In this document: positions 1 to 64,000 of the stretch, one piece after another | Position numbering within the stretch: the first letter of the stretch is position 1 | Layout of the letters: every line of letters begins with the position of its first letter | NCBI GenBank assembly: GCA_016716905.1 | Contig: JADJUS010000003.1 | Span: forward strand, 723,710 to 787,709 | Length of the DNA stretch: 64,000 nucleotides | Direction of reading: 5' to 3' | From: Acidobacteriota bacterium | GTDB taxonomy: Bacteria > Acidobacteriota > Vicinamibacteria > Vicinamibacterales > SCN-69-37 | The notes under the pieces: generated by a model | What the model saw: the letters and a program-made list of their open reading frames with translations, nothing else | What the model was told of the DNA's origin: nothing | Database searches by the model: none | Program-made: the position numbers and the translations under genes

Positions 1-2
1 CG

Positions 3-2225
3 GCGTCGTGGCTTCCGCCACTGACGCAGCACATGAGCGACACGCTGCGTGCGGCGCTCAAGGCGCACGGGCTGCCTGCGACCGAAGCCATTGAAGTGCA
101 TGGCACGCCGCGGCGGCTGGCCGCCTGTGTGCCGTCGCTGGTCGATCGGCAGGATGACCGCGACGAGACGCTGACCGGCCCGCCTGTGTCGGCGGCGTTT
201 GGCGCCGATGGGCAGCCCACGCCGGCGGCGCTGGGGTTTGCGAAGAAACAGGGCGTGGAATTCTCGGCGCTCACGCAGGTAGAGACCCCCAAAGGGCGGT
301 ACCTCGCGTTCGAGAAAAAGAGCCGCGGCCGCGCCACCGTGGACGTGCTGCCGGACGTGCTGACGCAGTTGCTGCGCACGTTGCCGTTTCCGAAACAGAT
401 GCACTGGGACGCCGAATTGCACGACGGCAAAGGCGAGTTGTTGTTCGGACGGCCGATTCGCTGGCTGCTGTTCCTCTATGGCGGCCGTGTGGTGCCGTAC
501 ACCATCGCGCGCACCGCGCTTGCGGCGAGCGTGAAAGTGCAGGACGTCGCGTCTGGCGCCGTGACGTACGGCCATCGCTTTCTGGCCACGAGCGGGCGGG
601 CGGGCCGCGCGATCAAGGTGCGGGGCTTTGACGAATACAAGAAGAAGCTCGCAGAAAACTTCGTGTTTCTGTCGCGCATCGAGCGGCGAGACCGCATCGT
701 GCGTGAACTGGATGGCTACGCCCGCAAGATCGGCGGCCATGTGATGTTGCACGAGTCGGCGCAGGCCGAGGCGTTGCTCGACGAGGTGCCGGATCTGGTC
801 GAGTACCCGTCGGTGGTATCGGGTACGTTCTCGGCCGACTTTCTCTCGCTGCCGGCGGAAGTGCTGACGACGACCCTGATCCATCACCAGCACTACTTCC
901 CCGTGGTGGGGGCGGGCGGGGCGTTGCTGCCGGCATTCCTGGCGGTCACCAACACGCAGGGTGGCCACGACAAGGGCATTGCCACCAATGCGGGACGCGT
1001 GGTGGCGGCACGCCTGCGTGATGCGCGGTTCTTTTGGGACGCGGATCGGAAGATCGGCCTTGAAGCGCGGCTCGGCCGCCTCGATACGCTGACCTTCCAC
1101 AAGAAGCTCGGTTCGTATCGCGCCAAGTCAGACCGTGTGGCGGCGCTGGCGCGCTGGATTGCGACCGACGTGTTCCAGCAGGCCGAGGCCGAGGCCACGC
1201 ATGCCGAGCGGGCGGGCCTGCTCGCCAAAGCCGACCTGGCCACCGACATGGTGCGCGAGTTCACCGAACTGCAGGGGCAGATGGGCGGCATCTACGCGCG
1301 CGAGGGTGGTGAGCCCGAGGCCGTGTGGAAGGCCGTGTATTACCACTACCTTCCGACGGCCGTGGAACCTACCGCTGCGCCGCAGGCGGCGATCCTGGGC
1401 GCCGCACGTGTCACCTGGGCGGCCGTCGCCCTGGCGGACAAGCTCGATACGATTGCCGGGTTGTTCCATGCCGGGGAACGTCCCACGGGGTCACGCGATC
1501 CGTTTGGGCTGCGTCGCGCCGCTCACGGCGTGATTCGAATCCTCGTCGATCTTGAACCGTTGACGGGGCTGACCGTGCGCCCCGCGCTGGGCGTGCTCCT
1601 GACGCAAGCCGTGAAGGGCTATCGCCCTGTCGACGCCGAAGGCGGTGCCGAGTCGCAGGGCCACGTGATGACCGAAGAGGCGTGGGTGGAGGTCAACGCA
1701 TTTCTGCGCGAGCGGCTGGCCTACGTGCTGGAAGTCCGCGGCGCGGACCGGAGAAACGTGCGGGCCGTGTTGACCGGCGGGGCGGATCGGCCCGTGGCCG
1801 ATCTGGCGGCCAACGTGGCCGCGTTGCCGGAGTTTGCGGCGTCGGCGTCGTTCCGGGCGCTTGCGACGGCATTCAAGCGCATCAAGAACATCGCGCGCGA
1901 ACTGCCGGATGCCGAGTTCCAGCAGCAGGAACACAGCGGCGCGGCCCTGGGCACACTCCTGACAGAGCCGTCCGAACTGGCGCTGCTGGCCGAACTCGAC
2001 AAGCGGTCGGCGGTGATCGCCCAGGCGGTGGGTACCGGCCGCGGCTACCGCGAAGCCTATCTGGAAGCCTCGAAGTTTGAACCGGCGGTGGCGCAGTTTT
2101 TTACCGATGTATTTGTGATGGCCGACGACCTGACATTGCGTCAGGCGCGGCTTCGATTGATGAAGCGGTTGGAGCAATTAATCCTGCAGCTCGGAGATAT
2201 CTCCGAGATCGTGGCAGCGGAGTAG
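3..2225 (+). CDS. glyS: Glycine--tRNA ligase beta subunit, 5'-partial (frame is open back to the window edge)
   Basis: Motifs TPRRLA, F-P-K-x-M-x-W, RPIRWL, HQHYFP, EFTELQG, GSRDPFGLRR and a C-terminal DALR-like domain. Frame reads ASWLPPLTQH upstream of the ATG at 33, so the true start lies outside the window. Confidence 0.95.
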   Translation, partial: ASWLPPLTQHMSDTLRAALKAHGLPATEAIEVHGTPRRLAACVPSLVDRQDDRDETLTGPPVSAAFGADGQPTPAALGFAKKQGVEFSALTQVETPKGRYLAFEKKSRGRATVDVLPDVLTQLLRTLPFPKQMHWDAELHDGKGELLFGRPIRWLLFLYGGRVVPYTIARTALAASVKVQDVASGAVTYGHRFLATSGRAGRAIKVRGFDEYKKKLAENFVFLSRIERRDRIVRELDGYARKIGGHVMLHESAQAEALLDEVPDLVEYPSVVSGTFSADFLSLPAEVLTTTLIHHQHYFPVVGAGGALLPAFLAVTNTQGGHDKGIATNAGRVVAARLRDARFFWDADRKIGLEARLGRLDTLTFHKKLGSYRAKSDRVAALARWIATDVFQQAEAEATHAERAGLLAKADLATDMVREFTELQGQMGGIYAREGGEPEAVWKAVYYHYLPTAVEPTAAPQAAILGAARVTWAAVALADKLDTIAGLFHAGERPTGSRDPFGLRRAAHGVIRILVDLEPLTGLTVRPALGVLLTQAVKGYRPVDAEGGAESQGHVMTEEAWVEVNAFLRERLAYVLEVRGADRRNVRAVLTGGADRPVADLAANVAALPEFAASASFRALATAFKRIKNIARELPDAEFQQQEHSGAALGTLLTEPSELALLAELDKRSAVIAQAVGTGRGYREAYLEASKFEPAVAQFFTDVFVMADDLTLRQARLRLMKRLEQLILQLGDISEIVAAE

Positions 2226-2240
2226 GCGGAGTACATACAC

Positions 2241-5021
2241 ATGGCGAAGAAGACGAGCAAGACCAGCAAGACAAGCAAGACAAGCAAGAAGAAGACGACC
2301 ACGGTGGCCAAGACGAAGAAGTTTGTCTACCTGTTTGGCACAAAGACCGACGGCAATGGGTCGATGAAGCCGCTCCTGGGCGGCAAGGGCGCGAACCTGG
2401 CCGAGATGTGCCGCATCGGGCTGCCGGTGCCGCCAGGACTGACGATTACCACGGACGTCTGCACCTACTACTACGCCAACAAGCGCACGTATCCGCCGGC
2501 CCTGCGCGCGCAGATCGAGGCGGGCGTGTCCGCGCTCGAGAAGCAGACCGGCAAGAAGTTTGGTGACCTCAAGAACCCGCTGCTGGTGTCGGTGCGCTCG
2601 GGTGCGCGCGACTCGATGCCGGGCATGATGGACACCATCCTCAACCTGGGCCTCAACGCCAAGACGGTGGAGGCCCTCGCTGTGAAGACCGGCAACGCCC
2701 GCTTTGCGTGGGATTGCTATCGCCGCTTCGTGCAGATGTACGGAGACGTTGTGCTGGGCGTCCAGAAGCGTCCGGACGAGGATCACGACCCGTTCGAGAC
2801 GGTCATCCACACCCTCAAGCACGAGCGGTATCACGCCGATATCGACGACACGAAGTTGACCGTGGACGACCTGAAGGAACTGGTGGTGCGCTTCAAGGCG
2901 CTCGTCAAGACGCGTGTCCGACGCCACTTCCCCGATGCCCCCTGGGATCAGCTGATGGGCGCCGTCGGCGCCGTGTTCGGCTCCTGGATGAACGACCGCG
3001 CCATCGTCTATCGGCGCAAGTACCACATTCCCACCGAGTGGGGCACGGCGGTCAACGTGCAGGCCATGGTGTACGGCAACACGGGCGACCGGTCGGGATC
3101 CGGCGTCGCGTTTACGCGCAACCCGGCCAACGGGACCAAGGAGTTCTACGGTGAATTCCTCATCAATGCGCAGGGTGAAGACGTGGTGGCCGGCGTACGG
3201 ACGCCGGAGCCGGTGTCGGATTTGAAGAAGGTCATGCCCAAGGCGTACGCGGCGCTCGACCGCATCCGCGCCACCCTGGAGAAACACTTCAAGGACGTGC
3301 AGGACTTCGAGTTCACGATTGAAGACGACGTCGTGTATATGCTGCAGACGCGCAACGGCAAGCGGACGGCGATGGCCGCGCTCAAGTTCTCGATCGACAT
3401 GGAGAAGGAGGGGCTGATCGACTGGAAGACGGCGATCATGCGCAACCCCGCAGATCAGCTTGAGCAGTTGCTGGCGCCCGTGTTTGACGCGTCGGAAGTG
3501 AAGACCGCAAAGGTGATTGCCACCGGCCTGCCGGCCGGCCCAGGCGCGGCATCGGGCCGTATCTATCTGAACGCCGAACGGGCCGTGGACGCGGCCGCGC
3601 GCGGAGAGAAGGTGCTGCTCGTGCGCGTGGAAACGTCGCCGGAAGATCTGCGCGGCATGATTGCGGCTGAAGGCATCCTGACGGCTCGTGGCGGTGTGTC
3701 GTCACACGCGGCACTGGTGGCCCGGCAGATGGGCAAGGTGTGCGTGTGTGGCGCCGCGGCCATCCAGGTGGACTATCAGGCGCGCACCGCGCTGGTGGAT
3801 GGGCGGACGTTCACCGAGGGCGAATGGCTGTCGATCGACGGCACCGCGGGCACGGTGTATGCGGATGCGGTGAAGACCGCGCCGTCCGAGATCGTGGCCG
3901 GCCTCCTCTATGGAGACAAGGCGGCGCAACGCACCGAGAAGTTCAAGAACTTCCAGCAGCTCATGAAGTGGTGTGACAAGGCCACCCGCATGAGTGTGCG
4001 CACCAACGCCGATACGCCGGAGCAGACCGAAAACGCCGTGGCGTTTGGCGCCGTCGGTATCGGGCTCACCCGGACGGAGCACATGTTCTTCGAAGGGGAC
4101 CGCATCGACGCGATGCGCGAAATGATCCTTGCCGAGACGGCCGATGAGCGGAAGGCCGCGCTGGGCAAGTTGCTGCCGTATCAGCGGGAGGACTTTGCCG
4201 GTATCTTCCGCGCGCTCAAGGGCTACCCGGCCACCATCCGGTTCCTCGATCCGCCGCTGCACGAGTTCCTGCCGCACAGCAAGGAATCGCAGGAGGAATT
4301 GGCCCAGAAGATGGGTGTGCCCGTGGCGCGCCTCCACCAGCGTGTGGAGGGCCTGCACGAGTTCAACCCGATGCTGGGCTTCCGCGGATGCCGCCTCGGC
4401 ATCGGGTATCCCGAGATTTCCGAAATGCAGGCGCGCGCGGTCTTCGAAGCCGCCGCGCAGGTGCAGAAGGAAGGCATCAAGGTTCGGCCCGAGATCATGA
4501 TCCCGCTGGTCGGCTTCAAGCGGGAGCTCGACCTGCAGATTGAGGTCGTCCATAAGGCGGCCAAGGCGGTGCAGGCCGAGAAGAAGGTGAAACTCAACTA
4601 CCTGGTCGGCACGATGATCGAGATCCCGCGCGGGGCGCTGACCGCCGACGAGATCGCCACGTCAGCCGAGTTCTTCAGCTTCGGCACCAACGACCTGACG
4701 CAGACCGCGCTCGGGATGTCGCGTGACGACTCGGGTTCGTTCCTGCCCAACTACCAGGAACTGGAGATCGTCACGAAGAACCCGTTTGCCACCATCGACG
4801 CGGCGGGCGTGGGCCAGCTCGTCGAGATCGCGGTCAAGAAGGGACGCGCGACCCGGCCGGACCTCAAGCTCGGTATCTGCGGTGAGCACGGCGGCGACCC
4901 GGCGTCGATCTTCTTCTTTGAGTCAGTCGGGCTCGACTACGTCAGCTGCTCGCCCTTCCGTGTGCCGGTGGCGCGTCTGGCGGCGGCCCAGGCGGCGTTA
5001 AAGCAGAAGGGGAGCAACTAA
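2241..5021 (+). CDS. ppdK: Pyruvate, phosphate dikinase
   Basis: [27 protein letters not shown], phospho-His motif [23 protein letters not shown]; 926 aa. Confidence 0.97.
2250..2285 (+). repeat. In-frame 9-bp tandem repeat x4 encoding (Lys-Thr-Ser)4
   Basis: aagacgagc aagaccagc aagacaagc aagacaagc read directly. Confidence 0.9.
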
Positions 5022-5029
5022 GAGCTTTC

Positions 5030-5319
5030 CACCATGAAGGACATGAAGATCCATGAAGGCGCCGGTTTGGGAGCCAGGCTTCGCCTGGCTGCGCGATCGG
5101 AGGGAACGCATGAATGAACAACGCCATTGTGGAAAGCGACCTCAGAGGTCTTACCTGAGCTGCGAGAGGACCTCTGAGGTCGTTTTCAGAAGGTGTTGTT
5201 CATTCATGCGTTCCCTCCGATCGTGCCTGCCGCCGGAGGCGGCGCCCAAACCGGTGATCGTCCCGGGGCTTCACGCGACCATCCTGGGGCTTCATGGATC
5301 TTCATGGATCTTCATGGTG
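5030..5319. repeat. ~290-bp nested inverted-repeat (cruciform) element between ppdK and corA
   Basis: Arms pair 5030-5058/5290-5319, 5060-5071/5245-5256, 5091-5125/5192-5226 and 5132-5150/5169-5187, with side hairpins at 5072-5090 and 5229-5243. Confidence 0.9.
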
Positions 5320-5337
5320 AATACCCGGTAGATACCG

Positions 5338-6303
5338 ATGATCACAGTTCTCGTGCACCGGGAAGGGCAGACGCGCCAGGTCGACGCGGTCGATCTGGCG
5401 TGGCTCGCTCCCGGGGCATCCGAGAAGCTGTGGGTCGACATCGAGCTGCCGGACGACGGTGCCAAGGATCTGCTGCAGCAGACATTCAAGTTGCACGAAC
5501 TCTCGCTTGAGGACGCGCTCAGTGAGATCCATCATCCGAAGATCGAGCTCTTCGATCACTACCTCTATCTGATCCTCCACGGCATCCTGCCGGGCGCCGG
5601 CGGGCGCGGGTTTGAGACGAACGACATCGATTTTTTTCTGGGCGATCGGTTCCTGGTGACCGTGCACCACGCGCCGTCTCGATCGATCAGCCAGGAACAG
5701 CAGTTGTGCCTGCGAAATACCTACGTGCTCGGAGAGGGGCCGGCCGGCCTCCTGCATCGCATCATCGACGCGATGGTCGATCACTACCGCCCTGAAGTGG
5801 ACGCGCTGGAAGACCGGTTGGAGGCGCTCGAAGACCGCGTGTTCGAGAACCCGCGCGAGAATCCCGTGCGCGACATCCTGACGCTCAAGCGCGATGTGTC
5901 GTCGTTGCGGCGCGTGGCGTTGCCCCAGCGTGATGCCATCGGCCGGCTGGCCCGCAGGGAGTTTGAACTCATTCCCGACGCGATGGCCTATCGCTTCCGC
6001 GACGTGTACGACCATCTCGTGCAGCTCACGGACGAAGCGATCTTCTTCCAGGATCGCGTGACGGGCCTGCTCGACGCCTACCTCTCGAGCCAGTCGAATC
6101 GGCTCAACCAGGTCATGAAGGTGTTGACCGTCATGTCCACCATCTTCCTGCCGCTCACGGTGCTCACGGGCCTGTACGGCATGAACGTCGTGATTCCCCA
6201 TCTGCCCGGGCCTGACTGGGCGCAGTTCTGGTGGATCGTCGGCATGGCCGGCGTGATCGTTGCCTCGATGCTGGCGGCCTTCCGTTGGAAGGACTGGCTG
6301 TGA
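5338..6303 (+). CDS. corA: CorA-family Mg2+/Co2+ transporter
   Basis: HPKIE, YGMN signature, two C-terminal TM helices, LNQVMKVLT. Confidence 0.93.
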   Translation: MITVLVHREGQTRQVDAVDLAWLAPGASEKLWVDIELPDDGAKDLLQQTFKLHELSLEDALSEIHHPKIELFDHYLYLILHGILPGAGGRGFETNDIDFFLGDRFLVTVHHAPSRSISQEQQLCLRNTYVLGEGPAGLLHRIIDAMVDHYRPEVDALEDRLEALEDRVFENPRENPVRDILTLKRDVSSLRRVALPQRDAIGRLARREFELIPDAMAYRFRDVYDHLVQLTDEAIFFQDRVTGLLDAYLSSQSNRLNQVMKVLTVMSTIFLPLTVLTGLYGMNVVIPHLPGPDWAQFWWIVGMAGVIVASMLAAFRWKDWL

Positions 6304-8114
6304 ACCGCATCCACCGGCTGCCGCCCGAACTCGCGAATCAGATCGCGGCCGGTGAGGTGGTCGAGCGGCCCGCATCGGTCGTCAAGGAACTGGTGGAAAA
6401 TGCGCTGGACGCCGGAGCCACGCGCATCGCGGTGGTCGTGGAGTTCGGCGGCAAGAAACTGATTTCCGTGGAAGACGACGGGATGGGGATGTCGGCGGAA
6501 GATGCGCACCTGGCCGTGGAGCGTCATGCCACGAGCAAGATTCGCGCAGCCGGCGATCTGGCCGCCATCCTGACCCTGGGATTCCGCGGCGAGGCGCTGC
6601 CGTCGATCGCGTCGGTGTCGAAGTTCCGGTTGCGCACGCGCGAGCGGGGCGCGTTGAGCGGCACCGAGATTCGTATCGATGCCGGCGTCACGGTATCGGA
6701 CCGCGAAGTGGGCGCGCCGGAAGGCACACTCATCGAGGTGTCGGACCTGTTCTACAACCTTCCCGCCCGCCGGAAATTCCTGAAGGCCGACACCGCCGAA
6801 GCGGCGCAGGTCTCGAGGCTGGTCACGCAGATGGCCCTCGGGTACCCCGAGGTGGGATTCACGCTCAGAAGCAAAGACCGCGTGCTCATTGAAGCGCCAC
6901 CCGCCGGGTCAAGTGAGGAACGCTTCTATCAAATCTACGGCGATCGCCCAGACCTCGTGCCGGTGAACAAGCAGGCCGCCGGCATGAGCGTGACCGGTTT
7001 CGCGGCCGCACTGGCGGAACAGGGACCGGTGCGTGGACCGCAGCATGTGTTCGTCAACCGGCGCCTCGTGAAGGACCGGACCATCGCGCACGCCATTCAG
7101 CAGGCCTATAGCGTGGCCACGATCAAGGAGCGCAGCCCCGAGGTGCATCTGTTCCTCGAAGTGCCGCCCGATCGCATCGACGTGAACGTGCATCCCACGA
7201 AAGCCGAGGTCCGCTTCCTCGATCAGGGCCTGGTGCACGAGGTGCTGCGCCGGGCGTTGGTGGATTCGCTGGGGCAGGGGAGCGCGCCGGAGCTGGTGCT
7301 TCGACCCGGCATGCCGGCGCCAGGGCAACCGGGCAGCACCGCGCTGCCATGGTCGTTCGAGGCCTCCCCCTCGTCAGGCATCGGCCAGGGCGTGTTCGGT
7401 ATGCGCGCCGAGGTGGAAGGCGCGCTGGCGCACGCGATCGATCAGGGCATTCCGGCGCAGTGGCCGGCGGGGCAGCCTGGCCAGCCCGACCCGCGCATGG
7501 GCCTGGTGGCCGGTCATGGTACGGTTTCGACGCTCATCAAGCCGATGGTGCCCCTGGGCCAGTTCCGTAACACCTTCATCATCGCGGTGGATGACGATGG
7601 GGTGGCGATTATTGATCAGCATGTGGCGCACGAGCGGATCCTGTTTGAGCAGATCGCCGAGCGGCTGACCACAGGGCGTGTCGAGGTGCAGGCGTTGCTG
7701 ACGCCGGTCGTGCTCGAGCTGACGTCGGGCGAGCACCAGACGCTGCTCTCGCATGTGAAGGAGCTCACGCGGGTCGGTTTCGAGTTTGAGGACTTTGGCG
7801 GCAACAGCCTGCGCATCGCGGCCGTGCCGGCGCTCCTCGACTGGAACAAATGCGAGGCGGTCCTTCGCGCGGTGGCCACCGATCTCGATGGGTTGTCGCC
7901 GGGCGCCGGCGTAGACGTCGCTCTGCGCCAGATGGCGGCGACCATGGCCTGTCACGCGGCCGTGAAGGCCAACGACCCACTCACACGCGAGAAGATGCAG
8001 TACCTGCTCGACGAACTGCGCCGCACGTCGCACTCATCCGTGTGTCCACACGGACGCCCAGTCGTCCTTCGTCTGACGCGGCGGGAAATCGAACGCAACT
8101 TCGAAAGAACCTGA
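6300..8114 (+). CDS. mutL: DNA mismatch repair endonuclease MutL
   Basis: NQIAAGEVVERP, HATSKI, LGFRGEAL, DVNVHPTK, endonuclease motifs DQHVAHERILFE, ACH, CPHGRP. Start refined to the GTG overlapping the corA stop (GTGA). Confidence 0.96.
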   Translation: MNRIHRLPPELANQIAAGEVVERPASVVKELVENALDAGATRIAVVVEFGGKKLISVEDDGMGMSAEDAHLAVERHATSKIRAAGDLAAILTLGFRGEALPSIASVSKFRLRTRERGALSGTEIRIDAGVTVSDREVGAPEGTLIEVSDLFYNLPARRKFLKADTAEAAQVSRLVTQMALGYPEVGFTLRSKDRVLIEAPPAGSSEERFYQIYGDRPDLVPVNKQAAGMSVTGFAAALAEQGPVRGPQHVFVNRRLVKDRTIAHAIQQAYSVATIKERSPEVHLFLEVPPDRIDVNVHPTKAEVRFLDQGLVHEVLRRALVDSLGQGSAPELVLRPGMPAPGQPGSTALPWSFEASPSSGIGQGVFGMRAEVEGALAHAIDQGIPAQWPAGQPGQPDPRMGLVAGHGTVSTLIKPMVPLGQFRNTFIIAVDDDGVAIIDQHVAHERILFEQIAERLTTGRVEVQALLTPVVLELTSGEHQTLLSHVKELTRVGFEFEDFGGNSLRIAAVPALLDWNKCEAVLRAVATDLDGLSPGAGVDVALRQMAATMACHAAVKANDPLTREKMQYLLDELRRTSHSSVCPHGRPVVLRLTRREIERNFERT

Positions 8115-8119
8115 GCGTC

Positions 8120-8243
8120 GTCACGACGGATCACAGGGAGATGCGGAGACACGGAGGCTTCCTGTCACGACGGATCACACGGAGACACGGAGACTTTGAG
8201 GTTTGCGGTCCCGACGGATCAGAGGAGTTGGGGAGCCACGGAG
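8120..8243 (+). repeat. Three direct repeats with exact 44-bp period (GTC[A/C]CGACGGATCA ... CACGGAG)
   Basis: Units start at 8120, 8164 and 8208; a degenerate fourth starts near 8251. Confidence 0.8.
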
Positions 8244-8288
8244 CTTTTAGGTCAGGTCAGATGACTGCGAGGCGCGGAGGCGCAGAAG

Positions 8289-8436
8289 GTTGTCAGTTGG
8301 GTGGCGCCTTGGTGTGGCGGCTCGACTGTGAGCGACGCGATTTTCGACAGGGGTAAAAACGCATCGGAAGGCCGGCGTTTTTTCCGCGTCGTCGAACCGG
8401 AGAGCCGGCGCACCAAGGCGCCATCCAACTGACGAC
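8289..8436. repeat. 148-bp long-stem hairpin element (35-bp outer stem, branched interior)
   Basis: 8289-8323 pairs with 8402-8436 (3 G-U, 1 G-G); inner stems 8332-8339/8385-8392 and 8355-8362/8375-8382. Confidence 0.85.
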
Positions 8437-8488
8437 ATAGACCGTGTGACGCCGAATACAATTCCCGCATGACTGTTGCGAGAGTGGC

Positions 8489-9034
8489 GTGATGTCTGAG
8501 GAACTGCTCACCGAGCGGTTGATCCTGCGGCGTCCGGCGCTTGCTGACGCGCAAGCGATCTTCGACCGGTATGCCAGCGATCCCGAGGTGACGCGATATC
8601 TGGCGTGGCCAACTCATCGATCGCTCGCGGATACGGAAGCCTTCCTCGCGTTCAGCGACAGCGAGTGGGCCAGGTGGCCTGCCGGGCCGTTGCTCGCGTT
8701 CCTCAAGTCCGATGGCCGGCTGGTCGGAAGTACAGGGTTGGGGTTCGAATCGCTCCATGAGGCTTCGACCGGTTTCGTGCTGGCCAGGGACGCTTGGGGG
8801 CAGGGGTACGCCACTGAGATCGCGACGGTGATGGTGGAGTTGGCCGCGGCCCTTGGCGTGGGGCGCCTGAAGGCCTTCTGTCACCACGGGCACGTGGCGT
8901 CCCGACGGGTCCTGGAAAAGGCTGCCTTCAGGCAAGAGGGTGTATTGCCCAGGCACGTGGTCTTTCCGAATCTTTCCGCAGATCCGCAGGACGTCTGTTT
9001 GTACAGATTCGAGCCTGGAGCGTCTCCGTCGTGA
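8489..9034 (+). CDS. GNAT (RimJ/RimL-type) N-acetyltransferase
   Basis: TERLILR, WGQGYATE (R/Q-x-x-G-x-A acetyl-CoA loop), ASRRVLEK-x-x-F-x-x-EG. Confidence 0.88.
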   Translation: MMSEELLTERLILRRPALADAQAIFDRYASDPEVTRYLAWPTHRSLADTEAFLAFSDSEWARWPAGPLLAFLKSDGRLVGSTGLGFESLHEASTGFVLARDAWGQGYATEIATVMVELAAALGVGRLKAFCHHGHVASRRVLEKAAFRQEGVLPRHVVFPNLSADPQDVCLYRFEPGASPS

Positions 9035-9969
9035 GCGAGACGACGTACGCGGAGATTCATCGCCGGCTGGCTGGTCTTGCGAACCCGGCGCAGGCCGCGT
9101 TCGCCCAGCGCTTTTTCAAGACGGGAAAAGGCGAGTATGGTGAAGGCGATCGCTTCCTCGGCATCCGGGTGCCCGTGATCCGGGCTGTCGTGCGGGCCTA
9201 TCCCGCGCCTCCACTGGCCACGGTGGTGAAACTGCTGAGGTCGCAGTGGCACGAAGAGCGCCTGCTGGCCGTGCTGATGCTCGTTCGCCTCTATGACAAG
9301 GGCGGGCCAGCGGAGCGCGAGGCGGTGTACCGGCTCTATCTGGACTCTCTCACGTTCATCAACAACTGGGACATCGTGGACTCGTCCGCTTCGCAGATCG
9401 TGGGGCGCCACCTTGCCGGTCGCGGACGATTCCCGTTGCTGCGCATGGCCAGGTCGCCTCACCTCTGGACGCGTCGCGTATCCGTCATCGCCACGGCGCA
9501 CGGCATTCGGCACGGCCACTTTGACGACATCCTCCTTCTGGCCTCGCGGCTGCTGGACGACAAGGAGGATCTCATTCACAAAGCGGTCGGCTGGATGCTG
9601 CGGGAAGTCGGCAAGCGTGATCGATCCGTGCTGGAAGACTTCCTCGACACCCACGCCGCGCGCATGCCGAGGACGATGCTGAGGTATGCGATTGAGAAAT
9701 TGCCGGCAGATCGGCGCCAGCGGTACATGAAAGACAAAACCCGCGGCCTTGAGGAACAGGCCGCGCTACGAGAGCAGCTGAACACTTCCTCAGTTCCTCC
9801 CAGTTCCCCAGTTCCCCAGTTCCCCAGTTCCCCTGGACTCTGGACCCTGGACTCTGGACTACTTGCGCCGTTGGCGGGCGCGCTCGAGGGCTTCGCGAAG
9901 CTTCGGTTCGAGGCCGCGGTCGGTGGGCTCGTAGTAGCGTCGGTGGGCGAGGGCGTCGGGGAGGCATGA
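9031..9969 (+). CDS. DNA alkylation repair protein (AlkD-like HEAT-repeat family) with a read-through C-terminal extension
   Basis: FFKTGKGEYGEGD-x-FLG, NNWDIVD, DLIHKAVGWMLRE-x-GKR, RTMLRYAIEK. The last ~75 aa run across a tandem-repeat array and antisense into rarA. Confidence 0.82.
   Translation: MSETTYAEIHRRLAGLANPAQAAFAQRFFKTGKGEYGEGDRFLGIRVPVIRAVVRAYPAPPLATVVKLLRSQWHEERLLAVLMLVRLYDKGGPAEREAVYRLYLDSLTFINNWDIVDSSASQIVGRHLAGRGRFPLLRMARSPHLWTRRVSVIATAHGIRHGHFDDILLLASRLLDDKEDLIHKAVGWMLREVGKRDRSVLEDFLDTHAARMPRTMLRYAIEKLPADRRQRYMKDKTRGLEEQAALREQLNTSSVPPSSPVPQFPSSPGLWTLDSGLLAPLAGALEGFAKLRFEAAVGGLVVASVGEGVGEA
9783..9860. repeat. Compound short tandem repeat: (CAGTTCCC)x4 plus 2 degenerate copies, then (CTGGAC[T/C])x4
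   Basis: Exact octamers at 9801, 9809, 9817, 9825; heptamers at 9833, 9840, 9847, 9854. The last heptamer overlaps the rarA stop. Confidence 0.92.
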
Positions 9970-11199
9970 CATGTCGGCCACGGCGTCGGGTTCGTCGTGC
10001 GCGTATTTGTAGTCCTTGCCGAAGTCGAGTTCCTTCATCAGCTTCGTCGGCGCGTTGCGCAGGTGCAGGGGCACGGGCGCGGCTTCGTCGCGCAACGCGT
10101 CCTTCGCCGCCCGGCCGTAGGCCAGATACACGGCGTTGCTCTTGGGTGAGGCGGCCATGTAGGTCACGAGTTGCGCCAACGCCGTGTTGCATTCGGGCAT
10201 GCCGAGAAAGTGCGTGGCGTCCTTGGCCGCGATGGCGAGTTGCAGCGCACGCGGGTCGGCGTTGCCGATGTCTTCCGACGCAAATCGCACCAGGCGCCGG
10301 GCAATGTACATCGGATCTTCTCCGGCCTCGAGCATGCGGGCCAGCCAGTAGAGGCCGGCGTCGGCGTCACTGTTGCGGATCGACTTATGCAGCGCGGAGA
10401 TGATGTTGTAGTGCTCATCTCCCGCCTTGTCGTAGAGCAGCGCTCGTCGTTCCACCAGATCGGTGAGGACCGCCAACTCCAGCCGGCGGCGCCCGTCGGC
10501 GTTGGGCTTGAGGGTGGCCGACACCTGCTCGAGCAGGTTCAGGGCCACGCGCGCGTCGCCGTTGGCGTACCGCGCAAGGGACGTCAGCGCATCCGGGTCG
10601 GCGTCCACATTCAGCGTTCCAAGTCCGCGGTCGGAGTCCGCCAGAGCCCGTTGGAGGATGAGCACCACCTGCTCGAGCGTCAGAGGCTGCAGGACGTAGA
10701 CCTTTGAGCGCGAGAGCAGCGCCGAGTTGACCTCGAAAGACGGATTCTCGGTGGTGGCGCCGATGAGCACCACAGTGCCCGATTCGATGTGCGGCAGGAA
10801 GGCATCCTGCTGGGCTTTGTTGAACCGGTGGATTTCGTCCACGAAAAAGATCGTGCGGCGGCCGTGGTGGCGTCGCGTATGTTCAGCGACCCCGATCACT
10901 TCCTTGATTTCCTTGATGCCGGCGGTGACGGCGCTGAATGCCGCGAACTCGGCGCCGCTGGCGGCGGCGATCACGCGCGCCAGCGTGGTCTTGCCTGTAC
11001 CTGGCGGTCCCCAGAGGATCAGCGAGTGCATCGCCCCGGCGTCAATGGCGCGTCGCAGGGGCTGGCCAGGGCCGACGAGCTGGTCCTGGCCCACGTACTC
11101 GTCGAGGGTGCGCGGACGCATACGTTCGGCCAGTGGGGTTCCCGCAAGCGTGGGCGTGTCAATGCCCGACGGTTCGTCTCCGAAGAGGGAGCGGGTCAT
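9859..11199 (-). CDS. rarA: Replication-associated recombination protein A (RarA/MgsA AAA+ ATPase)
   Basis: PLAERMRP, Walker A GPPGTGKTT, DEIHRFNKAQQD, GATTENP, SALHKSIR-x-SD, ASEDIGNADP, PKSNAVY. Start refined to the ATG overlapping the upstream stop (ATGA). Confidence 0.95.
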   Translation of the reverse strand: MTRSLFGDEPSGIDTPTLAGTPLAERMRPRTLDEYVGQDQLVGPGQPLRRAIDAGAMHSLILWGPPGTGKTTLARVIAAASGAEFAAFSAVTAGIKEIKEVIGVAEHTRRHHGRRTIFFVDEIHRFNKAQQDAFLPHIESGTVVLIGATTENPSFEVNSALLSRSKVYVLQPLTLEQVVLILQRALADSDRGLGTLNVDADPDALTSLARYANGDARVALNLLEQVSATLKPNADGRRRLELAVLTDLVERRALLYDKAGDEHYNIISALHKSIRNSDADAGLYWLARMLEAGEDPMYIARRLVRFASEDIGNADPRALQLAIAAKDATHFLGMPECNTALAQLVTYMAASPKSNAVYLAYGRAAKDALRDEAAPVPLHLRNAPTKLMKELDFGKDYKYAHDEPDAVADMSCLPDALAHRRYYEPTDRGLEPKLREALERARQRRK

Positions 11200-12002
11200 C
11201 GGCTGTTCCGCTGCAGGCGCGCCTCGTACAACAGCAGCGCAGACGAGACGGCCACGTTGAACGAGTTGATACCGGGGCGCATCGCGATGCTGATCTGAAT
11301 GTCGGCGGCTTTGAGGGCCTGGCCGGGGAGCCCCGCGCCTTCGTTGCCAAGCAGCAGGAACACCGGGCCGGTCAGGTCTACAGCGTGCAGGTCGGTGGTC
11401 CCGGGAGCAGGCGCCGTGGTTGCCGCGATTGTTGCCCCGGCGGCGCGTGCGGCCCGCAAGCTCTCCCCGATCGACGCCCGGGCCACCGGTACACGAAATG
11501 TGCTGCCCATCGCGCCCCGCAAGGACTTGGCTGACCCGGGATCGGCCGTGGCGCCAATCATGGCCACGCCGGTGGCGCCCAGACCGTCTGCCGACCGAAT
11601 CACCGCGCCGGCATTGCCGGGGTCCTGCACGTCCACCAATCCGATCACGAGTGCTGGCGCGGGCGTCCACAGCGCTGCCAGCGGCGCCGGCGACCATCGG
11701 GCGATCGCCACAACGCCGCTCGGTGTGCGCACAGGGCTGGCGGCTTCAATGACGCCCGTGGTGGCTTCATGAACGGGCACGTCCGCGGCCCGCGCCAGTT
11801 CCCAGGCTTCCACCACGTCCATGGATGCATCAGCCAGGAGGTCGCTCGTGGCCAGCACGATCTCGACGGGCACGCCCGCCCTGAGCGCATCCAGCAGGAG
11901 GTGCACTCCGTCGATCACCACAGCCCCATCGTCGGCCGCACCCTTTGCGACATCGCGGAAGCGCGTCACGATGGCGTCCTGGCGACGTGTGATGCGGGGC
12001 AC
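11196..12002 (-). CDS. TrmH/SpoU-family RNA 2'-O-methyltransferase
   Basis: VQDPGN-x-GA-x-x-RS, GAMGS, LLGNEG-x-GL, SFNVAVS (SPOUT motifs). Start uncertain (GTG at 12002 chosen). Confidence 0.88.
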   Translation of the reverse strand: MPRITRRQDAIVTRFRDVAKGAADDGAVVIDGVHLLLDALRAGVPVEIVLATSDLLADASMDVVEAWELARAADVPVHEATTGVIEAASPVRTPSGVVAIARWSPAPLAALWTPAPALVIGLVDVQDPGNAGAVIRSADGLGATGVAMIGATADPGSAKSLRGAMGSTFRVPVARASIGESLRAARAAGATIAATTAPAPGTTDLHAVDLTGPVFLLLGNEGAGLPGQALKAADIQISIAMRPGINSFNVAVSSALLLYEARLQRNSR

Positions 12003-12088
12003 ACGACATGGTACCCCTTCGGCTCCACGGTTATCGAGTCGCTCAGGGCTAACCCTGCGCGCGCCTTCCGGGTTAAACTTTTCGCACA

Positions 12089-12553
12089 ATGAAAGCCCGT
12101 CTGATCAAGCGGTTCGAGGGGGAGATCGCGGTCCTCGATCGCGAGTTGGTGCACGACCTGCCGAGGGAGATTCAGCGCGCGCGCGAGCTGGGCGACCTGC
12201 GCGAAAACGCGGAGTACTCGGCGGCCAAGGAGCGTCAGCGGTTCGTGGAGTCGCGGATTTCGATGCTGCGCAAACGCCTCTCGGAACTGCAGCTGCTCAA
12301 CATGGACAAGATTCCGACCGACCGCGCCGGCTTTGGGTCGAAGGTCACTGTCATTGAGAACGGCAAGCAGATGGTCTTTGAGCTGGTGATGCCCGAGGAC
12401 GCGGACCCGGACAAGGGATTCATTTCCGTGGCGTCGCCGATCGGCCGCGCATTCGTCGGCAAGGAAGAGGGCGACTCAATCAAAGTCTCCATCCCCTCCG
12501 GTAGCCGGAACTTCGACATCGTCAAGCTCGTGACCATTCACGACGAAGAGTAA
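12089..12553 (+). CDS. greA: GreA/GreB-family transcription elongation factor
   Basis: RELGDLRENAEY, ISVASPIGRA, FGSKV. Confidence 0.9.
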   Translation: MKARLIKRFEGEIAVLDRELVHDLPREIQRARELGDLRENAEYSAAKERQRFVESRISMLRKRLSELQLLNMDKIPTDRAGFGSKVTVIENGKQMVFELVMPEDADPDKGFISVASPIGRAFVGKEEGDSIKVSIPSGSRNFDIVKLVTIHDEE

Positions 12554-12560
12554 CGGCCGC

Positions 12561-13961
12561 GTGGCTCTGTCTTCATACGCCCCCCGCCTGCGCACTGCAG
12601 TGGTGCTGTGCGGAGCAGGCACCGCAGGGGCGTATCACGCGGGTGTTCTTCGCGCGCTTGTGGACGCGGGCGTGAAGATCGATCTCCTGGCTGCCCACGG
12701 CGCGGGAGGCATCGGCGCCGTGAGCGGCGCCGCCGACGGCGTCGCAGACCTGTCATCGCCCACCAGTCCGTGGGCCTCGGTTCGCATGAGGCGCGCGTAT
12801 CGATGGCGGGCGGCCCTGCGTCTGGCTGGTTGGGGAGCGCTGGTGGCCGTGGCCCTGCTGCTCGCGCCGCTGGTCGTGATTATCCTGGCCTCAGGCGTCT
12901 ATGTGGTCAGTGTGGTGGCCTCTCTCGCCAATTTTCCCTCAATCGCCGCGTCGCTGGTGGGCTGGTACCAGAGGGCATTGGGCGCGATGTTCGATCCGCC
13001 CATCCTGCCCACCGTCATGCCGCGGGCCGTCGTGGCCGCGGTGCTGGTGGTGGCGGGTGTATTTCTTGTCGCCGCCCTCCGGGCTCGCCGGGGCGAGCGC
13101 ACACGCCGCCGCGCCCGGGGCGCGTTCTGGTGGCGGCTGATCGGACATCCACTTGATCCGGGTGAGCCTGAGGGTGTCGTCAAAGACGCGGTGTGGCGCA
13201 TCACTCGCGGCGCCGCCGACAAATCCCGGGCCGATATGGGCCGCCGATACGTGGAGTTGTTGACCGAGAACTTCGGCCAGCCCGGCTTTCACGAAGTGAT
13301 GCTCGCCGTGCACGACCTGGACGCCCGGCGTGACATCGTGGCCGCCGTACTGGCACCGCAATGGCATCAAGCGTTCGGTCAGCGTCGTGTGGGCGCGGGG
13401 CCGCGCGAAGCAGAGAGTGTGAATCTGGTTGAAGGCCGCGAACACGATAGTGGTCTTGTCGTGGACTTCGTGGTGGGTGGGCTGAGGCTGCCCGTGGCGT
13501 CAGCGCCGCACGAGGTGACGTTTCCCGACAAGGGGTATTGGCAGGGGGAAACGCACCGGTGGTGCGATCGACCCGAACTGGTGAGCCGGTTGGTTGACGA
13601 GGTCGCGCGCGTTGGCGTGGAGCAGGTGATTCTTGTCAGCCCTGCGCCGCCGGCGGCCACGCCGCATGACCTGCGCTTCAGGGCGTTGGACCTGCGCTCA
13701 CGAATGGGTGAGACGCTGCGCTCGGTGGAAACCGCAGCGTTCCAGGATGCCTGGGCGTTAGCCGCCAATCGGTTCTCAGGCGTGTTTGCCATCCGTCCTG
13801 CGCACAATCCCACGGGCCCTTTTGATTTTGGCGGCGTCTACGACGAGGCCTCGGACCGCATGCGCACGCTGCCCGAACTGGTCCAACTAGGCCATGACGA
13901 CGCGTATCGGCAGTTTATTGAGCCCGTGGTGGCTGCAGGCGAACGCGTCGAGGATATTTGA
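12561..13961 (+). CDS. Patatin-like membrane protein with degenerate catalytic motifs
   Basis: Patatin-like N-terminus (VVLCGAG-x-AGAYHAGVL-x-AL) followed by 2-3 TM segments; AHGAG replaces G-x-S-x-G. Confidence 0.65.
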   Translation: MALSSYAPRLRTAVVLCGAGTAGAYHAGVLRALVDAGVKIDLLAAHGAGGIGAVSGAADGVADLSSPTSPWASVRMRRAYRWRAALRLAGWGALVAVALLLAPLVVIILASGVYVVSVVASLANFPSIAASLVGWYQRALGAMFDPPILPTVMPRAVVAAVLVVAGVFLVAALRARRGERTRRRARGAFWWRLIGHPLDPGEPEGVVKDAVWRITRGAADKSRADMGRRYVELLTENFGQPGFHEVMLAVHDLDARRDIVAAVLAPQWHQAFGQRRVGAGPREAESVNLVEGREHDSGLVVDFVVGGLRLPVASAPHEVTFPDKGYWQGETHRWCDRPELVSRLVDEVARVGVEQVILVSPAPPAATPHDLRFRALDLRSRMGETLRSVETAAFQDAWALAANRFSGVFAIRPAHNPTGPFDFGGVYDEASDRMRTLPELVQLGHDDAYRQFIEPVVAAGERVEDI

Positions 13962-13962
13962 G

Positions 13963-15135
13963 ATGACAAAACGGCACCCGGACACGGAACTGGTTCACGC
14001 AGGCGAGGGAGTCACGAGCACTGCGACGCCCGTCACCACTCCCATCTATTCGTCGAGCACGTTCAGGTTTACGTCGGCGGCGGAACTCGAGGCCTACCAG
14101 CAGGGACGGTCGAAGTCGTTCATCTATTCGAGATACGCAAACCCGACGGTCATGGCGGTTGAGGCCAAGCTGGCCGCCGTCGAGGGCGGCGAAGCGGCCA
14201 TGGTGTTGTCGTCGGGTATGGCGGCCACCTCGACGGCGTTGTTCGGACTCCTCCGGTCGGGTGACGAGGTCATCTGCAGCGCGGCGATCTATGGCGGCAC
14301 GCTGCAGGTGTTGTCGTCGTTCCTGGATCGGTTTGGTGTGCGGGCGCGTTTCGTCTCGATGGAGCAGCTGGGCTCGGTGGGATCACTCATCGGGCCAACG
14401 ACGAAGGTGGTCTGGTTCGAGTCGCCGACCAATCCCACACTCCGATGCGCCGACATCGCAGCCGTGACCTCGGCTTGCCGCGCGAAAGGGGTGGTGTCCA
14501 TCGTAGACAACACGTTCGCGAGTCCGGTCAATCAGCAACCGTTGGCGCTCGGAGCCGACCTCGTGATGCACTCCGCGACGAAGTATCTGAACGGCCACTC
14601 GGATGTGACGGCCGGGGCGCTCGTCGGCTCGAAGGCGCTGATCGATCGCGTGATGCCGGCGCGCAAGTTGCTGGGCGGAGTGCTGGAGCCGGCGTCGGCC
14701 TACGCGCTCGGTCGTGGCATGAAGACACTGGGCGTCCGCATCGCGCGGCACAATACCAACGCGCTGACCATCGCACGCTGGCTCGAAACGCACCCAGGTG
14801 TGTCACGCGTGTTTTATCCCGGATTGGAATCACACCCCGACCACGACATCGCACGCAGGCAGATGCGCGGATTCGGCGGGATGGTGTGTTTTGAGTGCCG
14901 CGACGGGCAGGACGGCGCCGTACGTTTCTTCGATCGCATCGCGCTGGTCCAACGTGCGGCGAGTCTCGGCGGCGTGGAAAGCCTCTGCAGCCTCCCCGTG
15001 CTCACATCGCAGTACGGCTTGTCTGACGATCAACTCGCCGAAGCCGGCGTCACACGCGGCATGGTGCGCCTCTCGGTGGGGCTCGAGGATTCGGAAGACC
15101 TCATCGGGGACCTTCGGCAGGCCTTGGGAACTTAG
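13963..15135 (+). CDS. PLP-dependent trans-sulfuration enzyme (cystathionine gamma-synthase/lyase or methionine gamma-lyase family)
   Basis: YSRYANPT, SGMAA, ESPTNP, DNTFASP, SATKYLNGHSD (PLP Lys), SLGGVESL, RLSVGLED. Confidence 0.92.
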   Translation: MTKRHPDTELVHAGEGVTSTATPVTTPIYSSSTFRFTSAAELEAYQQGRSKSFIYSRYANPTVMAVEAKLAAVEGGEAAMVLSSGMAATSTALFGLLRSGDEVICSAAIYGGTLQVLSSFLDRFGVRARFVSMEQLGSVGSLIGPTTKVVWFESPTNPTLRCADIAAVTSACRAKGVVSIVDNTFASPVNQQPLALGADLVMHSATKYLNGHSDVTAGALVGSKALIDRVMPARKLLGGVLEPASAYALGRGMKTLGVRIARHNTNALTIARWLETHPGVSRVFYPGLESHPDHDIARRQMRGFGGMVCFECRDGQDGAVRFFDRIALVQRAASLGGVESLCSLPVLTSQYGLSDDQLAEAGVTRGMVRLSVGLEDSEDLIGDLRQALGT

Positions 15136-15198
15136 GAAGTTAGGAACTGAGGAACTGAGGAAGTTAGGAACTGATCAGTCCCCCAGTTCCTCACTTCA
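15127..15198. repeat. Octamer array GGAA[C/G]T[G/T]A x6 followed by 3 inverted copies, spanning both convergent stop codons
   Basis: Units at 15127, 15135, 15143, 15151, 15159, 15167; inverted units at 15175, 15183, 15191. Confidence 0.9.
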
Positions 15199-16630
15199 CC
15201 ACTTTTTCAGTGGGTTTCTTCTCCGCCGCGTGGGTGTCCGCCAGGAACTCTTCTGCGAGTTCGCCGATGCGGGCGGCGATGCCGATGCCCGACAGGTCGC
15301 CGAACTTCGCGCGAAAGCGCTCAGCCGGCACCACGGCCTTGGCGAGTGCCCGATGGCCGCCGGCTGACCCGATGTCGCCGAAGCACTCCTTCACAAACTC
15401 ACCGGCGTTGCGCGAGTAGCCCAGGTTGCGCACGCTCACGATGAAATGGCCGCCGACGATGCCCGAGACGATGACCCACTTGACGCCTTCCACCTGGAGC
15501 AGGAAGTCGGCCGTGTAGGGGATGAAGTCTTCGCGTGTGGTCTCGCCCAGGAACGCCGAGAGGATCTGGTGCTTCAGGCGGCTGGTCGCAAGCGCGCGCG
15601 TGACGTGTTCCAGGCGCTCCAGCGTGATTTCAGCGCCCTCCATCTTGCGAATGAGCGCGGCGTCGGCCAGCGGAAACAGGAACGTGAACGCATCCAGGTC
15701 GGACCGGTTGGTGTGCCGCGCGAAAAACAGGGTGTCGGACTTGATCGCGTAGAGCATGGCTGTGGCCGTGCGCTCCGAGATGCTCACGTCCACCGCGCGC
15801 AGATGTTCGGTCAGGATGGTGCAGGTCGATCCGTATTCGGGACGGATGTCCTTGAACACGGCCGTGTAGCCCGCCTGCTCGGGATGATGGTCCACCACCA
15901 AATCCACGCGCGGCAGCAGGCCGTGAAAGTAATGGGGCTGCACGTCCACGGTGGCGATGCGATCGAACGACGCAAACTCGTCGGCCGTGATCGTCTCGAT
16001 GTGGATGTCGAGCAGGTCCACCATCCGCAGATTTTCCGGACGCGTCACGCCCTGCATCGCGCCGATGATGGCCGTGGCACGGGTGCGCCGCAGCAGGTTG
16101 CGCAGCGCCAGGCCCGCCGCCATCGCGTCGGGATCGGGTTCGTTGTGCAGGAGGATCAACACACGGTCGGCGTCTGCGAAGTACCGCTGGTACTGTTGCA
16201 CCCGCGCGCGCGTCAGGGCCCGGTCCAGTTCCGTGAGCAACGCCCCCGAGAGCAGCTCGGCCATGTCGAGATGTGTCAGCTCAGGCACCAGCGCCTTCAG
16301 CTCATCGCGATTCTTTCGAGCCGAAGGGCTCGTGCCTGCGTGCAGCACGTACAACAGGCTGCCGCCGGCATCGCGAATGGCCGTGACCACGCGCTTCAGG
16401 CTGCGTTTGCCGTTGTCTTCGACGATGACGCAGGTGGAAGGGGAGAGGTCGGCGCGCAGGTAGGAGTCCACGCGCTTGGGGTCGCCCACGCTCGCCGCGA
16501 TCTGGTCATCAACGAGACGTCGGGCGAGCGGGCGGCTTTCGACCAGAAACTCGATGTCGAAGGTGCCCGACAGGACTTGATGCAGCGTCCTGATAGTTAA
16601 CTCGTCCTGGCAGACGGCCAAGGCTCTCAT
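15191..16630 (-). CDS. DHH/DHHA1-family phosphoesterase (NrnA/c-di-NMP phosphodiesterase-like) with an extra N-terminal domain
   Basis: HNEPDPDAMA, VDVQP, VDHHP, GSTCTI, IKSDT, GSAGGH; ~150-aa N-terminal extension. Confidence 0.85.
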   Translation of the reverse strand: MRALAVCQDELTIRTLHQVLSGTFDIEFLVESRPLARRLVDDQIAASVGDPKRVDSYLRADLSPSTCVIVEDNGKRSLKRVVTAIRDAGGSLLYVLHAGTSPSARKNRDELKALVPELTHLDMAELLSGALLTELDRALTRARVQQYQRYFADADRVLILLHNEPDPDAMAAGLALRNLLRRTRATAIIGAMQGVTRPENLRMVDLLDIHIETITADEFASFDRIATVDVQPHYFHGLLPRVDLVVDHHPEQAGYTAVFKDIRPEYGSTCTILTEHLRAVDVSISERTATAMLYAIKSDTLFFARHTNRSDLDAFTFLFPLADAALIRKMEGAEITLERLEHVTRALATSRLKHQILSAFLGETTREDFIPYTADFLLQVEGVKWVIVSGIVGGHFIVSVRNLGYSRNAGEFVKECFGDIGSAGGHRALAKAVVPAERFRAKFGDLSGIGIAARIGELAEEFLADTHAAEKKPTEKVVK

Positions 16631-16639
16631 GCAGACTCC

Positions 16640-16649
16640 CATTATAATG
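16640..16649. promoter_or_regulatory. Palindromic CATTATAATG giving a TATAAT -10 box on both strands of a divergent gene pair
   Basis: Perfect palindrome in a 26-bp gap; the hexamer ends 8 nt before the + ATG (16657) and 10 nt before the - ATG (16630). Confidence 0.55.
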
Positions 16650-16656
16650 CGCCCAG

Positions 16657-17556
16657 ATGGCTGCCCTCCGTCTCGTCATTGTGCTGGCGCTCTTCGCGGC
16701 GGCCGTGCTGGACGCCCGCCAGCAGACATTCCGCACATCTGCGGACGTGGTCGTACTCCCCGTGACCGTGGTTGGGAAGGGAAACACCCTGGTTCGCGCC
16801 CTGACCCGGGACGACTTCGAGGTCTTTGAGGACGGCAAACGCCAGGAACTGACGTTTTTCAACGAAGGCGCTGGCGGAACGGGGCTTCCGCTGCATCTCG
16901 GCCTTCTGCTTGATACCTCAAGCAGCATGGATCGCGATCTGGCGGCGGCGGTGTCGGCCGCCATCAGGTTCGTGAACGCCGTGGACGAGTCCGTGGACGT
17001 GACGTTTGTGGATTTCGCCACCGAGGTGCGGGTCTCACGGTTTTCACCGCCCAGTTACGCGCACCTGTTCGAGCGGATGCGGTCGAACAAGGCCGAAGGC
17101 GCGACGGCACTGTATGACGCGCTGGGGTTATATCTGACAGCCGCTGAACAGCAGGATGGACAGAAGGTGTTGCTGCTCTACACCGACGGTGAAGACTCCA
17201 CCAGCAGCCTTGGATACGGTCGCATGATCGAAATGCTGCGCCTGAGCGACGTGATGGTGTACGCCATTGGCTATGTCGACAGCCTGCGGGGGAGTCGCGG
17301 CACCGCGCAGTTGCGGCTGAACGACCTGGCCCACCAAACCGGCGGCGAAGCGTTTTTCCCGATGGACCGCAAGCAACTGGATGAGATTTACGCGAAGATC
17401 CAGGAAGAGATCGCCTCGCGCTACTCCCTGGGCTTTATCTCCACCAACCGGGCCGCTGATGGCAAGTGGCGGAAGGTCGAGGTTCGGGTGACCGCGCCGT
17501 CCGGCAAGGGGGCCAAGGTCCGCACCCGCCCCGGCTATTTCGCGCCTGCCCGATAG
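16657..17556 (+). CDS. Secreted VWA-domain protein (Acidobacterial VWFA-related type)
   Basis: Signal peptide, TFR-x-x-x-DVV, MIDAS DTSSSM, TALYDA, TDGED, TGGEAF, C-terminal RTRPGYF. Confidence 0.85.
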   Translation: MAALRLVIVLALFAAAVLDARQQTFRTSADVVVLPVTVVGKGNTLVRALTRDDFEVFEDGKRQELTFFNEGAGGTGLPLHLGLLLDTSSSMDRDLAAAVSAAIRFVNAVDESVDVTFVDFATEVRVSRFSPPSYAHLFERMRSNKAEGATALYDALGLYLTAAEQQDGQKVLLLYTDGEDSTSSLGYGRMIEMLRLSDVMVYAIGYVDSLRGSRGTAQLRLNDLAHQTGGEAFFPMDRKQLDEIYAKIQEEIASRYSLGFISTNRAADGKWRKVEVRVTAPSGKGAKVRTRPGYFAPAR

Positions 17557-17633
17557 GCCGCCCGGGCCTGTGCCGGATTGGACGTTCCTATTACGGCCGC
17601 GTAGTACCATGGGGAGTTTAGACCCCACCTTTT

Positions 17634-19649
17634 ATGCCCTCCCTTGACGACCGCTTCGAACTGGAATCGGACTTCGAGCTGCGTGGCGACCAACCGGCCG
17701 CGATTACGCAGTTGGTGGATGGCCTGCAGCGCGGCGATCCGGCGCAGGTTCTGCTGGGCGTCACCGGCTCAGGCAAGACCTTCACCATGGCGCATGTGGT
17801 GGCCACCGTAAACCGGCCGACGCTGGTGATGGTGCACAACAAGACCCTGGCGGCCCAGCTGTACCAGGAGTTTCGCCGGTTCTTTCCGCGCAACGCCGTG
17901 GAGTACTTCGTCAGCTACTACGACTACTACCAGCCCGAGGCGTTCATGCCGGCCTCGGGGACGTACATCGAGAAGGAATCGATCGTCAACGAAGAGATCG
18001 ATCGGCTCCGCCTTTCGGCCACCCGCTCGCTCTTCGAGCGCCGCGACGTACTCATCGTCGCCTCGGTGTCCTGCATCTATGGCCTCGGATCGCCTGAGGC
18101 GTATTACGGGCTGGTGGTCGAAGTGCGCAAGGGCGACACCCTGGGCCGCGATGCGTTCCTGAGGCAGCTGGTGGAGATTCAGTACGAACGCAACGACCAC
18201 GAGTTCACCAGAGGCACGTTCCGGGTGCGCGGGGACATTGTGGAGGTCTATCCTTCGTACGAAGATATTGGCATCCGGGTGGGGTACTTCGGCGACGAAG
18301 TGGACGACCTGGTCACATTCGACCCGCTGACCGGCCGAGTGGTGCGCTCGCACGACCGCATCTCAGTGTTCCCGAAGACACACTTTGTCACGCCGCGATC
18401 AAAGACACTACAGGCGGTGGAACGCATCAAGGCGGAATTGACCGAGCGGCTGGCCGAGCTCGACGGGGCAGGCCGCGTCCTGGAATCGCAGCGCCTGCAC
18501 CAGCGGACGATGTTCGACTTGGAGATGATGAAGGAAATCGGGTACTGCCACGGGATTGAGAACTACTCGCGGCACCTGTCCGGGCGCTCGGCGGGCGAAC
18601 CACCGCCGACCCTGCTCGACTACCTGCCCGAAGATGCGTTGCTCATCGTGGACGAGAGCCATCAGACGGTGCCCCAGGTGCGCGGCATGTACCACGGCGA
18701 TCGCGCGCGCAAGGAAGTGCTTGTGGAGTACGGATTCCGCCTGCCGTCAGCGCTCGACAACCGTCCGCTCAGCTTTGACGAGTGGGAAGAGCGTCGCCGC
18801 CAGGTGGTGTATGTGAGCGCCACGCCAGGGCCGTATGAACTCAGTCAAGCCGCCGGTGTGGTGGTGGAGCAGATCATCCGTCCGACGGGGTTGGTGGATC
18901 CCGTCATTGACGTGCGCCCGGTGGCGGGGCAGGTCGATGACCTGCTGGCCGAGATTCGAGAGGTCGCCGCTCGCGGTGAACGCACGCTGGTGACCGTGCT
19001 GACCAAACGCATGGCCGAAGACCTGACGCAGTACTACCAGGAACTGGGCGTGCGCGTGCGGTACCTGCATTCAGACATCGACACGCTGGAGCGGGTGGAC
19101 ATCCTGCGCAACCTCCGTATGGGCACGTTCGACGTGCTCGTGGGCATCAACCTGCTTCGTGAAGGTCTCGACCTGCCCGAGGTGTCGCTTGTGGCTGTGC
19201 TCGATGCCGACAAGGAAGGCTTCCTGCGCTCAGCCGGGGCGCTGATCCAGACGATGGGGCGGGCGGCGAGGCATGTGCGGGGGCGTGCGGTGCTGTATGC
19301 CGACCGCATGACCAATTCCATGCGCCAGGCCATCGACGAGACCGAGCGTCGGCGGCGGGTGCAGGAAGCCTACAACCTGGAGCATGGCATTACGCCCGCG
19401 TCCATCGTGAAACAGATCGATGATGTGATGTCGAGCGTCTACGAGCGCGACTATCTGACGGTGCCGCGGGTGGAAGAACCCCAACAGACGTTCCGCTCAA
19501 GGGCCGAGCTGGATCGGAAGATCGCGGACCTTGAGCGCGACATGAAGGCGGCGGCCGCAAACCTGGAGTTCGAACGCGCGGCGAGCGTGCGCGACGAACT
19601 TCGCCGGCTGCGGGATCCCGGCCGTGCCCTGGTGGGCGGGGAGAGCTGA
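17634..19649 (+). CDS. uvrB: Excinuclease ABC subunit B
   Basis: [69 protein letters not shown]-terminal LEFERAA. Confidence 0.98.
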
Positions 19650-20423
19650 GTGTCGTCTATTGTGGTGAACGGCATCAAGAGGGCCTTGCTCGAGGTACAG
19701 GACTACTTCAAGCTGCTCGGACAAATTGCGCGGGGACTCACGTCGCGACCGGTCTACTTTCGCGACATCGTCGAACAGTTCGAGGATATTGGGTTGGGCT
19801 CGTTGACGGTGGTGTTGCTGACCGGCACGTTCACGGGCATGGTGCTGGCGCTGCAGTCGGGCATCACGCTGGATCAGTTCGGCGCACGTTCGATGGTCGG
19901 CCGGCTCGTCAGCGCCTCAATGGTCAAGGAACTGGGGCCGGTGCTGACGGCGTTGATGGTGACCGGGCGGGTCGGGTCGGGCATCGCGGCCGAGCTCGGA
20001 TCGATGATGGTGACGGATCAAATCAGCGCACTGCGCGCGCTCGGGACGGATCCCGTGCGTAAGCTGGTGGTGCCGCGCGTGCTGGCGGGCATCATCATGG
20101 TGCCGGTCCTGACCATCGTGGCCGATGCCGTCGGCATGGTCGGCGCGTGGCTGATCACGACCACCCAACTGAAGGTGGCGGGCAGCGTGTTCTGGAACTC
20201 AGTAGTGATGGGGCTCTACATCCAGGACGTCTGGATGGGCATCATCAAGCCGTTTTTCCTGGGCTTCGCGCTTGTGACCATTGCCTGCCATGTCGGACTC
20301 CGTACCAAGGGCGGCACGCAGGGTGTGGGACGGGCGACGACCAACGCCGTGGTGGGCGGATCGGTGGCCGTGCTGATTGTGGATTTTCTCGTGACGAAGT
20401 TGTTGATTTCGTTGATGTATTGA
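19650..20423 (+). CDS. mlaE: MlaE-family ABC permease
   Basis: KELGPVLTALMVTGRVGSGIAAELGSM, ALRALG-x-DPVR-x-LVVPR, GVGRATT. Confidence 0.9.
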   Translation: MSSIVVNGIKRALLEVQDYFKLLGQIARGLTSRPVYFRDIVEQFEDIGLGSLTVVLLTGTFTGMVLALQSGITLDQFGARSMVGRLVSASMVKELGPVLTALMVTGRVGSGIAAELGSMMVTDQISALRALGTDPVRKLVVPRVLAGIIMVPVLTIVADAVGMVGAWLITTTQLKVAGSVFWNSVVMGLYIQDVWMGIIKPFFLGFALVTIACHVGLRTKGGTQGVGRATTNAVVGGSVAVLIVDFLVTKLLISLMY

Positions 20424-20427
20424 CGCC

Positions 20428-21279
20428 ATGGCACTGACTGAACGCGAACGGGCGATGCTGGAGCCGCCGACGATCACCGAGTCTGACGATCCGGTCATTG
20501 TCTTTGACGAGGTGTCTCTGGCCTTCGACGAGCAAGTCATCCTCGATCGCGTGAGTTTCCAGCTCCTGGCCGGCCGGATGAAGATCATTCTTGGCGGCAG
20601 TGGCGTGGGCAAGTCCACGGTGCTGAAGCTCATCCTGGGCCTGCTCAAGCCTGACGGCGGTCAGATTCTGGTGAATGGCCGGCGTGTTGATGACCTGGAC
20701 GAGCAGGACTACATGGCCGTCCGCGACGAACTGGGCATGGTCTTTCAGGAGGGCGCGTTGTTCGACTCCCTCACGGTGAGGGAAAACGTGGGCTACAAGC
20801 TGTTCGAGGAGACGGCCATCCCGATCGATCAGGTTGACGGCCGCGTGAAAGAGGTGCTGGGTTTTGTCGGCCTTGACGAGTTCTTCCTGCGGATGCCGTC
20901 CGAACTGTCCGGCGGCCAGCGCCGGCGTGTGGCCATTGCCCGGGCATTGGCGGCACGGCCCAAGATCCTGCTCTACGACGAACCCACAACCGGTCTGGAT
21001 CCCATCACCGCCGTCACCATCGATGACGAGATCATCAAGTTGCGGGACCTGGAAGAAGTCAGTGCCTTGCTGGTGACACACCAGTTGCGGGACGCGTTTT
21101 ATGTGGCGTCCCACGAAGCCGTGAAGGAGGGAGACACCATCAAATTTGTCCCCGCTTCACCGAAGAAACTTGCAGAAACCACGTTCGTCATGCTGAAGGA
21201 CAGCCGGGTGTTATTTGAGGGCACGCTGCCGGAGCTTCGCGCGTCGGCCGACCCGTATCTTCAGTCGTTTCTGTCGTAG
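20428..21279 (+). CDS. mlaF: MlaF/Mkl-family ABC ATPase
   Basis: GGSGVGKS, FQEGALFDS-x-TV-x-ENV, LSGGQ, LYDEPTTGLDP; lies between mlaE and an MCE gene. Confidence 0.88.
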   Translation: MALTERERAMLEPPTITESDDPVIVFDEVSLAFDEQVILDRVSFQLLAGRMKIILGGSGVGKSTVLKLILGLLKPDGGQILVNGRRVDDLDEQDYMAVRDELGMVFQEGALFDSLTVRENVGYKLFEETAIPIDQVDGRVKEVLGFVGLDEFFLRMPSELSGGQRRRVAIARALAARPKILLYDEPTTGLDPITAVTIDDEIIKLRDLEEVSALLVTHQLRDAFYVASHEAVKEGDTIKFVPASPKKLAETTFVMLKDSRVLFEGTLPELRASADPYLQSFLS

Positions 21280-21297
21280 AAAAGAGAGAGCACGCAC

Positions 21298-22344
21298 ATG
21301 CCACGAACACGATCGATTGCCTGGGCCCAGTTGAAGATCGGCATCATCGGCGTTGCCGCCATTGCGCTGGCAACATTGTTGATCCTTGCCGTGGGCGGCC
21401 AAGGGGGCTTCTTCTGGGAGCGGTATCCCATCAAGGCCCTGTTCAACGATGTCGTGGGCATGAAGTCCGGCGCCATCGTCCGCGTCGCCGGCAGCGACGT
21501 GGGCAAAGTCACCTCCGTCGAGTTTTCCGGCGCGCGGGTGGAGGTGGTGCTGGAAGTATCGAAGGACGTCAGGCACCTCATCACCGATCAATCGGTGGGT
21601 AGCCTTGGATCATTGAGCCTGCTCGGTGAACCCATTGTGGTCATCACCCCGGCGCCGCAGGGGCAGCCGCTGCCGGATTGGGCGTATCTGAAGACCAGCC
21701 AGTCGGCGGGAGCGGTGGCCGAGGCCGCGGCTGCGGCCACCGGTGCGCTTGCCACCACTCAGGACCTGTTGAAGGGCCTGAACGAGGGGCGCGGCACGAT
21801 GGGCAAACTCATGACCGATGAGGCCCTGTACGCCGAAATGACGGCCATGGCGAAAGCCGCCAATGCCGTGACTCAGCAGATCAATTCCGGCAAGGGGACG
21901 CTGGGCGCGCTGATGAATGATCCGGCGGCGTATAACTCCATGCGCGCCTCGCTGACTGAACTTGAAGGCATGCTCGCCAAGGTGCGGCGCGGCGAAGGGT
22001 CCCTCGGCGTGTTGATGAATGACCCGGCCTTGAGCAAGTCCCTGACCGCGGCCAGCGCCAGCATGGAGGCCATCGCGGGCCGGATCAACCGCGGTGAGGG
22101 CACCGTGGGCAAGCTCTTGAATGAGGACGAGCTCTACACACGGCTGGACGCCCTCACGACCCGGCTGGACAGCCTGGTTTCGGGCCTCTCGTCGGGGCAG
22201 GGCACCGCCGGTCAGCTGCTGCAGGACAAGCGCCTTTATGACAACATGAATGCAGCAGCAACCAGCCTGAATGAGCTGATTGCGGAGATCAAGAAAGACC
22301 CGAAGAAGTACCTGACCGTGAGGGTCAGCATCTTCGGAGGCTAA
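21298..22344 (+). CDS. mlaD: MCE/MlaD-family protein with a long helical repeat region
   Basis: N-terminal TM, MCE domain (V-x-x-AG-x-DVG-x-V, LLGE), five G-T-x-G-x-L-x-x-D repeats, DIKK-like end (KKDPKKYL). Confidence 0.85.
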   Translation: MPRTRSIAWAQLKIGIIGVAAIALATLLILAVGGQGGFFWERYPIKALFNDVVGMKSGAIVRVAGSDVGKVTSVEFSGARVEVVLEVSKDVRHLITDQSVGSLGSLSLLGEPIVVITPAPQGQPLPDWAYLKTSQSAGAVAEAAAAATGALATTQDLLKGLNEGRGTMGKLMTDEALYAEMTAMAKAANAVTQQINSGKGTLGALMNDPAAYNSMRASLTELEGMLAKVRRGEGSLGVLMNDPALSKSLTAASASMEAIAGRINRGEGTVGKLLNEDELYTRLDALTTRLDSLVSGLSSGQGTAGQLLQDKRLYDNMNAAATSLNELIAEIKKDPKKYLTVRVSIFGG

Positions 22345-22362
22345 CCAACGAAGGAGAACAGC

Positions 22363-22632
22363 ATGTCGAATGACAACAACTCGGCGGTTCCGGTGCTGAT
22401 GGCGTTTGTGCTGGGTGCGGCGGCCGGCGCGGCGGTGGCGTTGCTGTATGCCCCGGCCACGGGCGAAGAGACACGCCGGCGTATCAAGGACAAGGCGCGC
22501 GAGGGGCGCGACAAGGCCGAGGCGGTGGCCCGCGACGGTCGTGAGTTCCTGAAACGCCAGCGCGAGAACCTTGGGGCCGCGGTGGAGCGGGGGAAAGAGG
22601 CGTTTGAACAGACCCGCAAGGAGACTCTGTGA
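22363..22632 (+). CDS. YtxH-like protein
   Basis: F-x-x-GA-x-x-GA-x-x-ALL-x-AP-x-x-GEETR followed by a charged helix. Confidence 0.8.
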   Translation: MSNDNNSAVPVLMAFVLGAAAGAAVALLYAPATGEETRRRIKDKAREGRDKAEAVARDGREFLKRQRENLGAAVERGKEAFEQTRKETL

Positions 22633-23039
22633 CCGAGGTCTGGCTCGGCGTCATCGCGGTCGCGGTGGCCGTGATGGCGATCCTGCAGATCGCGGTGCTT
22701 CTGCGGTTGTCGCAGGTCGCGCGCGAGGCGTCGGAGGCCACGCGCGATCTGCGGCGCGAACTGACTCCGCTCATCGCCAAGGCGCACAAGATTGCCGATG
22801 ACGCCGGGCGGGTGAGCGCGTTGGCACTGACGCAGGTCGAACGGGTCGATCAGTTGTTTGAGAGCACGGCCCTGCGGATTGACGAGACGATGCAGACGGT
22901 GCAGGACACCCTGATCCGGCCGGTGCGCCAGGGCGCGGCCGTGATGGCCGGCGTCAAGGCCGCGCTGGCCGTGTTTCGCGCGCGCCAGGATCGCGGCCGA
23001 TACGACCGCGACGACGACGACGCGCTGTTTATCGGATAA
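22629..23039 (+). CDS. DUF948/YoxC-like membrane-anchored coiled-coil protein
   Basis: N-terminal TM then amphipathic helices; GTGA overlap with the YtxH-like gene, a pairing typical of these families. Confidence 0.55.
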   Translation: MTEVWLGVIAVAVAVMAILQIAVLLRLSQVAREASEATRDLRRELTPLIAKAHKIADDAGRVSALALTQVERVDQLFESTALRIDETMQTVQDTLIRPVRQGAAVMAGVKAALAVFRARQDRGRYDRDDDDALFIG

Positions 23040-23103
23040 TTTTCGCGCGGCGACTTGGCGAGCGGGCGCCTGGTGCGATACGCTTGTCGGGTTTGATTCG
23101 GTT

Positions 23104-23179
23104 GGGCGCTTGGCTCAGTTGGTAGAGCACCGCCTTCACACGGCGGGGGTCACTGGTTCGAGTCCAGTAGCGCCCACCA
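23104..23179 (+). tRNA. tRNA-Val (anticodon CAC), CCA encoded
   Basis: Cloverleaf folded by hand: acceptor GGGCGCT/AGCGCCC, D arm GCTC/GAGC, anticodon stem CCGCC/GGCGG with loop TTCACAC, T arm ACTGG-TTCGAGT-CCAGT; 76 nt. Confidence 0.97.
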
Positions 23180-23191
23180 ACCTTCGCTAAA

Positions 23192-23233
23192 CGCTCGCTT
23201 CGCTCGCAGCTACGGCTGGCGGGCCAGTGAGCG
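23192..23233 (+). other. Structured tRNA trailer (nested hairpin capped by a c(UACG)g tetraloop)
   Basis: 23192-23198 pairs with 23227-23233; 23202-23210 pairs with 23215-23224 (one bulge); loop TACG. Confidence 0.55.
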
Positions 23234-23298
23234 GGCAGGCGACGGTTGCCCTCGGGGATCTGCAATCTGGTCACCATCGGGTAGAACGGCCGGTCATC

Positions 23299-23994
23299 AT
23301 GATCAAGCTGCTCATCGCCGCGATCGTCACCGCCGGACTGGCCCCAGTTCGTGCGCAACAGGTCTACCTCACACCATCGGAAGTGGCCGACGCCATCAAA
23401 CAAGGCCAGGCCGGTAAGTCGCTTCAAAAAAAATGCCGCGCGTCAGGCGAGAACGGTTTCGACATCATCGTGGAAGGCCCGACTGGCCGCACAATGCGCG
23501 CGGCGCGCGAAGCCAAGGCGCAGGGGCGTGTGTTTACTCCAGACGACGTCAGTCTCGCGCTGGGCGGTCCGTTCCTCACGGTGACCGCCAGGCGTGACCA
23601 CACACTCACCGCAGCCAGTCTCGCCGAGCCACTGCCCGGCGCGCCGGGCATGTGGGTGTTACCGGAGTTTGCCAAGGACGAGCGCCGGTTAAACATGTTT
23701 ACGCAGCGCGGTTCGTATCGCGCGGATATCGTGCTGCGGGCCCGGCCGGCGGGTTCCCGCGAGCCGGTGGTGCTCAAGCCGATGGCGCCGGCCGTCTATA
23801 CCGGGACCGAAGGCACCTGGAACAGCAAGACCCGCACCCATCGTCCGCTTCCAGACACCAACATGAGCGCCACGTTCGACCTCGTGGCGTTCCGGGCGCT
23901 GCCACCATCCACCGTGGACGTGGTGGTCTTCATGTCTGATGCGGGCGAGCATCGCTGCAAGATCAGCGACAAAGACCGGCAGACCATTCGATAG
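23299..23994 (+). CDS. Hypothetical secreted protein
   Basis: MIKLLIAAIVTAGLAPVRAQQ is a typical signal peptide; no recognisable family. Confidence 0.6.
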   Translation: MIKLLIAAIVTAGLAPVRAQQVYLTPSEVADAIKQGQAGKSLQKKCRASGENGFDIIVEGPTGRTMRAAREAKAQGRVFTPDDVSLALGGPFLTVTARRDHTLTAASLAEPLPGAPGMWVLPEFAKDERRLNMFTQRGSYRADIVLRARPAGSREPVVLKPMAPAVYTGTEGTWNSKTRTHRPLPDTNMSATFDLVAFRALPPSTVDVVVFMSDAGEHRCKISDKDRQTIR

Positions 23995-24022
23995 CCCGGA
24001 CGGGGTAGGATGGCTACCACGC

Positions 24023-26173
24023 ATGGAGCTCCTATCGCCGAAGGTCCCGAGGCTCCGTGAGATCGCGCTGGTGGCGGCCGTGTTCACTGCTGTGACGGCG
24101 TTTGTCATGTGGCCTCTGTTCGGCGTGATGGCGGACCACTTTCCGATCGCGGCGTCCGACTCGAAGCTGAACGCGTGGGTGCTGGCCTGGGGTGCGGACC
24201 GCTTGCCGTACGGGCTGGACGGGTTCTGGACCCCGCCGATTTTTTATCCGTACCTGAACACGCTGGCCTATTCAGAGAACCTGCTCGGCGTGGCAGTGAT
24301 CGTGGCGCCCGTGCAGTGGATCTTCGGCAATCCCACGCTGACATACAACATTGCGTTCCTGCTGTCGTTTGTCGTGGCGGGAACCACCGCGTATTTGCTC
24401 GCCCTCACCGTCACAGGCAGTCGAAGCGCGGCCCTCATCGCCGGATTCGGCTTCGCCTTCACGCCGTATCGCTGGGCACAACTCACGCACCTGCATGTGT
24501 TGTGGAGTGCCTGGCTGCCGCTGGTGTTATGGGCGCTGCATGGCGCGCTCCGCACGCATCGATGGTCGTTCTGGCTGGTCTGTGTCGCGGCCGTGTTGCT
24601 GCAGGTGTCCTCGAGCGGGTACTCGGCTTTTCAAGTGGCCATGGCCTGCGGCTTCGTCGGGCTGGCCGGCGCCATCCGGTACGGCGTGAGTGCGGTGGCG
24701 CTTCGACGGATGGCCCTCGCGGGCCTTGCGGCCGCCGTCCTGCTGTCTTCAACAGTCGTGGCCTATTACCACGTGTGGGTCGCGCGTGAACCCACACCAG
24801 GCGATCTCGTGGCCTACAGTGCCGACCTGGGGACGTATATGAACGTGCACCCGGCCCTGCCCGCGGCTCGGTGGTTGAGCGCAGTGGCCCAGGATGAAGG
24901 ACACCTCTTTCCCGGCTTCGTCATCCTCGTCCTCGCAGCAGTCGCTCTGGTCCCGATGGGCGGGCGGAGATTGGTGACACGGTGGCGCTGGGCCTATCTC
25001 GCACTGGCGGTCGCCGCCGTGCTCGCGTCGCTTGGGCCGGAACCGCGCGCGTGGGGCCACGCGCTGCCGATTCCGAAAGTGTACGAGTGGCTCGCGGTGC
25101 ATCTGCCTCTCTTTGACGCGATGCGCGTGCCGGCACGGTTCGGCGTAGTGGCCATCCTGGCGTTCACCGTGCTTGCCGCCATCGGGGCAGCGCGTGCGAC
25201 CAGGGGGATAAGTCGTCGCCCGCTGGTGATCGTGACAGCCTTGGTAGGCGCCATCATCGTGTGGGAAGGGTATGGCGGCCCACTGCCGGTCATGACGAAT
25301 GCCCTGGCGAGTGGCGCGGGCGACGATGCCGCGTATGAGTGGTTGATTGGGCAGCCCACCGGTCCGGTGCTCGTGCTGCCAATGGCCACCCTGGGCGGCA
25401 GGTTCACGATGCACCAGCAGTACGGAGCGCTCAAGCACCGGCATCCGGTGGTGGACGGCGTTGGCCGGGCGGATACGCCGCTTGTGCAGTGGCTGAGCGG
25501 ATCCGCCTCGCCGCTGGTTGTACCCGAAGAGCTGCCTCGGGCGGTTTCGTTCCTGCGTGGCCTGGGTGTGCGTTACGTGATGATGCGCCGCCACTCGTTT
25601 CGCGATCCAGGCATCGAGGCACGCTTGTACGACGTGTTCGAAGCTGACGCCGCACTCGTCGAACGCGGCCGTTTCGAGAACGTCGTGATCTGGGAGATCG
25701 ATCCCGGGCCCGTCGCGACGCCGGTCGAGCAGGTGCTGACGGGAATTCCCAGCGAGGCCATTTCGTTGTCGGCGTCCGAGAATGCCGACCGCATTCTCCT
25801 GGCGATGGATGGCAACGCCAGCTCGCGGTGGGTCAGCCGGTCTCAGGACGGATCAGAATGGGTGGCGATTGACTTCGACCGGCCCCGTAACCTCGCTCGC
25901 ATTGACTTCGTCATGCACCCACGCAGCGACATTCACTATCCACGATTGCTGGAGATCGTGGCGACCGGCAGGGGAGGCGGAGGCGCCGAGACGTTGCTCT
26001 TTGCCGGGTCCCTCCTGCCGCAATTGGGGCGTGGCTGGAAAGTGTCGCCGGAGCGGCCCGTGGCCTCTCTCGACCTGCCGTCGTACGTCACCTCGCGTGT
26101 CTTGATTCGCCAACGTGGGCGAGCCAATCTCTGGTGGGCGATCGACGAGTTGCGGCTCTGGGAACGGCAGTAG
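24023..26173 (+). CDS. Multi-TM GT-C/YfhO-like glycosyltransferase with a C-terminal discoidin (F5/8 type C, CBM32-like) domain
   Basis: D-x-x-LNAWVLAW, PIFYPY-x-NTLAYSE, ~12 hydrophobic segments, MRVPARF, C-terminal AMDGN-x-x-SRW...EWVAIDF...WAIDEL. Confidence 0.7.
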   Translation: MELLSPKVPRLREIALVAAVFTAVTAFVMWPLFGVMADHFPIAASDSKLNAWVLAWGADRLPYGLDGFWTPPIFYPYLNTLAYSENLLGVAVIVAPVQWIFGNPTLTYNIAFLLSFVVAGTTAYLLALTVTGSRSAALIAGFGFAFTPYRWAQLTHLHVLWSAWLPLVLWALHGALRTHRWSFWLVCVAAVLLQVSSSGYSAFQVAMACGFVGLAGAIRYGVSAVALRRMALAGLAAAVLLSSTVVAYYHVWVAREPTPGDLVAYSADLGTYMNVHPALPAARWLSAVAQDEGHLFPGFVILVLAAVALVPMGGRRLVTRWRWAYLALAVAAVLASLGPEPRAWGHALPIPKVYEWLAVHLPLFDAMRVPARFGVVAILAFTVLAAIGAARATRGISRRPLVIVTALVGAIIVWEGYGGPLPVMTNALASGAGDDAAYEWLIGQPTGPVLVLPMATLGGRFTMHQQYGALKHRHPVVDGVGRADTPLVQWLSGSASPLVVPEELPRAVSFLRGLGVRYVMMRRHSFRDPGIEARLYDVFEADAALVERGRFENVVIWEIDPGPVATPVEQVLTGIPSEAISLSASENADRILLAMDGNASSRWVSRSQDGSEWVAIDFDRPRNLARIDFVMHPRSDIHYPRLLEIVATGRGGGGAETLLFAGSLLPQLGRGWKVSPERPVASLDLPSYVTSRVLIRQRGRANLWWAIDELRLWERQ

Positions 26174-26177
26174 ACCG

Positions 26178-26236
26178 AAATGACCTCTGAGGTAATTACC
26201 GGTCACTGCCGACGGTAATTACCTCAGAGGTCGTTT
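26178..26236. repeat. 24-bp-stem hairpin between convergent genes; each arm carries ACCTCWGAGGT and GGTAATTACC palindromes; probable bidirectional terminator or REP-like element
   Basis: 26178-26201 pairs with 26213-26236 (one G-U); shares ACCTCWGAGGTCGTTTT with 5170-5186. Confidence 0.85.
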
Positions 26237-26244
26237 TGATTGTC

Positions 26245-28938
26245 CTAGAGGCCGATACGGAAGCCGACGCGGAAGGTCAGCGGTGGCTGCACGGCGGTTG
26301 GGCGCCTGAAGTTGGGTGTCGTCAGGACGTCTTCCTCCACTTCGTTGTTGTGACGCGTGGCGTTAAAGACGTCGAGCTGCAGTGCCGAGCGGCGGCCCGC
26401 AATCGTGAATCCTTTTTCCAGTCTGATGTCGAGCGTGAGTGTGTACGTGAACCGTGTGCGGCCAATACGGTAGGCGTGGATCATCTGGGCGCCGGACGCC
26501 AGATTCTCAGCGATGACCACGCGTGAGAAGGGTTGGCCGTCCTGGTAACGTGCCGAGAATCCAACGCGAATGTCACCGGGCGCCCGGTAACTGGTTGACC
26601 ACTTGGCCACATACGAGCGGTCGAAGAAGTAGCTGCCTTGCACCACGGGCCGCGCATTCGGCTGCTCGAAGACATCACCCACCACGCTCTGATCGTTTTC
26701 AAGCGGACCGAATCCGAGATGGCCCACCCAGCTGCGGGTGCGATACGCCATCACCCCGAACAAGACGCGCAGGCGGCGCGTGGAGAGCGTCCAGGTGGTC
26801 TCGATGCCTTCATACTTCGCGTTGCCCTCGGCGGGGTTGGTCAGCAGATACGCGTCTTTACCGAAACTCTCGGGGAGGCGATCAAACACGACCAGTGGTT
26901 TGTCGTCAGCCGGGCCGTCCCAGTCCTCGGCTGCGTCGGCAATGAACACGGCGCGGTAGCTGGACGCCGGCACACCGGTGTTGATCGAGCCGGGGATCGC
27001 CGACTGATTGCGCCAGATGGCGGCGGCGCGCCACACAAATACCTGTCGATGCCGCATCTCGATGCCGATCGTCCGTTCGCTCGTGCGCGACGCGCGAAGG
27101 TCCGGATCAATGGTCGCCACTGACGAACCCCAGCCGGCGCGTGACACCAACACGCCGAGTTCCCCGGTATCAAATCGACGATCGCCATCGAGGTCAAACC
27201 AGCGGTGCACGTTCGACACCGTCTCGCCGGGGTCACCGTACGCGAGCATGGAGAGGGTCAGCGGATCGGCGTAACGTCCGGCGCCGCCAAAAATGGCAAA
27301 GGCACCGCGGCTCCACTGGAACGAGACGCGCGGGGAGACGGTGCGCCAGTTGATGCCATTAGCCGCGCCCTCTGCTGAGCCACTGGCAAGATCGACGCGC
27401 ACACCGGCGTCCATGGTGAAGCTCGATCCCAGGGCCATGCGGTCCGCCACATAGGCCGAGCCGTGGAGCAGGCGTCGCTTCGACGCCGACGCGGGACTCG
27501 AGGGCAGCCACACGCGGGCAGCGATCCCGCCCACTTGCTCGGCGACGATGGGCAGCGATAACACTTCGCTTGTGGCGGCGGCCCGGCGCGCGGTGATGCC
27601 GGCGCGCAGTTCATGCGCCATGTTCCGCCATGAGAGCAGTCGCGGCGCCACGTGCGCCGCCGCGTCCCACTGAGAGGAGACCATGTCCGCTGCCGGCCTG
27701 GGCACAATTCCTTCCGTCACGCGGTCCACGGTGCCGCCCTCGGGGTTTGTGACATCGGGGGTGAAGGCGCCCCGCTGAAAGGCGAGTGATACACCGGCGC
27801 GGTTGCCCGCGGAGCCCACGCGTTCCCAGGCGGCGCTCGATTGAAGAAACGTGCCGCGTTCATAGACGTTGGTGTCCCTGAACTGCCGCCTGCCGTCATA
27901 CGGATAGCGCACACGTTGCGCGGCTGCCACGATACGAATCTGGTCGCCGTCGCCGCGGTTCTTGACGAGGTGACTGAACAGGGAAGCGCTGTCGGATGTC
28001 CACAAGCCCGGCCGATCGCGCTCGTGGTGCTGGGCGCGGCTGTAAGCGCCTGAGACGAGAAGGCCGGCCCGGTCGCCGACGGGACCCCCAAATTGCGCGC
28101 CGATGTCCCGCCACGAGGCCAGTCGGCCGATGGATGGCGCACCCATCAAGGGATTCAGATCCACCATTCCGGGTTCCGTGAACGACCCCTGCACGGTGCC
28201 GCTGCGTCCTGCGCCCGCGCGCCGCGGCGTGAGGCCGATGAGTACGCCTGGGCTCTCTGCCTCGATTTCGGCCAGGCCCGATGTGACTGTCACCGACTCG
28301 ATGGCACTCAGGTCCAGTGCCACAGGCATCAGGCCGAACAGATTCGGAGCCAGTACGTTGACGTTGCCGAACGTCACCGCGGTCGTGGTCCACGACGCGC
28401 CCCGGCTGCCGAGCAGCGCCGAACGGCCGGTGCCCAGGCCGCCGTTGTCCATGCGGTCGGCGATCACGAATGGAACGGCCGTCTCGATCAACGACCAGAC
28501 GTTGCCGCCGGCGGGGAGGTCCTGCAGCCAGCGTGGGTCGAAGTCCGCGCCTTCGCCGACGTGCTGGCGGTCCACGACCGTGAGTGTCGGGCGTGGTGAC
28601 AGTGTCGCGAGCAGCGTAAGGACTTCACGCGACAGCAGCGTGACGGTCAGGGTCGATGCCGGCGCCGGTGGGCCGCTCACGGTCACGACATACGTGCCGG
28701 GCGCAAGGCCGGCAAACGATGCGAGTCGCGATCCCGGAGGGATGCTCGACGTCCGCCGCGTTGTCGGGTCGTCTTCGATTTGAATAGAGACGGCCACCGG
28801 CGCAGCACCAGTCGCCACGGCCCCCGCGACGCGCACACGGACCGTTCCTGTGTCGTCGAGTGTCAGACCACTGGCAAATGCCGGGCCGGCGAGGCCCACC
28901 CAGATGAAGCAGGCCGCAGCCGCCCGAAGGATGACCAC
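26245..28938 (-). CDS. TonB-dependent-receptor-like outer-membrane beta-barrel protein with an N-terminal carboxypeptidase-regulatory-like domain
   Basis: Signal peptide, GL-x-PG-x-Y-x-V-x-V, plug-like segment (L-x-DLP-x-G-x-NVWSL), alternating beta strands, DVFN near the C-terminus. Confidence 0.7.
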   Translation of the reverse strand: MVILRAAAACFIWVGLAGPAFASGLTLDDTGTVRVRVAGAVATGAAPVAVSIQIEDDPTTRRTSSIPPGSRLASFAGLAPGTYVVTVSGPPAPASTLTVTLLSREVLTLLATLSPRPTLTVVDRQHVGEGADFDPRWLQDLPAGGNVWSLIETAVPFVIADRMDNGGLGTGRSALLGSRGASWTTTAVTFGNVNVLAPNLFGLMPVALDLSAIESVTVTSGLAEIEAESPGVLIGLTPRRAGAGRSGTVQGSFTEPGMVDLNPLMGAPSIGRLASWRDIGAQFGGPVGDRAGLLVSGAYSRAQHHERDRPGLWTSDSASLFSHLVKNRGDGDQIRIVAAAQRVRYPYDGRRQFRDTNVYERGTFLQSSAAWERVGSAGNRAGVSLAFQRGAFTPDVTNPEGGTVDRVTEGIVPRPAADMVSSQWDAAAHVAPRLLSWRNMAHELRAGITARRAAATSEVLSLPIVAEQVGGIAARVWLPSSPASASKRRLLHGSAYVADRMALGSSFTMDAGVRVDLASGSAEGAANGINWRTVSPRVSFQWSRGAFAIFGGAGRYADPLTLSMLAYGDPGETVSNVHRWFDLDGDRRFDTGELGVLVSRAGWGSSVATIDPDLRASRTSERTIGIEMRHRQVFVWRAAAIWRNQSAIPGSINTGVPASSYRAVFIADAAEDWDGPADDKPLVVFDRLPESFGKDAYLLTNPAEGNAKYEGIETTWTLSTRRLRVLFGVMAYRTRSWVGHLGFGPLENDQSVVGDVFEQPNARPVVQGSYFFDRSYVAKWSTSYRAPGDIRVGFSARYQDGQPFSRVVIAENLASGAQMIHAYRIGRTRFTYTLTLDIRLEKGFTIAGRRSALQLDVFNATRHNNEVEEDVLTTPNFRRPTAVQPPLTFRVGFRIGL

Positions 28939-28941
28939 CCG

Positions 28942-29505
28942 CTACCGGACCGTAACGTTCTTGATAACCTCGTTCATCTCGATCTTGTCGGCGACCTCGA
29001 TGCCCTTGATGACCTTGCCCAGTACCGTGTATTTCCCTTCGAGCGCCGGGATGGGCCCCAGCAGGATGAAGAACATGCTGTCAGCCGTTTCCGGCTTCCA
29101 CGTGGGCCGGTAGGCCAGCGCGACGATGCCGCGGGTGAACTTACGCTTGCTCGGCTCGAAGACGCCAATGGGTTTGTTGGATCGGTTGGGGCCGCTTCCG
29201 CCCGTGCCCCATTCCTTCTGCTTGGTGATGTCGCGCGACAACGGGTCGCCGGCCTGCACCAGTCCGGGCTGCACCCAGTGGAAGCGCTGGCCGCGGTAGA
29301 ACCCGCGCTTGGCCAATTCGAGGAAGTGCGCCACCGACTTGGGCGCTTCGCCCGGATAGGTTTCTATCTCAACCACGCCCTTGGCTGTTTCGAGCACCAC
29401 GACGGGGCCGGCCGGAGCAGGGGCCGGCTTGGCCTGACCCTGCATGGGTGATTGGGAGAACAGCAACGCAGCGGCAACACTCGCAGTCAGTAAAGGACGA
29501 AACAT
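28942..29505 (-). CDS. Cyclophilin-type peptidyl-prolyl isomerase, exported
   Basis: VVLET-x-KG, APKSV-x-HF-x-x-L, FY-x-G-x-x-FH, QAGDP, ADSMFFI, Y-TV-x-GKVI-x-G; signal peptide from the ATG at 29505. Confidence 0.88.
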   Translation of the reverse strand: MFRPLLTASVAAALLFSQSPMQGQAKPAPAPAGPVVVLETAKGVVEIETYPGEAPKSVAHFLELAKRGFYRGQRFHWVQPGLVQAGDPLSRDITKQKEWGTGGSGPNRSNKPIGVFEPSKRKFTRGIVALAYRPTWKPETADSMFFILLGPIPALEGKYTVLGKVIKGIEVADKIEMNEVIKNVTVR

Positions 29506-29527
29506 CGAGCACCTCTCGGCAGATAGT

Positions 29528-30169
29528 TTACGCCTGTTTGTGGACAACCCCCGTGCCGTGAAGCCGATCCCCAAAGTCTCCCAGGCCCGGTGCGATGAAC
29601 TTCTGGAGATTCAGTTCCCGGTCAAGCGCCGGAGAATAGACCGCCACATCCGGGTGGGCCCGTTCCACGGCCTCCACGCCCTCGGGGGCCGCGACGATGG
29701 AGAGCAGGCGGATGGCGCGGGCGCCAGCGGCCTTGAGGATGTCGATGGCCATGATCGCCGAACCGCCGGTGGCGAGCATCGGGTCCACAAGCAAAATCAG
29801 GCTGCTGGACAGGCCCTCCGGCAGGTGCCCTGAATACTGATGGGCCTGGGCGGTGTGCTCGTCGCGCCGCAGGCCGATATGACCGACCCGTGCCTGCGGC
29901 AGGAAATTCAGCACTGGATCAACCAGGCACAATCCGGCGCGCAGGACCGCCACCACCACCACGTCACCTGCGATCGCCTGTCCGGTGGTCATTTCGAGCG
30001 GCGTCTGGACGGAGACCTCGGTGGTCGGCAGATCCTTCGTGGCTTCGGCCGCGATGATGAGACCGATGCGATGTGCCAGTTGCCGAAACTCGGCGGGCTG
30101 CGTGGTGGCGTCACGCAACGCGATCAGGGCATGCTGCGCAACGGGGTGTGCGACGAGGTGGAATGACAC
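29528..30169 (-). CDS. upp: Uracil phosphoribosyltransferase
   Basis: LRD-x-x-T-x-x-x-EFR, VLRAG, IG-x-x-RDE-x-T, VDPMLATGGS, PGLGDFGDR. Confidence 0.95.
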   Translation of the reverse strand: MSFHLVAHPVAQHALIALRDATTQPAEFRQLAHRIGLIIAAEATKDLPTTEVSVQTPLEMTTGQAIAGDVVVVAVLRAGLCLVDPVLNFLPQARVGHIGLRRDEHTAQAHQYSGHLPEGLSSSLILLVDPMLATGGSAIMAIDILKAAGARAIRLLSIVAAPEGVEAVERAHPDVAVYSPALDRELNLQKFIAPGLGDFGDRLHGTGVVHKQA

Positions 30170-30175
30170 CGGGAA

Positions 30176-30206
30176 ACTATACACCTGCGGTTCCGGCCGA
30201 TAGAAT
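30176..30206. promoter_or_regulatory. Divergent -10 boxes for leaderless transcripts of upp (TATAGT, - strand) and the deaminase (TAGAAT, + strand)
   Basis: Hexamers end 6 nt before the GTG at 30169 and 7 nt before the ATG at 30214; no Shine-Dalgarno for either. Confidence 0.5.
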
Positions 30207-30213
30207 CCCAGTC

Positions 30214-31632
30214 ATGAAGCGTTCGGCGTGGGTGGCAGTGGTCCTGTTCGCGATTGTGGCGGGCCTGGCGTGGCAGCGGACGCAGCCCGGGGACCGCGCG
30301 TCCATTTCGCTGCTCGTCACCGGAGGCACGGTGGTGACCATGGACGCGGCCGGCACGGTGGTGCCCGACGGTGCGGTCGCGATCGATGGCACGACGATCG
30401 TGGCGATCGGAACGGCCGCCGACCTGGACGCGCGGTATCAGGCTCGCGAGCGCATCGATGCCCGCGGCCAGGTCATCATGCCGGGCCTCATCAACACCCA
30501 CACACATGCGCCAATGGTCCTCTTTCGGGGGCTTGCCGATGACCTGGCGCTGATGGACTGGTTGACGCAGTACATCTTCCCCGCGGAGAAGGCCACGGTC
30601 TCACCCGAGTTCGTGCGCGTCGGCACGCGGCTGGCTCTGCTGGAAATGATTGAGTCGGGCACCACGACGTATGCCGACATGTATTACTTCGAGGAAGAGA
30701 TTGCCGCAGTCACCAAGGCCGCGGGCGTACGCGGGGTGCTCGGCCAGACCATCATCAGGTTCCCTGTGGCAGACGCCGCGACCCCCGAAGAAGGGCTCGC
30801 GCGTTCAGAGACGTTTCTGACTCAGTGGGCGAACGATCCGCTCATCGTGCCGGCGGTCGCGCCGCACGCGCCGTATACGCTGACACCCGAGACACTGAAG
30901 GCGGCGCGCGCGCTGGCGGACAAATATCGTGCGCCGCTTTTGATCCACCTGGCGGAGACGCGCGACGAGGTGGGCATCATTGCCGGACAGTTCAAGCTGT
31001 CGCCGGCGATGTTCCTCGACAGTCTGGGATTCTGGGGCGGCCGCTCACTCGCCGCACATGCGGTGTGGGTGGATGAGGCCGACATGAAGATGCTGGCCGC
31101 GCGTGGCGTCGGTCTCTCCCACAATCCCGAGAGCAATATGAAGCTGGCCTCTGGCACGGCACCGGTGACGGGCTGGTTGAGCGCCGGAATCCCGGCGGGG
31201 CTGGGCACCGATGGCGCCGCCAGCAATAACGACCTGGACATGTTCGAGGCCGTGCGCACAGCAGCGCTCCTCCATAAACATGCCACCGGCGACCCACGGG
31301 CGATGCCCGCCAGACAGGCGCTGGAACTGGCCACGCGTCGCGGCGCCGCCGCGCTGGGACTTGGGGATAGGATTGGCAGTCTGGAGACTGGCAAACTGGC
31401 CGACGTGATCACCGTGTCGATGTCGAGCGCGCGACAAACGCCGCTGTTCGATCCGCTCTCGCACCTTGTCTACGTGACACGGGGCACCGATGTGCGCAAC
31501 ACCATCGTCCACGGGCGGGTGCTGATGCGTCAGGGGCGGGTGATCAGCCTCAACCGTTCGGCTGTTCTCCAGGAAGCGACTGCGATGGCAGAGAAGGTCC
31601 GCGCCGCGGTGTCGCGCAAGGAGGGGCAGTGA
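30214..31632 (+). CDS. MtaD/SsnA-like metal-dependent nucleoside deaminase (amidohydrolase) with an N-terminal signal/anchor
   Basis: PGLINTHTH, SGTTT-x-ADMY, PHAPYT, IHLAET, HNPESN-x-KLASG, LGTDG-x-ASNN-x-LDM, G-x-L-x-x-GK-x-AD. Confidence 0.88.
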   Translation: MKRSAWVAVVLFAIVAGLAWQRTQPGDRASISLLVTGGTVVTMDAAGTVVPDGAVAIDGTTIVAIGTAADLDARYQARERIDARGQVIMPGLINTHTHAPMVLFRGLADDLALMDWLTQYIFPAEKATVSPEFVRVGTRLALLEMIESGTTTYADMYYFEEEIAAVTKAAGVRGVLGQTIIRFPVADAATPEEGLARSETFLTQWANDPLIVPAVAPHAPYTLTPETLKAARALADKYRAPLLIHLAETRDEVGIIAGQFKLSPAMFLDSLGFWGGRSLAAHAVWVDEADMKMLAARGVGLSHNPESNMKLASGTAPVTGWLSAGIPAGLGTDGAASNNDLDMFEAVRTAALLHKHATGDPRAMPARQALELATRRGAAALGLGDRIGSLETGKLADVITVSMSSARQTPLFDPLSHLVYVTRGTDVRNTIVHGRVLMRQGRVISLNRSAVLQEATAMAEKVRAAVSRKEGQ

Positions 31633-32147
31633 GTCACGTGACCCAGTTTCTGGGCGAGGCCGAGATCGCGGAACGCGTCAACGCCGTGGCCGCGGCCATC
31701 CGGGCTGACGCCGGCCCCGATGTGCCCGTTCACCTCGTGGGTGTGCTGAAGGGCGCGTTTATCTTCATGGCGGATCTCATGCGCCAGATCGGCGGCCCGA
31801 TCACGTGTGACTTCATCGCGGTCTCCAGCTACGCAGGCACGGTGTCCACGGGACAAGTCCAGATCCTGAAGGACCTGGACCGATCGATTGATGGCCGGTA
31901 TGTGGTGATCGTTGAAGACATCGTGGACACGGGGCTCACGCTCTCGTATCTGCAGGACGTGTTTCGCACGCGGTCGCCGCGGGCGCTCAAGACGGCGTGC
32001 CTGTTGAGCAAGCCGTCGCGGCGAAAAGTGGACGTGCCAGTGGATTACGTCGGATTCACCATCGACGACCGCTTCGTGGTCGGGTATGGCCTCGATTTCG
32101 ACGAGCAGTATCGCAACCTGCCGTTCATTGGCGTGGTGGGAGAGTAG
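31629..32147 (+). CDS. hpt: Hypoxanthine phosphoribosyltransferase
   Basis: VLKGAF-x-FMADL, VEDIVDTG-x-TL, FVVGYGLDF-x-E-x-YRNLP. Confidence 0.95.
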   Translation: MSHVTQFLGEAEIAERVNAVAAAIRADAGPDVPVHLVGVLKGAFIFMADLMRQIGGPITCDFIAVSSYAGTVSTGQVQILKDLDRSIDGRYVVIVEDIVDTGLTLSYLQDVFRTRSPRALKTACLLSKPSRRKVDVPVDYVGFTIDDRFVVGYGLDFDEQYRNLPFIGVVGE

Positions 32148-32789
32148 ATGGCCGTGCGCAGGTTCTCGATCATCACGGAAGGTGATGCGCGGCAGATCGA
32201 GCCAGGGACCACTGTCGAACTGGACGCGAGGGGCCACGTGACGCCGCTGGCGGCCGATACGCTGCGGGAGCGCCGCGTGACCGTGGTGCCGGCTGGAACC
32301 GCCGACCCTGCGCTGCCTGCGGACCTGTCGCCGATATCGCCTGTGCGCCGCGTCACCATCGGGTCCGACCACACCGGTGTGGCGCTCAAGGCGACGCTGG
32401 TCGCACACCTGCGAAAGTCCGGTCTCGCCGTGTATGACTGCGGCACTGATGGACCCGAGGCGGTGGACTATCCAGACATTGCGGCGGCGGTGGGGAAGAG
32501 TGTCGTGCGAGGGGAAGCCGACGCGGGCATCGTGATCGATGGCGCCGGACTGGGATCGGCGATGGCGGCCAACAAGATCCGCGGCGTGCGAGCGGCGATG
32601 TGTCTGACGGTGACGCTGGCGCGGTATGCGCGTGAACACAATGGCGCGAACGTTCTGGCTCTGGGCGCCACACTGATCACCAGCGCCGAGGCCATCGAGA
32701 TTGTGGACACCTGGTTGAGCACGCCGACGAGGGAACCGCGGTACCTGCGGCGCCTCTTGAAGGTGCGGCGCCTGGAAGAGAGCTTTTAG
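32148..32789 (+). CDS. rpiB: RpiB/LacAB-family sugar-phosphate isomerase with a ~66-aa N-terminal extra domain
   Basis: IGSDH-x-G, VDYPD, AANK-x-x-G-x-RAA, AREHN-x-ANVL; canonical CGTG replaced by DGAG. Confidence 0.8.
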
Positions 32790-33688
32790 TGGACACACAT
32801 ACCGTTGACCTCTCGCGACTGATCGCGATCATCGCCGAAGAGGTGCTGGCCGCGTCGCGGCGTCCCGCGACGAACTGCGACTGCCACTCGGTCAATGAAG
32901 ACTGCTGCCCGACGCGCCTGCAGGGAGCGATCGATGCGGGAGCCGTGCGGTTCGGCGTCCATGCGGTCGGCGGCGCGCCCGACGTGGTCTCGGGGTTGAT
33001 CGACCACACGCTACTCAAACCTGACGCGACGCGGCCCGAGATGGAGAAGTTGTGCCGGGAGGCCGCCGAGTTCCGCTTCGCGACCGTGTGTGTGAATCCG
33101 GCGTGGGTGGCGTTCTGCGCCGCCCAGCTCAGGCACACACCGGTCGGCGTATGCACGGTCGTGGGCTTTCCACTGGGGGCGACCACCTCGGATGTCAAGA
33201 ACTACGAAACGCGCCGCGTGATCTTCGATGGTGCGCGTGAAGTGGACATGGTCATCAACATCGGCGCGCTCAAGAGCGGCGATGTGCGCACGGTGGAGCG
33301 CGACATCGAGGCGGTGACGCAGCCGTGTCGTGACGCGGGCGTGGTGAGCAAAGTGATCATTGAAGCCGCGTACCTCTCCGATGAAGAGAAGGTGACCGCG
33401 TGCACGCTCGCAAAGGCGGCGGGCGCAGACTTCGTCAAGACGTCCACAGGATTCGGTCCAGGCGGTGCGACGGTGGCCGACGTGGCGCTCATGCGCCGTG
33501 TGGTGGGCGCCGACATGGGCGTCAAGGCGGCCGGCGGCGTTCGAGATCTCGAAGGCCTCAAGGCGATGGTGGCGGCCGGCGCCACGCGCGTGGGCGCCAG
33601 CGCCGGCGTCAAGATCGTGCAGCAGTCGCGCAGCGGCGAGCCGGCGGCACCGGCCGCACCGGTGCCCGTCCTCAAGTCCGCGTATTAG
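32789..33688 (+). CDS. deoC: Deoxyribose-phosphate aldolase with a ~65-aa N-terminal extension
   Basis: [35 protein letters not shown] (Schiff-base Lys), [16 protein letters not shown]. Confidence 0.95.
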
Positions 33689-34574
33689 CGTTGTCGGAGA
33701 GCGCCGCTTCCGCGGCCAGGTGACGCGCCAGGGCGTCGCGCTGAGGGAACGGAATCTCGATGCCCGCGCCCTCAAACGCCTTCTTGAGCAAGCGCCGAAA
33801 CTCGCGCGCCGTCTCCCATTGCTTCAGCGGCAGTGTCTTCATGCGGACGCGAATGGTCACCGAGGACTCCCCAAACCCTTCGATGCCAATCACCTCGAGC
33901 GGTTCGAGCATGGCCGGCCCATGTGATGCCGAGAGTCGCATCTGCTCCGAGACGTGCTGCATCACATTCACCACTTCATCGGTATCGTGTTTGTAGGCGA
34001 CCTGAATGTCGAGCAGCGCGTACGCGTAGTCCTTGCTCAGGTTCGCGAGCGTGGTGACGCCGCCACACGGGAACACGTGCACCGCGCCGCTCTGGTCGCG
34101 CAGCACGATGGTGCGCAGGTTGATGGCTTCCACGAGCCCGCCGGTCCCGTTGATCTGGGCGACGTCACCGACGCGCACCTGGTTTTCGAGGATGAGGAAG
34201 AACCCGCCGATGACGTCTTTCACCAACGTCTGCGCACCGAACCCCACGGCGAGGCCCAGGATGCCCGCGCCGGTGAGGATAGGCATGATGTTGATTCGCA
34301 ACTCCTGAAGGACCATCAGCGTCGCGACTGCCGCGATCAATACGCCGGCGACGTTGCGGAGCAGGTTGCCCAGGGTCTTCGCACGTTTGCCGGATTCGCT
34401 TCCGTTGGGGTCGTGTCCGTCGGCCAGGTACTGTTCAAGCCGCCTGACGCCCGCGCGCATAAAGCGGAGCACCAGAAGCGCGAGAAGGACGACCAGCAGG
34501 ATGCGGACCGCCGCGCCGAGTGACGTCACCGCCCACGCAGGCGTCTGGGCAACGATCCGGTTTAGAAACTCCAT
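33672..34574 (-). CDS. MscS-family small-conductance mechanosensitive channel
   Basis: [19 protein letters not shown]-x-VE-x-INLR-x-x-x-LR, AGIEIPFPQ. Confidence 0.9.
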
Positions 34575-34593
34575 GCCCTAAGGATAGCGGTAC

Positions 34594-34637
34594 AAAAAAA
34601 GAACGGGGCGACTGCGGCCTTCCCGCAATCGCCCCGT
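34594..34637 (-). terminator. Intrinsic (Rho-independent) terminator after the response regulator
   Basis: Minus strand ACGGGGCGATTGCGG-gaagg-CCGCAGTCGCCCCGT followed by TCTTTTTTT. Confidence 0.85.
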
Positions 34638-34649
34638 ATGTGTGCGTAT

Positions 34650-34681
34650 GGACCCCAGGACCCCGGGACTCCCGGACCCCG
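34650..34681. repeat. Octamer array GGAC[C/T]CC[A/C/G] x4
   Basis: ggacccca ggaccccg ggactccc ggaccccg, 3 nt from the regulator stop codon. Confidence 0.75.
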
Positions 34682-34684
34682 ACG

Positions 34685-35386
34685 TTACTTGATTGGCTCT
34701 CCCGACGTGGTCAAGCCGTGACGTTCCAGCCGGCGATAGAGGGCCGACCGGCTGAGGCCGAGGGCCCGCGCCGCGCGGCTGACATTGCCGCGCGCCCGCT
34801 GCATGGCGCCGCGCACGAGCTGGCCTTCCACCTCGCGCAGGCGCATGACTTCAAACGAGACAGGCGCCGCCCCGTCGGACGCCGCGGTGGCGGCGAGCTG
34901 GGCCTCAAGCTCCACCACCCGCCGCAGGGCCTGGCCCAGTTCGGCCTGTGAACGCAGCGTCGCGATCAGCCGCGCATCGTCAAAGGGCTTCTCAACGAAG
35001 TCCTTCGCGCCGCGGCGCATGGCCTCGAGTGCGAGGCCGATTGAACTCCACGCCGTCATCACGGTGATGGGGAGCGCGGGGTCGAGTTGGTGCAGCCGGC
35101 CCACGAGGTCGAGTCCCTGCTCGCCGTTGGTGCGGCCCTGTTCAAAGTTGAGGTCCACGAGGGCTGCGTGCACGGTTTGTGTGCGCGCGATCTCGATGGC
35201 CTGCGCGGGTGTTGTGGCGCCGATGGTAGTCAGCCCGTCCGACTCCAGGAGGAGGCGGACGGCTTCGATGACGTCGTGCTGGTCATCAGCCACGAGGATC
35301 CGCAGGCGTGCGGCGCGTGGCTGAAGGCGGGGTGCGAATGACGCTGTGGCTTCGGCCACAGCGCCGGTCTGCATCATCGTGCTCAC
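34685..35386 (-). CDS. Response regulator: receiver plus Fis-type HTH, NtrC-like but with no AAA+ domain
   Basis: ADD, phospho-Asp in ALVDLNF, VMTAW, EKPF; C-terminal GNVSRAARALGLSRSALYRRL; only 233 aa. Confidence 0.85.
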   Translation of the reverse strand: MSTMMQTGAVAEATASFAPRLQPRAARLRILVADDQHDVIEAVRLLLESDGLTTIGATTPAQAIEIARTQTVHAALVDLNFEQGRTNGEQGLDLVGRLHQLDPALPITVMTAWSSIGLALEAMRRGAKDFVEKPFDDARLIATLRSQAELGQALRRVVELEAQLAATAASDGAAPVSFEVMRLREVEGQLVRGAMQRARGNVSRAARALGLSRSALYRRLERHGLTTSGEPIK

Positions 35387-35414
35387 TGGACTCCCTCAAT
35401 AACGAACGTGAAAC

Positions 35415-36158
35415 TCACTGACCGAGGTGAAAACCGCTTTCTTCAAGATCCTTCTGTCCTGTCCGCGCGGCATCTTCCTCCACGACGCGACCGTCGAAGA
35501 GATGGATGGAGCGCTCCGCGTTCCGGGCGTAGCGGGGGTCATGCGTGACCATGCAGATGGTCGCGCCTTCTCTGTGCAGCTCATGCAGGAGCTCCATGAC
35601 GGCTTCGCCGTTCTTGGAGTCCAGGTTGCCGGTGGGTTCGTCCGCCAGCAGGATGGAAGGGGAGCCGCCGACGGCACGCGCCACCGCGACACGCTGCTGC
35701 TGACCGCCAGAGAGCTGGCTGGGCAGATGCTTCGCGCGGTGCGACATGCCGACCTTTTCGAGCGCGGCCATGACGCGCTCCTTCCGTTCGGCCGTCTTCA
35801 TGCCCCGGTAGGTGAGGGGCAGTTCGACGTTTTCGTAGACCGTGAGGTCGCCGATCAGGTTGAAGCTCTGGAACACGAACCCGATCTCACGATTGCGCAC
35901 GCGGGCGCGTTCGGAGAGCGGCAGGTCGGCTACCGACCGGGTGTTGAGAATGTAGGTGCCCTCGCTGGGCGTGTCGAGCAATCCGAGGATGGAGAGCAGG
36001 GTCGACTTGCCGCAGCCCGACGGGCCGGCAATCGAAATGTACTCGCCGCGCTGGATTTCCAGATGGATGCCCGCAAGCGCGTGGGTCTCCACTTCGTCGG
36101 TGTAAAAGACTTTCGTCACGCCATCAAGCTGGATCAGCGGCTGTCCCGGAGTACTCAT
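35415..36158 (-). CDS. MacB/LolD-type ABC ATPase
   Basis: GPSGCGKST, IGFVFQSFNLI, LSGGQQQRVA, LADEPTGNLD, VTHD. Confidence 0.92.
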   Translation of the reverse strand: MSTPGQPLIQLDGVTKVFYTDEVETHALAGIHLEIQRGEYISIAGPSGCGKSTLLSILGLLDTPSEGTYILNTRSVADLPLSERARVRNREIGFVFQSFNLIGDLTVYENVELPLTYRGMKTAERKERVMAALEKVGMSHRAKHLPSQLSGGQQQRVAVARAVGGSPSILLADEPTGNLDSKNGEAVMELLHELHREGATICMVTHDPRYARNAERSIHLFDGRVVEEDAARTGQKDLEESGFHLGQ

Positions 36159-36202
36159 GTGTCTGCCCTCTCATAGAGGCCACTCGTGGCCTGCGTTAAC
36201 TG

Positions 36203-37468
36203 TTACCGTCTGCCGATTCTTACCCGGTCGAACGCCTCATACGCGGCCATGTCCGACAACACCACTTCATCGCCTTCGTTCAGGCCTTCGATAATCTGCA
36301 CCTCGGCGACCGATGACACGCCGAGTTTCACTCGCACCCGAACCGCTTCGTTGTCGGCGCCCACCCGGTAGAGCTGAATCGTGGCGTCATCCTGGCTGAA
36401 CGACGGGCGCTGCACCTTCAAGACGTTATCGAGCCGTTGGAGTTCAATCGTGCCATCCACACTCAGGTCCGGCCGCGCACTCTGTGGCATGACGCCGGTC
36501 ATGGTCACATCCACGCCTACCGTGCCGCTCTGGGCTGCGGGATCGATACGCGCCACAATGCCGGTCACGGTGCCGTTGCGCGTATCCACCACCGCCGTCT
36601 GGCCCAGCCGCACATCCCGAATCTGCGTCTCGGACACCCGAATCTGCGCCTTGAGCCTTGACGGGTCCGCCACGCGTGCGATGTTCGTGCCGCCGCCGAC
36701 CTGCTGGCCCACTTCCACCGGCACCACCTGTAAGACACCGTTCATGCCCGCCTTGACTCGCAAGTCGCCAAGGTTCCGGCTCTGCAGGTCATACGCGTTC
36801 TTCAGCGTGGTGACATCCGCTTCCTGCGGCGCGATTTGAGAGATCTCACTTTCGCGGTTCATCGCCAACCGCTTCTCCTCGAGCGCGAGCGCGTTTTTCA
36901 TGCGCGTCACCCGCGCCTCGCTTTGCTTCAACTGCAGGGCCGCAAACAAGCCCAGCTTGTTCAACTCAAGGTCCGCCGCGTACTGGAGCTCCTGCTGCTC
37001 CAAATCTGACTTCGCATTCGCGACGAGCGTCTCGAGCTGCAATCGCTGCGTGCTCAAATCGGCCCTCCGGTTCTTCAACGCCGCTTCCGCCGACCGCCAT
37101 CGCAGCTCCGCCGACGTGACTGCCTCGCGAAGGTCGGGGTTGCTCAACTCCAGAATCACCGAGTCCGGCTTCACGATCGAACCGGCCTGCAGCACGATCC
37201 GTTCAACCCGCCCCGATGTCGTGGCGGTAATCCACCGGATGTCTTCCGGCACCAATGTGCCCGACCCCTTGACCTCTCGAACCAGCGGGCCACGAATGAC
37301 TTTGCCCGTCCAGGCCGCATTGGCATCCACGGTGGGCGCGGCCGGCTTCAGGTTCATCACCCAGGCTGAAATCCCGATGAGGACCAGCACGCCGATCACG
37401 GCCAGAATGGTCTGCCGCTGTTTCTTCCGTTTCAGAATCGCAGGGTCGCGCTTTACATCCATCGCCAT
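36203..37468 (-). CDS. HlyD/MacA-type periplasmic adaptor (membrane fusion protein)
   Basis: N-terminal TM, V-x-G-x-G-x-L-x-P, lipoyl-like SGRVERI, long coiled coil, G-x-V-x-RIDP, V-x-LG...I-x-x-GL-x-x-GD-x-V. Confidence 0.88.
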   Translation of the reverse strand: MAMDVKRDPAILKRKKQRQTILAVIGVLVLIGISAWVMNLKPAAPTVDANAAWTGKVIRGPLVREVKGSGTLVPEDIRWITATTSGRVERIVLQAGSIVKPDSVILELSNPDLREAVTSAELRWRSAEAALKNRRADLSTQRLQLETLVANAKSDLEQQELQYAADLELNKLGLFAALQLKQSEARVTRMKNALALEEKRLAMNRESEISQIAPQEADVTTLKNAYDLQSRNLGDLRVKAGMNGVLQVVPVEVGQQVGGGTNIARVADPSRLKAQIRVSETQIRDVRLGQTAVVDTRNGTVTGIVARIDPAAQSGTVGVDVTMTGVMPQSARPDLSVDGTIELQRLDNVLKVQRPSFSQDDATIQLYRVGADNEAVRVRVKLGVSSVAEVQIIEGLNEGDEVVLSDMAAYEAFDRVRIGRR

Positions 37469-37480
37469 GCCCGTATCTTA

Positions 37481-37496
37481 TGCAAGAGTCGGGGCA
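37481..37496 (-). promoter_or_regulatory. Degenerate sigma-54-like -24/-12 element TGCCCCG-ACTC-TTGCA
   Basis: Exact spacing of the TGGCACG-N4-TTGCW consensus with a perfect -12 box, but GG changed to GC and A to C in the -24 box; 12 nt upstream of the ATG at 37468. Confidence 0.4.
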
Positions 37497-37692
37497 TCTT
37501 TGGCCATCTTGCCCTAAGTTCCGTGTTTACAACGACTTAATCGTCAGTTGCCTCCATCCCGATTTCCTGAAAGCGGCGCGCTTTCGGGAAACCTGAATCC
37601 CGGAAGCGGTGATGTCCACCCCCGGGCAGAAACTTCGGTTGACCCTTTGACGGCCATTTGGGCCAGTTGGTTGACCGTGGCACCATGTCGCG

Positions 37693-38766
37693 ATGCCGTC
37701 GCTGCACGATTTGGGCTGGAACGATCACTTCGCCAAAGCCTACGAGGCGTTCGCGGGCCCAGGCGTCCTGCCCGGCCGGGTGGCGCTTGAACACAACCAC
37801 GTCTATCGAGTCATCACCGAGTCTGGTGAACTGCTGGCCGAAGCCACCGGGCGGATGAAGCACCTGGCCGAGGGCCGCCACGAGTTGCCGGCCGTGGGCG
37901 ACTGGGTCGCGCTGCGCATCGAGGAAGCCGGTGATCGCGCGCTCATCAAGGCTGTGCTGCCGCGCCTGGGCAAGTTCTCGCGCAAGAGCGCGGGCGAGTG
38001 GACAGACGAGCAGGTGGTGGCGGCAAATATCGACACGGTCTTCCTGGTCACGGGGCTCGACGGCGACTTCAACCCGCGCCGGATCGAACGCTACCTGCTG
38101 CTGGCCCAGCAGAGCCAGGCGCGGCCGGTGATCATTCTTAACAAGGCCGATCTGGCTGACGATGTGGCAGAGGCGGTGGCGATGATCGGCGACATGGCCA
38201 ACGGCATCCCGGTCCTTGCGATCAGTGCGGCTGACGGCAGGGGCTTCGAGGCGCTTCAGCCGTACCTGGGCGTGGGACAGACAGTGGCGCTCCTCGGCTC
38301 GTCAGGCGCGGGCAAGTCGAGCATCGTCAATCGGCTGGTGGGTGAGGCGGTGCTGCCCACACGGTCGGTGAGGGAATCCGACAGCCGCGGGCGCCATGCC
38401 AGCGTGCACCGTCAGCTGATTGCCTTGCCGATGGGCGGTCTGGTGATCGACACGCCTGGGATGCGCGAACTGCAGCTGTGGGGCACCGAGCACGGGATCG
38501 CCGAGACGTTTGACGACGTCGCGGCGATCGGCGAGCGGTGCCGCTTCCGTGATTGCCGGCATCTGAAGGAGCCCGGGTGCGCCGTCAAGGGCGCGGTCGC
38601 CGACGGCACGCTGGATGCGCTGCGGTACGACAGCTTCGTGAAGTTGCAGGACGAACGCGCGGCGCTCGAACGCCGCCTCGACGAACGTGCCCTGCTCGAG
38701 CAGAAGCGGGCCAGCAAGGTCATGGGCAGGGCGCTCAAATCGATGCAGAAAGACCGCGGACGTTGA
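37693..38766 (+). CDS. rsgA: Ribosome small subunit-dependent GTPase A
   Basis: PAVGDWV, AANID, RRIERYL, LNKADL, GSSGAGKSS, GRHASV, IDTPGMRE, Zn motif CRFRDCRH-x-x-EPGC. Confidence 0.95.
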   Translation: MPSLHDLGWNDHFAKAYEAFAGPGVLPGRVALEHNHVYRVITESGELLAEATGRMKHLAEGRHELPAVGDWVALRIEEAGDRALIKAVLPRLGKFSRKSAGEWTDEQVVAANIDTVFLVTGLDGDFNPRRIERYLLLAQQSQARPVIILNKADLADDVAEAVAMIGDMANGIPVLAISAADGRGFEALQPYLGVGQTVALLGSSGAGKSSIVNRLVGEAVLPTRSVRESDSRGRHASVHRQLIALPMGGLVIDTPGMRELQLWGTEHGIAETFDDVAAIGERCRFRDCRHLKEPGCAVKGAVADGTLDALRYDSFVKLQDERAALERRLDERALLEQKRASKVMGRALKSMQKDRGR

Positions 38767-38853
38767 AGGCCGAGTCCCGACCGCCGTTCACCGACCGCGG
38801 GCGGCACACGCGCGCCGGCGCCGTATAGGGTGCGAAGGGTCTGGGGGGAGACA

Positions 38854-39792
38854 ATGACAACAGCTCAGCAGGGCGAACCGCTTCTGGTTCGGGATGCCCG
38901 CAAGAAGTTCGGTGATGTCGAGGCGCTCGCGGGTGCGTCGCTCGAGGTGCGCCGGGGCGAACTGGTCGGCCTGCTCGGGCCGAACGGCGCCGGCAAGACC
39001 ACGATGATTCGGGCGATCGCCGGCCGCGTGGCCCTGGACTCGGGGAGCATCCAGTTGTTCGGCCGCACGGTGACTGCGCGCGACCCCCGGCCTGAGATCG
39101 GTGTGGTGCCGCAGGAACTCGCCGTCTACAGCCTGCTCACGGCCCGCGAAAATCTTGAGGCCTTCGGCGTGTTGTACGGCGTGCAAGGCGCCGATCTCAA
39201 GACCCGCGTCGAGTGGGCGCTCGAGTGGTCCGACTTGAAGGACCGCGCCAAGGAACCGGTGAAGCGGTTCTCAGGCGGAATGAAACGGCGTTTGAACATC
39301 GCCATCGGCCTCATGCATTCGCCTGCCATCGTGCTGCTCGACGAGCCGACGGTTGGCGTGGATCCGCAAAGCCGCGAGCGAATCTACGAGATGCTCGCCA
39401 GCCTCCAGGCCTCTGGCGTCGGCGTCGTCCTGACCACCCATCACCTGGAAGAAGCCGAGCGCCGCTGTGAGCGCATCGTGATCATCGACCACGGGCGCAT
39501 CGTGGCGGCGGGGACGCTCGGCGAACTGCTGGCGGCCGCGCGTTCCGGAGGCCGCACGTTGACGATGGTGCTGGAAGGGCCGTGGCCGGCTGGCGTTGCT
39601 GTGCCTGAAGGATTCAGTCTGTCGGCCGATCGCCTGACCGTGACCGTCGCGGTGGAGGATGGCGGACGGGGCGTGGCGGCACGCATCGACACGGTGACCG
39701 GGCTCGGTGCCAGGGTGCAGGACCTTTCGTTGGCAGGCGCCTCGCTGCAGGACGTCTTTATCGGCCTCACCGGCCGGGAGTTGCGCGAATGA
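38854..39792 (+). CDS. ABC-2-type exporter ATPase
   Basis: GPNGAGKTT, FSGGMKRRLN, LDEPTVGVDPQSR; RBS GGAG before the ATG at 38854. Confidence 0.9.
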   Translation: MTTAQQGEPLLVRDARKKFGDVEALAGASLEVRRGELVGLLGPNGAGKTTMIRAIAGRVALDSGSIQLFGRTVTARDPRPEIGVVPQELAVYSLLTARENLEAFGVLYGVQGADLKTRVEWALEWSDLKDRAKEPVKRFSGGMKRRLNIAIGLMHSPAIVLLDEPTVGVDPQSRERIYEMLASLQASGVGVVLTTHHLEEAERRCERIVIIDHGRIVAAGTLGELLAAARSGGRTLTMVLEGPWPAGVAVPEGFSLSADRLTVTVAVEDGGRGVAARIDTVTGLGARVQDLSLAGASLQDVFIGLTGRELRE

Positions 39793-41063
39793 TTCTCCTC
39801 ACGTTCCTTCGCATCCATTGGATCGGCATGAAGCGCGACCGCGTCGTGCAGGCGCTCACGTTCCTGCTGCCGATCATGTTCTTCTCGATCTTCGCCGCGG
39901 TCTTCAGCAATCAGTCTGACCCGATGAGCAAAGTGCGCGTCGCGGTGGTGGACGAGGATCAGACCCCGTATTCGCAGCAGCTCATGAAAGCGTTGATGGC
40001 GGAAGGGTCGCTCGACGTGCGCGTCACTGCGACACGCGAAGGCGGCAACGGCGCCACGCTCGATCGTCCGGCCGCTGAAGCGCTGGTCCGGAACGGCGAT
40101 CTGCCTGTGGCCGTGATCCTTCCCAAGGGCATCGGCGCCGCAGGGATGTTTCCAACCGGCGACGCGAATCAGGTTCGCCCCAAGGTATTGCTTCTGGCTG
40201 ATGTGTCGGACCCCGTGGCGCCGCAAGTGGTGTCAGGGATGCTCCAGAAGGTGGCGTTCACCGCGGCCCCGCAGACCATGGCCGTCGAAGGCATGACGAT
40301 GTTCGAGAAGTACACGGGGCCCATGACCGACTCGCAGCGAAGCATGGTCGATGCATGGAAGCGGGGGGAAGGACCGGCGATTGCGTCAGGATCCAGCAGT
40401 GAGAGCGCCGTGGGCCTTCCGGTGGAAGTGGTCAACGTCATGCAGCCGGAGCAGGGCGACACCTCGATGGTCTCGTTTTACGCGGCCGGCATTGGCGTGA
40501 TGTTCCTGCTGTTTTCGTGCTCGGGCGCCGGCGGCACGCTCCTCGAGGAAGAGGAGTCGGGCACGCTCGATCGCCTGATTGGGTCTCGCGCTGGGATGGG
40601 GGGCGTCCTCTTCGGCAAGTGGGTGTTCCTCATGCTCATGGGGATCTCACAACTCACGGTGATGTTTGCGTGGGGTCAATTGGTGTTTGGCCTCCCTCTG
40701 ACCAGTCACCTGCCCGGCTTCTTCATCGTCACGCTCTTCACCGCAGCGGCGGCCGCGAGCTTTGGATTGGTGCTCGCCACGGTGAGCCGGTCGCGCGCGC
40801 AGTTGTCAGGGTTGTCGACGATCGTTATTCTGGCGATGTCCGCCGTTGGCGGCAGCATGTTTCCCAGGTTTCTGATGAGCGACACGATGCAGCAGTTCGG
40901 GTTGGTCACGTTTAATGCGTGGGCGCTCGACGCGTATTTGAAAGTGTTCTGGCGCGAGGTCCCGCTGTGGCAACTCTGGCCCCAGGTGGCGGTGTTGGCC
41001 GTGATTACGGGTGTGTTCCTGACGGCCTCACGTCTGCTGGCGCGCCGTTGGGAGACCACGTAG
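39789..41063 (+). CDS. ABC-2-type exporter permease
   Basis: N-terminal TM, large periplasmic domain (VAVVDED), EE-x-SGTL-x-RL, five C-terminal TMs. Confidence 0.88.
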   Translation: MILLTFLRIHWIGMKRDRVVQALTFLLPIMFFSIFAAVFSNQSDPMSKVRVAVVDEDQTPYSQQLMKALMAEGSLDVRVTATREGGNGATLDRPAAEALVRNGDLPVAVILPKGIGAAGMFPTGDANQVRPKVLLLADVSDPVAPQVVSGMLQKVAFTAAPQTMAVEGMTMFEKYTGPMTDSQRSMVDAWKRGEGPAIASGSSSESAVGLPVEVVNVMQPEQGDTSMVSFYAAGIGVMFLLFSCSGAGGTLLEEEESGTLDRLIGSRAGMGGVLFGKWVFLMLMGISQLTVMFAWGQLVFGLPLTSHLPGFFIVTLFTAAAAASFGLVLATVSRSRAQLSGLSTIVILAMSAVGGSMFPRFLMSDTMQQFGLVTFNAWALDAYLKVFWREVPLWQLWPQVAVLAVITGVFLTASRLLARRWETT

Positions 41064-42727
41064 TGAAACGAACGCAAGGGGCGGCGCGGCTGGTCCTCAT
41101 CGGCGCCGTCTGGGTCTGCGGGCTGATCTGGCCAGGCAGCGCATCGGCGCAGTCGGCCATTCGCGGCCTGAGCGCGGAACAGTTCACGGTCAGCATGTCG
41201 TTGCTGCCAGATGGGTCAATCAACGTTCGCGAAACGGTGGCGTTCCGGTTTCGTGAGCGGACGTTCTCGGAAGTGGAGCGCGAGATCCCGCTTCGCCGGC
41301 TCGACGGCATCATTGATGTGCGCGCCTACATGGACGGCAAGCCGCTCCCCGAGGGCCGCGACGAAGGCCAGGTGCGTATCCGGACCGGTCGTCGAAGCCT
41401 TCGCGTCACCTGGCATTTTCCCGACACGGTTGACCAGACACGGACCTTCACCCTCGAGTACCGGGCCATGGGCGCCCTGGCGATGGGACCCGGCCGCGCC
41501 ACGCTGGCCTGGATGGTGCTGCCATCGCGACATCGATATCCAATAGACGAAGCGCGGGTGGAATGGCGGGTGCCCGAGTCAGTCAGACGAGTGGAACCGA
41601 CCCGGCTTGATGACCCCCGCTGGGTCACCGGGGCGCTTCCGGATGGCTGGATGGCCTCGCGGACGGGTGTTGCGGTCAACGAGACGGTCACGATGTCCGA
41701 CGCGTTTGACCTGACGACCGTCTCGGTGGCGATGCCGGCTTGGCAAACAAATGCGGATCGTTCGCAACAGATGGGCCCGGCGTTTTTCATCGGCGCGGTC
41801 ATTCTTTTGGTGATGGGCCTCGGCGTTGTCGGTATGACGCTGTTTCGGTACCACCGGCCGCAGATTGATACCGCGACGGTCCTGCCCGCTGACGCCGGCT
41901 CGATTCCTCCCGGCCTGGGCACGGCACTGGTCCACCCCTGGGTGGCCGTCGGACCCGCACAACTGCAAGCGACGTTGCTGGATCTGGCGAAGAGAGGGCT
42001 TCTGAAGATTCGGGAGGCCGGCGGCGAGGGCGCGAAGAAATCCTACGAGATCGTCATGACGGCGCCCACGGGCCTGCGGCCACACGAGCAGGCGATGGCG
42101 GATGCCTTGTGGCCACACCTGAAACAGGGAAGTATCGAGTTGAAGAAAGGGTGGAAGCACCTGCTCGGGGCTCACACTGCGTATCGTCGCGCCGTGTTCA
42201 CCGAATTGGGCGACCTCGGCTTCCTGGACAAGGAACGTCAGGCCGCGGGTCGGGGCCTTCGAATCGCAGGCCTGTGGGTGACGCTGTTCGGGGTGGTGGG
42301 CCTTGTGGTCTTTGGGTTGGTGTTTGGCCACCTGGGCGATGTGCCGCTGCTGGTGCCCGGCGCGGTGCTTGTGTCGGGCGTCGTGTTCCTGATCGTCGGA
42401 CAGACGATGTCGGTGTTCTCTGTGGGCGGGCTGACTGCCGCGGCGGCGTGGCGCGCGCGCCAGAAAGCGTTGAAGCAGTCGGCGCGTGGAGCGGTGTCTG
42501 CCGAAGAGCTGGATCGATGGTTGCCCGCGAGCGCGGGTTTCGGCATGGCACCCGCCATGTTGAAGGCGGCGAAATCGTCCGGGGATCACCCAATCGCCTG
42601 GCTTGGAGGCCTGTCGGATCCCTCTGCCGCCCTGATGGTGATCCTCTCGGCGACCTCGGCTGGGTCTCATGGCGGCGTGGCCGGTGGTGGCGGGGCGGCC
42701 GGCGGTGGAGCGAGCAGCGCAAGGTAG
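41063..42727 (+). CDS. DUF2207-like membrane protein
   Basis: Signal peptide, L-x-x-DGS-x-x-V-x-E-x-x-x-F, ATLLDLA-x-RG, C-terminal Gly-rich GGGG-x-x-GGG-x-S tail. Start refined to the GTG overlapping the permease stop. Confidence 0.72.
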   Translation: MKRTQGAARLVLIGAVWVCGLIWPGSASAQSAIRGLSAEQFTVSMSLLPDGSINVRETVAFRFRERTFSEVEREIPLRRLDGIIDVRAYMDGKPLPEGRDEGQVRIRTGRRSLRVTWHFPDTVDQTRTFTLEYRAMGALAMGPGRATLAWMVLPSRHRYPIDEARVEWRVPESVRRVEPTRLDDPRWVTGALPDGWMASRTGVAVNETVTMSDAFDLTTVSVAMPAWQTNADRSQQMGPAFFIGAVILLVMGLGVVGMTLFRYHRPQIDTATVLPADAGSIPPGLGTALVHPWVAVGPAQLQATLLDLAKRGLLKIREAGGEGAKKSYEIVMTAPTGLRPHEQAMADALWPHLKQGSIELKKGWKHLLGAHTAYRRAVFTELGDLGFLDKERQAAGRGLRIAGLWVTLFGVVGLVVFGLVFGHLGDVPLLVPGAVLVSGVVFLIVGQTMSVFSVGGLTAAAAWRARQKALKQSARGAVSAEELDRWLPASAGFGMAPAMLKAAKSSGDHPIAWLGGLSDPSAALMVILSATSAGSHGGVAGGGGAAGGGASSAR

Positions 42728-42729
42728 CG

Positions 42730-42738
42730 TGTTATACT
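42730..42738 (+). promoter_or_regulatory. Extended -10 element (TG-T-TATACT) upstream of nuoA
   Basis: TGnTATACT ending 31 nt before the TTG start at 42770. Confidence 0.4.
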
Positions 42739-42769
42739 TTTCCCGTTTTCGGGAAGGACGCGATCCCTG

Positions 42770-43129
42770 TTGACCGGTTACCTGCCAGTCGTTATTTATC
42801 TCGCGCTAATCGTAGGGTTCGCGGCGATTTCCCTGGTCACGGCCTGGCTCCTGCGGCCGTCTCGACCCAACTCCTCATTTTCCAAAGAACAAAATTACGA
42901 GTGCGGTGCCGAACCGATCGGTACGGCCTGGGTGCAGTTCCCGGTGGGGTTCTACCTGGTGGCGCTCGTGTTCATCGTGTTTGATGCGCTGGCCGTGTTC
43001 CTGTTCCCGTTTGCCCTGGTGCTGCGTGATCTGGGGGTGGGCGCGTTGTGGGCCATGGGCGGGTTTCTCGGAATCCTGACGCTCGGGTGGGTGTACGCGT
43101 ACCGCGAAGGGATCCTCGAGTGGAAATAA
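42770..43129 (+). CDS. nuoA: NADH-quinone oxidoreductase-like subunit A
   Basis: YECG-x-EP, FY-x-VA-x-x-F-x-x-FD, 3 TMs, G-x-LEW. Confidence 0.93.
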
Positions 43130-43761
43130 AACGCCCCGTTCCGGTGGTGCCCGCGCCGGTCTGGAAAGACATCAAGGACCTGCAGGAGTGGCAGGAACAT
43201 CACAAGTCCAGGCCCGAGACCGGCGACAAACATTCATCGCTGTTTGAGTCGCTGACCGATGGCATTCATCGCTTCCCGGGCGGGTTTGTGGTGACGACGC
43301 CGGCTGATGCGTTTCTCAACTGGGCCCGCAAGTCGTCGGTGTGGCCGGTGAGCTTCGGGCTGGCGTGCTGCGCCATCGAAATGATGGCGACGTTTGCGTC
43401 GCGGTTTGACGTGGAACGGCTGGGAATGGTGCCGTGGGCATCGCCGCGGCACTCCGACCTCATGATTGTATCGGGCACCGTCACCATCAAGATGGCGCCC
43501 ATGCTGCTGCGCATCTACGATCAGATGCCCGATCCGAAGTGGGCGGTTTCCATGGGATCGTGCGCCAACTCCGGCGGCCCATTCCGGCACGGCTACCACG
43601 TGGTCAAGGGTGTGGACCGCGTGATTCCCGTGGACGTGTACGTGCCGGGCTGCCCGCCGCCGCCAGAATCGCTGCTGAACGGCCTGTTGCTGTTGCAGGA
43701 GCAAATTTCTCATTTCCGTCGGACCGGCCAGCGCGCGGCTCCGTCACCCAAGGTCGATTAG
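43120..43761 (+). CDS. nuoB: Subunit B (N2 Fe-S cluster)
   Basis: [13 protein letters not shown]-x-SD, MGSCA-x-[13 protein letters not shown]-x-PE. GTG start overlaps the nuoA end. Confidence 0.95.
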
Positions 43762-43763
43762 CC

Positions 43764-44216
43764 GTGGACGCTGCACAGGCCCGCACTCGTCTTGCCGAAA
43801 ACCCCGACGCCGTCATCAGCGGCGAAGGCGCGGCCCTCGTGGTGTCGGTGCCCCCGTCACAGTGGGCGATGCTCGCGGAGTTTGCGAAAGACTCCCTCGG
43901 CTGCACGTATTTTTCGTTTCTGTCGGCGGTGGACTGGAAGGAAGACGGCCTCGAAGTCATCGTGTGGGTGGACAACCTCGACGCGCCATTTTCCCTGACC
44001 ATGAAGACCCGTCTGGGCGCGGGCGTCACGAACTGCGCCTCGCTGGCCCTGATTTTCCGCGGCGCCGGCTGGATGGAGCGCGAAGCCTTCGACATGTTCG
44101 GGATCGTGTTTGACGGACACCCCGACCTGCGCCGCATCCTGCTCGATGACGACTGGGTGGGGCACCCGTTGCTGAAGTCGTACGCCGTGGACACGCCGTA
44201 CCCGCCGTATCGCTGA
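43764..44216 (+). CDS. nuoC: Subunit C
   Basis: S-x-VDW, W[35 protein letters not shown]. Confidence 0.93.
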
Positions 44217-44223
44217 GTTACGC

Positions 44224-45390
44224 ATGGCTTCCGAACACGTCCCCCTCGTCGTCAAGCAAATCGACTACACCGGTGCCGAGCGGCTCACCATGAACATGGG
44301 GCCGCAGCATCCGTCGGCGCACGGCGTGTTCCGCGCGATTCTGACGCTTGAGGGCGAAACGGTTGTTGGTGTGGATGCGGTCATCGGGTATCTGCACCGG
44401 TGTCATGAAAAACTGGCCGAGACGCTGGCGTACGTCCAGTACCCCTCGATCGCGTCCAAGACCGACTACGTGGCGGCCATGTCGAGCGAACTGGCCTACG
44501 TCATGGCAGCCGAACGCCTGGCGAAAATCGACGTGCCGAAACGTGCGCAGTACCTGCGTGTGCTGGTGGGCGAGCTGCAGCGCGTGGCCTCGCACTGCTT
44601 GTGGCTGGGCACGTGGTGCATGGACATGGGCGGCGCGCTCGGCGGTGGCGCGACGATCTTCCTGTATTGCATCCGCGAGCGCGAACTTGTGCTCGATCTG
44701 TTCGAGTCACTGACCGGCGCCCGGTTGTTGTACGGCTTCCATCAGGTCGGCGGCGTGCGGTACGACATGCCGGAGAATTGGGCCGCCGAGTGCCGGAGCA
44801 CGGTGGACCTGATTGAAAAGCGCGTCCTCGAATACGAAGAGATGCTCGAGGGCAACGCGTTCTTCATGATGCGCACGAAGGGTGTCGGAGTCATTACGCG
44901 TGAACTGGCGCTGGACGTCGGGATCTCGGGGCCGTTGCTGCGGGCCTCTGGTGTGGACTGCGACCTGCGGCGCCTGGCGCCGTATTCGTCGTATGAAGAT
45001 TTTGAATTCCGCGTGCCGGTGGAAACCGCCGGTGACTGTTACGCGCGATACAAAGTGCGGATGGTCGAGTTCCGTGAATCGATCCGGATCGTGCGCCAGA
45101 TTCTGGATGGCCTGCCCGAAGGGCCAATATCGTCGCGCCCCGGCGTAAAGGCTGTGGCCCAGGTGCGGGTGCCCAAGGGCGAAATGTATGCGCGCGTTGA
45201 GGGGCCCCGCGGCGAAGTGGGGTGTTACCTGGTCGGCGACGGCGGTCCCAGGCCGTACCGGATGAAGTGGCGCGGTGCGTCCTTCTCCAATCTGGCCGTA
45301 CTGCCGCACATCATTCCCGGACACAGCGTGGCCGACGTCGTGGCCATCATGGGGTCGGTGGACCCCGTCTTCGGCGAGGTGGATCGATGA
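44224..45390 (+). CDS. nuoD: Subunit D
   Basis: NMGPQHPSAHGV, GYLHR, SGP-x-LR-x-SG, E-x-PRGE, S-x-DPV-x-GEVDR; no Ni-binding CxxC pairs. Confidence 0.94.
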   Translation: MASEHVPLVVKQIDYTGAERLTMNMGPQHPSAHGVFRAILTLEGETVVGVDAVIGYLHRCHEKLAETLAYVQYPSIASKTDYVAAMSSELAYVMAAERLAKIDVPKRAQYLRVLVGELQRVASHCLWLGTWCMDMGGALGGGATIFLYCIRERELVLDLFESLTGARLLYGFHQVGGVRYDMPENWAAECRSTVDLIEKRVLEYEEMLEGNAFFMMRTKGVGVITRELALDVGISGPLLRASGVDCDLRRLAPYSSYEDFEFRVPVETAGDCYARYKVRMVEFRESIRIVRQILDGLPEGPISSRPGVKAVAQVRVPKGEMYARVEGPRGEVGCYLVGDGGPRPYRMKWRGASFSNLAVLPHIIPGHSVADVVAIMGSVDPVFGEVDR

Positions 45391-46376
45391 GTACCTTGCC
45401 GCCAGCCGTCCTCGGCCTCGTGGCCGGCGTGGGCATGCTGCTGTTTGTCATCGGTCTCGTGACCTACGTGACGTTGCTCGAGCGCAAGTTTGCGGCCCGC
45501 ATGCAGTCGCGCATCGGCCCGTATCGCGTTGGCTGGCACGGCATCCTGCAGCCGATCGCCGACGCCGTGAAGCTGATGATGAAGGAAGACATCGTGCCGC
45601 GCGAGGCGGACAAGCGCATCTTCAATCTGGCGCCTGTCATCTTTCTTGTGCCGTGCCTGTTGATCTTTGCGACCATCCCGTTCGCGCCCGGCCTGGGCGT
45701 AGCCGACCTCAACATCGGCATCCTGTTCTTCCTGGCCGTGTCGTCCATGGAAATTGTCGGCCTGTTCATGGCCGGCTGGAGTTCCAATAACAAATACGCG
45801 CTGATCTCCGCGATGCGCGCGGTCAACCAGATCATTTCCTACGACCTGCCGTTCCTGCTCGCCGCGCTGATTCCCGTCATCCTGACCGGGTCGTTGCGCC
45901 TGTCGGACATTGCGCTGGCGCAGGATGGCCTGTGGTTCATTGCGTATCCGGTGCTGGGCCAGTTGGGCTTCCTCGCGTTTGTCATCGCCAGCGTCGCCGC
46001 CGAGAACCGTGTGCCGTTCGACATTCTCGAGGCAGAATCTGAACTCGTCGCCGGATTCCGGGTGGAGTACTCGGGCATGAAGTTCGCGCTGATTCAGCTC
46101 GGCGAATATGCCCACGTGCTGGGCACATCCTTCCTCGGCGCCTTGCTGTTTCTGGGCGCGTGGGCCGGTCCCGGACCCGAGTGGCTCGGGCCCGTGTGGT
46201 TCCTGCTCAAGGCCCTGGCCATGTTCATGCTGATCACCTGGATCCGGTGGAGCTTCATCCGCATCCGCGTGGACCAGATCCTGCAAATTTCCTGGAAGCT
46301 GTTACTGCCCCTGACGATGCTGCTCGTGATTGTGACGTCCATCGTCGTTGTCTGGAGGAGTGGGCCCGGTGTCTGA
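45387..46376 (+). CDS. nuoH: Subunit H
   Basis: ERK-x-x-A-x-MQ-x-R-x-GP, QP-x-ADA-x-KL-x-x-KE, SNNKYA, NR-x-PFD-x-x-EAESELV-x-G, EYSG, R-x-R-x-DQ. Confidence 0.95.
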   Translation: MSTLPPAVLGLVAGVGMLLFVIGLVTYVTLLERKFAARMQSRIGPYRVGWHGILQPIADAVKLMMKEDIVPREADKRIFNLAPVIFLVPCLLIFATIPFAPGLGVADLNIGILFFLAVSSMEIVGLFMAGWSSNNKYALISAMRAVNQIISYDLPFLLAALIPVILTGSLRLSDIALAQDGLWFIAYPVLGQLGFLAFVIASVAAENRVPFDILEAESELVAGFRVEYSGMKFALIQLGEYAHVLGTSFLGALLFLGAWAGPGPEWLGPVWFLLKALAMFMLITWIRWSFIRIRVDQILQISWKLLLPLTMLLVIVTSIVVVWRSGPGV

Positions 46377-46929
46377 GACAAAGCCCGGCTTCCTTCGTGA
46401 GACGGCACAGCTGGCCGGAGCGGTCTACCGCGCGATGCGGGTGACCTTCATCAATCTGCTGCGCAAGCCGGTGACGGTGCATTATCCCGACCGGCCGCGT
46501 GTGTATCCCGACCGGTACCGCGGACTGCTCGCGTTGACGTATCACCCGGAAACCGGTGAGGAAAACTGCATCGGGTGCCGGCTGTGCGAATTTGTGTGTC
46601 CGCCGCAGGTGATTCAGGTGGAGATGCTGAAGGCGGAAGGCCGCAACTATGCGAAGGCCTTCACGCTGGAGCTGTACGCCTGCGAATTCTGCGAGTTGTG
46701 CGTGCAGGTCTGTCCGACCGACGCGATCATCATGATGAAGTCGTTCGATATGGCCACGGCCGATCGGCGCGAGCTGCTGCTCGACAAGGACCGCCTGCAC
46801 CAAATCGGCGAGCAGTTCGAGCCCTCGTGGGCCACCGGCAACCGGTTGCGCGATATGCAGGCGCCCCCGAAGAAGCCGGTCGCTGAGAAAGCGGCGACTC
46901 CAGCAGCCGGCGCGGGAGGGGAGTCATGA
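46369..46929 (+). CDS. nuoI: Subunit I (2x[4Fe-4S])
   Basis: CIGCRLCEFVCP and CEFCELCVQVCP; RBS GGAGGAG before the GTG at 46369. Confidence 0.94.
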   Translation: MSETKPGFLRETAQLAGAVYRAMRVTFINLLRKPVTVHYPDRPRVYPDRYRGLLALTYHPETGEENCIGCRLCEFVCPPQVIQVEMLKAEGRNYAKAFTLELYACEFCELCVQVCPTDAIIMMKSFDMATADRRELLLDKDRLHQIGEQFEPSWATGNRLRDMQAPPKKPVAEKAATPAAGAGGES

Positions 46930-47420
46930 CGCTGGAAGTGGTGGCGTTCTGGGTGCTCGCCGTCCTGCTGGTGGGATCGGCACTGGCGGTGGTGCTGACC
47001 AAGAACCTGTTTCATTCGGTGCTGTGGCTCGCGCTCGCGCTGACGGGCACCGCCGGCATCTTCCTGATGCTCGAGGCCGAGTTCCTCGCAGGTGTGCAGA
47101 TTCTGCTGTACGCCGGTGGCGTGGTGACGGTCGTGGTGTTTGCCATCGTGGTGACGGAACGCCTGGTCGGCACGCGCCTGGCGCACACCAGCCGGCGTTT
47201 GCTGGCAGGCGGAGCGGTGGCGGCGGTGTTCCTCGGCGTGATGCTGGACATCCTGGCTCGCGCGCCGCTCGCGCCCGTGATGATTCCCATGGGAGCCGAC
47301 CCCACCAAACTCATCGGCATGGCGCTGATGACCCGGTTCCTGTTGCCATTTGAACTTTTGGCGGTCCTGTTGCTGGTGTCGTTGCTGGCGGCGAGTTATC
47401 TCGCAAGGCCGGAGGAATAG
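46926..47420 (+). CDS. nuoJ: Subunit J
   Basis: N-x-x-HSVL-x-L, AEFLA-x-x-QILLYAGGV, PFELL. Confidence 0.92.
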   Translation: MTLEVVAFWVLAVLLVGSALAVVLTKNLFHSVLWLALALTGTAGIFLMLEAEFLAGVQILLYAGGVVTVVVFAIVVTERLVGTRLAHTSRRLLAGGAVAAVFLGVMLDILARAPLAPVMIPMGADPTKLIGMALMTRFLLPFELLAVLLLVSLLAASYLARPEE

Positions 47421-47422
47421 CC

Positions 47423-47718
47423 ATGGGACTGTCTGCCTATCTGGCGCTTGCCGCGGTCATTTTCTCCATTGGGCTCTTCGGCGTGATGACGCGCCGGAAT
47501 ACCGTGGGCATCCTGCTGGGCATCGAACTGATGCTCAATGCCGTCAACATCAATCTGGTGGCGTTCAGCCGGTTTCACGGTGACGTCACCGGCATGGTGC
47601 TGACCGTGTTTGCGATTTGCATCACGGTGGCCGAGGTCGCGCTCGGCCTCGCGATTGTCATTCTGTTGTTCCGCACGCGTCGTACGGCGATGGCCGACCA
47701 CGTGGACTGGTTGAAGGG

Positions 47719-47722
<4 letters not shown>
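47423..47722 (+). CDS. nuoK: Subunit K
   Basis: RRN, IELMLNAVN, VAE-x-ALGLAI; 99 aa. Confidence 0.94.
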
Positions 47723-49550
<1,828 letters not shown>

Positions 49551-49554
<4 letters not shown>

Positions 49555-51086
49555 CCGGCTGGCCAGTCCTTTCGATCCTCACCTGGGCGCCGTTTGCGAG
49601 CGCCCTGCTGATCATGGGCTTCGGGCGGTCGCGCCCGGGCTTTGTGCGGTGGACCGCGTTGCTCGGTACGGCCGTGTCGATGGTCTGCGCGTTGTGGCTC
49701 TACGCCAACTACGATTTGGCCGCGGCGGGATTCCAATTCTACGAGGAGTTGCCGCTGGTGCCGTCCATGGGGATCACCTACCAGCTCGCCATCGACGGGA
49801 TGAGCCTGGTGATGGTGTTGCTGACGGCGATCATCATCCTGGCAGGCGTCTTCGCTTCGTGGACGGTCAAGACCCGCGATCAGGAGTTCTATGCGCTGCT
49901 GCTGCTCCTGGTGACGGGCGTCTTCGGCGTGTTCGTCTCGCTCGACCTGTTCGTCTTTTTCCTGTTTTACGAAATCGCCGTATTGCCGATGTACCTGCTG
50001 ATCGGCATCTGGGGATCGAGCGGGGAAGTGCGTCCGCAGGGGGTGTTCGGCTGGGCGTTCGGCCGCACCGGCGTGGGCACCAAGGAATACGCGGCGATGA
50101 AGCTCACGCTGTACCTGCTCTTTGGGTCGGCGTTCATTCTGGTGGGCATGCTGGCGTTGTATGTGGCCGCCGGTTCCACGTCATTCTCACTGCTCGCCCT
50201 CGAAGCCGTGGAGTTCGACCCCGGGCTTCAGTCGTGGGTGTTCCTGGCGTTTTACATCGGGTTCGGCATCCTGGCGGCCATCTTCCCCTTCCATACATGG
50301 TCGCCGGACGGCCATGCGTCGGCGCCGACCGCGGTTTCAATGCTGCACGCCGGCGTGTTGATGAAGCTTGGCGCCTACGGCGTGGTGCGCCTGGGCATGG
50401 GACTGCTCCCGGAGGCCACGCAACAGTGGGCCTGGCTTGTGGGCACCATCGCCTGCATCAACATCGTCTACGGCGCGCTGAGCGCCATGGCGCAGAAAGA
50501 CCTGAAGTACGTCATCGCGTATTCGTCGGTCTCGCACATGGGCATCGTGATGCTGGGCGCGGCCACACTCACCGAGAGCGGGTTGAACGGCGCGGTCTTT
50601 CAGATGTTCGCGCACGGCATCATGACCGGCCTGTTCTTCGCGCTGGTCGGGCTCGTCTACGAAAAAGCGCACTCGCGCGACATCTTCAGCATGGGCGGTT
50701 TTGCCACCATGATGCCGGGCATTGCCGTGGCCTTCACGATTGGTGGCCTGTCGTCGCTGGGGCTGCCCGCGACGGCCGGTTTCGTCGCAGAGTTCCTGAC
50801 GTTCCTGGGGGCGTGGTCGTCGGCCCATTCCTGGTGGTTGTTCCCGGCCGTGATTGGCGCGTTCCTGACGTCGCTGTATGTCCTGCGCGTCGTGCGCGCG
50901 ATCTTCTGGGGCCCGAAGAGCACCAATCCGCATTTCCAGAACCTGCCAGACGCACAGGGCACCGAATGGGTGGCCATTGTGATTCTGGTGGGCGCGCTGG
51001 TGTTGTTTGGCGTGTTGCCGGGTCTGGCGCTGACACCGATTGACGTCAGCACCGTGCCGTTGCTGATGCGCCTGGGGGTGCTGTGA
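49551..51086 (+). CDS. nuoM: Subunit M (antiporter-like)
   Basis: IDG-x-S, FYE-x-x-x-LPMY, PFHTW-x-PD-x-H-x-x-APT, KLG-x-YG, IAYSSVSHMG, LGLP-x-x-x-GF-x-x-EF. Confidence 0.95.
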
Positions 51087-51100
51087 TGGGAGGACACGCG

Positions 51101-52528
51101 ATGGATCCTTCCTGGCCCCTCATGATTGAAGGCTGGCTGTTCGCGCTGTTGCTGGTGGTGTTTGTCCTCGGCCTCCTCAGGCGGCAGGCAAACGATGCAT
51201 TGGCGGGGTGGATCACGCTGGCAGGCCTGGTGGGCATTTCTGTGGCCGCCTGGAATGCGGAGCCCGGTCGGGTGGCGCTTGAAGGCACGTTTGTGCTCGA
51301 CGAGTTGTCGCTGTTTGGCAAGCGCCTGTTCCTGGTGGCCAGTGTGCTGAGTGTGCTGGCCACGCAGGCGATGACCCACGCGTCGTTCCGGAGGCGCGGC
51401 ACCGAGTACTACGTGGCGTTCCTCGCGTCGCTGCTGGGGATGCTCGTGCTGGCATCCGCGCGCGACCTGATCGTGTTGTTTGTCGCGTTTGAGTTGATGT
51501 CGATTCCGCTGTATTTCCTGACGGGGTTCCTGAAAGGCGACAAGGCCGCGCCTGAAGGCGCGATGAAGTTCTTCCTCGTCGGCAGCATCTCGTCGGCGGT
51601 CATTCTGTACGGACTGTCGTTTGTGTATGGCGCGGCCGGCACCACTGATATGTCAGCCATCCCGCCACTGGTGGCGACGGCGAATCCGCTGATGTTGCTC
51701 GGGCTCGCGCTGATGCTGGGCGGCCTCGGGTTCAAGATTGCAGCGGTGCCATTCCATATGTGGGTGCCCGACACCTACGAGGCCGCGAACACGCCGTTCG
51801 TCGCGTGGATATCCATCGCGCCGAAGACGGCCGGGTTCCTCGCCATCTTCCGCCTCTATGTGGAAGGTGTGGGCGAGGGGGCAGTCCTCTGGGTGCCGAT
51901 CGTGTCTGTGCTGGCCGGAGTGACCATCGTTGCCGGCAACCTGATGGCCATTCCGCAGTCCAACATCAAGCGGCTGCTCGCGTACTCCGGCGTGGCGCAC
52001 ATCGGATATCTGCTGCTGGGCCTGGCTGCCATGTCGGTGTCGGGCGTGGGGATGGTGCTGTTTTATCTGGTGGCGTACCTCTTCGGCAACATGGGTGCAT
52101 TTTTCGTGGTGCAGGCCGTGGCGGCGTCGGAGGGCAGCGACGAGATTGAGAAGTACCAGGGTCTGGCGCGCCGGTCGCCGGTGTTGGCGCTGAGCCTGTT
52201 GCTCTTCCTGTTGTCGCTGGGCGGCATCCCGTTCATGGCCGGGTTCTGGGCCAAGCTCTTCATCTTCTGGGCCGTGGTGGAGCAGGGGATGTACTGGCTC
52301 GCGTTTCTGGGTGCCGTACTCACGGTGGTGGCGCTCTACTACTACCTGGTGGTGGCGCGGCGGATGTACATCGAGGCGCCCACGAACCCTGCGCCCATTC
52401 CCGTTCCCGCGGTGCTGATGGTGGCCATCGGCGGATGTGTGGCCGGCATTCTCATCATGGGCGTCTATCCAGAGCCGTGGGTGCGCGCGTTCATGCGCGT
52501 GGCGATGACGCTCTTTTCGACCATCTGA
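51101..52528 (+). CDS. nuoN: Subunit N (antiporter-like)
   Basis: FELMSIPLY, EG-x-x-K-x-F, GFKIAAVPFH-x-W-x-PD-x-YE, NIKRLLAYS-x-x-AH-x-GY, GIP-x-x-AGF-x-x-K; RBS GGAGG before the ATG at 51101. Confidence 0.95.
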   Translation: MDPSWPLMIEGWLFALLLVVFVLGLLRRQANDALAGWITLAGLVGISVAAWNAEPGRVALEGTFVLDELSLFGKRLFLVASVLSVLATQAMTHASFRRRGTEYYVAFLASLLGMLVLASARDLIVLFVAFELMSIPLYFLTGFLKGDKAAPEGAMKFFLVGSISSAVILYGLSFVYGAAGTTDMSAIPPLVATANPLMLLGLALMLGGLGFKIAAVPFHMWVPDTYEAANTPFVAWISIAPKTAGFLAIFRLYVEGVGEGAVLWVPIVSVLAGVTIVAGNLMAIPQSNIKRLLAYSGVAHIGYLLLGLAAMSVSGVGMVLFYLVAYLFGNMGAFFVVQAVAASEGSDEIEKYQGLARRSPVLALSLLLFLLSLGGIPFMAGFWAKLFIFWAVVEQGMYWLAFLGAVLTVVALYYYLVVARRMYIEAPTNPAPIPVPAVLMVAIGGCVAGILIMGVYPEPWVRAFMRVAMTLFSTI

Positions 52529-52554
52529 ATGGTCAGCGCTCGACACAGTTGTCG

Positions 52555-52582
52555 GTGACGGACGATTTCGGTCGGCCGTCAC
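52555..52582 (+). terminator. Hairpin with a TTCG loop after nuoN (possible terminator or stabiliser; no U-tract)
   Basis: GTGACGG...CCGTCAC stem enclosing ACGAT-TTCG-GTCGG. Confidence 0.3.
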
Positions 52583-52676
52583 GGGATTGGTGATCGAAAG
52601 AAGTGTGCGTCGCCTGCTGAGCGTTAAGGCACATGTCTTGCAGAGTCTTTGGAGACTCAGAGTAGGAGCCCGCGTT

Positions 52677-54896
52677 ATGAAGGCATCATCGGTCGTCGTT
52701 TGTTCCCTTGCCGCTGCAGTGATACTTGCGGCGGTGCCCGATTCGCGGCTCGAAGCACAGGGCCAGAGTGGAGCTCAGGGCCCGCCCGAGTGGGTGGCGG
52801 CCCTGCGGCACGACACGTCGAGGCCGTTGCGGGACACCCTGCCGACGCCTTCGGTGAGCACTCGCCAGGATTTCAGGGTGAAGCAGGCTCCGCCGACGCC
52901 ACAGGCCAACGAGTCCGATCAGGTGGTGCAGCGTTTCCAGACGTCGGCGCTGGCGTCCACGCCAGGCATCGGCTTCGACGGTGTGGGAGAAGGTAATTCA
53001 CAGTTTGCCTACAACGTGAATTCCGCTCCACCCGATACCACGGGTGAGGCGGGCCTGACGCAGTATGTGCAGTGGGTCAATTCATCCTTCGCCGTGTTCG
53101 ACAAGGCCACAGGGACCAAGCTGTACGGGCCGGCCGGCGGGAACACCATCTGGGCGGGGTTTGGCGGCGATTGTGAGACGCGGAATGACGGCGACCCGAT
53201 CGTCCAGTACGATCAGTTGGCGGACCGATGGGTCATGACGCAGTTTTCACTGCGTTCCGGCGGCTACCTGCAGTGTGTGGCGGTGTCGCAGACGTCAGAC
53301 GCGCTGGGCGCCTGGCATAGATACGCCTTTCCGTATACCCAGTTTCCTGACTATCCGAAGCTCGCGGTGTGGCCAGATGGCTACTACATCACCTTCAACA
53401 TGTTTGGAGCGACTGGTTCCTCGTTTACCGGCGGGCGCGTGTGCGCCTACGATCGCGCGAAGATGCTGGTCGGCCAGCCCGCCACCCAGATTTGTTACCA
53501 GAACACGTCTTACCCATCACCGCTGCCTTCGGATCTGGAAGGGAAGGCGCTGCCGCCTGCCGGCACACCCAACTACGTGTTGAGCAGGGGCGGCAGTACG
53601 TCCCTGAACCTGTATCGATTCAAGCCGGACTTCGCGACGCCAGGGAATTCAACGTTTACCGGTCCGACGGTGATCTCCGTCAGTGGGTACACGACGGCCA
53701 CCACGGGCGTTCCGCAGGCCAATACGAGCCAGAGGCTCGACACACTTGGCGACCGCCTGATGTACCGGCTGAGCTATCGGAATCTCGGAGCCCGCCAGTC
53801 TCTCCTGGTGAATCACTCGGTGGCGGTCGGTGTCTCACCAAACATTGTCACCGGCATCCGCTGGTATGAGCTGGACATCACGAACAACGCGCCAAGCGTC
53901 CGTCAACAGTCGACTTTTTCTCCAGACACTTTGCACCGCTGGATGGGGAGCATCGCCATGGACCAGGTCGGCAACATCGCACTCGGGTATTCAACGAGCA
54001 GTGCGACGACAAGGCCATCAATTATGTTCGCGGGGCGCGAAACCATCGATCCCTTGAACACGCTCAGTGTAGACAATACCCTCAAGGTCGGTGGCGGTTC
54101 GCAGACCACGGGACTGTCTCGCTGGGGCGATTACAGCACCATGGCCGTTGACCCGGTGGATGATTGCACATTCTGGTTCACGAGCGAATACCTTCAGACC
54201 AACGGTACGTTCAACTGGAGCACGCGCGTAGGGTCATTCAAGTTTTCATCGTGCTCCGGCTCAGGGGAGCCGCCCGCACCGTCGTTTGCGTTGTCAGCCA
54301 CACCGTCGAGTCGCAGCATTGTTCAGGGCCAGTCCACGACGTTTAACGCCACGGTCACCGGCCTGAACAGCTACATTGGTGGGGGAACGTTCACTGTGAC
54401 GGGGCTCCCGTCATTCGCCACCGGGACTTTCGTGCCGCCAAGCTACAGCGGTGGGGCAGGCACATCCACGCTCACAGTCACGACGGCGACCAACACGCCG
54501 GCGGGCTCCTACCCGTTGACGATCGCGGCGACGGACGCACCCAATGCGCTGGTGCAGTCCACGATCGTCACGCTGACGGTGAGCCCGATTCCGGTGCCCG
54601 ATTTCACGGTTGCAGCATCGCCTGCCAGCCGCACGGTCAAGCGCGGCAGGTCCACCACATACGGCGTCACCGTGACGCCCTCTGGCGGCTTCAGTGAGAC
54701 CGTCGCGTTCAGCGTCACGGGATGCCCCTCGGGGTCGTCGTGCGTATTTTCGCCGGGGAACGTGACCGGCGGAGGTACGTCGACACTGACCGTGGTGACG
54801 AGCTCATCAACACCCCGCACGACCTACACACTCGGAATCACGGGGGCCAGCATCTCCAGGACGCGCAATGCCACGGTGTCGCTGAAGGTGCAGTAG
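52677..54896 (+). CDS. Large secreted protein: uncharacterised N-terminal beta-rich domain plus two Ser/Thr-rich Ig-like C-terminal modules
   Basis: Signal peptide MKASS...LEAQ with RBS AGGAG; motifs PPD-x-x-G, YVQWVN, DP-x-x-x-YD-x-x-ADRW, DYPK, RWGDY; two F-x-x-x-A-x-P-x-S-x-x-x-x-x-G-x-S repeats. Confidence 0.8.
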   Translation: MKASSVVVCSLAAAVILAAVPDSRLEAQGQSGAQGPPEWVAALRHDTSRPLRDTLPTPSVSTRQDFRVKQAPPTPQANESDQVVQRFQTSALASTPGIGFDGVGEGNSQFAYNVNSAPPDTTGEAGLTQYVQWVNSSFAVFDKATGTKLYGPAGGNTIWAGFGGDCETRNDGDPIVQYDQLADRWVMTQFSLRSGGYLQCVAVSQTSDALGAWHRYAFPYTQFPDYPKLAVWPDGYYITFNMFGATGSSFTGGRVCAYDRAKMLVGQPATQICYQNTSYPSPLPSDLEGKALPPAGTPNYVLSRGGSTSLNLYRFKPDFATPGNSTFTGPTVISVSGYTTATTGVPQANTSQRLDTLGDRLMYRLSYRNLGARQSLLVNHSVAVGVSPNIVTGIRWYELDITNNAPSVRQQSTFSPDTLHRWMGSIAMDQVGNIALGYSTSSATTRPSIMFAGRETIDPLNTLSVDNTLKVGGGSQTTGLSRWGDYSTMAVDPVDDCTFWFTSEYLQTNGTFNWSTRVGSFKFSSCSGSGEPPAPSFALSATPSSRSIVQGQSTTFNATVTGLNSYIGGGTFTVTGLPSFATGTFVPPSYSGGAGTSTLTVTTATNTPAGSYPLTIAATDAPNALVQSTIVTLTVSPIPVPDFTVAASPASRTVKRGRSTTYGVTVTPSGGFSETVAFSVTGCPSGSSCVFSPGNVTGGGTSTLTVVTSSSTPRTTYTLGITGASISRTRNATVSLKVQ

Positions 54897-54904
54897 AGGG
54901 TTGC

Positions 54905-55159
54905 TCAGGACGGCGCGACGCCGCCTTTGTCCTTTTGCCGTCTGGGTTCCTGATCGTAGCCGGCGCCTGGGCCGGTGCGATCGCCCACCTGTTCGTCTGT
55001 GGCGCCGATGCGGTCGTCACTTTCCTGACCGATCACCGGCTCGGGCTCTGGTTTCCTGGTTGACGGCTTGATGTCATCGGGAACGGGGGTGTGCTTCGCC
55101 ATAACCACAGTCTGACGGGTGGGCTCCGCCTGTGATGTCTCGTCTTGCACGGTGGTCAT
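54905..55159 (-). CDS. Small hydrophilic hypothetical protein
   Basis: Fills the gap between convergent and divergent neighbours; acidic and Pro-rich; start uncertain. Confidence 0.4.
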   Translation of the reverse strand: MTTVQDETSQAEPTRQTVVMAKHTPVPDDIKPSTRKPEPEPVIGQESDDRIGATDEQVGDRTGPGAGYDQEPRRQKDKGGVAPS

Positions 55160-55199
55160 CGCCCGCGAGGTGACAGGATCACAATCAGGAGAACAACTG

Positions 55200-55703
55200 A
55201 TGAAGATGATGAAACCTGCCGGTTGGGCGGGCGTGCTTGGCGTGTTTCTCGGCGTGACCGTCCATGGAGGCGTTCAAGACCGATCGGACGTGCCGGACGT
55301 GATGACCAAGACCATCACGGAGCAGCTCGACGACGAGATCCCTGGCTGGACCATGGTCAGCGCTCCCGCGTGTGGCCCTGCCGGGCCGGCCAGCGCTGAT
55401 ATTGACTCCGACAAATCACTGGACGTGGCAATGGTCGTGAACACCCCTGGAGGTGAGGCGCGCATCGTTGTGGTGTTGCCGCGCGTGGTCGGCGGGGCAG
55501 TGGTGCACGACCTGGGACCATTGGCCGCTGTGTCGGGCGCGACCCACGTGGTGGTGGTGCCATTGGGCACCGCGGTCCGGGACCCAGGTGCGATGTTCGA
55601 TGACTATCTCTCCGGACCGACGTTTGCAGCGGCGTCCTGTGAGAAGGCTCTGACGGCGTTTCCCTGGGCGGGCACGGGTTTTCGGCAGCGTCCCCTGAGG
55701 TAG
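55200..55703 (+). CDS. Hypothetical secreted protein
   Basis: RBS AGGAG, signal-peptide-like N-terminus, FG-GAP-like ADIDSD-x-x-x-D-x-A, two Cys. Confidence 0.6.
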   Translation: MKMMKPAGWAGVLGVFLGVTVHGGVQDRSDVPDVMTKTITEQLDDEIPGWTMVSAPACGPAGPASADIDSDKSLDVAMVVNTPGGEARIVVVLPRVVGGAVVHDLGPLAAVSGATHVVVVPLGTAVRDPGAMFDDYLSGPTFAAASCEKALTAFPWAGTGFRQRPLR

Positions 55704-56498
55704 TCAGCGCGTCTTGGTCACCACCGTTGCCAGCAGATAACCGTGGCGGCGCACGGCGGGCACCCGCGCATCGAGTTGCACGAAGGGCCACACCAGCGCG
55801 CCGGTGATCGCCGACAGCGGCCGGCACCACGAGTGGCAGGCAAGGTCCAGCATCCTCAGCCACCCGGGGATGAAGAGGATTGAGGTCTCGGCGACGACGG
55901 TGAAACCCGCGCGTTCGAGCATGGTCCGGAGCTTGCGCCGCGAATAGGATTTTTCGTAACCATAGGCATAAAGCCCCAGCCACTGCATGACCGTGGCCAG
56001 CGCCGGCCGCAGAAACGGGTCGTGGCGATTCGGCACACCGATGATGGCGCGCCCACCCGGCTTGAGGACGCGGGCCATCTCCGCCACCGCGCGCTCGGTG
56101 GCATCGAAGTGTTCGATCGTGCCCATCGAATAGACCGCATCAAAACTATCGTCCTTGAAGGGAATGTCCCGCACATCGCCGGCGACACCTTGCAGGGGCC
56201 GGGCGTTAGGCTGGCCCGCGAAGGCGGCGCGTGCCTGCCGGACGGTGGGTTCGGAGATGTCGATGCCGAAGGCACGCGCACCCTGCTGGGCGGCCCACAA
56301 GAGAATGCGGGTGTTCTTGGCCTCATCCCACAAGTCGGTTTTGAGAATCGTCAGCCCCTCAAGCGCAGGGAAATGCTCGGTGAAGAGCCGTTCTTCATTT
56401 TGCGCGTAGTAGCGCGTGGACGCGGCGCCGCCGAGGTCGGGAAAACCCTTGCCAACTCCTTCCCAGAAGTTCTGGTATTTGCGTGCTCGGGTGGTCAT
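55704..56498 (-). CDS. Class I SAM-dependent methyltransferase (Methyltransf_11-like) with an atypical motif I
   Basis: GIDIS, GDVRDIPF, SFDAVYS-x-G-x-IEH, RVLKPGG; ILKTDLWDEA occupies the usual LD-x-G-x-G-x-G position. Confidence 0.85.
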   Translation of the reverse strand: MTTRARKYQNFWEGVGKGFPDLGGAASTRYYAQNEERLFTEHFPALEGLTILKTDLWDEAKNTRILLWAAQQGARAFGIDISEPTVRQARAAFAGQPNARPLQGVAGDVRDIPFKDDSFDAVYSMGTIEHFDATERAVAEMARVLKPGGRAIIGVPNRHDPFLRPALATVMQWLGLYAYGYEKSYSRRKLRTMLERAGFTVVAETSILFIPGWLRMLDLACHSWCRPLSAITGALVWPFVQLDARVPAVRRHGYLLATVVTKTR

Positions 56499-58464
56499 GG
56501 CTGTTCACTCCTGACGGTCCAACTCCAGGTGCTCAGCGCAAACGAGAGCGCACGCGTGTCGCCGTTGGTCACAAGGCCGGTCGTCATCGTTGGGCCCTGA
56601 GTGGCGTGAAAGGCCACTTGGTGGCTGCCGGAAGGGATGGTCAGCGGACCGATGTCGTAAATGCGCCGAGCGGGCTCCACCTGAAACGAGTACACCGGCC
56701 GTCCATCGACGCGCACTTCAAAGGGGCGCTCATGGTGAAACGCCGATAGCTCAAGACTCAGCGTGGCAACAATCGGCCCCGCGCTCCTGTTCACCACTGT
56801 CCACGCGGCCTGGGCGCCCATCCATCGCCAGGAGCGATCACCGTCACGCTCACGCGGGAAGAACCCGGTCATTTCGGCTGTGTAAATCGCTGGCACTGCA
56901 GCTGTGACCTTGAGCACCAGGCCGTCCTTCAGCCTGGCAGCCACCGCAGTGCCTTCAGGGGCCCGTCCCGAACCGAACGCGGCCGCGTCGTCCGAACCGC
57001 GCCGGATCAGGAGATGCGTGAAGCCCTCCGCGGCCAGTTTGTGAGCCACGTGGGATTCTCCGCAGTCACTGAACGGTCCACCGAGGAGCCTGACCCGATG
57101 TCCCGTCAGCCAAGGCACCGACGCCGAGGGCAACGAGTAGGGGCACGCAGTCGAGCACCTGCATGGGGCCGGGCTGGTCCATCACCCAGCGATGCGCCGT
57201 CGTCGGCATCACGTCGCGCCAAAGAGCAGACGGCCTCACCGCGTACTCCGCCGCCCCGAGGGCCAGCAGCAGCGCACACAGCGCCCTGGCGCCTGCCCAT
57301 TTGGAGGAGACGAGCACCGTGACGCCAAGGCCGGCCAGCAGCGCCACCATCAGTTGCACGACGCTGCCGAATCGCGCGTATGCGCGGAACATCGGCGCCA
57401 GTTCGTACAACCACGCGGATGGTCGAAGCATGGGAAACCCGCCATCACTCTGCTCGGGCGACAGCGAGCACAGCAGCGCGGTGAACGCGACGACGACGAG
57501 GACCGGGACCCAGCGCGTGGATTCGATGCGCCGACCCCTGATCAGCCACCAGGCGATGGCGACAAGGCCAAGCGCAACGAAGCCCCATCCCAGGCTGACC
57601 TGTTGCTCAAGGAGTCCCTCGCGAACGCCGGCTGCGTGCCAGAAGCGAAAGACGGATTGCGTGAGCAACGGGTGTTCGATGGGAGGGACAAGATAGCTCA
57701 CCCACTTCGCGCTGTAGTGAGAGAGGTCGGCCTTCGGAAAGGCAAAGGCGCTACGATTCGTCACGACCTCGCCGGCTGTGAAGGACACATACGCCAGGCC
57801 CGCTGCGGCGATGGCGGTCAGCGTTCCGGCGGTTATAGCCAGTCGACGCAGCGGTTGCGGGTGGGTGCGCAGGCCAACAAGCCAGTATGCGAGCAGGGCC
57901 ACCGGTGTGATCACGGCGGCAATGAAACCCGAGTAGAAATTTGAGAGCGTCACGGTTGCCGTTGCTGCGGCGAGCCAGGCGATGGCCCACGGTGTGGGTC
58001 GATCCACGCACCGCCACAACGCCAGTAGGTAGAAGGGCAGCCACTGCGTTTGTGCGATGTGCGGATGGTAGGCCGCCTGCGCCAGATGGAAGGGGGAGAA
58101 GGCGAAGACCACCGCCGCGACGGCAGCGCCCGCTGGTGCGAGGCAGAGATGGCGCGCCAGCAGGTACGCAAAGGCCGCCGAGAGTGGGAAGGTGAGGAGG
58201 ACGAGCCAGTTGTAGGCGGCAACCGGGCCCGCGACTCCGAGCGATCAATGCACCTGGAATATCAGTGAGGGGCTGGGCGTAGATGCCATTACCGAGCGGA
58301 CGCTCGAACTGTGCCATCACGGTGAATGGATCGTGATGCCGGCCGACAATCTCCATGCCGAAGATGCGGTCGGACGGCGCGCGCAGCACCGGCCAGGCCA
58401 TGACCACGGTGATAACCGTGGCGACAGCGACGATGATTGCAACTTCAGCGACGCGTCTGGACAC
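56495..58464 (-). pseudogene. GT-C/YfhO-like multi-TM glycosyltransferase split by two frameshifts (near 58236 and 57140-57143)
   Basis: Three track ORFs (57751-58464, 57066-58112, 56495-57133) join into one ~655-aa membrane protein (GRHHDPF, AAYNW, FAFSPFH, FRAYARF). Overlaps with both neighbours (20 bp and ATGA) support a single gene. Confidence 0.75.
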
Positions 58465-59800
58465 TGGCGACCACCGCGGCCATCACCAACACCGGACCGG
58501 CCACGGCCCAGGCGCGGATTGCCGGCACCCACGTCACCAGGTCTGGTGGCGCGGCCATGACGTGCAGAGCGAAGAGACCGGCGGCGTGGGACACTGCGAG
58601 CACCACGAGTCCTCCGAGCGGCCGCCGCCAGTGGACTGTCGTCAGTGCCGCCACCCACAGGGCCAGGTAGAGTCCGATCTGAAAGCCCGGCAGGAACATC
58701 AGGGCGCCTTGCGGGCCTTCACTGAGCGCTGCCGATGGGAACGCCACAAGCCGAGTGTAGACCGGCGCCAGCACCAGCACAGAAAGCGTACCGGCCATGA
58801 TGCCGGCCGCGGCGTATCGGAAGGCGCCGTCGCGCTTGTGGCGCCAATGTGCGGCCACTCCCACGACCACGGCGCCAAGGAGCAACTGATAAAACGCGTG
58901 CACCAGGAACTCCGGCGACGCAATGATGGTGGCGGGCACGGCCACGACGAGCAGCCGCAGGATGCCCAGCAGGATAAACAGTGGAATCGCGGCCAGCAGG
59001 CCAAGGGTGAGCCGGCGCCAGCTCGGAGCATACGCACACACGGCCGCGATGTAGACAGGGATGAGCGGCGTGGAAATGCACTCGTGTGTGACGAGAAACC
59101 CACCGCGGAGCGTCCACAGAACATTCGCTGCGGCGTGAGCGGTGGCGCCCGACGCGCTCAGAATCAGTGCCGCTGATTGGGCGATGAAGCCAGTCAGTGC
59201 CGCGGTCGCATCGCTGCTTGTGTAGAGCGGCGAGACGGCCGCAAAGGTCAACAGGAACAGGCCGGTGAGAAGCACAAATGTGCGCGTGGGGTGCGCGACG
59301 GCAGGCAGCGTCGTGTGGCGGTCGGCGACTCGCATCCAGATAAATATGTAACCGGCAATCGAAATTGTCAGAAGCGCCGGCCACGCGTGGACGTGCAGCG
59401 CCGTGAACCAGGCTGGTGAGCCGGCTGCCCAGCCCAGGGTACCGATTCGCGCTGTATTAAGGATCAGGATGAGGGTGACACCGGCCAACATGCCTGCCAG
59501 CCGGGAGCGCCACGCCGCAGGGTAGGCCACGATCGCCGCCAGACACAGTGCCAGAGCATCCGAACCGCTGCAGGCGAGCGTCACCGCCACGGGTGCCGCG
59601 GGTGCGCCAAGCAGCCACACCGCGGCGTCGGCCTGCGCGCGCGTCATCGGCAGCAGAATGTGCGTCTCGGTCCATGGCAGACGCAGCAGGGCGAAGAGGC
59701 CAAGGCTGGCCGCGATGGCCCGGGCCACAAACCTGCCGGCGTCTGTCGAGCCGACGAACCGTCTAGGCTGAGGCAGCAGCTCGGCGGTGGCCGTCGGCAC
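58445..59800 (-). CDS. Exosortase/archaeosortase-family (XrtH-like) protein with tandem repeated domains
   Basis: Domain 1: ACSG, NTAR, LH. Domain 2: HECIS, GILR, VH. AGGAGG lies 7 nt before the GTG at 59800, which overlaps the speD end. Confidence 0.75.
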   Translation of the reverse strand: MPTATAELLPQPRRFVGSTDAGRFVARAIAASLGLFALLRLPWTETHILLPMTRAQADAAVWLLGAPAAPVAVTLACSGSDALALCLAAIVAYPAAWRSRLAGMLAGVTLILILNTARIGTLGWAAGSPAWFTALHVHAWPALLTISIAGYIFIWMRVADRHTTLPAVAHPTRTFVLLTGLFLLTFAAVSPLYTSSDATAALTGFIAQSAALILSASGATAHAAANVLWTLRGGFLVTHECISTPLIPVYIAAVCAYAPSWRRLTLGLLAAIPLFILLGILRLLVVAVPATIIASPEFLVHAFYQLLLGAVVVGVAAHWRHKRDGAFRYAAAGIMAGTLSVLVLAPVYTRLVAFPSAALSEGPQGALMFLPGFQIGLYLALWVAALTTVHWRRPLGGLVVLAVSHAAGLFALHVMAAPPDLVTWVPAIRAWAVAGPVLVMAAVVASVQTRR

Positions 59801-60052
59801 GCGGGACCTCCTGAATCGACACGCTCGCTGCTCCCAGAGCGCGTGCCATTTCGGCGATGGCCCCACGGCTGTCGAGTCGTGCCGAGCACGAGAAAATGTC
59901 GAGATGCGCCGTCCCACTCTCGGGCCATGAGTGCAGCACCGCGTGTGACTCCGCGAGAATCAGCACCGACGTGAGACCGTTGTCGGGAAAATGATGCGAT
60001 GCGGTTTGCACTATCGTGGCTCCCGCTTTCGTCAGTGCGCTGACGAAAGTGA
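59763..60052 (-). pseudogene. speD: S-adenosylmethionine decarboxylase proenzyme (SpeD/SpeH type), 5'-truncated
   Basis: AGATIV...HHF-P-x-x-G-x-TSV-x-x-LAESH (E|S pyruvoyl site), HSWPE, DIFSC. About 25-30 N-terminal residues and the start codon are missing. Confidence 0.82.
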
Positions 60053-61258
60053 TTGTTGCCGCCGACGCTACCGAACGGGATCGTCGCGGCGGCGTATAAC
60101 CAGGTGATCACGGGCAGCGGAGGCACCGCGCCGTACGCCTTCGGTGTGTCGAGCGGCGTGCTGCCAGCGGGTACCACGCTGTCCGCCGCCGGCGTCCTGG
60201 CCGGAACGCCCACGGCTGCCGCGACCTCGATAGCGACCATCCGCGGCACCGACGCCAACGGCTGTTTCGCCGAGGTGGTGTATACGATCGTCATCGCGCC
60301 GGCCGTACCGCCACCGCCTGTGTGTCCGGTGATCACATTGTTGCCGCCGACGCTGCCGAACGGCATCGTCGCGGTGGCGTATAACCAGGCGATCACGGGC
60401 AGCGGAGGCACCGCGCCCTACACCTTCGGTGTGACGAGCGGCGTGTTGCCGACGGGCCTGACGCTGACCGGCACCGGCGTGTTGTCGGGCACGCCGACGA
60501 CTGCGGCCACCTCCACCGTCACGATTCGCGGCACCGACGCCAACGGCTGCTTCGCGGAGGTGGTGTTGACGATCGTGATCGCACCGGCCGTACCGCCGCC
60601 GCCCGTGTGTCCGGTGATCACGTTGTCGCCGCCGACGCTACCGAACGGCATCGTCGGGGTGGGGTATAGCCAGACGATTACCGGCAACGGTGGCACCGCG
60701 CCGTACACCTTCGGCGTGACGAGCGGTGCGCTGCCGGCGGGACTGACTCTGACTTCGGCGGGCGTGTTGTCGGGGACACCGACGACCGTCGGTACCACGT
60801 CCGTGACGATTCGTGGGACGGACGCCAATGGCTGTTTCGCCGAAGTGGTCTACACGATGATCGAGCTACCTGCAGAGGTGCCTCCGTGTCTGGTGCCGAT
60901 CACATTTGACCCGGCGACGTTTGGCCCGATCACCGCGGGGGTCTTTTTCAGTCAGGCGTTTATTGGCAGCCTGGGGACACCTGCGTATGTGTTTACGGTC
61001 GTATCAGGCGCCCTGCCCACGGGCATGACGCTCTCTCCGGCTGGTGTGCTCTCGGGCACTCCCACGTCCGCAGGCGACTACACATTCACCATTGGCGCGA
61101 CCGATGCCTTGTTGTGCGTGTTTGAGCGCTCGTACACAGCAACGGTTATCGTCGCGGTGCCGACGCTGCCGCAGATCTTCATGGTGCTGCTGGCTGTGGG
61201 GCTGATCGGCCTGGGATATGTGCGGCTCCGCCGGAACTCGACGCATCGTCTCGCATAG
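60053..61258 (+). CDS. Surface protein with four putative-Ig (He_PIG-like) repeats and a C-terminal IPTL-CTERM-like sorting signal; 5'-truncated
   Basis: 95-aa (285-bp) repeats at 60053, 60338, 60623 and a diverged fourth (LP-x-G-x-TL...G-x-LSGTPT); C-terminus VPTLPQ + TM + RLRR; no signal peptide. Confidence 0.82.
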   Translation: MLPPTLPNGIVAAAYNQVITGSGGTAPYAFGVSSGVLPAGTTLSAAGVLAGTPTAAATSIATIRGTDANGCFAEVVYTIVIAPAVPPPPVCPVITLLPPTLPNGIVAVAYNQAITGSGGTAPYTFGVTSGVLPTGLTLTGTGVLSGTPTTAATSTVTIRGTDANGCFAEVVLTIVIAPAVPPPPVCPVITLSPPTLPNGIVGVGYSQTITGNGGTAPYTFGVTSGALPAGLTLTSAGVLSGTPTTVGTTSVTIRGTDANGCFAEVVYTMIELPAEVPPCLVPITFDPATFGPITAGVFFSQAFIGSLGTPAYVFTVVSGALPTGMTLSPAGVLSGTPTSAGDYTFTIGATDALLCVFERSYTATVIVAVPTLPQIFMVLLAVGLIGLGYVRLRRNSTHRLA

Positions 61259-61268
61259 CGGAAGCCTC

Positions 61269-63413
61269 TCAGCGGCGCGCTGAGACTTCGAACGATATCG
61301 GGGCGATCGCCTCGGCCTTGCCGCCGTTGACCACTTCTACGCCCAGCGAGTAGTGGCCGGGCGCCAGTCCAGTCAGCGGCAGGTCGATTACCGTTCCGTG
61401 GACGCTCGTCCCGAGGGCGTTGCCAGACTTCGCCAGGGTGGCCGGGCTGTTGAATACGACGGTTCCATCCGGGCGGCGGACCGTCACGATCACCGCGGCC
61501 GGCGGCCCCTGCTTCGGCAGGGGGCCACGGAACGGCACGTAGACAGCTAACCGCTGATCGGCACTGAAACGTCGAGATGCCGTTGGCACCGCGGTGAGCA
61601 GGGACTTCATCACCGGATACTCGCCGGTGGTCGGCACGCTGTCACCGTAGACGCCGACGACAATTCCCGCCGGAGCCAGGCGATCCTCCGCAGCAGTCAA
61701 ATCGAGATCGAGAACGGCGGAGCCCGCGGTTCCACCACCTGACTCGATCGCGCCCACCCGTATCTGGTAACTCTGGTTCGGGAGAGGGATTTCCATGACG
61801 TAGCGCAGTCCGTCCGACACCGCGGCGCGCGCGGTCTTTGGGAGTCGGAGCGTGCCGGTTGAAGATCTCCCGGCTCGAATGTTTCCGTCCGAATCAATAG
61901 CGACAAACCCCACTTCGATTTCGTTCCGAATGGAGTCGCCCTCCTCAATGAAACGAAAGCCGGACGACTGCAATTCGACAACGACGGAAACAACATGGTC
62001 CTGACCGCGGAGCCCGATCGGGGTGCCCACGACTTGCATCCCCAGACCGGAGACTGGCAGGGCACTGACCAGAAGCGCCTGCATCCAGGGGCTCGCGCCT
62101 TTGAGATTCAGACCGGCCGGCGGAGCACTCGCTGATGCGGCTGCGGGGCCCACTGGAAAGTAACCCGGCCTCGCGGATACAGACACGCCAGGGCGGCCTA
62201 CCTGAACAGAGATTTTTCGGTATCGTTCATTGACGGCCGCATTCTTCGGAGAGTATCCAAGGACGTAATAGGTGCTGTTCGCGTCGGCGATCCGATTGAA
62301 GCCGCGATCGAAATCCGTGGAATTGACCACGGCAAAGCCGCCAGTCTGGTCTGCGAAGTTCCGCAAGACTCCCTGGCTGCGTTGCACCTCCTGCTGAATG
62401 TCCCTGGTCGGCGGAGGAGTCGCGGTGTTACCGGAGCGGCCCGGGCTCGCAGGCGGCCCGGCGGCCCGCATCATGTCGTCTTCGCCAATGCTCGTTCCAC
62501 GCGGATTTACCGTGTAGAGCGACACATTGCTCTTCCTGGCGGAGTCGTACATGGCCCGCTGCGACAACAAGAGGTCTGCCGCGTAACTCGATGCTTGGCT
62601 TGACGCGCTCTGTTGGGCTCCGCCGTTTGCGGCGGTCGTCCCAATCATGTCGGTCATGTCGAGTTCGATGCCTTCCGAAAACAGAATAATCGACCGTCGC
62701 CGACCGGGCACCACGCCAAAGCTGTTGGAGATCGTACGAATGCTGTCGAACAAGGTGCGGGCATCGGCGGCCTTGGTCGCGGCCTCGTAGTCGCGCGGAG
62801 GGCCGTCATCGGCGGCGCGCATCACCGTTTCGATCTTGTTCAGGGTGGCGGAACGACTCTTCCCGCCAACAAACATATCGACGGCCCGGATCAATCGGGC
62901 TTTGTCGCTGGTGAATGATTGATTCCCTGGCCCTCCGACTGTCACCACGGCGACCGCATCGCCCGCTTCAACGTAGGTATTGATGAACTTCTTCGCCTGT
63001 TGCTTGACGCTGCCCGTGCGCAGGGGATGGACATGCTGAGCATCAAGGACGATCACATACGACCGTCCGCTTCCAGTCTGATTGCCGGCCACATCAGTTC
63101 CCACTGGAGGCGCCGGCGCAGACGCTTGAGCCGCGCTCACCGTGTTGCGGGGCAGTTCGACGAATGAGAAGTGGGTGATGTCCTGTCGAACGCCGTCCTC
63201 CTCAAGCGCGAAATCTTCGCGCGTCAGGCCATTGATGGGACGGCCGTTCTTGTCCGAGACGAACGCGACGACTTCGACGAGCGTCGCGCCAGTGCTGAAC
63301 GCGAAGCGCTGATCCTGCTGAAGGGGACCCGCTGCCGATGTTGCCAGGACGCGAAGCGCCCACAGCGCTGCCAGGGACGCGCACAGGCCAACGGCCTTCG
63401 ACACTCGCATCAC
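61269..63413 (-). CDS. Secreted VWA-domain protein (long Acidobacterial VWFA-related type)
   Basis: Signal peptide, F-x-x-G-x-x-LVEV, GL-x-x-EDF-x-x-x-EDG, RRRSII-x-FSEG, LY-x-V-x-PRG, QTGG, YYVLGY-x-P, ARPGY. Confidence 0.82.
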   Translation of the reverse strand: MMRVSKAVGLCASLAALWALRVLATSAAGPLQQDQRFAFSTGATLVEVVAFVSDKNGRPINGLTREDFALEEDGVRQDITHFSFVELPRNTVSAAQASAPAPPVGTDVAGNQTGSGRSYVIVLDAQHVHPLRTGSVKQQAKKFINTYVEAGDAVAVVTVGGPGNQSFTSDKARLIRAVDMFVGGKSRSATLNKIETVMRAADDGPPRDYEAATKAADARTLFDSIRTISNSFGVVPGRRRSIILFSEGIELDMTDMIGTTAANGGAQQSASSQASSYAADLLLSQRAMYDSARKSNVSLYTVNPRGTSIGEDDMMRAAGPPASPGRSGNTATPPPTRDIQQEVQRSQGVLRNFADQTGGFAVVNSTDFDRGFNRIADANSTYYVLGYSPKNAAVNERYRKISVQVGRPGVSVSARPGYFPVGPAAASASAPPAGLNLKGASPWMQALLVSALPVSGLGMQVVGTPIGLRGQDHVVSVVVELQSSGFRFIEEGDSIRNEIEVGFVAIDSDGNIRAGRSSTGTLRLPKTARAAVSDGLRYVMEIPLPNQSYQIRVGAIESGGGTAGSAVLDLDLTAAEDRLAPAGIVVGVYGDSVPTTGEYPVMKSLLTAVPTASRRFSADQRLAVYVPFRGPLPKQGPPAAVIVTVRRPDGTVVFNSPATLAKSGNALGTSVHGTVIDLPLTGLAPGHYSLGVEVVNGGKAEAIAPISFEVSARR

Positions 63414-63609
63414 AACCTCCTCTGTCGCGTGAATGGGTCCAAGTGTCTCACAACGCAGATCGGCCGGGGGGGAGGGGAAGCCTCCGCGGGAAATCCGTCG
63501 CTGGATGCGGAAAAGGCAGCAGGCTCGGCCGTCGAGCCGCGTCTATCCGGAGACACTGTCGATCATCTTGTCGGCGCATCTCTTGCATCTGACCGGCCCG
63601 GAGGGTCTT

Positions 63610-64000
63610 ATGCGACCACGAGCTGCCGGTGTCCTCTTGGTTGGAGCACTTCTCGTTTTCTCGTCCTCGCCTGTCCTGGCAGAGACCGGAAGCGTTCGGG
63701 TGATTGTCAACATCGACGGGTTGAGTGATCTCCTTCTTTCCGGCAACACCGCCCAGTGGCACCACCTGCGCAGACAGCCCACCACAGGAAACACTGCTCA
63801 ACGGCGTCTCCTGGGTGCCGACGGGGCTGTCGGGCTTCTGCAACTGCCTGTCGGACGTGTTCGGAGGTGTCACGCCGGCGATCCTCAAACGGCGACGAAC
63901 TTCGGGGGTGACCTGGAGCGGACGCGCATCCGTCACACTGGAGCAACTGCCCTCGGCGTTGAACAGTTACCGGCTTCGGGTGCGCTTCGATGATCTGGCC
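63610..64000 (+). CDS. Hypothetical secreted protein, frameshifted near 63770-63785, 3'-partial
   Basis: Signal peptide MRPRAAGVLL...VLAE; after QWHHL a protein-like reading continues in the +1 frame (QETLLNGVSWVP...YRLRVRFDDLA) to the window end. Confidence 0.5.

What the first reader, a model, noticed from the sequence alone, without database searches (positions are those of the whole stretch)
5030..5319. 290-nt cruciform element with strand-biased G-U pairing between ppdK and corA
Four nested stems (about 29, 12, 35 and 19 bp) and two side hairpins make a multi-way junction. All four point mismatches I traced in the inner three stems (5061/5255, 5093/5224, 5123/5194, 5136/5183) are G-T on the + strand and none is A-C, which suggests selection for a single-stranded (RNA or ssDNA) fold. 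It looks like a Russian-doll stack of different repeat families: an outer CATGAAG[G/A] 9-mer family and an inner GACCTCWGAGGTC family also present at 26.2 kb. It could be a structured ncRNA, an RNase III-type processing site regulating corA, or nested non-autonomous mobile elements.
Basis: seen in the sequence. Interest (0 to 1): 0.65.

Follow-up and report, generated by a model that had tools for sequence, protein, structure and literature searches.

The report
Nested selfish hairpin repeats, ppdK–corA
The 290-base "cruciform" is two mobile DNA repeats nested one inside the other, inserted at the stop codon of ppdK; the outer one belongs to a little-known, cross-phylum family whose heptamer-array ends also bracket a tiny nuclease gene, so it is selfish DNA and not a dedicated regulatory RNA.

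Summary

It is not a single-copy structured RNA. It is one of about 45 copies in this Vicinamibacterales-like genome of a 200-295-nt gene-less element. Each copy has TTCAC-(CATGAAG-NNC)x3 inverted ends, a 13-bp stem, two side hairpins and a ~35-bp long stem.

The apex carries a separate REPIN (GACCTCWGAGGTC doublet, 143 doublets genome-wide). Its RAYT gene is flanked by the same repeat.

Relatives have empty ppdK-corA junctions, with stop and start overlapping or 3-26 nt apart. The closest filled relative has the outer element without the REPIN.

The CATGAAG-type arrays also bracket a 132-aa GxxExxY PD-(D/E)XK nuclease gene in this genome and in other phyla. No DDE transposase partner was found.

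The G-U bias is not strand-specific across the family. Arm covariation is very strong: 97.8% of cells paired and 23 of 30 pairs with double changes.

Mobilisation by the nuclease, and RNase III processing of the transcript, are inferences.

The parts
2241..5021 (+). ppdK (pyruvate, phosphate dikinase); stop TAA 5019-5021
   Evidence: ORF list. TIGR01828 match, E = 0, 1270 bits.
5019..5020 (.). Left copy of the candidate TA (TAR/TARG) target-site duplication, inside the ppdK stop codon
   Evidence: Empty sites in G007, G004 and G009 read ..TAGG... The filled G001 site reads TAGG[element]TAGG. Only two independent loci show this pattern.
5021..5032 (+). Weakly conserved outer terminus AGAGCTTTCCAC (family consensus AAG-RGC-TTTCAC)
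   Evidence: End logo built from 74 element ends.
5033..5058 (+). Left heptamer array: CATGAAG at 5033, 5042 and 5052
   Evidence: The family consensus is seen.
5058..5071 (+). Left arm of the outer stem (GGCGCCGGTTTGGG); pairs with 5245-5259
   Evidence: MFE fold. Family consensus is GCGCGGGGTTGGG / CCCAACCCCGCGC.
5072..5090 (+). Side hairpin 1 (GCCAGGCTTCGCCTGGC; family type CCCGGC-N3-GCCGGG)
   Evidence: This hairpin co-occurs with hairpin 2 in 33 of 34 cases, all inside CATGAAG elements.
5091..5125 (+). Left arm of the 35-bp long stem; pairs with 5192-5226
   Evidence: Covariation across 32 copies: 97.8% of cells paired and 23 of 30 pairs with double changes.
5127..5191 (.). Nested REPIN: REP cores GACCTCAGAGGTC (5138-5150) and GACCTCTGAGGTC (5169-5181) in a 19-bp stem
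   Evidence: The genome holds 303 cores in 143 doublets. The RAYT gene at G000 C4:477078-477416 is flanked by the same repeat. The orthologous G001 element lacks this REPIN.
5192..5226 (+). Right arm of the long stem
5228..5244 (+). Side hairpin 2 (TGCCGCCGGAGGCGGCG; family type GCCGCC-N4-GGCGGC)
5245..5259 (+). Right arm of the outer stem
5256..5289 (+). Asymmetric spacer made of two degenerate ~20-nt repeats ending in GGGGCTTCA
   Evidence: Direct-repeat family D1. In other copies the spacer can lie on either side of the core.
5290..5316 (+). Right heptamer array: CTTCATG at 5290, 5300 and 5310
5317..5328 (+). Right terminus GTGAATACCCGG
5329..5330 (.). Right copy of the candidate TA(G) duplication
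5338..6303 (+). corA (Mg/Co transporter)
   Evidence: TIGR00383 match, 4.6e-58, 197 bits against a cut-off of 200.75. The start MITVLVH is conserved in relatives.
26176..26238 (.). Separate solo REPIN of the same superfamily (GACCTCTGAGGTAATTACC variant)

Best explanation
The element is selfish DNA in two main layers.

Layer 1 is roughly 5021-5328. It is one of about 45 gene-less copies of a hairpin element. Its ends are inverted arrays of three CATGAAG heptamers spaced about one helical turn apart. Its interior is a conserved stem, two side hairpins and a long stem.

This family is the non-autonomous form of small cassettes in which the same kind of arrays bracket a ~130-aa GxxExxY PD-(D/E)XK nuclease gene. 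One such gene sits in this genome at G000 C22:~557681-558079, with a CATGAAG element on each side.

The copy inserted at or next to the TA of the ppdK stop codon. That split a ppdK-corA junction whose stop and start overlap or lie only 3-26 nt apart in relatives without the element.

Layer 2 is 5127-5191. It is a REPIN of the GACCTCWGAGGTC family, which landed later in the apex of the long stem. Its partner is the RAYT gene at G000 C4:477078.

Shown:
- repeat membership and copy number
- insertion polymorphism at this locus and at other loci
- order of nesting
- physical linkage of the arrays to GxxExxY genes in several phyla
- strong arm covariation

Inferred:
- The GxxExxY nuclease recognises the phased heptamers and mobilises the gene-less copies in trans.
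- The hairpin, as single-stranded DNA or as a cruciform, is needed for that step, which would keep the arms complementary.
- In the ppdK-corA transcript the 28-bp terminal stem is an RNase III substrate, as in heptamer-bearing 23S rRNA intervening sequences. Cleavage there would uncouple the two cistrons.
For: Family:
- 149 BLAST pieces in the own genome.
- 40-45 bounded copies, all intergenic and packed against stop or start codons.
- 64 triple arrays in G000 against 0 for the reversed-pattern control.

Insertion:
- G019 and G022 have an ATGA stop/start overlap. G004, G009, G012, G013, G007 and G017 have 3-26-nt gaps.
- G001, G002 and G018 are filled, and G005 keeps a 30-nt remnant.
- Most of 16 other G000 copies have empty orthologous sites in G001, G002, G019 or G007.

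Nesting:
- The G001 orthologue lacks the REPIN.
- The RAYT gene is flanked by the same REP, with 14-mer counts up to 232.
- 13 of 44 elements carry a REPIN at the apex.

Nuclease link:
- PF13366 / TIGR04256 ORF, E ~1e-40, lying between two CATGAAG elements.
- CATGAAG arrays bracket PF13366 genes in Gemmatimonadaceae, Wenzhouxiangella and another Acidobacteriota MAG.
- Of 8 homologue contexts, 6 have CATGAAG, CATGGAG or CACGAAG arrays or whole elements on both sides.
- Among those 6, two carry the gene inside the arrays with the core, and one is a minimal array-gene-array cassette.

Patchy spread: absent from 120 other genomes of the class, present in other phyla.

Structure constraint: 97.8% of cells paired, 23 of 30 pairs with double changes, 0/500 shuffles.

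RNase III analogy: the Coxiella IVS has a 28-bp TIR stem, tandem heptamers, and RNase III cuts in the stem (PMC4990558).
Against: - No experiment or read data were available.
- Only 2 of 192 loci fetched by the array pattern carry the nuclease gene nearby.
- Three array-bearing genomes (G002, G041, G047) show no PF13366 gene, although they are MAGs.
- The heptamer word does not track protein identity. Homologues 62-65% identical use CATGGAG, while CATGAAG partners elsewhere are 44-53% identical.
- A PD-(D/E)XK protein of this family has no shown transposition activity. Its published function is 'Unknown' (PMC3424549).
- The target duplication is clean at only two independent loci.
Confidence: 0.72

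Rival explanations
1. It is a classical MITE: a deletion derivative of a DDE-transposase insertion sequence (IS630/Tc1-like with a TA duplication, or IS5/Harbinger-like with TNA). It would be mobilised in trans by that transposase. The GxxExxY gene would then be only a passenger or a frequent neighbour.
For: - The element has terminal inverted repeats, small size, many copies and insertion polymorphism.
- Two loci show a TA / TAR(G) direct repeat.
- TAA stop codons are enriched next to elements: 33% against 18% genome-wide.
Against: - No array pair lies 0.7-5 kb apart around a transposase gene. This was checked in the own genome, 71 genome loci, 120 metagenome loci and a MAG with 202 array-pair hits.
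- There is no DDE_3 or DUF4096 gene in G000 or in most array-bearing genomes.
- Contig ends carry no arrays.
- The GxxExxY genes, in contrast, are bracketed by arrays in most cases examined.
Confidence: 0.1
2. It is an exapted regulatory RNA structure. Whatever its origin, this copy is now kept because the hairpin in the ppdK-corA transcript sets the relative expression of the two genes, through an RNase III processing site, a 3' stabiliser for ppdK, or a block to translational coupling.
For: - The + (sense) strand folds 22 kcal/mol better than the - strand, with 11 G-U pairs against 2, the largest asymmetry in the family.
- No promoter-like or terminator-like site lies inside, so read-through is likely.
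- The element is retained in G000, G001, G002 and G018.
- The IVS precedent shows RNase III cutting a comparable stem.
Against: - Congeners do without it, and two lineages have largely deleted it: G002 lost the long stem and G005 keeps only a remnant.
- The G-U asymmetry is partly inherited from the family consensus. Family-wide it does not follow gene direction.
- There are no expression data.
Confidence: 0.12
3. It is a dedicated, vertically inherited structured ncRNA or riboswitch-like leader for corA.
For: It has an extremely stable fold and sits immediately upstream of a Mg2+ transporter gene.
Against: - There is no Rfam match, even at E <= 1.
- About 45 paralogous copies lie next to unrelated genes.
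- The element is absent at this locus in most of the genus, and its triple CATGAAG end-arrays were found in none of 120 other genomes of the class.
Confidence: 0.02
4. It is an assembly fold-back artefact.
For: Perfect long palindromes can be created by assemblers, and this genome is a 22-contig assembly.
Against: - Orthologous, diverged copies sit at the same junction in independent assemblies G001, G002 and G018.
- Dozens of family copies carry individual substitutions.
- Related copies appear in independent metagenomes.
Confidence: 0.01

Closest known systems
REPINs / REP doublets with RAYT (TnpA_REP, Y1 HUH) transposases (Bertels & Rainey 2011, PMC3116915, cited from earlier notes and my own knowledge)
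   Same: The inner module is a member. It is a short palindromic REP in an inverted doublet with high copy number, and a Y1_Tnp gene is flanked by the same repeat. The outer element shares the REPIN lifestyle: intergenic, hairpin-forming, arms co-varying, and a single-copy protein partner elsewhere in the genome.
   Different: The outer element has no REP-type unit. Its ends are phased heptamer arrays. None of the four RAYT genes is flanked by CATGAAG. Its linked gene is a PD-(D/E)XK nuclease.
23S rRNA intervening sequences (e.g. the Coxiella burnetii helix-45 IVS, PMC4990558)
   Same: Both have terminal inverted repeats forming a ~28-bp stem, tandem heptamer repeats at the end, a small optional ORF, selfish patchy distribution and a large negative folding energy. 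In the IVS, RNase III cuts inside the stem.
   Different: This element lies between protein genes, not in rRNA. The ORF linked to this family is GxxExxY, not S23p. The heptamers are spaced at 9-10 nt, not contiguous. Processing was not tested here.
MITEs (non-autonomous derivatives of DDE insertion sequences, such as Correia/NEMIS elements and IS630-derived MITEs)
   Same: Both are small, non-coding and TIR-bounded, occur in many copies, show presence/absence between relatives, and lie next to or between genes. A TA-type duplication is possible here.
   Different: No cognate IS or DDE transposase was found. Almost the whole element is a palindrome with compensated arms, not only the TIRs.
Heptamer-array / GxxExxY cassettes noted by earlier agents of this scan (e1-1385744, e1-369412, e1-936684, e1-1132750); no paper found
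   Same: The architecture is the same: inverted arrays of a 7-nt word (CACGAAG, CACGAAT, CACAGAG, CATGAAG...), gene-less hairpin copies, and full copies bracketing a ~125-aa PF13366 gene across phyla.
   Different: Here the interior is unusually elaborate (stem, two hairpins, long stem). It also serves as a landing pad for REPINs.

Membership tests
REPIN/RAYT system (inner module 5127-5191) | Short palindromic REP units arranged as an inverted doublet that forms a hairpin | tested here: met
   The arms 5132-5150 / 5169-5187 are 19 nt and 95% complementary. The REP cores are located.
REPIN/RAYT system (inner module 5127-5191) | High-copy dispersed family in the same genome | tested here: met
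   The genome holds 303 cores in 143 doublets, with modal spacing 37-39 nt.
REPIN/RAYT system (inner module 5127-5191) | A Y1_Tnp (RAYT) gene flanked by the same REP | tested here: met
   PF01797 hit at C4:477078-477416. AAAACGACCTCWGAGGTCGTTTT doublets lie on both sides of it.
REPIN/RAYT system (inner module 5127-5191) | RAYT-dependent mobility | not testable with these tools
   The only evidence is indirect: the REPIN is absent from the orthologous G001 element.
Classical MITE of a DDE insertion sequence (outer element) | Terminal inverted repeats; small, non-coding and multi-copy | tested here: met
Classical MITE of a DDE insertion sequence (outer element) | Fixed-length target-site duplication | tested here: inconclusive
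   A TAGG or TAAG direct repeat is seen at two independent loci. Other loci are unclear.
Classical MITE of a DDE insertion sequence (outer element) | A cognate autonomous IS with the same TIRs that encodes a transposase | tested here: not met
   No such pair or gene was found.
Heptamer-array / GxxExxY cassette family (undescribed; outer element) | Inverted arrays of at least 3 copies of one 7-nt word at ~9-10-nt spacing at both ends | tested here: met
   Arrays at 5033-5058 and 5290-5316.
Heptamer-array / GxxExxY cassette family (undescribed; outer element) | The same word brackets a PF13366/TIGR04256 gene in the same genome | tested here: met
   The ORF at C22:557681-558079 lies between the elements at 557388-557644 and 558126-558257.
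Heptamer-array / GxxExxY cassette family (undescribed; outer element) | The same linkage in unrelated lineages | tested here: met
   Seen in G045, G046 and G050 and in loci L300 and L302-L306.
Heptamer-array / GxxExxY cassette family (undescribed; outer element) | The nuclease binds or cuts the arrays and moves the element | not testable with these tools
   The catalytic D...E-x-K motif and the GxxExxY motif are intact. The AF2 model has pLDDT 91, with only weak Cas4-like fold hits.
23S rRNA intervening sequence | Inserted in a 23S rRNA helix (25 or 45) | tested here: not met
   The element lies between ppdK and corA.
23S rRNA intervening sequence | A long terminal stem excised by RNase III | not testable with these tools
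   The stem is present. No RNA data were available.
Any Rfam RNA family | A covariance-model match | tested here: not met
   There were 0 matches at E <= 1 over window 4500-6000.

The most novel reading that the evidence does not exclude
Inverted, helically phased heptamer arrays plus a ~130-aa GxxExxY PD-(D/E)XK nuclease form a previously undescribed, cross-phylum class of minimal mobile element. The nuclease would be the only element-encoded protein, and gene-less hairpin copies such as this one would be its MITE-like parasites. The hairpin or cruciform would be the substrate, which would explain the near-perfect arm compensation. The class may be evolutionarily continuous with rRNA intervening sequences.
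Probability: 0.35. Interest if true: 0.85.

Novelty: new variant of a known kind. Interest (0 to 1): 0.58.

Why it matters
For this locus, a 300-nt selfish hairpin has been driven between two genes whose stop and start overlap or nearly abut in relatives without the element. That is likely to change how corA is expressed relative to ppdK.

More broadly, the copy is a well-resolved instance of a repeat class that spans phyla: Acidobacteriota, Desulfobacterota, Verrucomicrobiota, Gemmatimonadota and Gammaproteobacteria. The class is tied to a very large orphan protein family (PF13366, function listed as 'Unknown'), and I found no paper describing it.

If the nuclease does mobilise the arrays, that would give PF13366 a function. 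It would also add a non-DDE, non-HUH route for small-element mobility.

The locus also shows that hairpin apices act as landing pads for REPINs, which explains the Russian-doll palindromes in this genome.

Tried and rejected
- **Rfam**: no match.
- **Autonomous partner.** I looked for array pairs 0.7-5 kb apart in the own genome, 71 genome loci, 120 metagenome loci and 1 viral locus. I also inspected candidate long pairs in the Desulfobacteraceae MAG, which held only ordinary metabolic genes.
- **IS630-type DDE_3 and IS5-type DUF4096 searches**: absent from G000 and from most carriers.
- **Contig ends** as hidden IS copies: none.
- **RAYT as partner of the outer element**: four RAYT genes, each with a different repeat, none with CATGAAG.
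- **G-U bias against flanking gene direction and against replication strand by GC skew**: no consistent link.
- **TA target in stop codons**: only a mild TAA excess.
- **Heptamer word against nuclease phylogeny**: partial clustering only, not a clean code.
- **Literature searches** for the heptamer strings and for GxxExxY / PF13366: nothing on these elements.
- **Correction.** My first estimate of 51% inter-copy arm identity was a register artefact. The aligned stems have 86% mean column identity.

Full report
**Observation**

Window 5030-5319 is a near-perfect nested palindrome. The + strand folds at -215 kcal/mol (z = -22.3) and the - strand at -193.1 (z = -16). The MFE has these parts:
- a 28-bp terminal stem
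- a ~14-bp stem
- a side hairpin
- a 35-bp stem
- a 19-bp apical stem
- a second side hairpin

Two more lie in the main arms. In total there are 11 G-U pairs on + and 2 on -.

The flanking genes are ppdK (TIGR01828, E = 0) and corA (TIGR00383, 4.6e-58). There is no Rfam match at E <= 1. No promoter-like or terminator-like site lies inside.

**It is a repeat family**

The own genome is 5.25 Mb, 64.7% GC, in 22 contigs, and is Vicinamibacterales-like by the titles of related records. It holds 149 BLAST pieces of the element and 40-45 bounded copies of 200-295 nt, plus two short ones.

All copies share this layout:
- a weak terminus (AAG-RGC-)TTTCAC
- three CATGAAG heptamers at 9-10-nt spacing
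- an optional one-sided spacer
- a stem GCGCGGGGTTGGG / CCCAACCCCGCGC
- two side hairpins (CCCGGC-N3-GCCGGG and GCCGCC-N4-GGCGGC)
- a ~35-bp stem
- an apex that is either a short loop or another small palindrome

All copies are intergenic and packed within a few to ~45 nt of stop or start codons.

**The inner layer is a REPIN**

The genome has four Y1_Tnp genes. The one at C4:477078-477416 is flanked on both sides by AAAACGACCTCWGAGGTCGTTTT doublets. That family has 303 cores in 143 doublets. Twelve doublets lie at the apex of CATGAAG elements, and 13 of 44 elements carry one. The window's copy at 26176-26238 is a solo variant.

**Insertion history at ppdK-corA**

| Genome(s) | State of the junction |
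|---|---|
| G019, G022 (a different genus) | ATGA stop/start overlap |
| G004, G009, G012, G013, G007, G017 | 3-26-nt gaps |
| G001 (flanks 89-93% identical) | Same element, no REPIN, distal long stem different on both arms |
| G002 | Element with the long stem deleted |
| G005 | Only CCATGAAGGGCCATGTAGGGCTGTGGTGAA remains |
| G018 | Degenerate copy |
| G008, G006 | Other palindromes at the same site |

Empty sites read ..TAGG.., and the filled G001 site reads TAGG[element]TAGG. A second locus gives TAAG[element]TAAG against an empty TAAG. Other loci are unclear, so the duplication (TA, TAR or TARG) is provisional.

Of 16 other G000 copies, most have empty orthologous sites in G001, G002, G019 or G007.

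**Who moves the outer element?**

No array pair encloses a transposase anywhere I looked. DDE_3 and DUF4096 are absent from G000 and from most carriers. Contig ends carry no arrays. No RAYT gene is flanked by CATGAAG.

The triple array occurs with unrelated interiors of 35-370 nt in these MAGs:
- Desulfobacteraceae, with 202 array-pair hits in 2.6 Mb
- Spartobacteria
- Verrucomicrobiota, including one at 32% GC
- Gemmatimonadaceae
- Solibacteraceae
- Wenzhouxiangella

The reversed-pattern control gave 0 hits in all these genomes. In contrast, 0 of 120 other genomes of the class (66 genera) have the triple array.

Earlier notes of this scan suggested that such arrays bracket GxxExxY genes, and I tested that here. 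G000 has two PF13366 genes. One is a 132-aa ORF at C22:~557681-558079 (PF13366 5e-40, TIGR04256 1e-40). It lies exactly between two CATGAAG elements. The other, at C14, is followed by CCTCCGTG arrays.

CATGAAG arrays also bracket PF13366 genes in G046, G045 and G050. Other PF13366 genes carry other words, such as ACAGGAT, CACGAAT, CGCAGAT, GCAGAGG, CACAGAG and CACAGAT.

I examined eight contexts of homologues 53-72% identical to the G000 protein. Six have CATGAAG, CATGGAG or CACGAAG arrays or whole elements on both sides:
- In L305 the order is array-core-gene-array.
- In L303 the order is array-gene-core-array.
- L306 is a bare array-gene-array cassette between carA and carB.

The protein keeps the D...E-x-K and GxxExxY motifs. 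It models confidently (pLDDT 91). It has no close solved relative; the best fold hit is Cas4 SSO0001 at TMq 0.46-0.50. The literature I could search lists PF13366 as 'Unknown' with 'multiple transfers' (PMC3424549).

Caveats:
- Only 2 of 192 array loci have the gene nearby.
- Three carrier MAGs show no PF13366 gene.
- The heptamer word does not map simply onto protein identity.

**Structure constraint and the G-U question**

On 32 copies of the long stem, 97.8% of 960 cells pair. 23 of 30 pairs show changes on both sides. 0 of 500 shuffles reach this, and slid controls pair at 32-45%.

Of 58 arm mismatches, 54 are transition type. 33 are wobble on one strand and 21 on the other, and they concentrate at GC[G/A]CGATC and GAAC[G/A]CAG. 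The asymmetry does not follow gene direction or GC-skew strand. The pair 5093/5224 is the family consensus.

So hairpin formation matters for the family, either through selection or through arm homogenisation at the DNA level. The claim that this copy's + strand bias is selected is not established.

**Likely effect on the host**

With no internal promoter or terminator, the element should be transcribed with ppdK and corA. Its terminal stem resembles that of the Coxiella 23S IVS (28-bp TIR stem, tandem heptamers), which RNase III cuts (PMC4990558).

**Verdict**

The element is a REPIN nested in a gene-less heptamer-array element linked to GxxExxY nucleases. The instance itself is ordinary selfish DNA. 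The class appears undescribed, and its mobilisation mechanism is inferred.

Noticed in passing
G000 contig C20 (38,361 nt; outside the window): This contig is 25.4% GC in a 64.7% GC assembly. It is probably a contaminant or a foreign replicon.
   Followed up: no
G000 C4:477078, C22:599925, C4:1261993, C22:918778: There are four Y1_Tnp (RAYT-like) genes, each flanked by its own repeat family. Examples are CGCCGGGTCTGAAGACCCGGCCTCCGAAGAG (14-mer count up to 97) and CTCGGGCTGTTCCTCAAGCCCGAG (up to 61).
   Followed up: partly
G000 C4:1532120-1532788; C4:91065-91679; C4:1058029-1058780: PF05635 '23S rRNA IVS protein' genes are bracketed by inverted tandem arrays of 7-9-nt units (GGTGCTG/GAGCACC, GTCCAGA, ACTGGCGGA).
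   Followed up: partly
G000 genome-wide; window 5127-5191: Hairpin apices act as landing pads. 13 of 44 CATGAAG elements carry an ACCTCWGAGG REPIN at the apex, and 5 of 44 carry a GACGTCGGG-type palindrome there.
   Followed up: partly
G000 CATGAAG family (table): The core (the order of the two side hairpins) occurs in both orientations relative to the side that carries the spacer, in 15 against 10 copies. So the core flips inside the ends, or was inserted both ways.
   Followed up: partly
ppdK-corA junction in relatives (L253, L254, L257, L251, L248): The junction is an insertion hot spot. G008 has a 270-nt element with the same hairpin pair but CACAACGAGG-type ends. G006 has an unrelated 80-nt palindrome. 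G018 has a degenerate copy, G005 a 30-nt remnant, and G002 a copy that lost the long stem.
   Followed up: partly
G000 C14:120680-121024 and C4:1702637-1702740: There is a second GxxExxY gene with CACGGAG/CCTCCGTG arrays. One core element elsewhere has ends built from CGGAGGA-type words. These look like sister families with other heptamers.
   Followed up: no
Long stem of the family (columns 2/63 and 29/36 of alignment A2): Two stem positions are polymorphic wobble hot spots (G-U, A-U, G-C or mismatch) in CpG-like contexts. This could reflect deamination hot spots or strand-discriminating mismatches.
   Followed up: no
L306 (GCA_037025105.1, JBAIID010000018.1:203925-205908): A minimal cassette, (CACGAAG)x4 - GxxExxY gene - (CTTCGTG)x4, lies between carA and carB in another genome.
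   Followed up: no
window 26176-26238: A solo REPIN variant (GACCTCTGAGGTAATTACCGG...CCGGTAATTACCTCAGAGGTC) follows a TAG directly. The same variant occupies the apex of several CATGAAG elements elsewhere.
   Followed up: partly

Follow-up and report, generated by a model that had tools for sequence, protein, structure and literature searches.

Sugar-phosphate-utilisation (SPU) microcompartments, the types of which were catalogued by Sutter et al. in 2021 (PMC8217296), are the closest described systems, and their DERA and RPI have been characterised for the Chloroflexi SPU6 locus (Commun Biol 2024, PMC11585597). According to that report, SPU DERAs carry an N-terminal extension of about 70 amino acids with an amphipathic helix, which non-BMC DERAs lack and gene callers often overlook, and the Chloroflexi DERA becomes soluble once the extension is deleted. 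The same report gives a Cys66-to-Asp replacement in "all SPU RPIs" (PMC11585597). Another catalogued type, ACI, is assigned to subdivisions 4 and 6 of the Acidobacteria (Sutter et al. 2021, PMC8217296). With 125 loci, ACI is one of the larger new BMC types and belongs to abundant soil bacteria; the portions of the catalogue used here do not link DERA or RPI to it (PMC8217296). The catalogue also remarks on remote PF01791 aldolases with encapsulation-peptide-like N-termini in HO-type genomes, which were proposed to be encapsulated (Sutter et al. 2021, PMC8217296). BMC surveys gather only genes separated from a shell gene by no more than about 12 ORFs, and therefore remote cargo is invisible to them. 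The DeoC described here is most likely such a remote cargo protein, belonging to a microcompartment that is catalogued but unstudied. The extension on SPU DERAs was already described in 2024. New here are its Cys cluster and its position away from the shell genes, in a nucleobase-salvage operon that would belong to an ACI-like organelle.

The window, which is the whole stretch of 64,000 nucleotides that was analysed, lies on contig C3 of a Vicinamibacterales genome. The operon and its divergent neighbor are as follows.

29528..30184, minus strand: upp, uracil phosphoribosyltransferase, divergent from the operon (PF14681, E 2.3e-65)
30214..31632, plus strand: amidohydrolase/deaminase of the TRZ/ATZ (MtaD/DadD-like) family, the first gene of the operon (PF01979, E 7.8e-69)
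31629..32147, plus strand: hpt-like phosphoribosyltransferase (PF00156, E 3.1e-27)
32148..32789, plus strand: rpiB, an SPU-type RpiB paralog of 213 aa with an N-terminal module, a linker and an RpiB core (PF02502 at residues 69-205)
32789..33688, plus strand: deoC, a DERA of 299 aa including a 66-residue N-terminal extension (ORF, domain and homolog searches)

The best NCBIfam matches of the deaminase were PRK09045 and 5'-deoxyadenosine deaminase, both below cut-off, and its start follows the 472-aa gene calls made for contigs with an identical DeoC. There is a 4-nt overlap between its stop and the hpt start, and the GTG start of deoC shares one base with the rpiB stop (TAGTG). The deaminase-hpt-rpiB-deoC operon is conserved in relatives, where no shell genes were found within 10 kb of it, and the divergent position of upp is also preserved. 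A metatranscriptome contig matched hpt perfectly over 31650-31938; only three low-depth perfect fragments were found, none over the extension, which is weak evidence of transcription and leaves the start codon unaddressed.

DeoC is composed of an N-terminal extension, a barrel and a short tail.

32807..32857, plus strand: encapsulation-peptide-like amphipathic helix, residues 7-23 (AF2, hydrophobic moment, conservation)
32876..32911, plus strand: Cys/His cluster C30-x-C32-H33-x5-C39-C40-P41, a candidate metal/redox site (homolog alignment)
32912..32962, plus strand: second predicted helix (AF2, residues 41-54) with an x-x-AGA-x-R-x-G motif (hhalign, AF2)
32987..33634, plus strand: DERA TIM barrel, residues 67-282 (phmmer against 6d33, AF2)
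33635..33685, plus strand: Pro/Ala-rich variable C-terminal tail with a conserved K-S-A-Y at its end (homolog alignment)

The Pfam DeoC match covers residues 71-278 of the 299 residues, the TIGR00126 deoC model matched residues 69-278 with 263 bits (cut-off 117), and solved DERAs align only from residue 67 on (phmmer against 6d33: E 4.4e-76, residues 67-282). Therefore, residues 1-66 are additional to the enzyme domain. AF2 modelled the barrel with pLDDT of 85-96. In 25 aligned homologs D153 and K217 never vary, and the conservation of K246 is 90% or more; these residues correspond, by motif rather than by explicit alignment, to D102, K167 and K201 of the E. coli enzyme. With a PF01791/TIGR00126 domain and the catalytic Asp/Lys/Lys so mapped, DeoC is, judged by its sequence, an active-type deoxyribose-5-phosphate aldolase. 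In E. coli DERA, the last residue is a Tyr that reaches into the active site, and Y299 of DeoC is nearly invariant in the aligned homologs. A search of the genome showed that deoC (32789-33688) is its only DERA gene. The DeoC tree follows the species phylogeny with an unresolved backbone, and a single "BMC-type" DERA clade was absent from it.

An earlier note on this DNA, made from the letters alone, had described the helix, a C-x-C-H-x5-C-C motif and an echo of the C-terminus of the enzyme in the N-terminal part of DeoC, and the homolog data bear out each of these observations. The ORF is real, AF2 predicted a helix at residues 8-23, and its residues are conserved in the 25 homologs. Like the N-termini of PduP, PduD, EutC and EutE, it is amphipathic, terminal and about 17 residues long, with hydrophobics at i, i+3, i+4 and i+7, and its hydrophobic moment is comparable (best 12-mer 0.58, against 0.54-0.87 computed for Pdu/Eut peptides). 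This is a resemblance only and involves no sequence homology. The Cys motif lies at residues 30-40; C39 is at least 90% conserved, and C30, C32, H33, C40 and P41 are invariant together with D7, L8, L11, E18, V19, E37, D38, A50, A52, R54 and G56. These 16 invariant residues hold in homologs down to about 77% overall identity, and the pattern is preserved in about 150 distinct N-extensions of homologs. The echo corresponds to residues 42-58 (motif G46-G56), which resemble the alpha8/beta8 segment of the barrel itself (motif A259-269). In an hhalign comparison, columns 43-63 of the extension profile matched the last helix and strand of the barrel (AGAtRiGaSaG) with a probability of 78.5% (E 1.7e-5), and a PDB profile search with the extension returned weak matches to the same DERA segment. 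The AGAxRxG motif is kept phylum-wide, for example as VDAGAARIG and IGADRIS.

Unlike the Pdu/Eut peptides, in which a short and poorly conserved linker follows, the helix of DeoC is followed by 35 conserved residues with the Cys cluster and a second conserved helix/strand (AGAxRxG), in place of the free linker of a canonical encapsulation peptide. The invariant C-x-C-H-x5-C-C-P also sets DeoC apart from the SPU DERAs, as the portions of PMC11585597 and PMC8217296 used here carry no mention of it. DeoCs of other Acidobacteriota have one to five Cys at the cluster position, often four; that of G165 has none, and in G028, of the same family, the helix alone is retained with a plain linker in place of the cluster. 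AF2 gave no confident fold for the extension (pLDDT 47-66, about 50 at the Cys cluster). The Cys-cluster region had no match in Pfam or the PDB, and searches of Pfam, NCBIfam and the PDB (sequence and profile) with the 68-aa extension found no family. Matches to designed armadillo repeats were discarded as chance, since they depend on nothing but the words "QAVIDAGA". Purifying selection acts on the extension, with dN/dS of 0.26-0.54 against 0.13-0.16 for the barrel (three same-order relatives, with dS near saturation). A search of 1.84 billion representative proteins with the extension profile did not reveal it on other enzymes: the matches with recognisable flanks were nearly all DeoC fragments or frameshifted RpiB-DeoC junctions. 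The sole exception among them, P0259, joins the extension to a HisA-like barrel and is probably a chimera.

The partner of DeoC, the RpiB paralog, has Asp131 in place of the catalytic Cys (motif IVIDGAGLG; D131 invariant in 22 homologs), which corresponds to the Cys66-to-Asp replacement of SPU RPIs. A canonical RpiB that keeps the Cys (VLVCGSGIG) and has no extension is encoded elsewhere in the genome (C22:411434-411997). The N-terminal part of the paralog forms a separate module.

32160..32291, plus strand: small alpha/beta module of RpiB, residues 5-48, with the pattern IT-x-x-D...G...VTPLA-x-D (hhalign, AF2)

AF2 folded this module as beta-alpha-hairpin-alpha-beta (pLDDT 73-88), and a PDB search with it returned nothing significant. 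Thus the RPI here has a folded module of about 45 aa, unlike the simple helix and linker in the SPU description (PMC11585597). In the genome, the module was found in only two proteins, the RpiB paralog and a BMC-linked AldDh, in which it is C-terminal. hhalign related the two copies with a probability of 96.3% (E 1.5e-9); phmmer gave no direct link between them, and a profile-profile comparison was needed.

No PF00936 or PF03319 match was found on contig C3, including the window, as the earlier note had stated for its 64 kb; its view of the pair as coupled to a deaminase and hpt with upp divergent likewise agrees with the Pfam assignments and the arrangement kept in relatives. The shell genes that it had proposed to search for in the rest of the genome were found on contigs C22, C14 and C8. 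At C22:792056-794080, a class II aldolase (Aldolase_II) adjoins a BMC-H and three BMC-P genes; the aldolase ends in a C-terminal helix (LTYGELTTLIEGAVRHL), and its tail ...LTYGELTTLIEGAVRHLTARTMA is conserved. On C14, a BMC-H lies 78 nt upstream of an acetaldehyde-dehydrogenase-like acylating AldDh (572 aa), the extension-bearing aldehyde dehydrogenase for which the note had also proposed a search. A third BMC-H is located at C22:1159338. The C8 genes were rejected as a second shell locus, C8 being a strain variant of the C22 region with 96-97% identity. deoB is also present in the genome. No PduL-type phosphotransacylase and no BMC-T were found in the genome.

These genes relate to the SPU and ACI types in different ways. 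As in the SPU description, the DERA has a roughly 70-residue extension (66 residues here) that opens with an amphipathic helix, the RPI has the Cys66-to-Asp change, the order is RPI then DERA, and the genome encodes an acetaldehyde-type acylating AldDh (PMC11585597). However, the rpiB-deoC locus contains no shell gene, AldDh or regulator and sits in a nucleobase-salvage operon, and the failure to find BMC-T and PduL in the genome is a further difference; the BMC-H, BMC-P and AldDh that define an SPU locus are on C22 and C14. The host is a member of the Acidobacteria, as the names given to homologs and related loci (Vicinamibacterales or Acidobacteriota) show, and we take Vicinamibacterales to be Acidobacteria subdivision 6. 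As in the ACI description, a class II aldolase (PF00596) that ends in an encapsulation peptide adjoins a BMC-H and the BMC-P triplet, and the AldDh is on a satellite locus with a BMC-H (C14) apart from the C22 triplet (PMC8217296). Unlike ACI as described there, the four contigs with the identical BMC-H have no hydroxyacid dehydrogenase (PF00389/PF02826) called in the 10 kb around it. The SPU-type DERA-RPI pair is thus a candidate second aldehyde-generating cargo of an ACI-like organelle. The HO-type remark is similar in that a DeoC-type aldolase with an encapsulation-peptide-like N-terminal extension lies away from the shell locus (PMC8217296). It concerns Myxococcota and another shell type, whereas an RPI partner, a module common with AldDh and a phyletic association were examined here in Acidobacteriota.

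A comparison across Acidobacteriota revealed that the extension tracks shell genes. It was present on 42 of 43 DeoCs from BMC-P-positive genomes and on 3 of 14 from BMC-P-negative genomes (57 inspected DeoCs; Fisher's exact test: p = 2e-8), although the association is phylogenetically clustered and therefore represents few independent events. All 29 genomes that matched the extension profile encode BMC-P, against 161 of 301 overall. Within two genera, shell genes and extension were lost together (G197 versus G156, G297 versus G085; a check of G085 and G156 showed BMC-H to be missing from them as well), and sister contrasts on the tree pointed in the same direction (G242 versus G212/G139, G229 versus G014). 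In some genomes, DeoC is encoded within the shell operon. In G079 the order is BMC-P, RpiB, BMC-P, BMC-P and a DeoC of the same architecture; in G131 such a DeoC is accompanied by AldDh and further shell genes; and the DeoCs in the shell operons of G197 and G297 have the helix, CxC and GVDRxG. The shell-bearing relative G157 has a DeoC without the extension. No DeoC was found in four shell-bearing genomes of the same order (family f3) or in G198, and therefore DERA is not an obligatory cargo of this shell type. The f3 genomes are complete and may be those of the cultured members of the order. Conversely, G036, G052 and G172, which lack BMC-H and BMC-P, retain a related extension with the helix and two Cys; two of these assemblies are single-contig and all have an estimated completeness of 99-100%. 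Shell-free cargo may thus occur in this sister lineage.

Taken with the shell and core genes in the genome, the SPU hallmarks and the in-operon DeoCs of the same architecture, the phyletic tracking suggests that rpiB-deoC is probably a cargo module of the BMC encoded in this same genome, detached from the shell genes. The homology of the RpiB and AldDh modules, the purifying selection and the conservation of the operon in relatives, where shell genes are likewise missing from the surrounding 10 kb, also favor this reading. The earlier note had offered two possibilities, a satellite locus for a distant shell operon or an orphaned cargo set that condenses without a shell; the former is favored, and the latter does not apply to this genome, in which shell genes are present.

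It is hardly credible that the extension is an annotation artefact, with translation starting at V66 and the upstream part being untranslated intergenic sequence. The genome's own gene call (P0087, 234 aa) does lack the extension. However, the gene calls of more than 150 homologs include the extension, and in many of them an ATG occupies the start position, the extension is conserved at the amino-acid level with more synonymous than non-synonymous change, the deoC start overlaps the rpiB stop, and under-calling of exactly such DERA extensions is documented in PMC11585597. An improbable alternative is that the extension acts independently of a shell, as a self-association or redox/metal-regulated domain that oligomerises or condenses DERA with RPI in the cytosol or tunes its activity, the correlation with BMC genes reflecting shared ancestry only. 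The invariant Cys/His residues, the shell-less genomes that keep the helix and Cys pair (G036, G052, G172) and the shell-bearing G157 without the extension are in its favor, as are the known ability of encapsulation peptides alone to drive condensation (PMC12339742) and the solubilisation of the Chloroflexi DERA by deletion of its extension (PMC11585597). The 42 of 43 against 3 of 14 distribution, the joint losses in G156 and G085 and the same extension on DeoCs within shell operons argue against it, as does G028, in which the helix is kept and the Cys cluster lost.

Quite improbable, too, is a vestigial tag, in which case the pair would have come from an SPU locus and now be ordinary cytosolic nucleoside-salvage enzymes with a leftover extension that targets nothing. 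The integration of the pair into a deaminase-hpt operon far from shell genes would fit this, as would the status of deoC as the only DERA gene and the same-order genomes that keep shells without DeoC. Yet dN/dS of the extension is below 1 and its 16 residues are invariant over the range of homologs given above, the RPI keeps a non-catalytic Asp and a module common with the BMC aldehyde dehydrogenase, and the housekeeping reaction is already covered by the canonical RpiB. Several observations count against the detached-cargo reading as well: G157, the DeoC-less f3 genomes and G198, the shell-less G036, G052 and G172, the lack of a PduL-type phosphotransacylase among the genes found, the low AF2 confidence for the extension, and the conservation of the region after the helix, which is unlike a textbook encapsulation-peptide linker. 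As deoC is the sole DERA gene, full sequestration would be at odds with any requirement for DERA in the cytosol.

As detached cargo, DeoC would carry an SPU-type encapsulation extension, the amphipathic helix of which may drive co-aggregation with other core enzymes, docking to shell tiles, or both. The Cys cluster and the strand-like AGAxRxG may be accessory parts of this extension domain. The RpiB paralog, co-translated and with Asp for the catalytic Cys, is probably an adaptor that would bind DERA, as shown for the Chloroflexi pair, and its N-module may also associate with the AldDh bearing the same module. DeoB would supply deoxyribose-5-phosphate, which would be split inside the shell into G3P and acetaldehyde, and the acylating AldDh would convert acetaldehyde to acetyl-CoA. 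The shell proteins would come from other contigs, which carry one BMC-P triplet and three BMC-H genes. The operon (deaminase-hpt-rpiB-deoC, with divergent upp) may thereby couple base salvage to disposal of the deoxyribose moiety.

A tagged DERA-RPI pair that tracks shell genes offers a testable hypothesis for the ACI substrate, namely deoxyribose-5-phosphate from nucleoside or DNA turnover, and the motifs of the extension could be used in genome-wide searches for detached cargo. The Cys cluster beside the targeting helix may also provide a handle on metal or redox control of metabolosome assembly, a question raised in condensation work (PMC12339742). A bolder proposal, which we consider doubtful, is that the Cys/His cluster truly binds a metal (Zn or Fe-S) or undergoes thiol redox chemistry, serving as a gate for cargo condensation or encapsulation or as an electron relay, and that together with the AGAxRxG barrel-strand mimic and the RPI/AldDh module it builds a DERA-RPI-AldDh channeling core. 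The ACI-type organelle of soil and wastewater Acidobacteria would then, at least in part, burn deoxyribose delivered by a nucleobase-salvage operon, with the class II aldolase and DERA as two signature enzymes that generate aldehydes within a single shell. In two genomes, G142 and G235, the RpiB-type N-module is fused directly to DeoC.

The deoC gene of the window has a GTG start that shares one base with the stop codon of the upstream rpiB (TAGTG). The Pfam DeoC match spans residues 71-278 of its product, which scores 263 bits against the NCBIfam deoC equivalog TIGR00126 (cut-off 117), and the alignment of solved deoxyribose-5-phosphate aldolases (DERAs; best 6d33, E 4.4e-76) begins at residue 67. 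Because all these matches begin after them, residues 1-66 are additional sequence in front of an ordinary DERA barrel. The barrel is confidently predicted by AF2, the C-terminal Tyr is conserved in the alignment of homologs, and the catalytic Asp/Lys/Lys, mapped by motif, would be D153, K217 and K246. In the genome's own gene call (P0087) the protein is only 234 aa long and starts at V66; a published study already describes such under-calling of DERA extensions (PMC11585597). The last 17 nt of deoC (33672-33688) are shared with a convergent gene of the mscS family (33672-34574, minus strand), and no terminator-like site was seen on the plus strand after deoC.

32789-33688, plus strand: deoC, 299 aa
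DeoC residues 7-23: helix of the extension, starting at D7
DeoC residues 30-41: Cys/His cluster, C30-x-C32-H33-x5-C39-C40-P41
DeoC residues 42-58: segment containing the motif from G46 to 56

The earlier note described an encapsulation peptide (EP)-like helix and a Cys-rich motif in this protein, and both were borne out. Every top homolog retains the extension, the most distant at about 77% overall identity. A 25-sequence alignment shows 16 invariant positions in it, and the pattern recurs in about 150 distinct extension sequences. At low confidence (pLDDT 47-66), AF2 places helices at residues 8-23 and at 41-54. In comparisons with three same-order relatives, dN/dS was 0.26-0.54 for the extension and 0.13-0.16 for the barrel, values that are rough because dS is near saturation. 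The Cys/His cluster may bind metal. The proposed echo of the enzyme's own C-terminus was recovered by hhalign, which matched the extension profile to the last helix/strand of the barrel (AGAtRiGaSaG; probability 78.5%, E 1.7e-5). In a metagenomic protein of 298 aa (P0259), a DeoC-type extension (helix, C-R-C-H...CCP, DAGATRL) runs into a HisA-like barrel, and the junction falls precisely on the AGAxRL motif; this is an assembly chimera or else the product of natural recombination at the strand-like motif.

The RpiB paralog encoded upstream (RPI; 213 aa) reads IVIDGAGLG, with Asp131 at the position of the catalytic Cys in E. coli-type RpiB. A second RpiB (C22:411434-411997) reads VLVCGSGIG and has no extension, and RpiA was not found in the genome. 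Both the extension of DERA and the variant RPI are already known (2024, PMC11585597). According to that study, the Cys-to-Asp change is present in all RPIs of SPU-type bacterial microcompartments (BMCs), the assayed Chloroflexi SPU RPI has negligible R5P isomerase activity and binds DERA at a ratio of roughly 1:1, and the Chloroflexi DERA turns soluble once its 70-residue extension is removed. Therefore, the window pair carries both SPU-cargo sequence hallmarks published there. RPI might act as an adaptor.

As the earlier note stated, the pair is coupled to a deaminase and hpt and is divergent from upp. The operon consists of deaminase-like amidohydrolase, hpt, rpiB and deoC genes whose stops and starts abut or overlap. 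Relatives whose DeoC is 69-83% identical have the same gene arrangement on contigs of 2.9 and 5.1 Mb, where shell genes are missing from the surrounding 10 kb. Beside the operon in two relatives, upp is adjoined by a short gene of the citrate-synthase family (about 275 aa; L102 5868-6692, L103 5911-6738), and a cyclophilin gene occupies that position in the window. Phosphopentomutase (deoB) is encoded elsewhere in the genome; PduL was not found in it.

Shell genes are absent from the window, as noted earlier, and none was found on its whole contig C3. The genome does encode shell proteins of the BMC-H (PF00936) and BMC-P (PF03319) families on C22 and BMC-H on C14, where an acylating aldehyde dehydrogenase (AldDh) is also located.

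C22:792056-794080: shell operon with a class II aldolase, one BMC-H, three BMC-P (P-triplet) and a small ORF
C22 (L011 about 8700-9050), minus strand; also L015 11130-11366: small ORF 3′ of the P-triplet
C22:1159338-1159565 (L014 9309-9602): third, solitary BMC-H, directly behind a run of hisF/hisA-like genes that belongs to a histidine-biosynthesis cluster
C14: BMC-H, 78 nt upstream of the gene for a 572-aa AldDh
C14:107421-107732 (L013 about 11560-11720): C-terminal module of AldDh
Window 32148-32291: alpha/beta module of about 45 aa, RpiB residues 5-48 (IT-x-x-D...G...VTPLA-x-D), confidently predicted

The shell operon is surrounded by housekeeping genes, and its aldolase has an amphipathic C-terminal tail, LTYGELTTLIEGAVRHL. 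In the small ORF, an EP-like N-terminal helix (NEAELRSLVRTAVARHL) is connected by a linker to a C-terminal C-x8-C-x2-C-x2-C motif, and on account of these features its product may be a Fe-S or metal protein that is encapsulated; in the C22 copy the two halves lie in different frames (frameshift or assembly error). The best family for AldDh was acetaldehyde dehydrogenase TIGR02518 (577 bits, slightly below cut-off). No cargo gene was seen near the solitary BMC-H. A 2021 survey (PMC8217296) describes the ACI type, of unassigned function, in Acidobacteria subdivisions 4 and 6, with a class II aldolase bearing a C-terminal EP, a P-triplet, and AldDh always on a satellite locus. The present genome matches this layout in host group (Vicinamibacterales), EP-tailed aldolase, P-triplet and separate AldDh, but no hydroxyacid dehydrogenase was seen within 10 kb of its shell operon. 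Shell matches on C8 (18.8 kb) were rejected as a second locus, since C8 is a strain variant 96-97% identical to C22:766874-775809 and C22:789480-795655, whose co-assembly doubled the apparent BMC-P count (6 instead of 3). Contig C20 (38.4 kb; 25% G+C vs 65% for the genome) is almost certainly foreign, as contamination or a mobile element.

AldDh shares its C-terminal module with the N-terminus of RpiB (hhalign profile-profile probability 96.3%, E 1.5e-9). Searches with the AldDh C-terminus across the order recovered the AldDh gene in most genomes, with weak second matches just upstream of deoC (coordinates checked in G157 and G238) and in RpiB-like-length frames of five more genomes. The RpiB paralog and AldDh are the only carriers in the window's genome, and the module had no Pfam or PDB match. 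In two other acidobacterial families (G142 and G235) the module is fused directly ahead of the DeoC extension. This homology is a link, separate from the DeoC helix, between the window operon and the AldDh encoded next to a shell gene.

Across 301 genomes spread evenly over the phylum, the extension profile matched 29, BMC-P was present in 161 and DeoC in 193. All 29 extension-positive genomes had BMC-P (Fisher's exact test: 3.6e-9 for all genomes, 3.1e-7 for DeoC-bearing ones). Because the profile detects close variants only, in-frame upstream sequence, rather than determined starts, was inspected for 56 further DeoC genes (57 including that of the window). A helix-first extension preceded 42 of 43 DeoCs from BMC-P-positive genomes, and a related one 3 of 14 from BMC-P-negative genomes (Fisher's exact test: 2e-8); these counts are phylogenetically clustered, and the DeoC tree mostly tracks species phylogeny. 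In most of the 42, the extension also includes a cluster of 1-5 Cys (often four) and a segment of the form x-x-AGA-x-R-x-G. For twelve of the 42, BMC-P genes are no more than about 3 kb away, as in G079 (BMC-P, RpiB, BMC-P, BMC-P, DeoC) and G131, where AldDh and further shell genes are also nearby. In the within-genus pairs G197/G156 and G297/G085 the shell-less member lacks the extension; BMC-H is also absent from G085 and G156. G157 has shell genes and a DeoC without extension, and five same-order genomes have shells and no DeoC.

The shells on other contigs, the RPI hallmark and the tracking of BMC-P by the extension support the satellite cargo locus proposed in the earlier note, and the best explanation of rpiB-deoC is that it probably encodes detached BMC cargo. 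On sequence grounds, the DERA-RPI pair would be encapsulated in a BMC made from shell genes on other contigs. In the relative G149, a single contig holds both DeoC and the P-triplet, separated by 506 kb. In G036 (L035), G052 (L065) and G172 (L063), which have neither BMC-H nor BMC-P at an estimated completeness of 99-100% (two of the three single-contig), DeoC has a conserved upstream helix and two-Cys segment (LLDLTAELRARL...LLGCxExxCL). There the extension may be orphaned cargo or have a shell-independent role.

In the available parts of the BMC literature we found no description of an SPU-type pair as detached cargo of an ACI-like Vicinamibacterales BMC in a nucleobase-salvage operon, of the invariant Cys/His cluster, of the resemblance between the second half of the extension and the barrel β8 region, or of the module common to RPI, AldDh and, elsewhere, DERA. 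For HO-type genomes, the 2021 survey (PMC8217296) had already noted that a PF01791 enzyme with an EP, encoded far from the shell genes, may be loaded into their shell. Parts of hpt and deoC were covered, at low depth and with a perfect match, by metatranscriptome contigs.

What the first reader, a model, noticed from the sequence alone, without database searches (positions are those of the whole stretch)
55704..61258. Candidate novel sorting/anchoring system: exosortase coupled to SAM decarboxylase, a GT-C glycosyltransferase and an odd methyltransferase, facing its VPTL-CTERM substrate
Seen in sequence: four minus-strand genes overlap end to end (speD/xrt 38 bp, xrt/GT 20 bp, GT/MTase ATGA), so they form one operon, and the divergent gene ends in VPTLPQ-TM-RLRR. 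Established: exosortase H acts on IPTL-CTERM proteins, and exo/archaeosortases swap the C-terminal motif for an amine acceptor (Haloferax ArtA needs PssA and the pyruvoyl decarboxylase PssD to supply phosphatidylethanolamine). AdoMetDC makes decarboxylated SAM, an aminopropyl donor, yet no spermidine synthase is in this locus. Inference: the decarboxylase, SAM-fold protein and GT-C enzyme could build an aminopropylated glycan/glycolipid used as the sortase nucleophile or as a surface-protein modification. I do not know of a described system with this composition.
Basis: partly seen in the sequence, partly recalled or inferred. Interest (0 to 1): 0.88.

Follow-up and report, generated by a model that had tools for sequence, protein, structure and literature searches.

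The report
Damaged copy of tandem-exosortase SAM-enzyme cassette
This is a partly deleted copy of a widely conserved but apparently undescribed soil and sludge Acidobacteria gene set in which a doubled protein-sorting enzyme (exosortase) is tied to, and sometimes fused with, a SAM decarboxylase and a methyltransferase-like enzyme; the intact form may help show what exosortases attach surface proteins to.

Summary
The gene overlaps (38 bp, 20 bp, ATGA) and the VPTLPQ-TM-RLRR tail are exactly as described.

This copy is damaged:
- speD lacks its first ~28 codons.
- The "substrate" begins mid-repeat, with no signal peptide and no N-terminal Ice_binding domain.
- Contigs from three independent wastewater metagenomes confirm this junction, so it is a real deletion of the divergent promoter region.

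The two frameshifts in the GT-C gene are errors of this assembly; the extra bases are absent in four metagenomes.

Across 72 species-level loci (mostly Vicinamibacterales):
- speD lies directly upstream of the exosortase in 61/68.
- The cargo gene is nearby in 55/62.
- DUF6311 (GT-C fold by structure prediction) follows in 42/57.
- The methyltransferase-like gene follows in 50/57.

All 24 exosortase-positive genomes of 151 sampled carry AdoMet_dc, against 25/127 without it. No spermidine synthase lies within 40 kb. Fusions exist in several forms: exosortase-MT (about 18 clusters), triple fusions in two domain orders, and MT-AdoMetDC.

The exosortase is a tandem with two invariant Cys/Arg/His triads. 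Functional coupling is well supported. The idea that the SAM enzymes build an amine acceptor remains an inference (about 0.3). I found no published description.

The parts
55704..56498 (-). Class I methyltransferase-fold protein (264 aa), intact. It lacks the usual GxGxG loop and has a conserved K53-T-D55-L-W-D-E-A instead.
   Evidence: Methyltransf_11 80.7 bits. AF2 model pLDDT 86, with top folds RebM/TleD/MitM. D55 is invariant and its neighbours are >=90% conserved.
56495..58464 (-). DUF6311-type GT-C-fold membrane glycosyltransferase with a C-terminal CBM-like beta-sandwich. In the window it is split into three frames by two spurious inserted bases (57140, 58237).
   Evidence: ORFs. The indels are absent in C14 and in 4 metagenomes. 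Relatives have PF19830. The model of the L002 orthologue has pLDDT 85 and best matches STT3, AftD, ArnT, Emb, PglB and Pmt4. D46-P47 in the first loop is invariant.
58445..59800 (-). Tandem exosortase (451 aa) with two modules, each with a Cys/Arg/His triad (C77/R118/H136 and C241/R282/H301).
   Evidence: TIGR04178 44.9 bits > 23; XrtH 66.3 < 86. There are 847+ full-length homologues. The triads are invariant in 24 sequences.
59763..60056 (-). Remnant of a pyruvoyl AdoMetDC-type decarboxylase. It aligns to residues 29-118 of intact 126-aa relatives. The first in-frame start is GTG 60011. The ESH...H...C processing motif is still present.
   Evidence: AdoMet_dc profile 37-107. In-frame upstream homology 'FVSALTKAGATIV' has no start codon. 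tblastn with the L002 protein.
60026..60049 (.). Perfect 10-bp inverted repeat (ctttcgtcag tgcg ctgacgaaag) inside the speD remnant, next to the deletion breakpoint (about 60050-60056).
   Evidence: Read from the sequence.
60053..61258 (+). Cargo remnant: four He_PIG repeats plus the sorting tail. It has no signal peptide and no Ice_binding domain.
   Evidence: He_PIG 142 bits, 4 stretches. Three 285-bp repeats start at 60052. It aligns to L033 residues 413-715/715, L018 237-539/543 and L026 233-454/458.
61157..61255 (+). C-terminal sorting signal: VPTLPQ, a hydrophobic helix, then RLRR.
   Evidence: Translation. IPTL_CTERM TIGR04174 scores 18.6 bits, just under the 20.5 cut-off. The same VPT[LM]P[QE] tail occurs in 42 of 61 relatives' cargo ORFs.

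Best explanation
The locus is a partly deleted copy of a conserved Vicinamibacteria (Acidobacteriota) protein-sorting cassette.

In intact relatives, a Sec-exported cargo is transcribed divergently from an operon of overlapping genes. The cargo has a signal peptide, an Ice_binding beta-solenoid, zero to several He_PIG domains, and a VPT[L/M]-x-x / membrane helix / Arg-rich tail. The operon encodes:
- a 126-aa class-1b AdoMetDC-type pyruvoyl decarboxylase;
- a 450-aa exosortase made of two catalytic modules;
- usually a GT-C-fold membrane glycosyltransferase (DUF6311);
- a methyltransferase-fold enzyme with an acidic loop in place of GxGxG.

Shown here: the synteny, the genome-wide co-occurrence, and fusions joining decarboxylase, exosortase and MT-fold enzyme in several orders. 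These three therefore work together.

Inferred: the exosortase cleaves the cargo at the VPT[L/M] motif. The two SAM enzymes sit on the cytoplasmic face. They install a SAM-derived amine-bearing group (most simply 3-aminopropyl) on a membrane acceptor, which takes over the cargo's new C-terminus. This could run via dcSAM plus an aminopropyl transfer, or via aminocarboxypropyl transfer followed by decarboxylation. The GT-C enzyme glycosylates the cargo or the acceptor on the outer face.

In this genome, one deletion removed the shared promoter region, speD codons 1-28, and the cargo's signal peptide and Ice_binding domain. The system cannot work here as in relatives, although the exosortase, GT-C and MT genes remain intact.

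My odds: cassette membership and damage 0.9; functional coupling of the three enzymes 0.8; the amine-acceptor mechanism 0.3.
For: Cassette:
- Contexts L002-L004.
- 72 species loci with speD upstream in 61/68, cargo in 55/62, DUF6311 in 42/57 and MT in 50/57.

Co-occurrence:
- 24/24 tandem-exosortase genomes have AdoMet_dc, against 25/127 without it (Fisher p = 1.4e-14).
- speD lies within 6 kb of the exosortase in 19/24.
- Spermine_synth occurs in 140/151 genomes regardless and is never within 40 kb of the cassette in 11 genomes.
- Genomes with two speD genes keep one beside the exosortase and one beside a SpeE-like gene (G140, G052, G016).

Fusions:
- P0126: AdoMet_dc-exosortase-MT.
- P0133 and P0134: exosortase-MT-AdoMet_dc.
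- About 18 clusters at 50% identity of 700-740-aa exosortase-MT proteins.
- L049: exosortase-MT.
- L080: MT-AdoMet_dc.

Catalytic features:
- Two invariant Cys/Arg/His triads.
- S/H/C processing residues and the Pro of HTWPE are retained (PMC10407285).
- The intact relative passes the AdoMetDC equivalog cut-off (81.1 > 75.65).
- GT-C fold.
- MT fold with conserved KTDLWDEA.

Damage:
-.
- The junction is confirmed in X1, X2 and X3, and the frameshifts are refuted in four runs.
Against: - No experiment bears on any step, and no exosortase acceptor is known.
- The cassette speD is the only AdoMet_dc in 12/12 cassette genomes tested. Those genomes hold SpeE-like proteins elsewhere, so it could also serve polyamine synthesis.
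- The SAM enzymes must act in the cytoplasm, while cleavage is expected at the outer face. An acceptor would therefore have to flip.
- DUF6311 is missing from about 25% of loci.
- Some apparent speD-exosortase fusions (P0121, P0125) carry garbled stretches. These are probably frameshift artefacts of long-read MAGs.
- In this genome the exosortase, GT-C and MT stay intact without speD or cargo. This is odd if they are useless alone.
Confidence: 0.6

Rival explanations
1. speD is simply the organism's housekeeping AdoMetDC for polyamine synthesis that happens to sit in this operon. The MT-fold enzyme is an ordinary methyltransferase, for example of the glycan, and neither has anything to do with sorting chemistry.
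For: - There is exactly one AdoMet_dc per genome in 12/12 cassette genomes.
- Spermine_synth-domain proteins occur elsewhere in 11/12 of them.
- The intact relative passes the AdoMetDC equivalog threshold.
- G049 has the exosortase, but its only speD lies beside a SpeE-like gene.
Against: - Only 49/151 genomes of the class have any AdoMet_dc while 140/151 have Spermine_synth. The SpeE-like proteins therefore do not track speD, whereas the exosortase does (24/24).
- The speD stop overlaps the exosortase start in dozens of species.
- Triple fusions occur in two domain orders, and an MT-AdoMet_dc fusion exists.
- Genomes with two speD genes keep one at each kind of locus.
Confidence: 0.15
2. The three enzymes are coupled, but the SAM-derived group and the glycan decorate the cargo protein or a surface polymer. 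This would be a post-translational modification tied to export, and they would not supply the nucleophile that releases cargo from the exosortase.
For: - The GT-C fold with a CBM-like domain resembles protein- or glycan-modifying enzymes such as STT3/PglB, Pmt and DPY19.
- The cargo has Pro/Gly-rich linkers before the tail.
- MT-fold relatives in the PDB are small-molecule, sugar or phospho-base methyltransferases.
Against: - The SAM enzymes are cytoplasmic, while the cargo is modified after export.
- Fusion to the exosortase itself, rather than to the GT-C, points to the sorting step.
- The MT-AdoMet_dc pair also occurs without the GT-C in about a quarter of loci.
Confidence: 0.2
3. The decarboxylase is neofunctionalised. 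In one version it does not act on SAM but on an amino-acid-like adduct, for example an aminocarboxypropyl group first placed by the MT-fold enzyme, as MccD/MccE do in microcin C. In another it acts on arginine or ornithine, as other SpeD homologues do.
For: - SpeD homologues have repeatedly become arginine or ornithine decarboxylases (PMC10407285).
- Cassette proteins score near or below the AdoMetDC equivalog cut-off (81.1, 77.1, 74.6, 69.2 and 67.9 against 75.65).
- The MT-fold protein's fold matches include the aminocarboxypropyl transferase MccD (5fcd, rank 35 of more than 1000). This is only a weak lead.
Against: - The Pro of HTWPE, reported as conserved in bona fide AdoMetDC and not in the arginine decarboxylases, is retained (PMC10407285, figure not seen).
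- G009 and G049 have an exosortase(-MT) without an adjacent speD. They may rely on a speD elsewhere, which suggests a common diffusible product such as dcSAM.
Confidence: 0.2
4. The truncations are assembly artefacts or irrelevant, and the window's system is functional. This would work through another start codon, another cargo elsewhere, or the in-frame speD'-exosortase fusion seen in some strains.
For: - The window does contain assembly errors (57140, 58237).
- A 1-nt deletion at 59789 in X2 and X3 fuses the speD remnant in frame to the exosortase.
- The exosortase, GT-C and MT are intact.
- Two tiny metatranscriptome contigs map to the exosortase/GT genes.
Against: - The junction is contiguous and free of indels in three independent metagenome assemblies.
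- The genome is 100% complete yet has no other AdoMet_dc, no Ice_binding gene and no other VPTL-tailed ORF.
- The missing 28 residues include the first core beta-strand of the AdoMetDC fold.
- The cargo ORF has stop codons in all three frames just upstream.
Confidence: 0.07

Closest known systems
Exosortase H / IPTL-CTERM system (NCBIfam TIGR04177, TIGR04174; Pfam PF18203)
   Same: It is the best-scoring exosortase subfamily. The cargo tails are IPTL-like: some relatives pass TIGR04174 at 24.8 and 44.1 bits. It is also a small dedicated system with one or few cargo genes next to the sortase.
   Different: - XrtH is a ~158-aa single module. This protein is ~450 aa with two complete catalytic modules.
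- It scores 66-77 bits, below the 86-bit cut-off, in the window and in L002.
- The tail here is the VPT[LM]P[QE] variant, which falls just below the IPTL cut-off (18.6 < 20.5).
- None of the models I saw for XrtH includes an AdoMetDC, MT-fold or GT-C partner.
Archaeosortase A with PssA/PssD in Haloferax volcanii (PMC7157517)
   Same: A Cys-dependent exo/archaeosortase whose cargo maturation needs a two-step pathway ending in a pyruvoyl decarboxylase, which creates a primary amine on a lipid. In Methanosarcina, artA, pssA and pssD are syntenic. The paper proposes the amine as the nucleophile that resolves the thioester.
   Different: The decarboxylase families differ (phosphatidylserine decarboxylase versus AdoMetDC). 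The donor chemistry also differs (CDP-lipid plus serine versus SAM). The system here is bacterial and has tight operon overlap and physical fusions, which the archaeal system lacks.
SpeD/SpeE polyamine pathway and neofunctionalised SpeD homologues (PMC10407285)
   Same: A class-1b AdoMetDC fold with the S63/H68/C83-equivalent residues. The MT-fold partner could play the role of an aminopropyltransferase, which is also a methyltransferase-fold enzyme.
   Different: No Spermine_synth domain lies in or near the cassette. The partner belongs to the Methyltransf_11 type and has KTDLWDEA instead of the SpeE GGGDGG-type loop. The enzymes are tied to a membrane peptidase and not to putrescine metabolism.
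MccD/MccE aminopropylation of microcin C (my own knowledge; MccD structure 5fcd appears among the fold matches)
   Same: A methyltransferase-fold enzyme transfers a 3-amino-3-carboxypropyl group from SAM, and a decarboxylase then converts it to an aminopropyl group. This is a precedent for 'MT-fold plus decarboxylase equals aminopropyl decoration'.
   Different: The MccE decarboxylase is PLP-dependent, not pyruvoyl. The acceptor is a peptidyl-nucleotide antibiotic. The fold match to MccD is no closer than to hundreds of other methyltransferases.
GT-C glycosyltransferases (STT3/PglB, ArnT, AftD/Emb, Pmt, DPY19)
   Same: The predicted fold of the DUF6311 protein matches these at Foldseek probability 1.0 (E 5e-8 to 1e-4). 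It has an invariant Asp-Pro in the first extracytoplasmic loop and a C-terminal soluble domain.
   Different: TM-scores are only about 0.4 and sequence identity about 10%. There is no Pfam or NCBIfam hit other than DUF6311 and a weak PTPS_related match. Donor and acceptor are unknown.

Membership tests
Exosortase/archaeosortase superfamily (TIGR04178) | Signature domain score above cut-off | tested here: met
   44.9 bits against a cut-off of 23.
Exosortase/archaeosortase superfamily (TIGR04178) | Conserved Cys, Arg and His catalytic residues in membrane helices | tested here: met
   C77/R118/H136 and C241/R282/H301 are invariant in 24 homologues. Both modules carry the triad.
Exosortase H (TIGR04177) | Score above NCBIfam cut-off (86 bits) | tested here: not met
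   Window 66.3 bits, L002 77.2 bits; only P0121 reaches 87.1.
Exosortase H (TIGR04177) | Single-module protein of about 158 aa | tested here: not met
   The protein is 451 aa with two modules. The family of more than 847 homologues is 440-470 aa.
IPTL-CTERM sorting domain (TIGR04174 / PF18203) | C-terminal motif + TM helix + basic tail scoring above cut-off (20.5 bits) | tested here: not met
   The window tail scores 18.6 bits. Relatives range from below cut-off (19.2) to 24.8 and 44.1 bits. The tripartite architecture itself is present.
Sortase-type cargo | N-terminal signal peptide so that the tail reaches the membrane from outside | tested here: not met
   The ORF begins MLPPTLPNG inside a repeat, with stop codons upstream in frame. 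Relatives have signal peptides.
AdoMetDC class 1b (PF02675 / TIGR03330) | Full-length domain above the equivalog cut-off (75.65) | tested here: not met
   The window remnant scores 64.3 bits and covers profile positions 42-111 only. The intact relative L002 scores 81.1 bits and passes.
AdoMetDC class 1b (PF02675 / TIGR03330) | Self-processing Ser and catalytic His and Cys (T. maritima S63, H68, C83) | tested here: met
   AESHAVLHSWPESGTAHLDIFSC in the window; SESHAVLHTWPE...DIFSC in relatives, aligned to 1TLU (PMC10407285).
AdoMetDC class 1b (PF02675 / TIGR03330) | Decarboxylates SAM and works with a spermidine synthase | not testable with these tools
   No Spermine_synth domain lies within 40 kb in 11 genomes. 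Activity was not assayed.
GT-C glycosyltransferases | Multi-helix membrane fold like STT3/ArnT/AftD with an acidic residue in the first outer loop | tested here: met
   Model pLDDT 85, pTM 0.82. All top Foldseek hits are GT-C enzymes (E down to 5e-8). D46 is invariant after TM1.
Class I SAM-dependent methyltransferases (PF08241) | Rossmann-like fold and Pfam score | tested here: met
   80.7 bits. The model has pLDDT 86, with RebM/TleD/MitM as top folds.
Class I SAM-dependent methyltransferases (PF08241) | Gly-rich motif I (GxGxG) after strand 1 | tested here: not met
   Replaced by LKTDLWDEAKNT. D55 is invariant and K53, T54, L56, W57, D58, E59 are >=90% conserved. Pfam and PDB alignments start after this loop.

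The most novel reading that the evidence does not exclude
The cassette encodes the first genetically defined acceptor pathway of a bacterial exosortase. The AdoMetDC-type enzyme and the MT-fold enzyme, docked on or fused to the tandem exosortase, would build a 3-aminopropyl (SAM-derived) amine on a membrane lipid or glycolipid. The exosortase would then transfer the cargo's new C-terminus onto that amine, with one module perhaps cleaving and the other transferring.
Probability: 0.3. Interest if true: 0.9.

Novelty: new variant of a known kind. Interest (0 to 1): 0.66.

Why it matters
Exosortases are widespread, yet what they attach their cargo to has never been shown. The only clue so far comes from archaea (ArtA with PssA/PssD).

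This system is compact and self-contained, with one cargo, one sortase and two or three helper enzymes. It is conserved in dozens of species and repeatedly fused, which narrows the candidate chemistry to a SAM-derived group. It could be reconstituted in E. coli and read out by mass spectrometry.

The system also adds three things:
- a possible new use of the AdoMetDC fold outside polyamine synthesis;
- a methyltransferase-fold family with an acidic loop instead of GxGxG;
- a two-active-site exosortase.

This particular window adds a natural variant that has lost speD and cargo but kept the rest. It also carries a caution: its frameshifts are assembly errors.

Tried and rejected
1. Misassembly of the speD/He_PIG junction. 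Rejected, because contigs from X1, X2 and X3 cross it.
2. GT-C pseudogene. Rejected, because both extra bases are absent in four metagenomes and in C14.
3. A missing speD N-terminus in another frame or elsewhere in the genome. tblastn finds only residues 29-118, once.
4. Other cargo in this genome. A six-frame scan for [VI]PT[LV] + TM + basic tails found only the remnant, and there is no Ice_binding homologue.
5. C14 as a co-binned strain. Only its two ends match other contigs, so a segmental duplicate is more likely. Depth ratios (1.2-1.8) did not settle this.
6. speD-exosortase fusions P0121 and P0125 as evidence. Discounted, because they contain out-of-frame stretches.
7. Expression. Metatranscriptomes gave only two contigs of 180 and 263 nt, which is inconclusive.
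8. Literature searches for exosortase + SAM decarboxylase, IPTL-CTERM, XrtH and DUF6311 returned nothing relevant.
9. Pfam in this copy did not report DUF6311 for the L002 protein, although the precomputed annotation does. I relied on the fold instead.
10. Fold search of the MT-like protein gave generic methyltransferases, with no special closeness to spermidine synthases or MccD.

Full report
**What is in the window**

On the minus strand lie four genes:
- a 264-aa methyltransferase-fold gene (55704-56498);
- a roughly 655-aa membrane protein gene (56495-58464);
- a 451-aa exosortase gene (58445-59800);
- a short AdoMet_dc ORF (59763-60011).

On the plus strand, ORF 60053-61258 has four He_PIG repeats and ends VPTLPQ / hydrophobic helix / RLRR. 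The flanking VWA gene matches the acidobacterial model TIGR03436. The window is C3:723710-787709 of a 5.25-Mb, 22-contig genome rated 100% complete. Its sequence recurs in many wastewater and activated-sludge metagenomes.

**What is wrong with this copy**

1. The membrane protein gene reads in three frames. Compared with a second copy at the end of contig C14 (98.9% identical over 4.1 kb), the window has one extra base at 57140 and one at 58237. Contigs of four independent metagenomes (X1, X2, X3, X5) all lack both bases. The frameshifts are therefore errors of this assembly and the gene is intact in nature.

2. speD is truncated.
   - From its first start codon it covers only AdoMet_dc profile positions 37-107.
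   - The in-frame translation upstream still reads FVSALTKAGATIV, matching FCSALQRAGATVV of relatives, but has no start codon.
   - tblastn with an intact 126-aa relative aligns residues 29-118 and stops at window 60056.

3. The facing ORF starts at 60053, inside the first copy of a 285-bp repeat. Stop codons lie just upstream, and there is no signal peptide.
   - It aligns to the C-terminal parts of relatives' cargo proteins: L033 residues 413-715 of 715, L018 237-539 of 543, L026 233-454 of 458.
   - In those proteins the N-terminal parts hold the signal peptide and an Ice_binding domain.

One deletion explains both truncations. It spans the cargo's 5' half, the divergent promoter region and speD codons 1-28. 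The junction is crossed without indels by contigs from X1, X2 and X3, so it is real. The genome holds no other AdoMet_dc, no Ice_binding homologue and no other VPTL-tailed ORF.

**The cassette in relatives**

The exosortase has more than 847 full-length homologues of 440-470 aa at about 60% identity. Three long contigs showed the same layout. A divergent Ice_binding/IPTL-CTERM protein faces AdoMet_dc (126 aa), an exosortase (453 aa), DUF6311 (about 660 aa) and a methyltransferase (about 280 aa). The speD stop overlaps the exosortase start.

A scan of species-representative genomes gave 72 loci, nearly all Vicinamibacterales or unclassified Acidobacteriota MAGs. The tallies are:

| Feature | Loci with feature / loci with enough flank |
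|---|---|
| speD directly upstream, same strand | 61/68 |
| Cargo gene within 4 kb | 55/62 |
| DUF6311 next | 42/57 |
| MT gene within 3.5 kb | 50/57 |

Cargo tails read VPTL in 33 and VPTM in 9 of 61 called ORFs. Gene order varies in a few loci: speD-MT-exosortase in L081, and rearranged in L059, L060 and L062.

**Is speD there for polyamines?**

In a sample of 151 genomes of the class:
- AdoMet_dc occurs in 49;
- the tandem exosortase occurs in 24;
- Spermine_synth occurs in 140.

All 24 exosortase genomes have AdoMet_dc, against 25 of 127 others (Fisher p = 1.4e-14). In 19 of the 24, the two lie within 6 kb of each other.

In 11 cassette genomes the nearest Spermine_synth hit over the Pfam cut-off is hundreds of kilobases away or on another contig; one sub-threshold hit lies 47 kb away. 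These hits sit in 500-1900-aa open frames.

The class holds two other speD contexts: canonical speD-speE, and speD followed about 3.4 kb later by a roughly 500-aa SpeE-like gene. Genomes with two speD genes keep one at each kind of locus (G140, G052, G016).

The cassette speD is therefore a dedicated partner of the exosortase. It is, however, the only AdoMet_dc in 12 of 12 cassette genomes checked, so a second role in polyamine synthesis cannot be excluded. The window's genus- and family-mates (G137, G146, G017) lack both genes, so the cassette is patchy in distribution.

**Fusions**

- P0126 (851 aa, clean sequence) is AdoMet_dc / tandem exosortase / MT.
- P0133 (850 aa) and P0134 (831 aa) are exosortase / MT / AdoMet_dc, a different order.
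- About 18 clusters at 50% identity are 700-740-aa exosortase-MT proteins. L049 is one such protein, on a 307-kb short-read contig.
- L080 encodes an MT-AdoMet_dc fusion in a genome without the tandem exosortase.

Two apparent speD-exosortase fusions (P0121, P0125) contain garbled stretches, and I discount them.

**The parts**

*Exosortase.* It has two modules, each with invariant Cys, Arg and His: TLACSG...NTLRIGTLG...LHV, and VTQECIS...RLLVVA...VHAFYQ. It passes the superfamily signature but not XrtH (66.3 < 86).

*Decarboxylase.* The ES|H processing site, the His and the Cys equivalent to T. maritima S63/H68/C83 are kept, as is the Pro of HTWPE (PMC10407285). The intact relative passes the AdoMetDC equivalog cut-off, while others fall just below it.

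*DUF6311.* The AF2 model has pLDDT 85 and pTM 0.82. Its best matches are STT3, AftD, ArnT, Emb, DPY19, AftA, PglB and Pmt4. The C-terminal beta-sandwich matches CBM6/35-type modules, and D46-P47 after the first helix is invariant.

*MT-fold protein.* The model has pLDDT 86 and matches ordinary class I methyltransferases. Pfam and PDB alignments start only after strand 1, and the Gly-rich loop is replaced by a conserved KTDLWDEA.

**How it most likely works**

Shown: these genes travel together and are fused.

Inferred:
- The exosortase cleaves the exported cargo at VPT[L/M].
- The two SAM enzymes must be cytoplasmic, and in fusions they sit at the N- or C-terminus of the exosortase. They would make a SAM-derived amine on a membrane acceptor.
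- That acceptor receives the cargo, by analogy with ArtA/PssA/PssD (PMC7157517).

Two routes give the same aminopropyl product. In one, dcSAM is made and an aminopropyl group is then transferred. The acidic loop of the MT-fold enzyme would suit a cofactor without a carboxylate, as in spermidine synthases (my own knowledge). In the other, aminocarboxypropyl transfer is followed by decarboxylation, as in MccD/MccE (my own knowledge).

The GT-C enzyme is absent from about a quarter of loci, so it is an accessory. I put this mechanism at about 0.3.

**This genome**

Here the system lacks its decarboxylase and an exportable cargo, while the exosortase, GT-C and MT remain open. Either the deletion is recent or these genes have some residual use. 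Metatranscriptome evidence is too thin to tell.

**Novelty**

Full-text searches found no paper linking exosortases with AdoMetDC, and nothing on XrtH or DUF6311. No NCBIfam model names this exosortase subfamily or its partners. Earlier agents of this scan reached the same cassette in other genomes. This is not independent evidence, but it shows the cassette recurs.

I file it as a new variant of a known kind, an exosortase sorting system. This window holds a damaged member of it.

Noticed in passing
window 55176-59302 and 61192-61237; L001 (G000:C14:194000-212835): A second copy of the MT / GT-C / exosortase C-terminal half lies at the end of contig C14 (98.9% identical, 19 small indels). There, window 59303-61191 is missing, so the exosortase has lost its first module, and an OMP-like gene and an FtsX/MacB-type permease gene are inserted before a 90%-identical VWA paralogue. 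The same 59299>61192 joint appears in metagenome X3. C14 shares only its two ends with other contigs, which suggests a segmental duplication, not a co-binned strain.
   Followed up: partly
window 59789: One base is absent in contigs of X2 and X3 but present in X5 and the window. Without it, the speD remnant reads in frame into the exosortase (...EVPRADG|TAELLPQPRRFVGSTD...), giving a natural speD'-exosortase fusion allele.
   Followed up: partly
window 57567, 58774, 58782: All four metagenomes and C14 read T, T and A where the window has G, C and G. These are probably further consensus errors of this assembly in the duplicated segment.
   Followed up: partly
L080 (G089:C2) 5375-6712 (-): A single ORF fuses the same odd MT-fold domain to an AdoMet_dc domain in a genome with no tandem exosortase. 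It sits next to a TonB-dependent receptor gene. The SAM-enzyme pair can therefore exist without the sortase.
   Followed up: partly
L078 (G009:C24) 5150-7000 (-): In a genome whose exosortase-MT fusion (L049) has no adjacent speD, the only speD elsewhere overlaps by 41 bp a 484-aa polytopic membrane protein with no family match.
   Followed up: partly
L079 (G128:C1): A third speD context is common in this class: speD, then a DUF4178 protein, then a roughly 500-aa SpeE-like protein about 3.4 kb downstream (G041, G083, G026, G128, G056, G040, G061, G091).
   Followed up: no
window 60026-60049: A perfect 10-bp inverted repeat with a 4-nt loop lies inside the speD remnant, right beside the deletion breakpoint. 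It may be chance, or it may relate to how the deletion arose.
   Followed up: no
whole genome G000: G000 is 5.25 Mb, while the two same-genus genomes sampled are 3.1-3.2 Mb and lack both speD and the exosortase. Much of this genome, including the cassette, may be lineage-specific gain.
   Followed up: no

What the first reader, a model, noticed from the sequence alone, without database searches (positions are those of the whole stretch)
58445..59800. Exosortase built from three tandem repeats, two with apparently complete Cys-Arg-His triads
A core motif recurs three times: ALALCLAAIVAYPAAWRSRLAG, PLIPVYIAAVCAYAPSWRRLTLG and FQIGLYLALWVAALTTVHWRRPLGG. Repeats 1 and 2 each have a Cys just upstream (ACSG; HECIS), an Arg after the next helix (NTAR; GILR) and a His (LH; VH). 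Repeat 3 lacks the Cys. Typical exosortases have one catalytic domain, so two active sites could handle two substrates or a two-step transfer. Repeat 3 may equal the non-catalytic partner often encoded beside xrtH (inference).
Basis: partly seen in the sequence, partly recalled or inferred. Interest (0 to 1): 0.7.

Follow-up and report, generated by a model that had tools for sequence, protein, structure and literature searches.

The report
Double-active-site exosortase fused to partner
This soil-bacterium gene encodes a membrane protein-sorting enzyme made of two fused copies of the normally single exosortase unit, both keeping their Cys-Arg-His active-site residues, plus a third Cys-less module resembling the usual helper protein; I found no published description, and it gives a testable handle on how these poorly understood enzymes work.

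Summary
The gene lies on the minus strand at 58445-59800 and encodes 451 aa from a GTG start with an AGGAGG upstream. It belongs to the exosortase/archaeosortase superfamily. Module 1 (res 19-160) and module 2 (res 171-320) are homologous to each other (hhalign 95-97%, E 1e-8 to 3e-10). Both also match a single-domain XrtH profile over their full length (E 3e-27 and 1e-12), with Cys, Arg and His in register. Across 77 relatives at 33-55% identity, C77/R118 and C241/R282 are invariant, and H136 and H301 are each kept in 76 of 77. The two modules form separate clades, so one ancient duplication is the likely origin. Module 3 (res 324-448) is not significantly similar to modules 1 or 2. It is remotely similar to the "exosortase H-associated membrane protein" encoded beside ordinary xrtH (profile-profile 84-89%, E about 1e-6). 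This is the genome's only exosortase. It sits beside a cargo ending in VPTLPQ-TM-RR, and 68 of 94 related loci have an adjacent tail-bearing ORF, nearly all of this type. It also lies in a conserved AdoMetDC/DUF6311/methyltransferase module that some relatives carry fused. Triad geometry could not be measured because no coordinates were available. Verdict: a real, widespread (soil Vicinamibacterales), undescribed variant of a known kind.

The parts
58445..59800 (-). Whole gene: 451-aa three-module exosortase-family membrane protein (GTG start at 59800, TGA stop at 58445-58447)
   Evidence: ORF and start context. Full-length homologs of 440-476 aa. AF2 model with pLDDT 88.9, pTM 0.76 and 15 helices.
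59321..59746 (-). Module D1 (res 19-160): XrtH-like exosortase domain
   Evidence: TIGR04178 signature scores 48 bits against a cut-off of 23, and XrtH scores 52 bits. hhalign against an XrtH profile gives 99.7%, E 3e-27, 148 columns.
59570..59572 (-). Cys77 (ACSG), putative nucleophile of D1
   Evidence: TGC codon. Kept in 77/77 relatives. Aligns with the Cys of GCNG in XrtH.
59447..59449 (-). Arg118 (NTAR) of D1
   Evidence: Kept in 77/77, as is N115. Aligns with the N..R motif of XrtH.
59393..59395 (-). His136 (LH) of D1
   Evidence: Kept in 76/77. Aligns with the XrtH His.
58841..59290 (-). Module D2 (res 171-320): second, diverged exosortase domain that keeps the beta-hairpin before its Cys
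   Evidence: XrtH 28.9 bits, E 1e-6, and PF09721 E 5e-4 on this piece alone. hhalign against XrtH gives 97.8%, E 1.2e-12, 155 columns. hhalign against D1 gives E 3e-10. Forms its own clade with 92/99 support.
59078..59080 (-). Cys241 (HECIS), putative nucleophile of D2
   Evidence: TGC codon. Kept in 77/77. In register with C77 and the XrtH Cys.
58955..58957 (-). Arg282 (GILR) of D2
   Evidence: Kept in 77/77. In register with R118.
58898..58900 (-). His301 (VH) of D2, followed by conserved Gln305
   Evidence: H301 kept in 76/77 and Q305 in 74/77. These align with the H..vWQ motif of XrtH.
58457..58831 (-). Module D3 (res 324-448): Cys-less module with conserved Q364, Q374 and R429, remotely related to the XrtH-associated membrane protein
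   Evidence: No family hit. Not significantly similar to D1, D2 or XrtH. The D3 HMM hits xrtH-adjacent partner ORFs. hhalign against the partner profile gives 84-89%, E 2e-6 and 9e-7. Q364 kept in 76/77 and R429 in 77/77.
61157..61255 (+). Sorting tail VPTLPQ-IFMVLLAVGLIGLGYV-RLRR... of the adjacent 401-aa repeat protein (60053-61258), the likely cargo
   Evidence: IPTL-CTERM model TIGR04174 scores 19.7 bits against a cut-off of 20.5 over the full 27-position model. 68 of 94 related loci have an adjacent tail-bearing ORF, nearly all of this type.
59763..60011 (-). AdoMetDC-like (pyruvoyl decarboxylase) gene overlapping the exosortase start; N-terminally truncated in this assembly
   Evidence: TIGR03330 matches model positions 42-111 of 112. 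The ESH motif is present. A 126-aa intact orthologue sits in the same position in L002. Fused to the exosortase in P0220 and P0254.
56495..58464 (-). DUF6311-type polytopic membrane protein gene, split over three frames here
   Evidence: phmmer with the 658-aa L002 orthologue covers residues 4-82, 78-445 and 435-658 in three frames. PF19830 on the orthologue.
55704..56498 (-). Class I SAM-methyltransferase-fold gene, last gene of the module
   Evidence: NCBIfam methyltransferase hits. Orthologue in L002. Fused C-terminally to the tandem exosortase in relatives of about 700 aa.

Best explanation
The gene encodes a 12-TM inner-membrane protein that joins three subunits of a minimal exosortase machine into one chain. 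D1 is an XrtH-like exosortase. D2 is an anciently duplicated, diverged exosortase that has kept its own Cys-Arg-His(-Gln) set. D3 is a Cys-less module related to the 'exosortase H-associated membrane protein', which ordinary xrtH genes have as a separate neighbour. All three modules have the same N-in/C-in orientation, so both Cys loops face the outer leaflet. It is the only exosortase in the genome. I infer that it processes the adjacent surface protein by recognising its VPTLPQ + TM + Arg tail and attacking it with a Cys thiol to form an acyl-enzyme. The acyl-enzyme would then pass the new C-terminus to an acceptor. I further infer that both sites are catalytically competent and that the fused chain acts as a fixed heteromer. 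The acceptor is probably made by the co-conserved, sometimes fused, AdoMetDC-like, methyltransferase-fold and DUF6311 proteins. Shown: the domain homology, the residue conservation, the single ancient duplication, the cargo and module linkage, and the topology. Inferred: catalysis at both sites, the division of labour, and the nature of the acceptor.
For: Each half gives separate exosortase hits. D1 aligns to D2 at E 3e-10, and D1 and D2 align to XrtH at E 3e-27 and 1e-12, with Cys, WR, Arg, His and Gln in register. C77, N115, R118, C241 and R282 are kept in 77/77 relatives, and H136 and H301 in 76/77, at 33-55% identity. D1 and D2 are equally conserved, with entropy 1.87 and 1.95 and 9 columns at >=95% each. 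The D2 clade has 92/99 support and the D1 clade 100/97, with similar terminal branch lengths. The architecture is seen in at least 159 clusters at 50% identity with E<1e-30 and in 80 named MAG loci, so it is not an assembly fusion. A more distant member in G051 also keeps both sets. D3 links to the XrtH partner NF041730. The genome has a single exosortase signature hit. An adjacent VPTLPQ-type cargo is present here, and 68 of 94 related loci have an adjacent tail-bearing ORF, nearly all of this type. The AdoMetDC/DUF6311/MTase module is present in 12 of 14 genome loci and fused in relatives of 700-850 aa. Those fusions also fix the C-terminus in the cytoplasm. K+R counts are 17.2 on inner loops against 7.0 on outer loops. 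The AF2 model is confident, with five helices per module, and in both modules Cys, Arg and His lie near the outer ends of consecutive helices. Cys/Arg/His is the accepted putative triad (Haft preprint 10.1101/2023.06.07.544157).
Against: There is no biochemical evidence for any XrtH-type enzyme. No coordinates were available, so the convergence of each triad was not measured. D2 has an atypical Cys context (E-C-x-x-T-P instead of C-S/N-G) and a long stem branch, so it could have a changed or non-proteolytic role. The D3-partner link is remote and asymmetric: the partner HMM finds no tandem protein among 2,272 ORFs, and no member hits NF041730 at E<=1. In this particular assembly the AdoMetDC gene lacks its N-terminus, the cargo ORF lacks a signal peptide and the DUF6311 gene is frameshifted. 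The system may therefore be damaged here, or the assembly may be error-prone.
Confidence: 0.6

Rival explanations
1. One active enzyme plus a pseudo-enzyme. Only D1 is catalytic. D2 is a substrate-binding or scaffolding duplicate whose Cys, Arg and His are kept for structural or binding reasons, for example holding the cargo TM helix or the acceptor. D3 is a further scaffold.
For: D1 is much closer to XrtH than D2 is (52 against 29 bits; tree). The Cys context of D2 is atypical. Ordinary XrtH already works with a Cys-less partner, so non-catalytic modules are part of this machinery.
Against: Pseudo-enzymes normally lose catalytic residues. Here all three residues, plus the trailing Gln, are invariant or nearly so across 77 relatives down to 33% identity and in the distant G051 member. 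D2 is as conserved as D1.
Confidence: 0.22
2. Two sites for two cargo classes. Each domain recognises a different sorting motif.
For: This genome has two tail types near the gene: VPTLPQ, and PVPVMGGQ on the contig-14 paralogue of the window's last ORF.
Against: Usually only one tail-bearing ORF is seen beside the gene in related loci, and no second motif class recurs. Whole-genome tail mining finds only these two candidates, and the second is weak at 15 bits.
Confidence: 0.08
3. Artefact. Two or three adjacent small genes were merged by frameshift or assembly error in an error-prone long-read MAG.
For: Neighbouring genes in this assembly do show indel-type frameshifts, and there is a near-identical, indel-rich second copy on contig 14.
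Against: The same uninterrupted architecture of about 450 aa occurs in hundreds of independent assemblies, both short-read and long-read, at 33-61% identity. The linker between modules is short and in frame everywhere.
Confidence: 0.02

Closest known systems
Exosortase H (XrtH, NCBIfam TIGR04177) with IPTL-CTERM cargo (TIGR04174)
   Same: XrtH is the best-scoring named family for both D1 and D2. Cys, Arg, His and Gln are in register with a profile of 30 true XrtH sequences. The cargo tail VPTLPQ/E + TM + Arg is an IPTL-CTERM variant, and some relatives read VPTLSEWA.
   Different: XrtH is a single domain of about 160-200 aa. This protein has 451 aa with two catalytic-type domains plus a third module. 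It scores 66 bits against the cut-off of 86. It has one adjacent dedicated cargo, which was not seen within 1.5 kb of 30 ordinary xrtH genes. It is also tied to AdoMetDC, MTase and DUF6311 genes, which are absent beside ordinary xrtH.
Exosortase H-associated membrane protein (NCBIfam NF041730)
   Same: In ordinary systems it is encoded immediately downstream of xrtH. D3 sits immediately downstream of the catalytic domains in the same chain. D3 shows remote profile similarity to it over all helices.
   Different: D3 is shorter, lacks the partner's RSDFPP...FN insert, and does not reach the curated model at all. Homology is probable but not proven.
Archaeosortase A (ArtA) with PssA/PssD in Haloferax
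   Same: It belongs to the same superfamily. Its function depends on enzymes that make an amine-bearing lipid acceptor, including a decarboxylase (PMC7157517). That parallels the AdoMetDC-family decarboxylase linked or fused to the exosortase here.
   Different: ArtA has a single catalytic domain. Its partners are phosphatidylserine-type lipid enzymes, not SAM enzymes. Its signal is PGF-CTERM.

Membership tests
Exosortase/archaeosortase superfamily (TIGR04178 signature; Pfam PF09721) | Score above the curated cut-off of the signature model | tested here: met
   TIGR04178 scores 44.9-48.1 bits against a cut-off of 23, through D1. All 74 scanned relatives match. D2 alone scores 17 bits, below the cut-off. 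PF09721 matches only D2, at E 5e-4, below its gathering score.
Exosortase/archaeosortase superfamily (TIGR04178 signature; Pfam PF09721) | Near-invariant Cys, Arg and His near the outer ends of three consecutive TM helices | tested here: met
   D1 has C77, R118 and H136; D2 has C241, R282 and H301. They are kept in 76-77 of 77 relatives. Helix positions come from AF2 DSSP. Outer-face placement comes from the positive-inside count and from cytoplasmic C-terminal fusions. The 3-D distances were not measurable.
Exosortase/archaeosortase superfamily (TIGR04178 signature; Pfam PF09721) | Co-occurring proteins with a tripartite C-terminal sorting signal (motif, TM helix, basic cluster) | tested here: met
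   The adjacent 401-aa protein carries such a tail. 68 of 94 related loci have an adjacent tail-bearing ORF, nearly all of the VPTLPQ/E type.
Exosortase/archaeosortase superfamily (TIGR04178 signature; Pfam PF09721) | Cysteine-dependent removal of the sorting signal | not testable with these tools
   This needs mutagenesis and cargo mass spectrometry.
Exosortase H proper (TIGR04177) | Score >= 86 bits | tested here: not met
   The whole protein scores 66.3-66.9 bits and D1 alone scores 52 bits. In the genome scan, tandem-family members score about 27-60 bits per matched domain, while true XrtH scores 87-135.
Exosortase H proper (TIGR04177) | Single-domain protein of about 160-200 aa with a separate XrtH-associated partner gene | tested here: not met
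   This is a 451-aa three-module chain. No separate partner gene is present; D3 takes that place.
Exosortase H proper (TIGR04177) | Cognate IPTL-CTERM sorting domain (TIGR04174 >= 20.5 bits) | tested here: inconclusive
   The window cargo scores 19.7 bits over the full model, just under the cut-off. The motif family VPTL(P/S)(Q/E) is clearly related.
Exosortase H-associated membrane protein (NF041730), for module D3 | Score >= 35 bits | tested here: not met
   No hit at E<=10 for D3 alone. No hit at E<=1 for any of 74 members.
Exosortase H-associated membrane protein (NF041730), for module D3 | Detectable homology to xrtH-adjacent partner proteins | tested here: inconclusive
   The forward HMM reaches E 5.5e-6 and hits at least 12 loci. 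hhalign gives 89% and 84%. The reverse HMM is weak, with best E 2e-4, but 73 of 99 weak domains fall in D3 in register.

The most novel reading that the evidence does not exclude
Minimal exosortases are obligate multi-subunit machines, and this family has frozen the assembly into one chain with a division of labour between two thiol sites. One site cleaves the VPTLPQ signal and holds the cargo as a thioester. The other presents or activates an amine-bearing acceptor built by the co-conserved, sometimes fused, AdoMetDC-like decarboxylase, methyltransferase-fold enzyme and DUF6311 membrane protein. If so, this operon would directly reveal what exosortases attach their substrates to.
Probability: 0.2. 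Interest if true: 0.85.

Novelty: new variant of a known kind. Interest (0 to 1): 0.6.

Why it matters
Exosortases are widespread, yet their chemistry is still inferred: no structure is solved, no acceptor is known for any bacterial member, and it is unclear whether they are one-step transpeptidases. This family offers a compact system for testing those questions. It has two conserved Cys/Arg/His sites in one chain, a built-in partner module, a single adjacent cargo, and candidate acceptor-making enzymes that are physically fused in some relatives. Single-site mutants should separate cleavage from transfer, and mass spectrometry of one cargo should identify the attached moiety. The family is also abundant in Vicinamibacterales, a dominant but poorly studied soil lineage.

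Tried and rejected
1. A Foldseek search of the AF2 model against PDB gave no match at E<=0.001. A profile search of PDB sequences gave none at E<=10. No exosortase structure exists to compare with.
2. The structure tool gives no coordinates, so triad distances and superposition of D1, D2 and D3 could not be computed.
3. D3 as a third exosortase repeat was tested with two alignments and an XrtH profile. E was always 0.08-0.36, so it is rejected as a sequence-supported claim and kept only as a structural possibility.
4. A reverse search of the partner HMM against the tandem loci found nothing at E<=10.
5. Literature searches for XrtH, IPTL-CTERM, DUF6311, exosortase with AdoMetDC, tandem exosortase, and XrtX/XrtY found no description. 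Haft 2012 (PMC3256604) is not held.
6. The search for related loci with the diverse alignment A2 failed because it has no conserved stretch to search with. A1 worked.
8. The hypothesis of two cargo classes found no recurrent second motif.
9. The longer 490-aa ORF from GTG 59917 was rejected because homologs and the Shine-Dalgarno sequence point to 59800.
Full report
THE GENE. The finding lies in a minus-strand ORF. The longest frame runs 58445-59917 (490 aa). It has AGGAGG 6-7 nt upstream, and every full-length homolog begins at the equivalent residue. The product has 451 aa (P0002).

TWO EXOSORTASE DOMAINS: CONFIRMED. On the whole protein, NCBIfam reports several exosortase and archaeosortase models with 2-3 matched stretches each. 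When the protein is cut into three pieces, each half still gives exosortase hits of its own.
- Piece 1 hits XrtH at 52 bits and the TIGR04178 family signature at 48 bits (cut-off 23).
- Piece 2 hits XrtH at 28.9 bits (E 1e-6) and Pfam PF09721 at E 5e-4.
- Piece 3 hits nothing.

Profile-profile comparison with a 74-sequence diverse alignment gives D1 against D2 at 95.5-96.9% probability, with E 1.4e-8 local and 3e-10 global over 137 columns. I built a profile from 30 true single-domain XrtH genes taken from the same phylum. D1 aligns to it at 99.7% (E 3e-27, 148 columns) and D2 at 97.8% (E 1.2e-12, 155 columns). In both alignments Cys, the WR motif, Arg, His and a trailing Gln are in register. 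D2 keeps the beta-hairpin that precedes the Cys in XrtH, whereas D1 has lost about 14 residues there.

BOTH RESIDUE SETS ARE CONSERVED. The family is large. A word-indexed search found at least 847 hits, and the top 120 are all 439-476 aa. The exhaustive representative search found 1189 clusters at E<=1e-3 and 159 at E<=1e-30, many of them full-length at 33-55% identity. In 77 such diverse members, C77, N115, R118, C241 and R282 are kept in 77/77, and H136 and H301 in 76/77. D1 and D2 are equally constrained: mean column entropy is 1.87 and 1.95, and each has nine columns at >=95%. A domain tree places all D2 sequences in one clade (92/99 support) and 37 of 38 D1 sequences in another (100/97), with D1 next to XrtH. 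Terminal branch lengths are similar in D1 and D2. This fits one ancient duplication followed by purifying selection on both copies. A still more distant member in genome G051 also keeps both sets: STECTG...NLLRAF...SMH and TPGCMASP...TLLRVC...FVH. The Haft preprint 10.1101/2023.06.07.544157 states that Cys, Arg and His are the suspected catalytic triad of exosortases and archaeosortases.

THE THIRD MODULE. D3 (res 324-448) has no Cys. Its conserved polar residues are Q364 (76/77), Q374 (70/77) and R429 (77/77); H413 is not conserved.
- Its similarity to D1, D2 or XrtH is never significant. E is 0.08-0.36, and only the WRR stretch aligns, although always in register.
- A D3 HMM does hit the ORF immediately downstream of single-domain xrtH in at least a dozen loci, always over the same two profile segments, with best E 5.5e-6.
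- That neighbour belongs to NCBIfam NF041730, 'exosortase H-associated membrane protein' (39.4 bits against a cut-off of 35).
- hhalign of D3 against a profile of 17 such partners gives 89% (E 2.3e-6, 95 columns) locally and 84% (E 9e-7, 141 columns) globally. D1, D2 and XrtH against the partner give E 0.14, 0.044 and 0.007.
- The reverse search is weak. The partner HMM finds no tandem protein among 2,272 ORFs, and its best E among 271 homologs is 2e-4. Still, 73 of 99 weak domains fall inside D3 in a constant register. No family member reaches NF041730 directly.

I conclude that D3 probably corresponds to the XrtH partner (about 0.7). Whether that partner is itself a degenerate exosortase repeat remains open. 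The AF2 model has five helices in each module, which is compatible with a triplication.

STRUCTURE AND TOPOLOGY. AF2 with the 74-sequence alignment gives mean pLDDT 88.9 and pTM 0.76. In D1 and D2 the Cys sits just before helix c. The Arg sits about 22 residues into helix d, and the His sits 6-8 residues into helix e. All three are therefore near the same end of three consecutive helices joined by 3-4-residue loops. Predicted inner loops carry 17.2 K+R per sequence and outer loops 7.0; the short outer loops carry only 0.2-0.45. Relatives carry cytoplasmic SAM enzymes fused after D3, which places the C-terminus in the cytoplasm. With four TM helices per module, all modules are parallel and both Cys loops face outward. 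No solved structure matches the model by fold or by sequence.

CONTEXT.
- This is the only exosortase-signature gene in a 5.25-Mb genome rated 100% complete.
- The divergent neighbour (60053-61258) ends in VPTLPQIFMVLLAVGLIGLGYVRLRR. This matches IPTL-CTERM over the whole model at 19.7 bits, against a cut-off of 20.5.
- In 68 of 94 related loci, most with only 2 kb of flank, an adjacent ORF carries a tail-like C-terminus, nearly always [AGP]VP[TA][LM][PS][QE] + TM + Arg-rich.
- Usually only one such ORF is seen per locus. No second motif class recurs, so the idea of two substrates has no support.
- The exosortase is also embedded in a conserved module of AdoMetDC-like, DUF6311 (a polytopic membrane protein) and methyltransferase-fold genes. 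The module is present in 12 of 14 genome loci, in varying order.
- In relatives the methyltransferase domain (proteins of about 700 aa), or the methyltransferase and AdoMetDC domains together (830-850 aa), are fused to the C-terminus of the tandem exosortase.
- None of these genes, and no adjacent cargo, was found within 1.5 kb of 30 ordinary xrtH genes.
- In Haloferax, ArtA function depends on PssA and PssD, which are proposed to make an amine-bearing lipid (PMC7157517). That gives a precedent for a decarboxylase-linked acceptor pathway.

DISTRIBUTION. In a 401-genome sample of the phylum, about 13 genomes carry the tandem form and 44 carry true XrtH. Named genome records are almost all uncultured Vicinamibacterales or other Acidobacteriota MAGs from soil. 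Sources annotate the protein only as 'exosortase/archaeosortase family protein'. No paper in the searchable library describes the architecture.

STATE OF THE LOCUS IN THIS ASSEMBLY. The exosortase ORF itself is intact, but its neighbours are not.
- The AdoMetDC frame lacks its N-terminal part: the called ORF lacks about 41-45 residues, and the open stop-to-stop frame lacks about 10-27 residues and has no start codon.
- The cargo ORF starts inside a repeat and has no signal peptide.
- The DUF6311 gene is split over three frames.

Contig 14 ends in a second copy that is 98.9% identical to window 55176-59302. It lacks D1 and is even more fragmented. The two copies differ by 18 small indels, mostly in short runs, and each is in frame where the other is shifted. 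That pattern suggests long-read consensus errors or very recent decay.

VERDICT. The protein works like an XrtH-type exosortase but fails the membership test for XrtH proper (66 bits against 86; three modules). It is best filed as an undescribed, widespread variant: XrtH-like domain + second active-type domain + partner-like module. Earlier notes of this scan on other genomes reach similar conclusions. I treated them as leads and re-derived each point here.

Noticed in passing
window 60012-60107 (minus) and 60053 (plus): Head-to-head defect. The AdoMetDC-like frame is open back to about 60107 but has no start before 60011, and it lacks the N-terminal part seen in the 126-aa orthologue. The cargo ORF begins at 60053 inside its first repeat and has no signal peptide.
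   Followed up: partly
window 56495-58464 (minus): The DUF6311-type gene is split over three frames. The two shift points, near 58238 and 57143, coincide with 1-nt differences from the contig-14 copy, which is in frame at those places. This suggests homopolymer-type assembly errors.
   Followed up: partly
G000 contig 14, last 4.1 kb (L018 10724-14836): A second copy, 98.9% identical to window 55176-59302, lies at a contig end. It lacks exosortase module 1 and has 18 small indels. It is joined directly to 46 nt identical to the end of the cargo gene. It could be a haplotig, a duplication or a chimera.
   Followed up: partly
window 63433-64000 (plus) and L018 4160-4870: This ORF has a signal peptide. 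Its intact contig-14 paralogue (236 aa) ends in PAPVPVMGGQ-SLALLMVLLLGLGVVAL-RRPAA, a second and weaker sorting-tail candidate. The window copy appears frameshifted just beyond the window end.
   Followed up: partly
window 61269-63413 (minus): A 714-aa protein matches the acidobacterial VWA-domain family TIGR03436 at 201 bits. It lies between the two tail-bearing genes.
   Followed up: no
L062 9129-11348 (genome G005): An XrtH-like single domain is fused to a long C-terminal region containing an HEVGHxxGxxH zinc-metalloprotease-like motif. This is a different exosortase fusion.
   Followed up: no
L050 and L051 (genome G325): One complete genome carries two copies of the tandem exosortase. Neither has the AdoMetDC/MTase/DUF6311 genes within 9 kb. 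Each sits next to a protein ending in EETPALP-LVG...-RARLRR.
   Followed up: no
window 49533-52528 (plus): NuoM and NuoN genes of a complex I operon lie upstream. They are unrelated to the finding.
   Followed up: no
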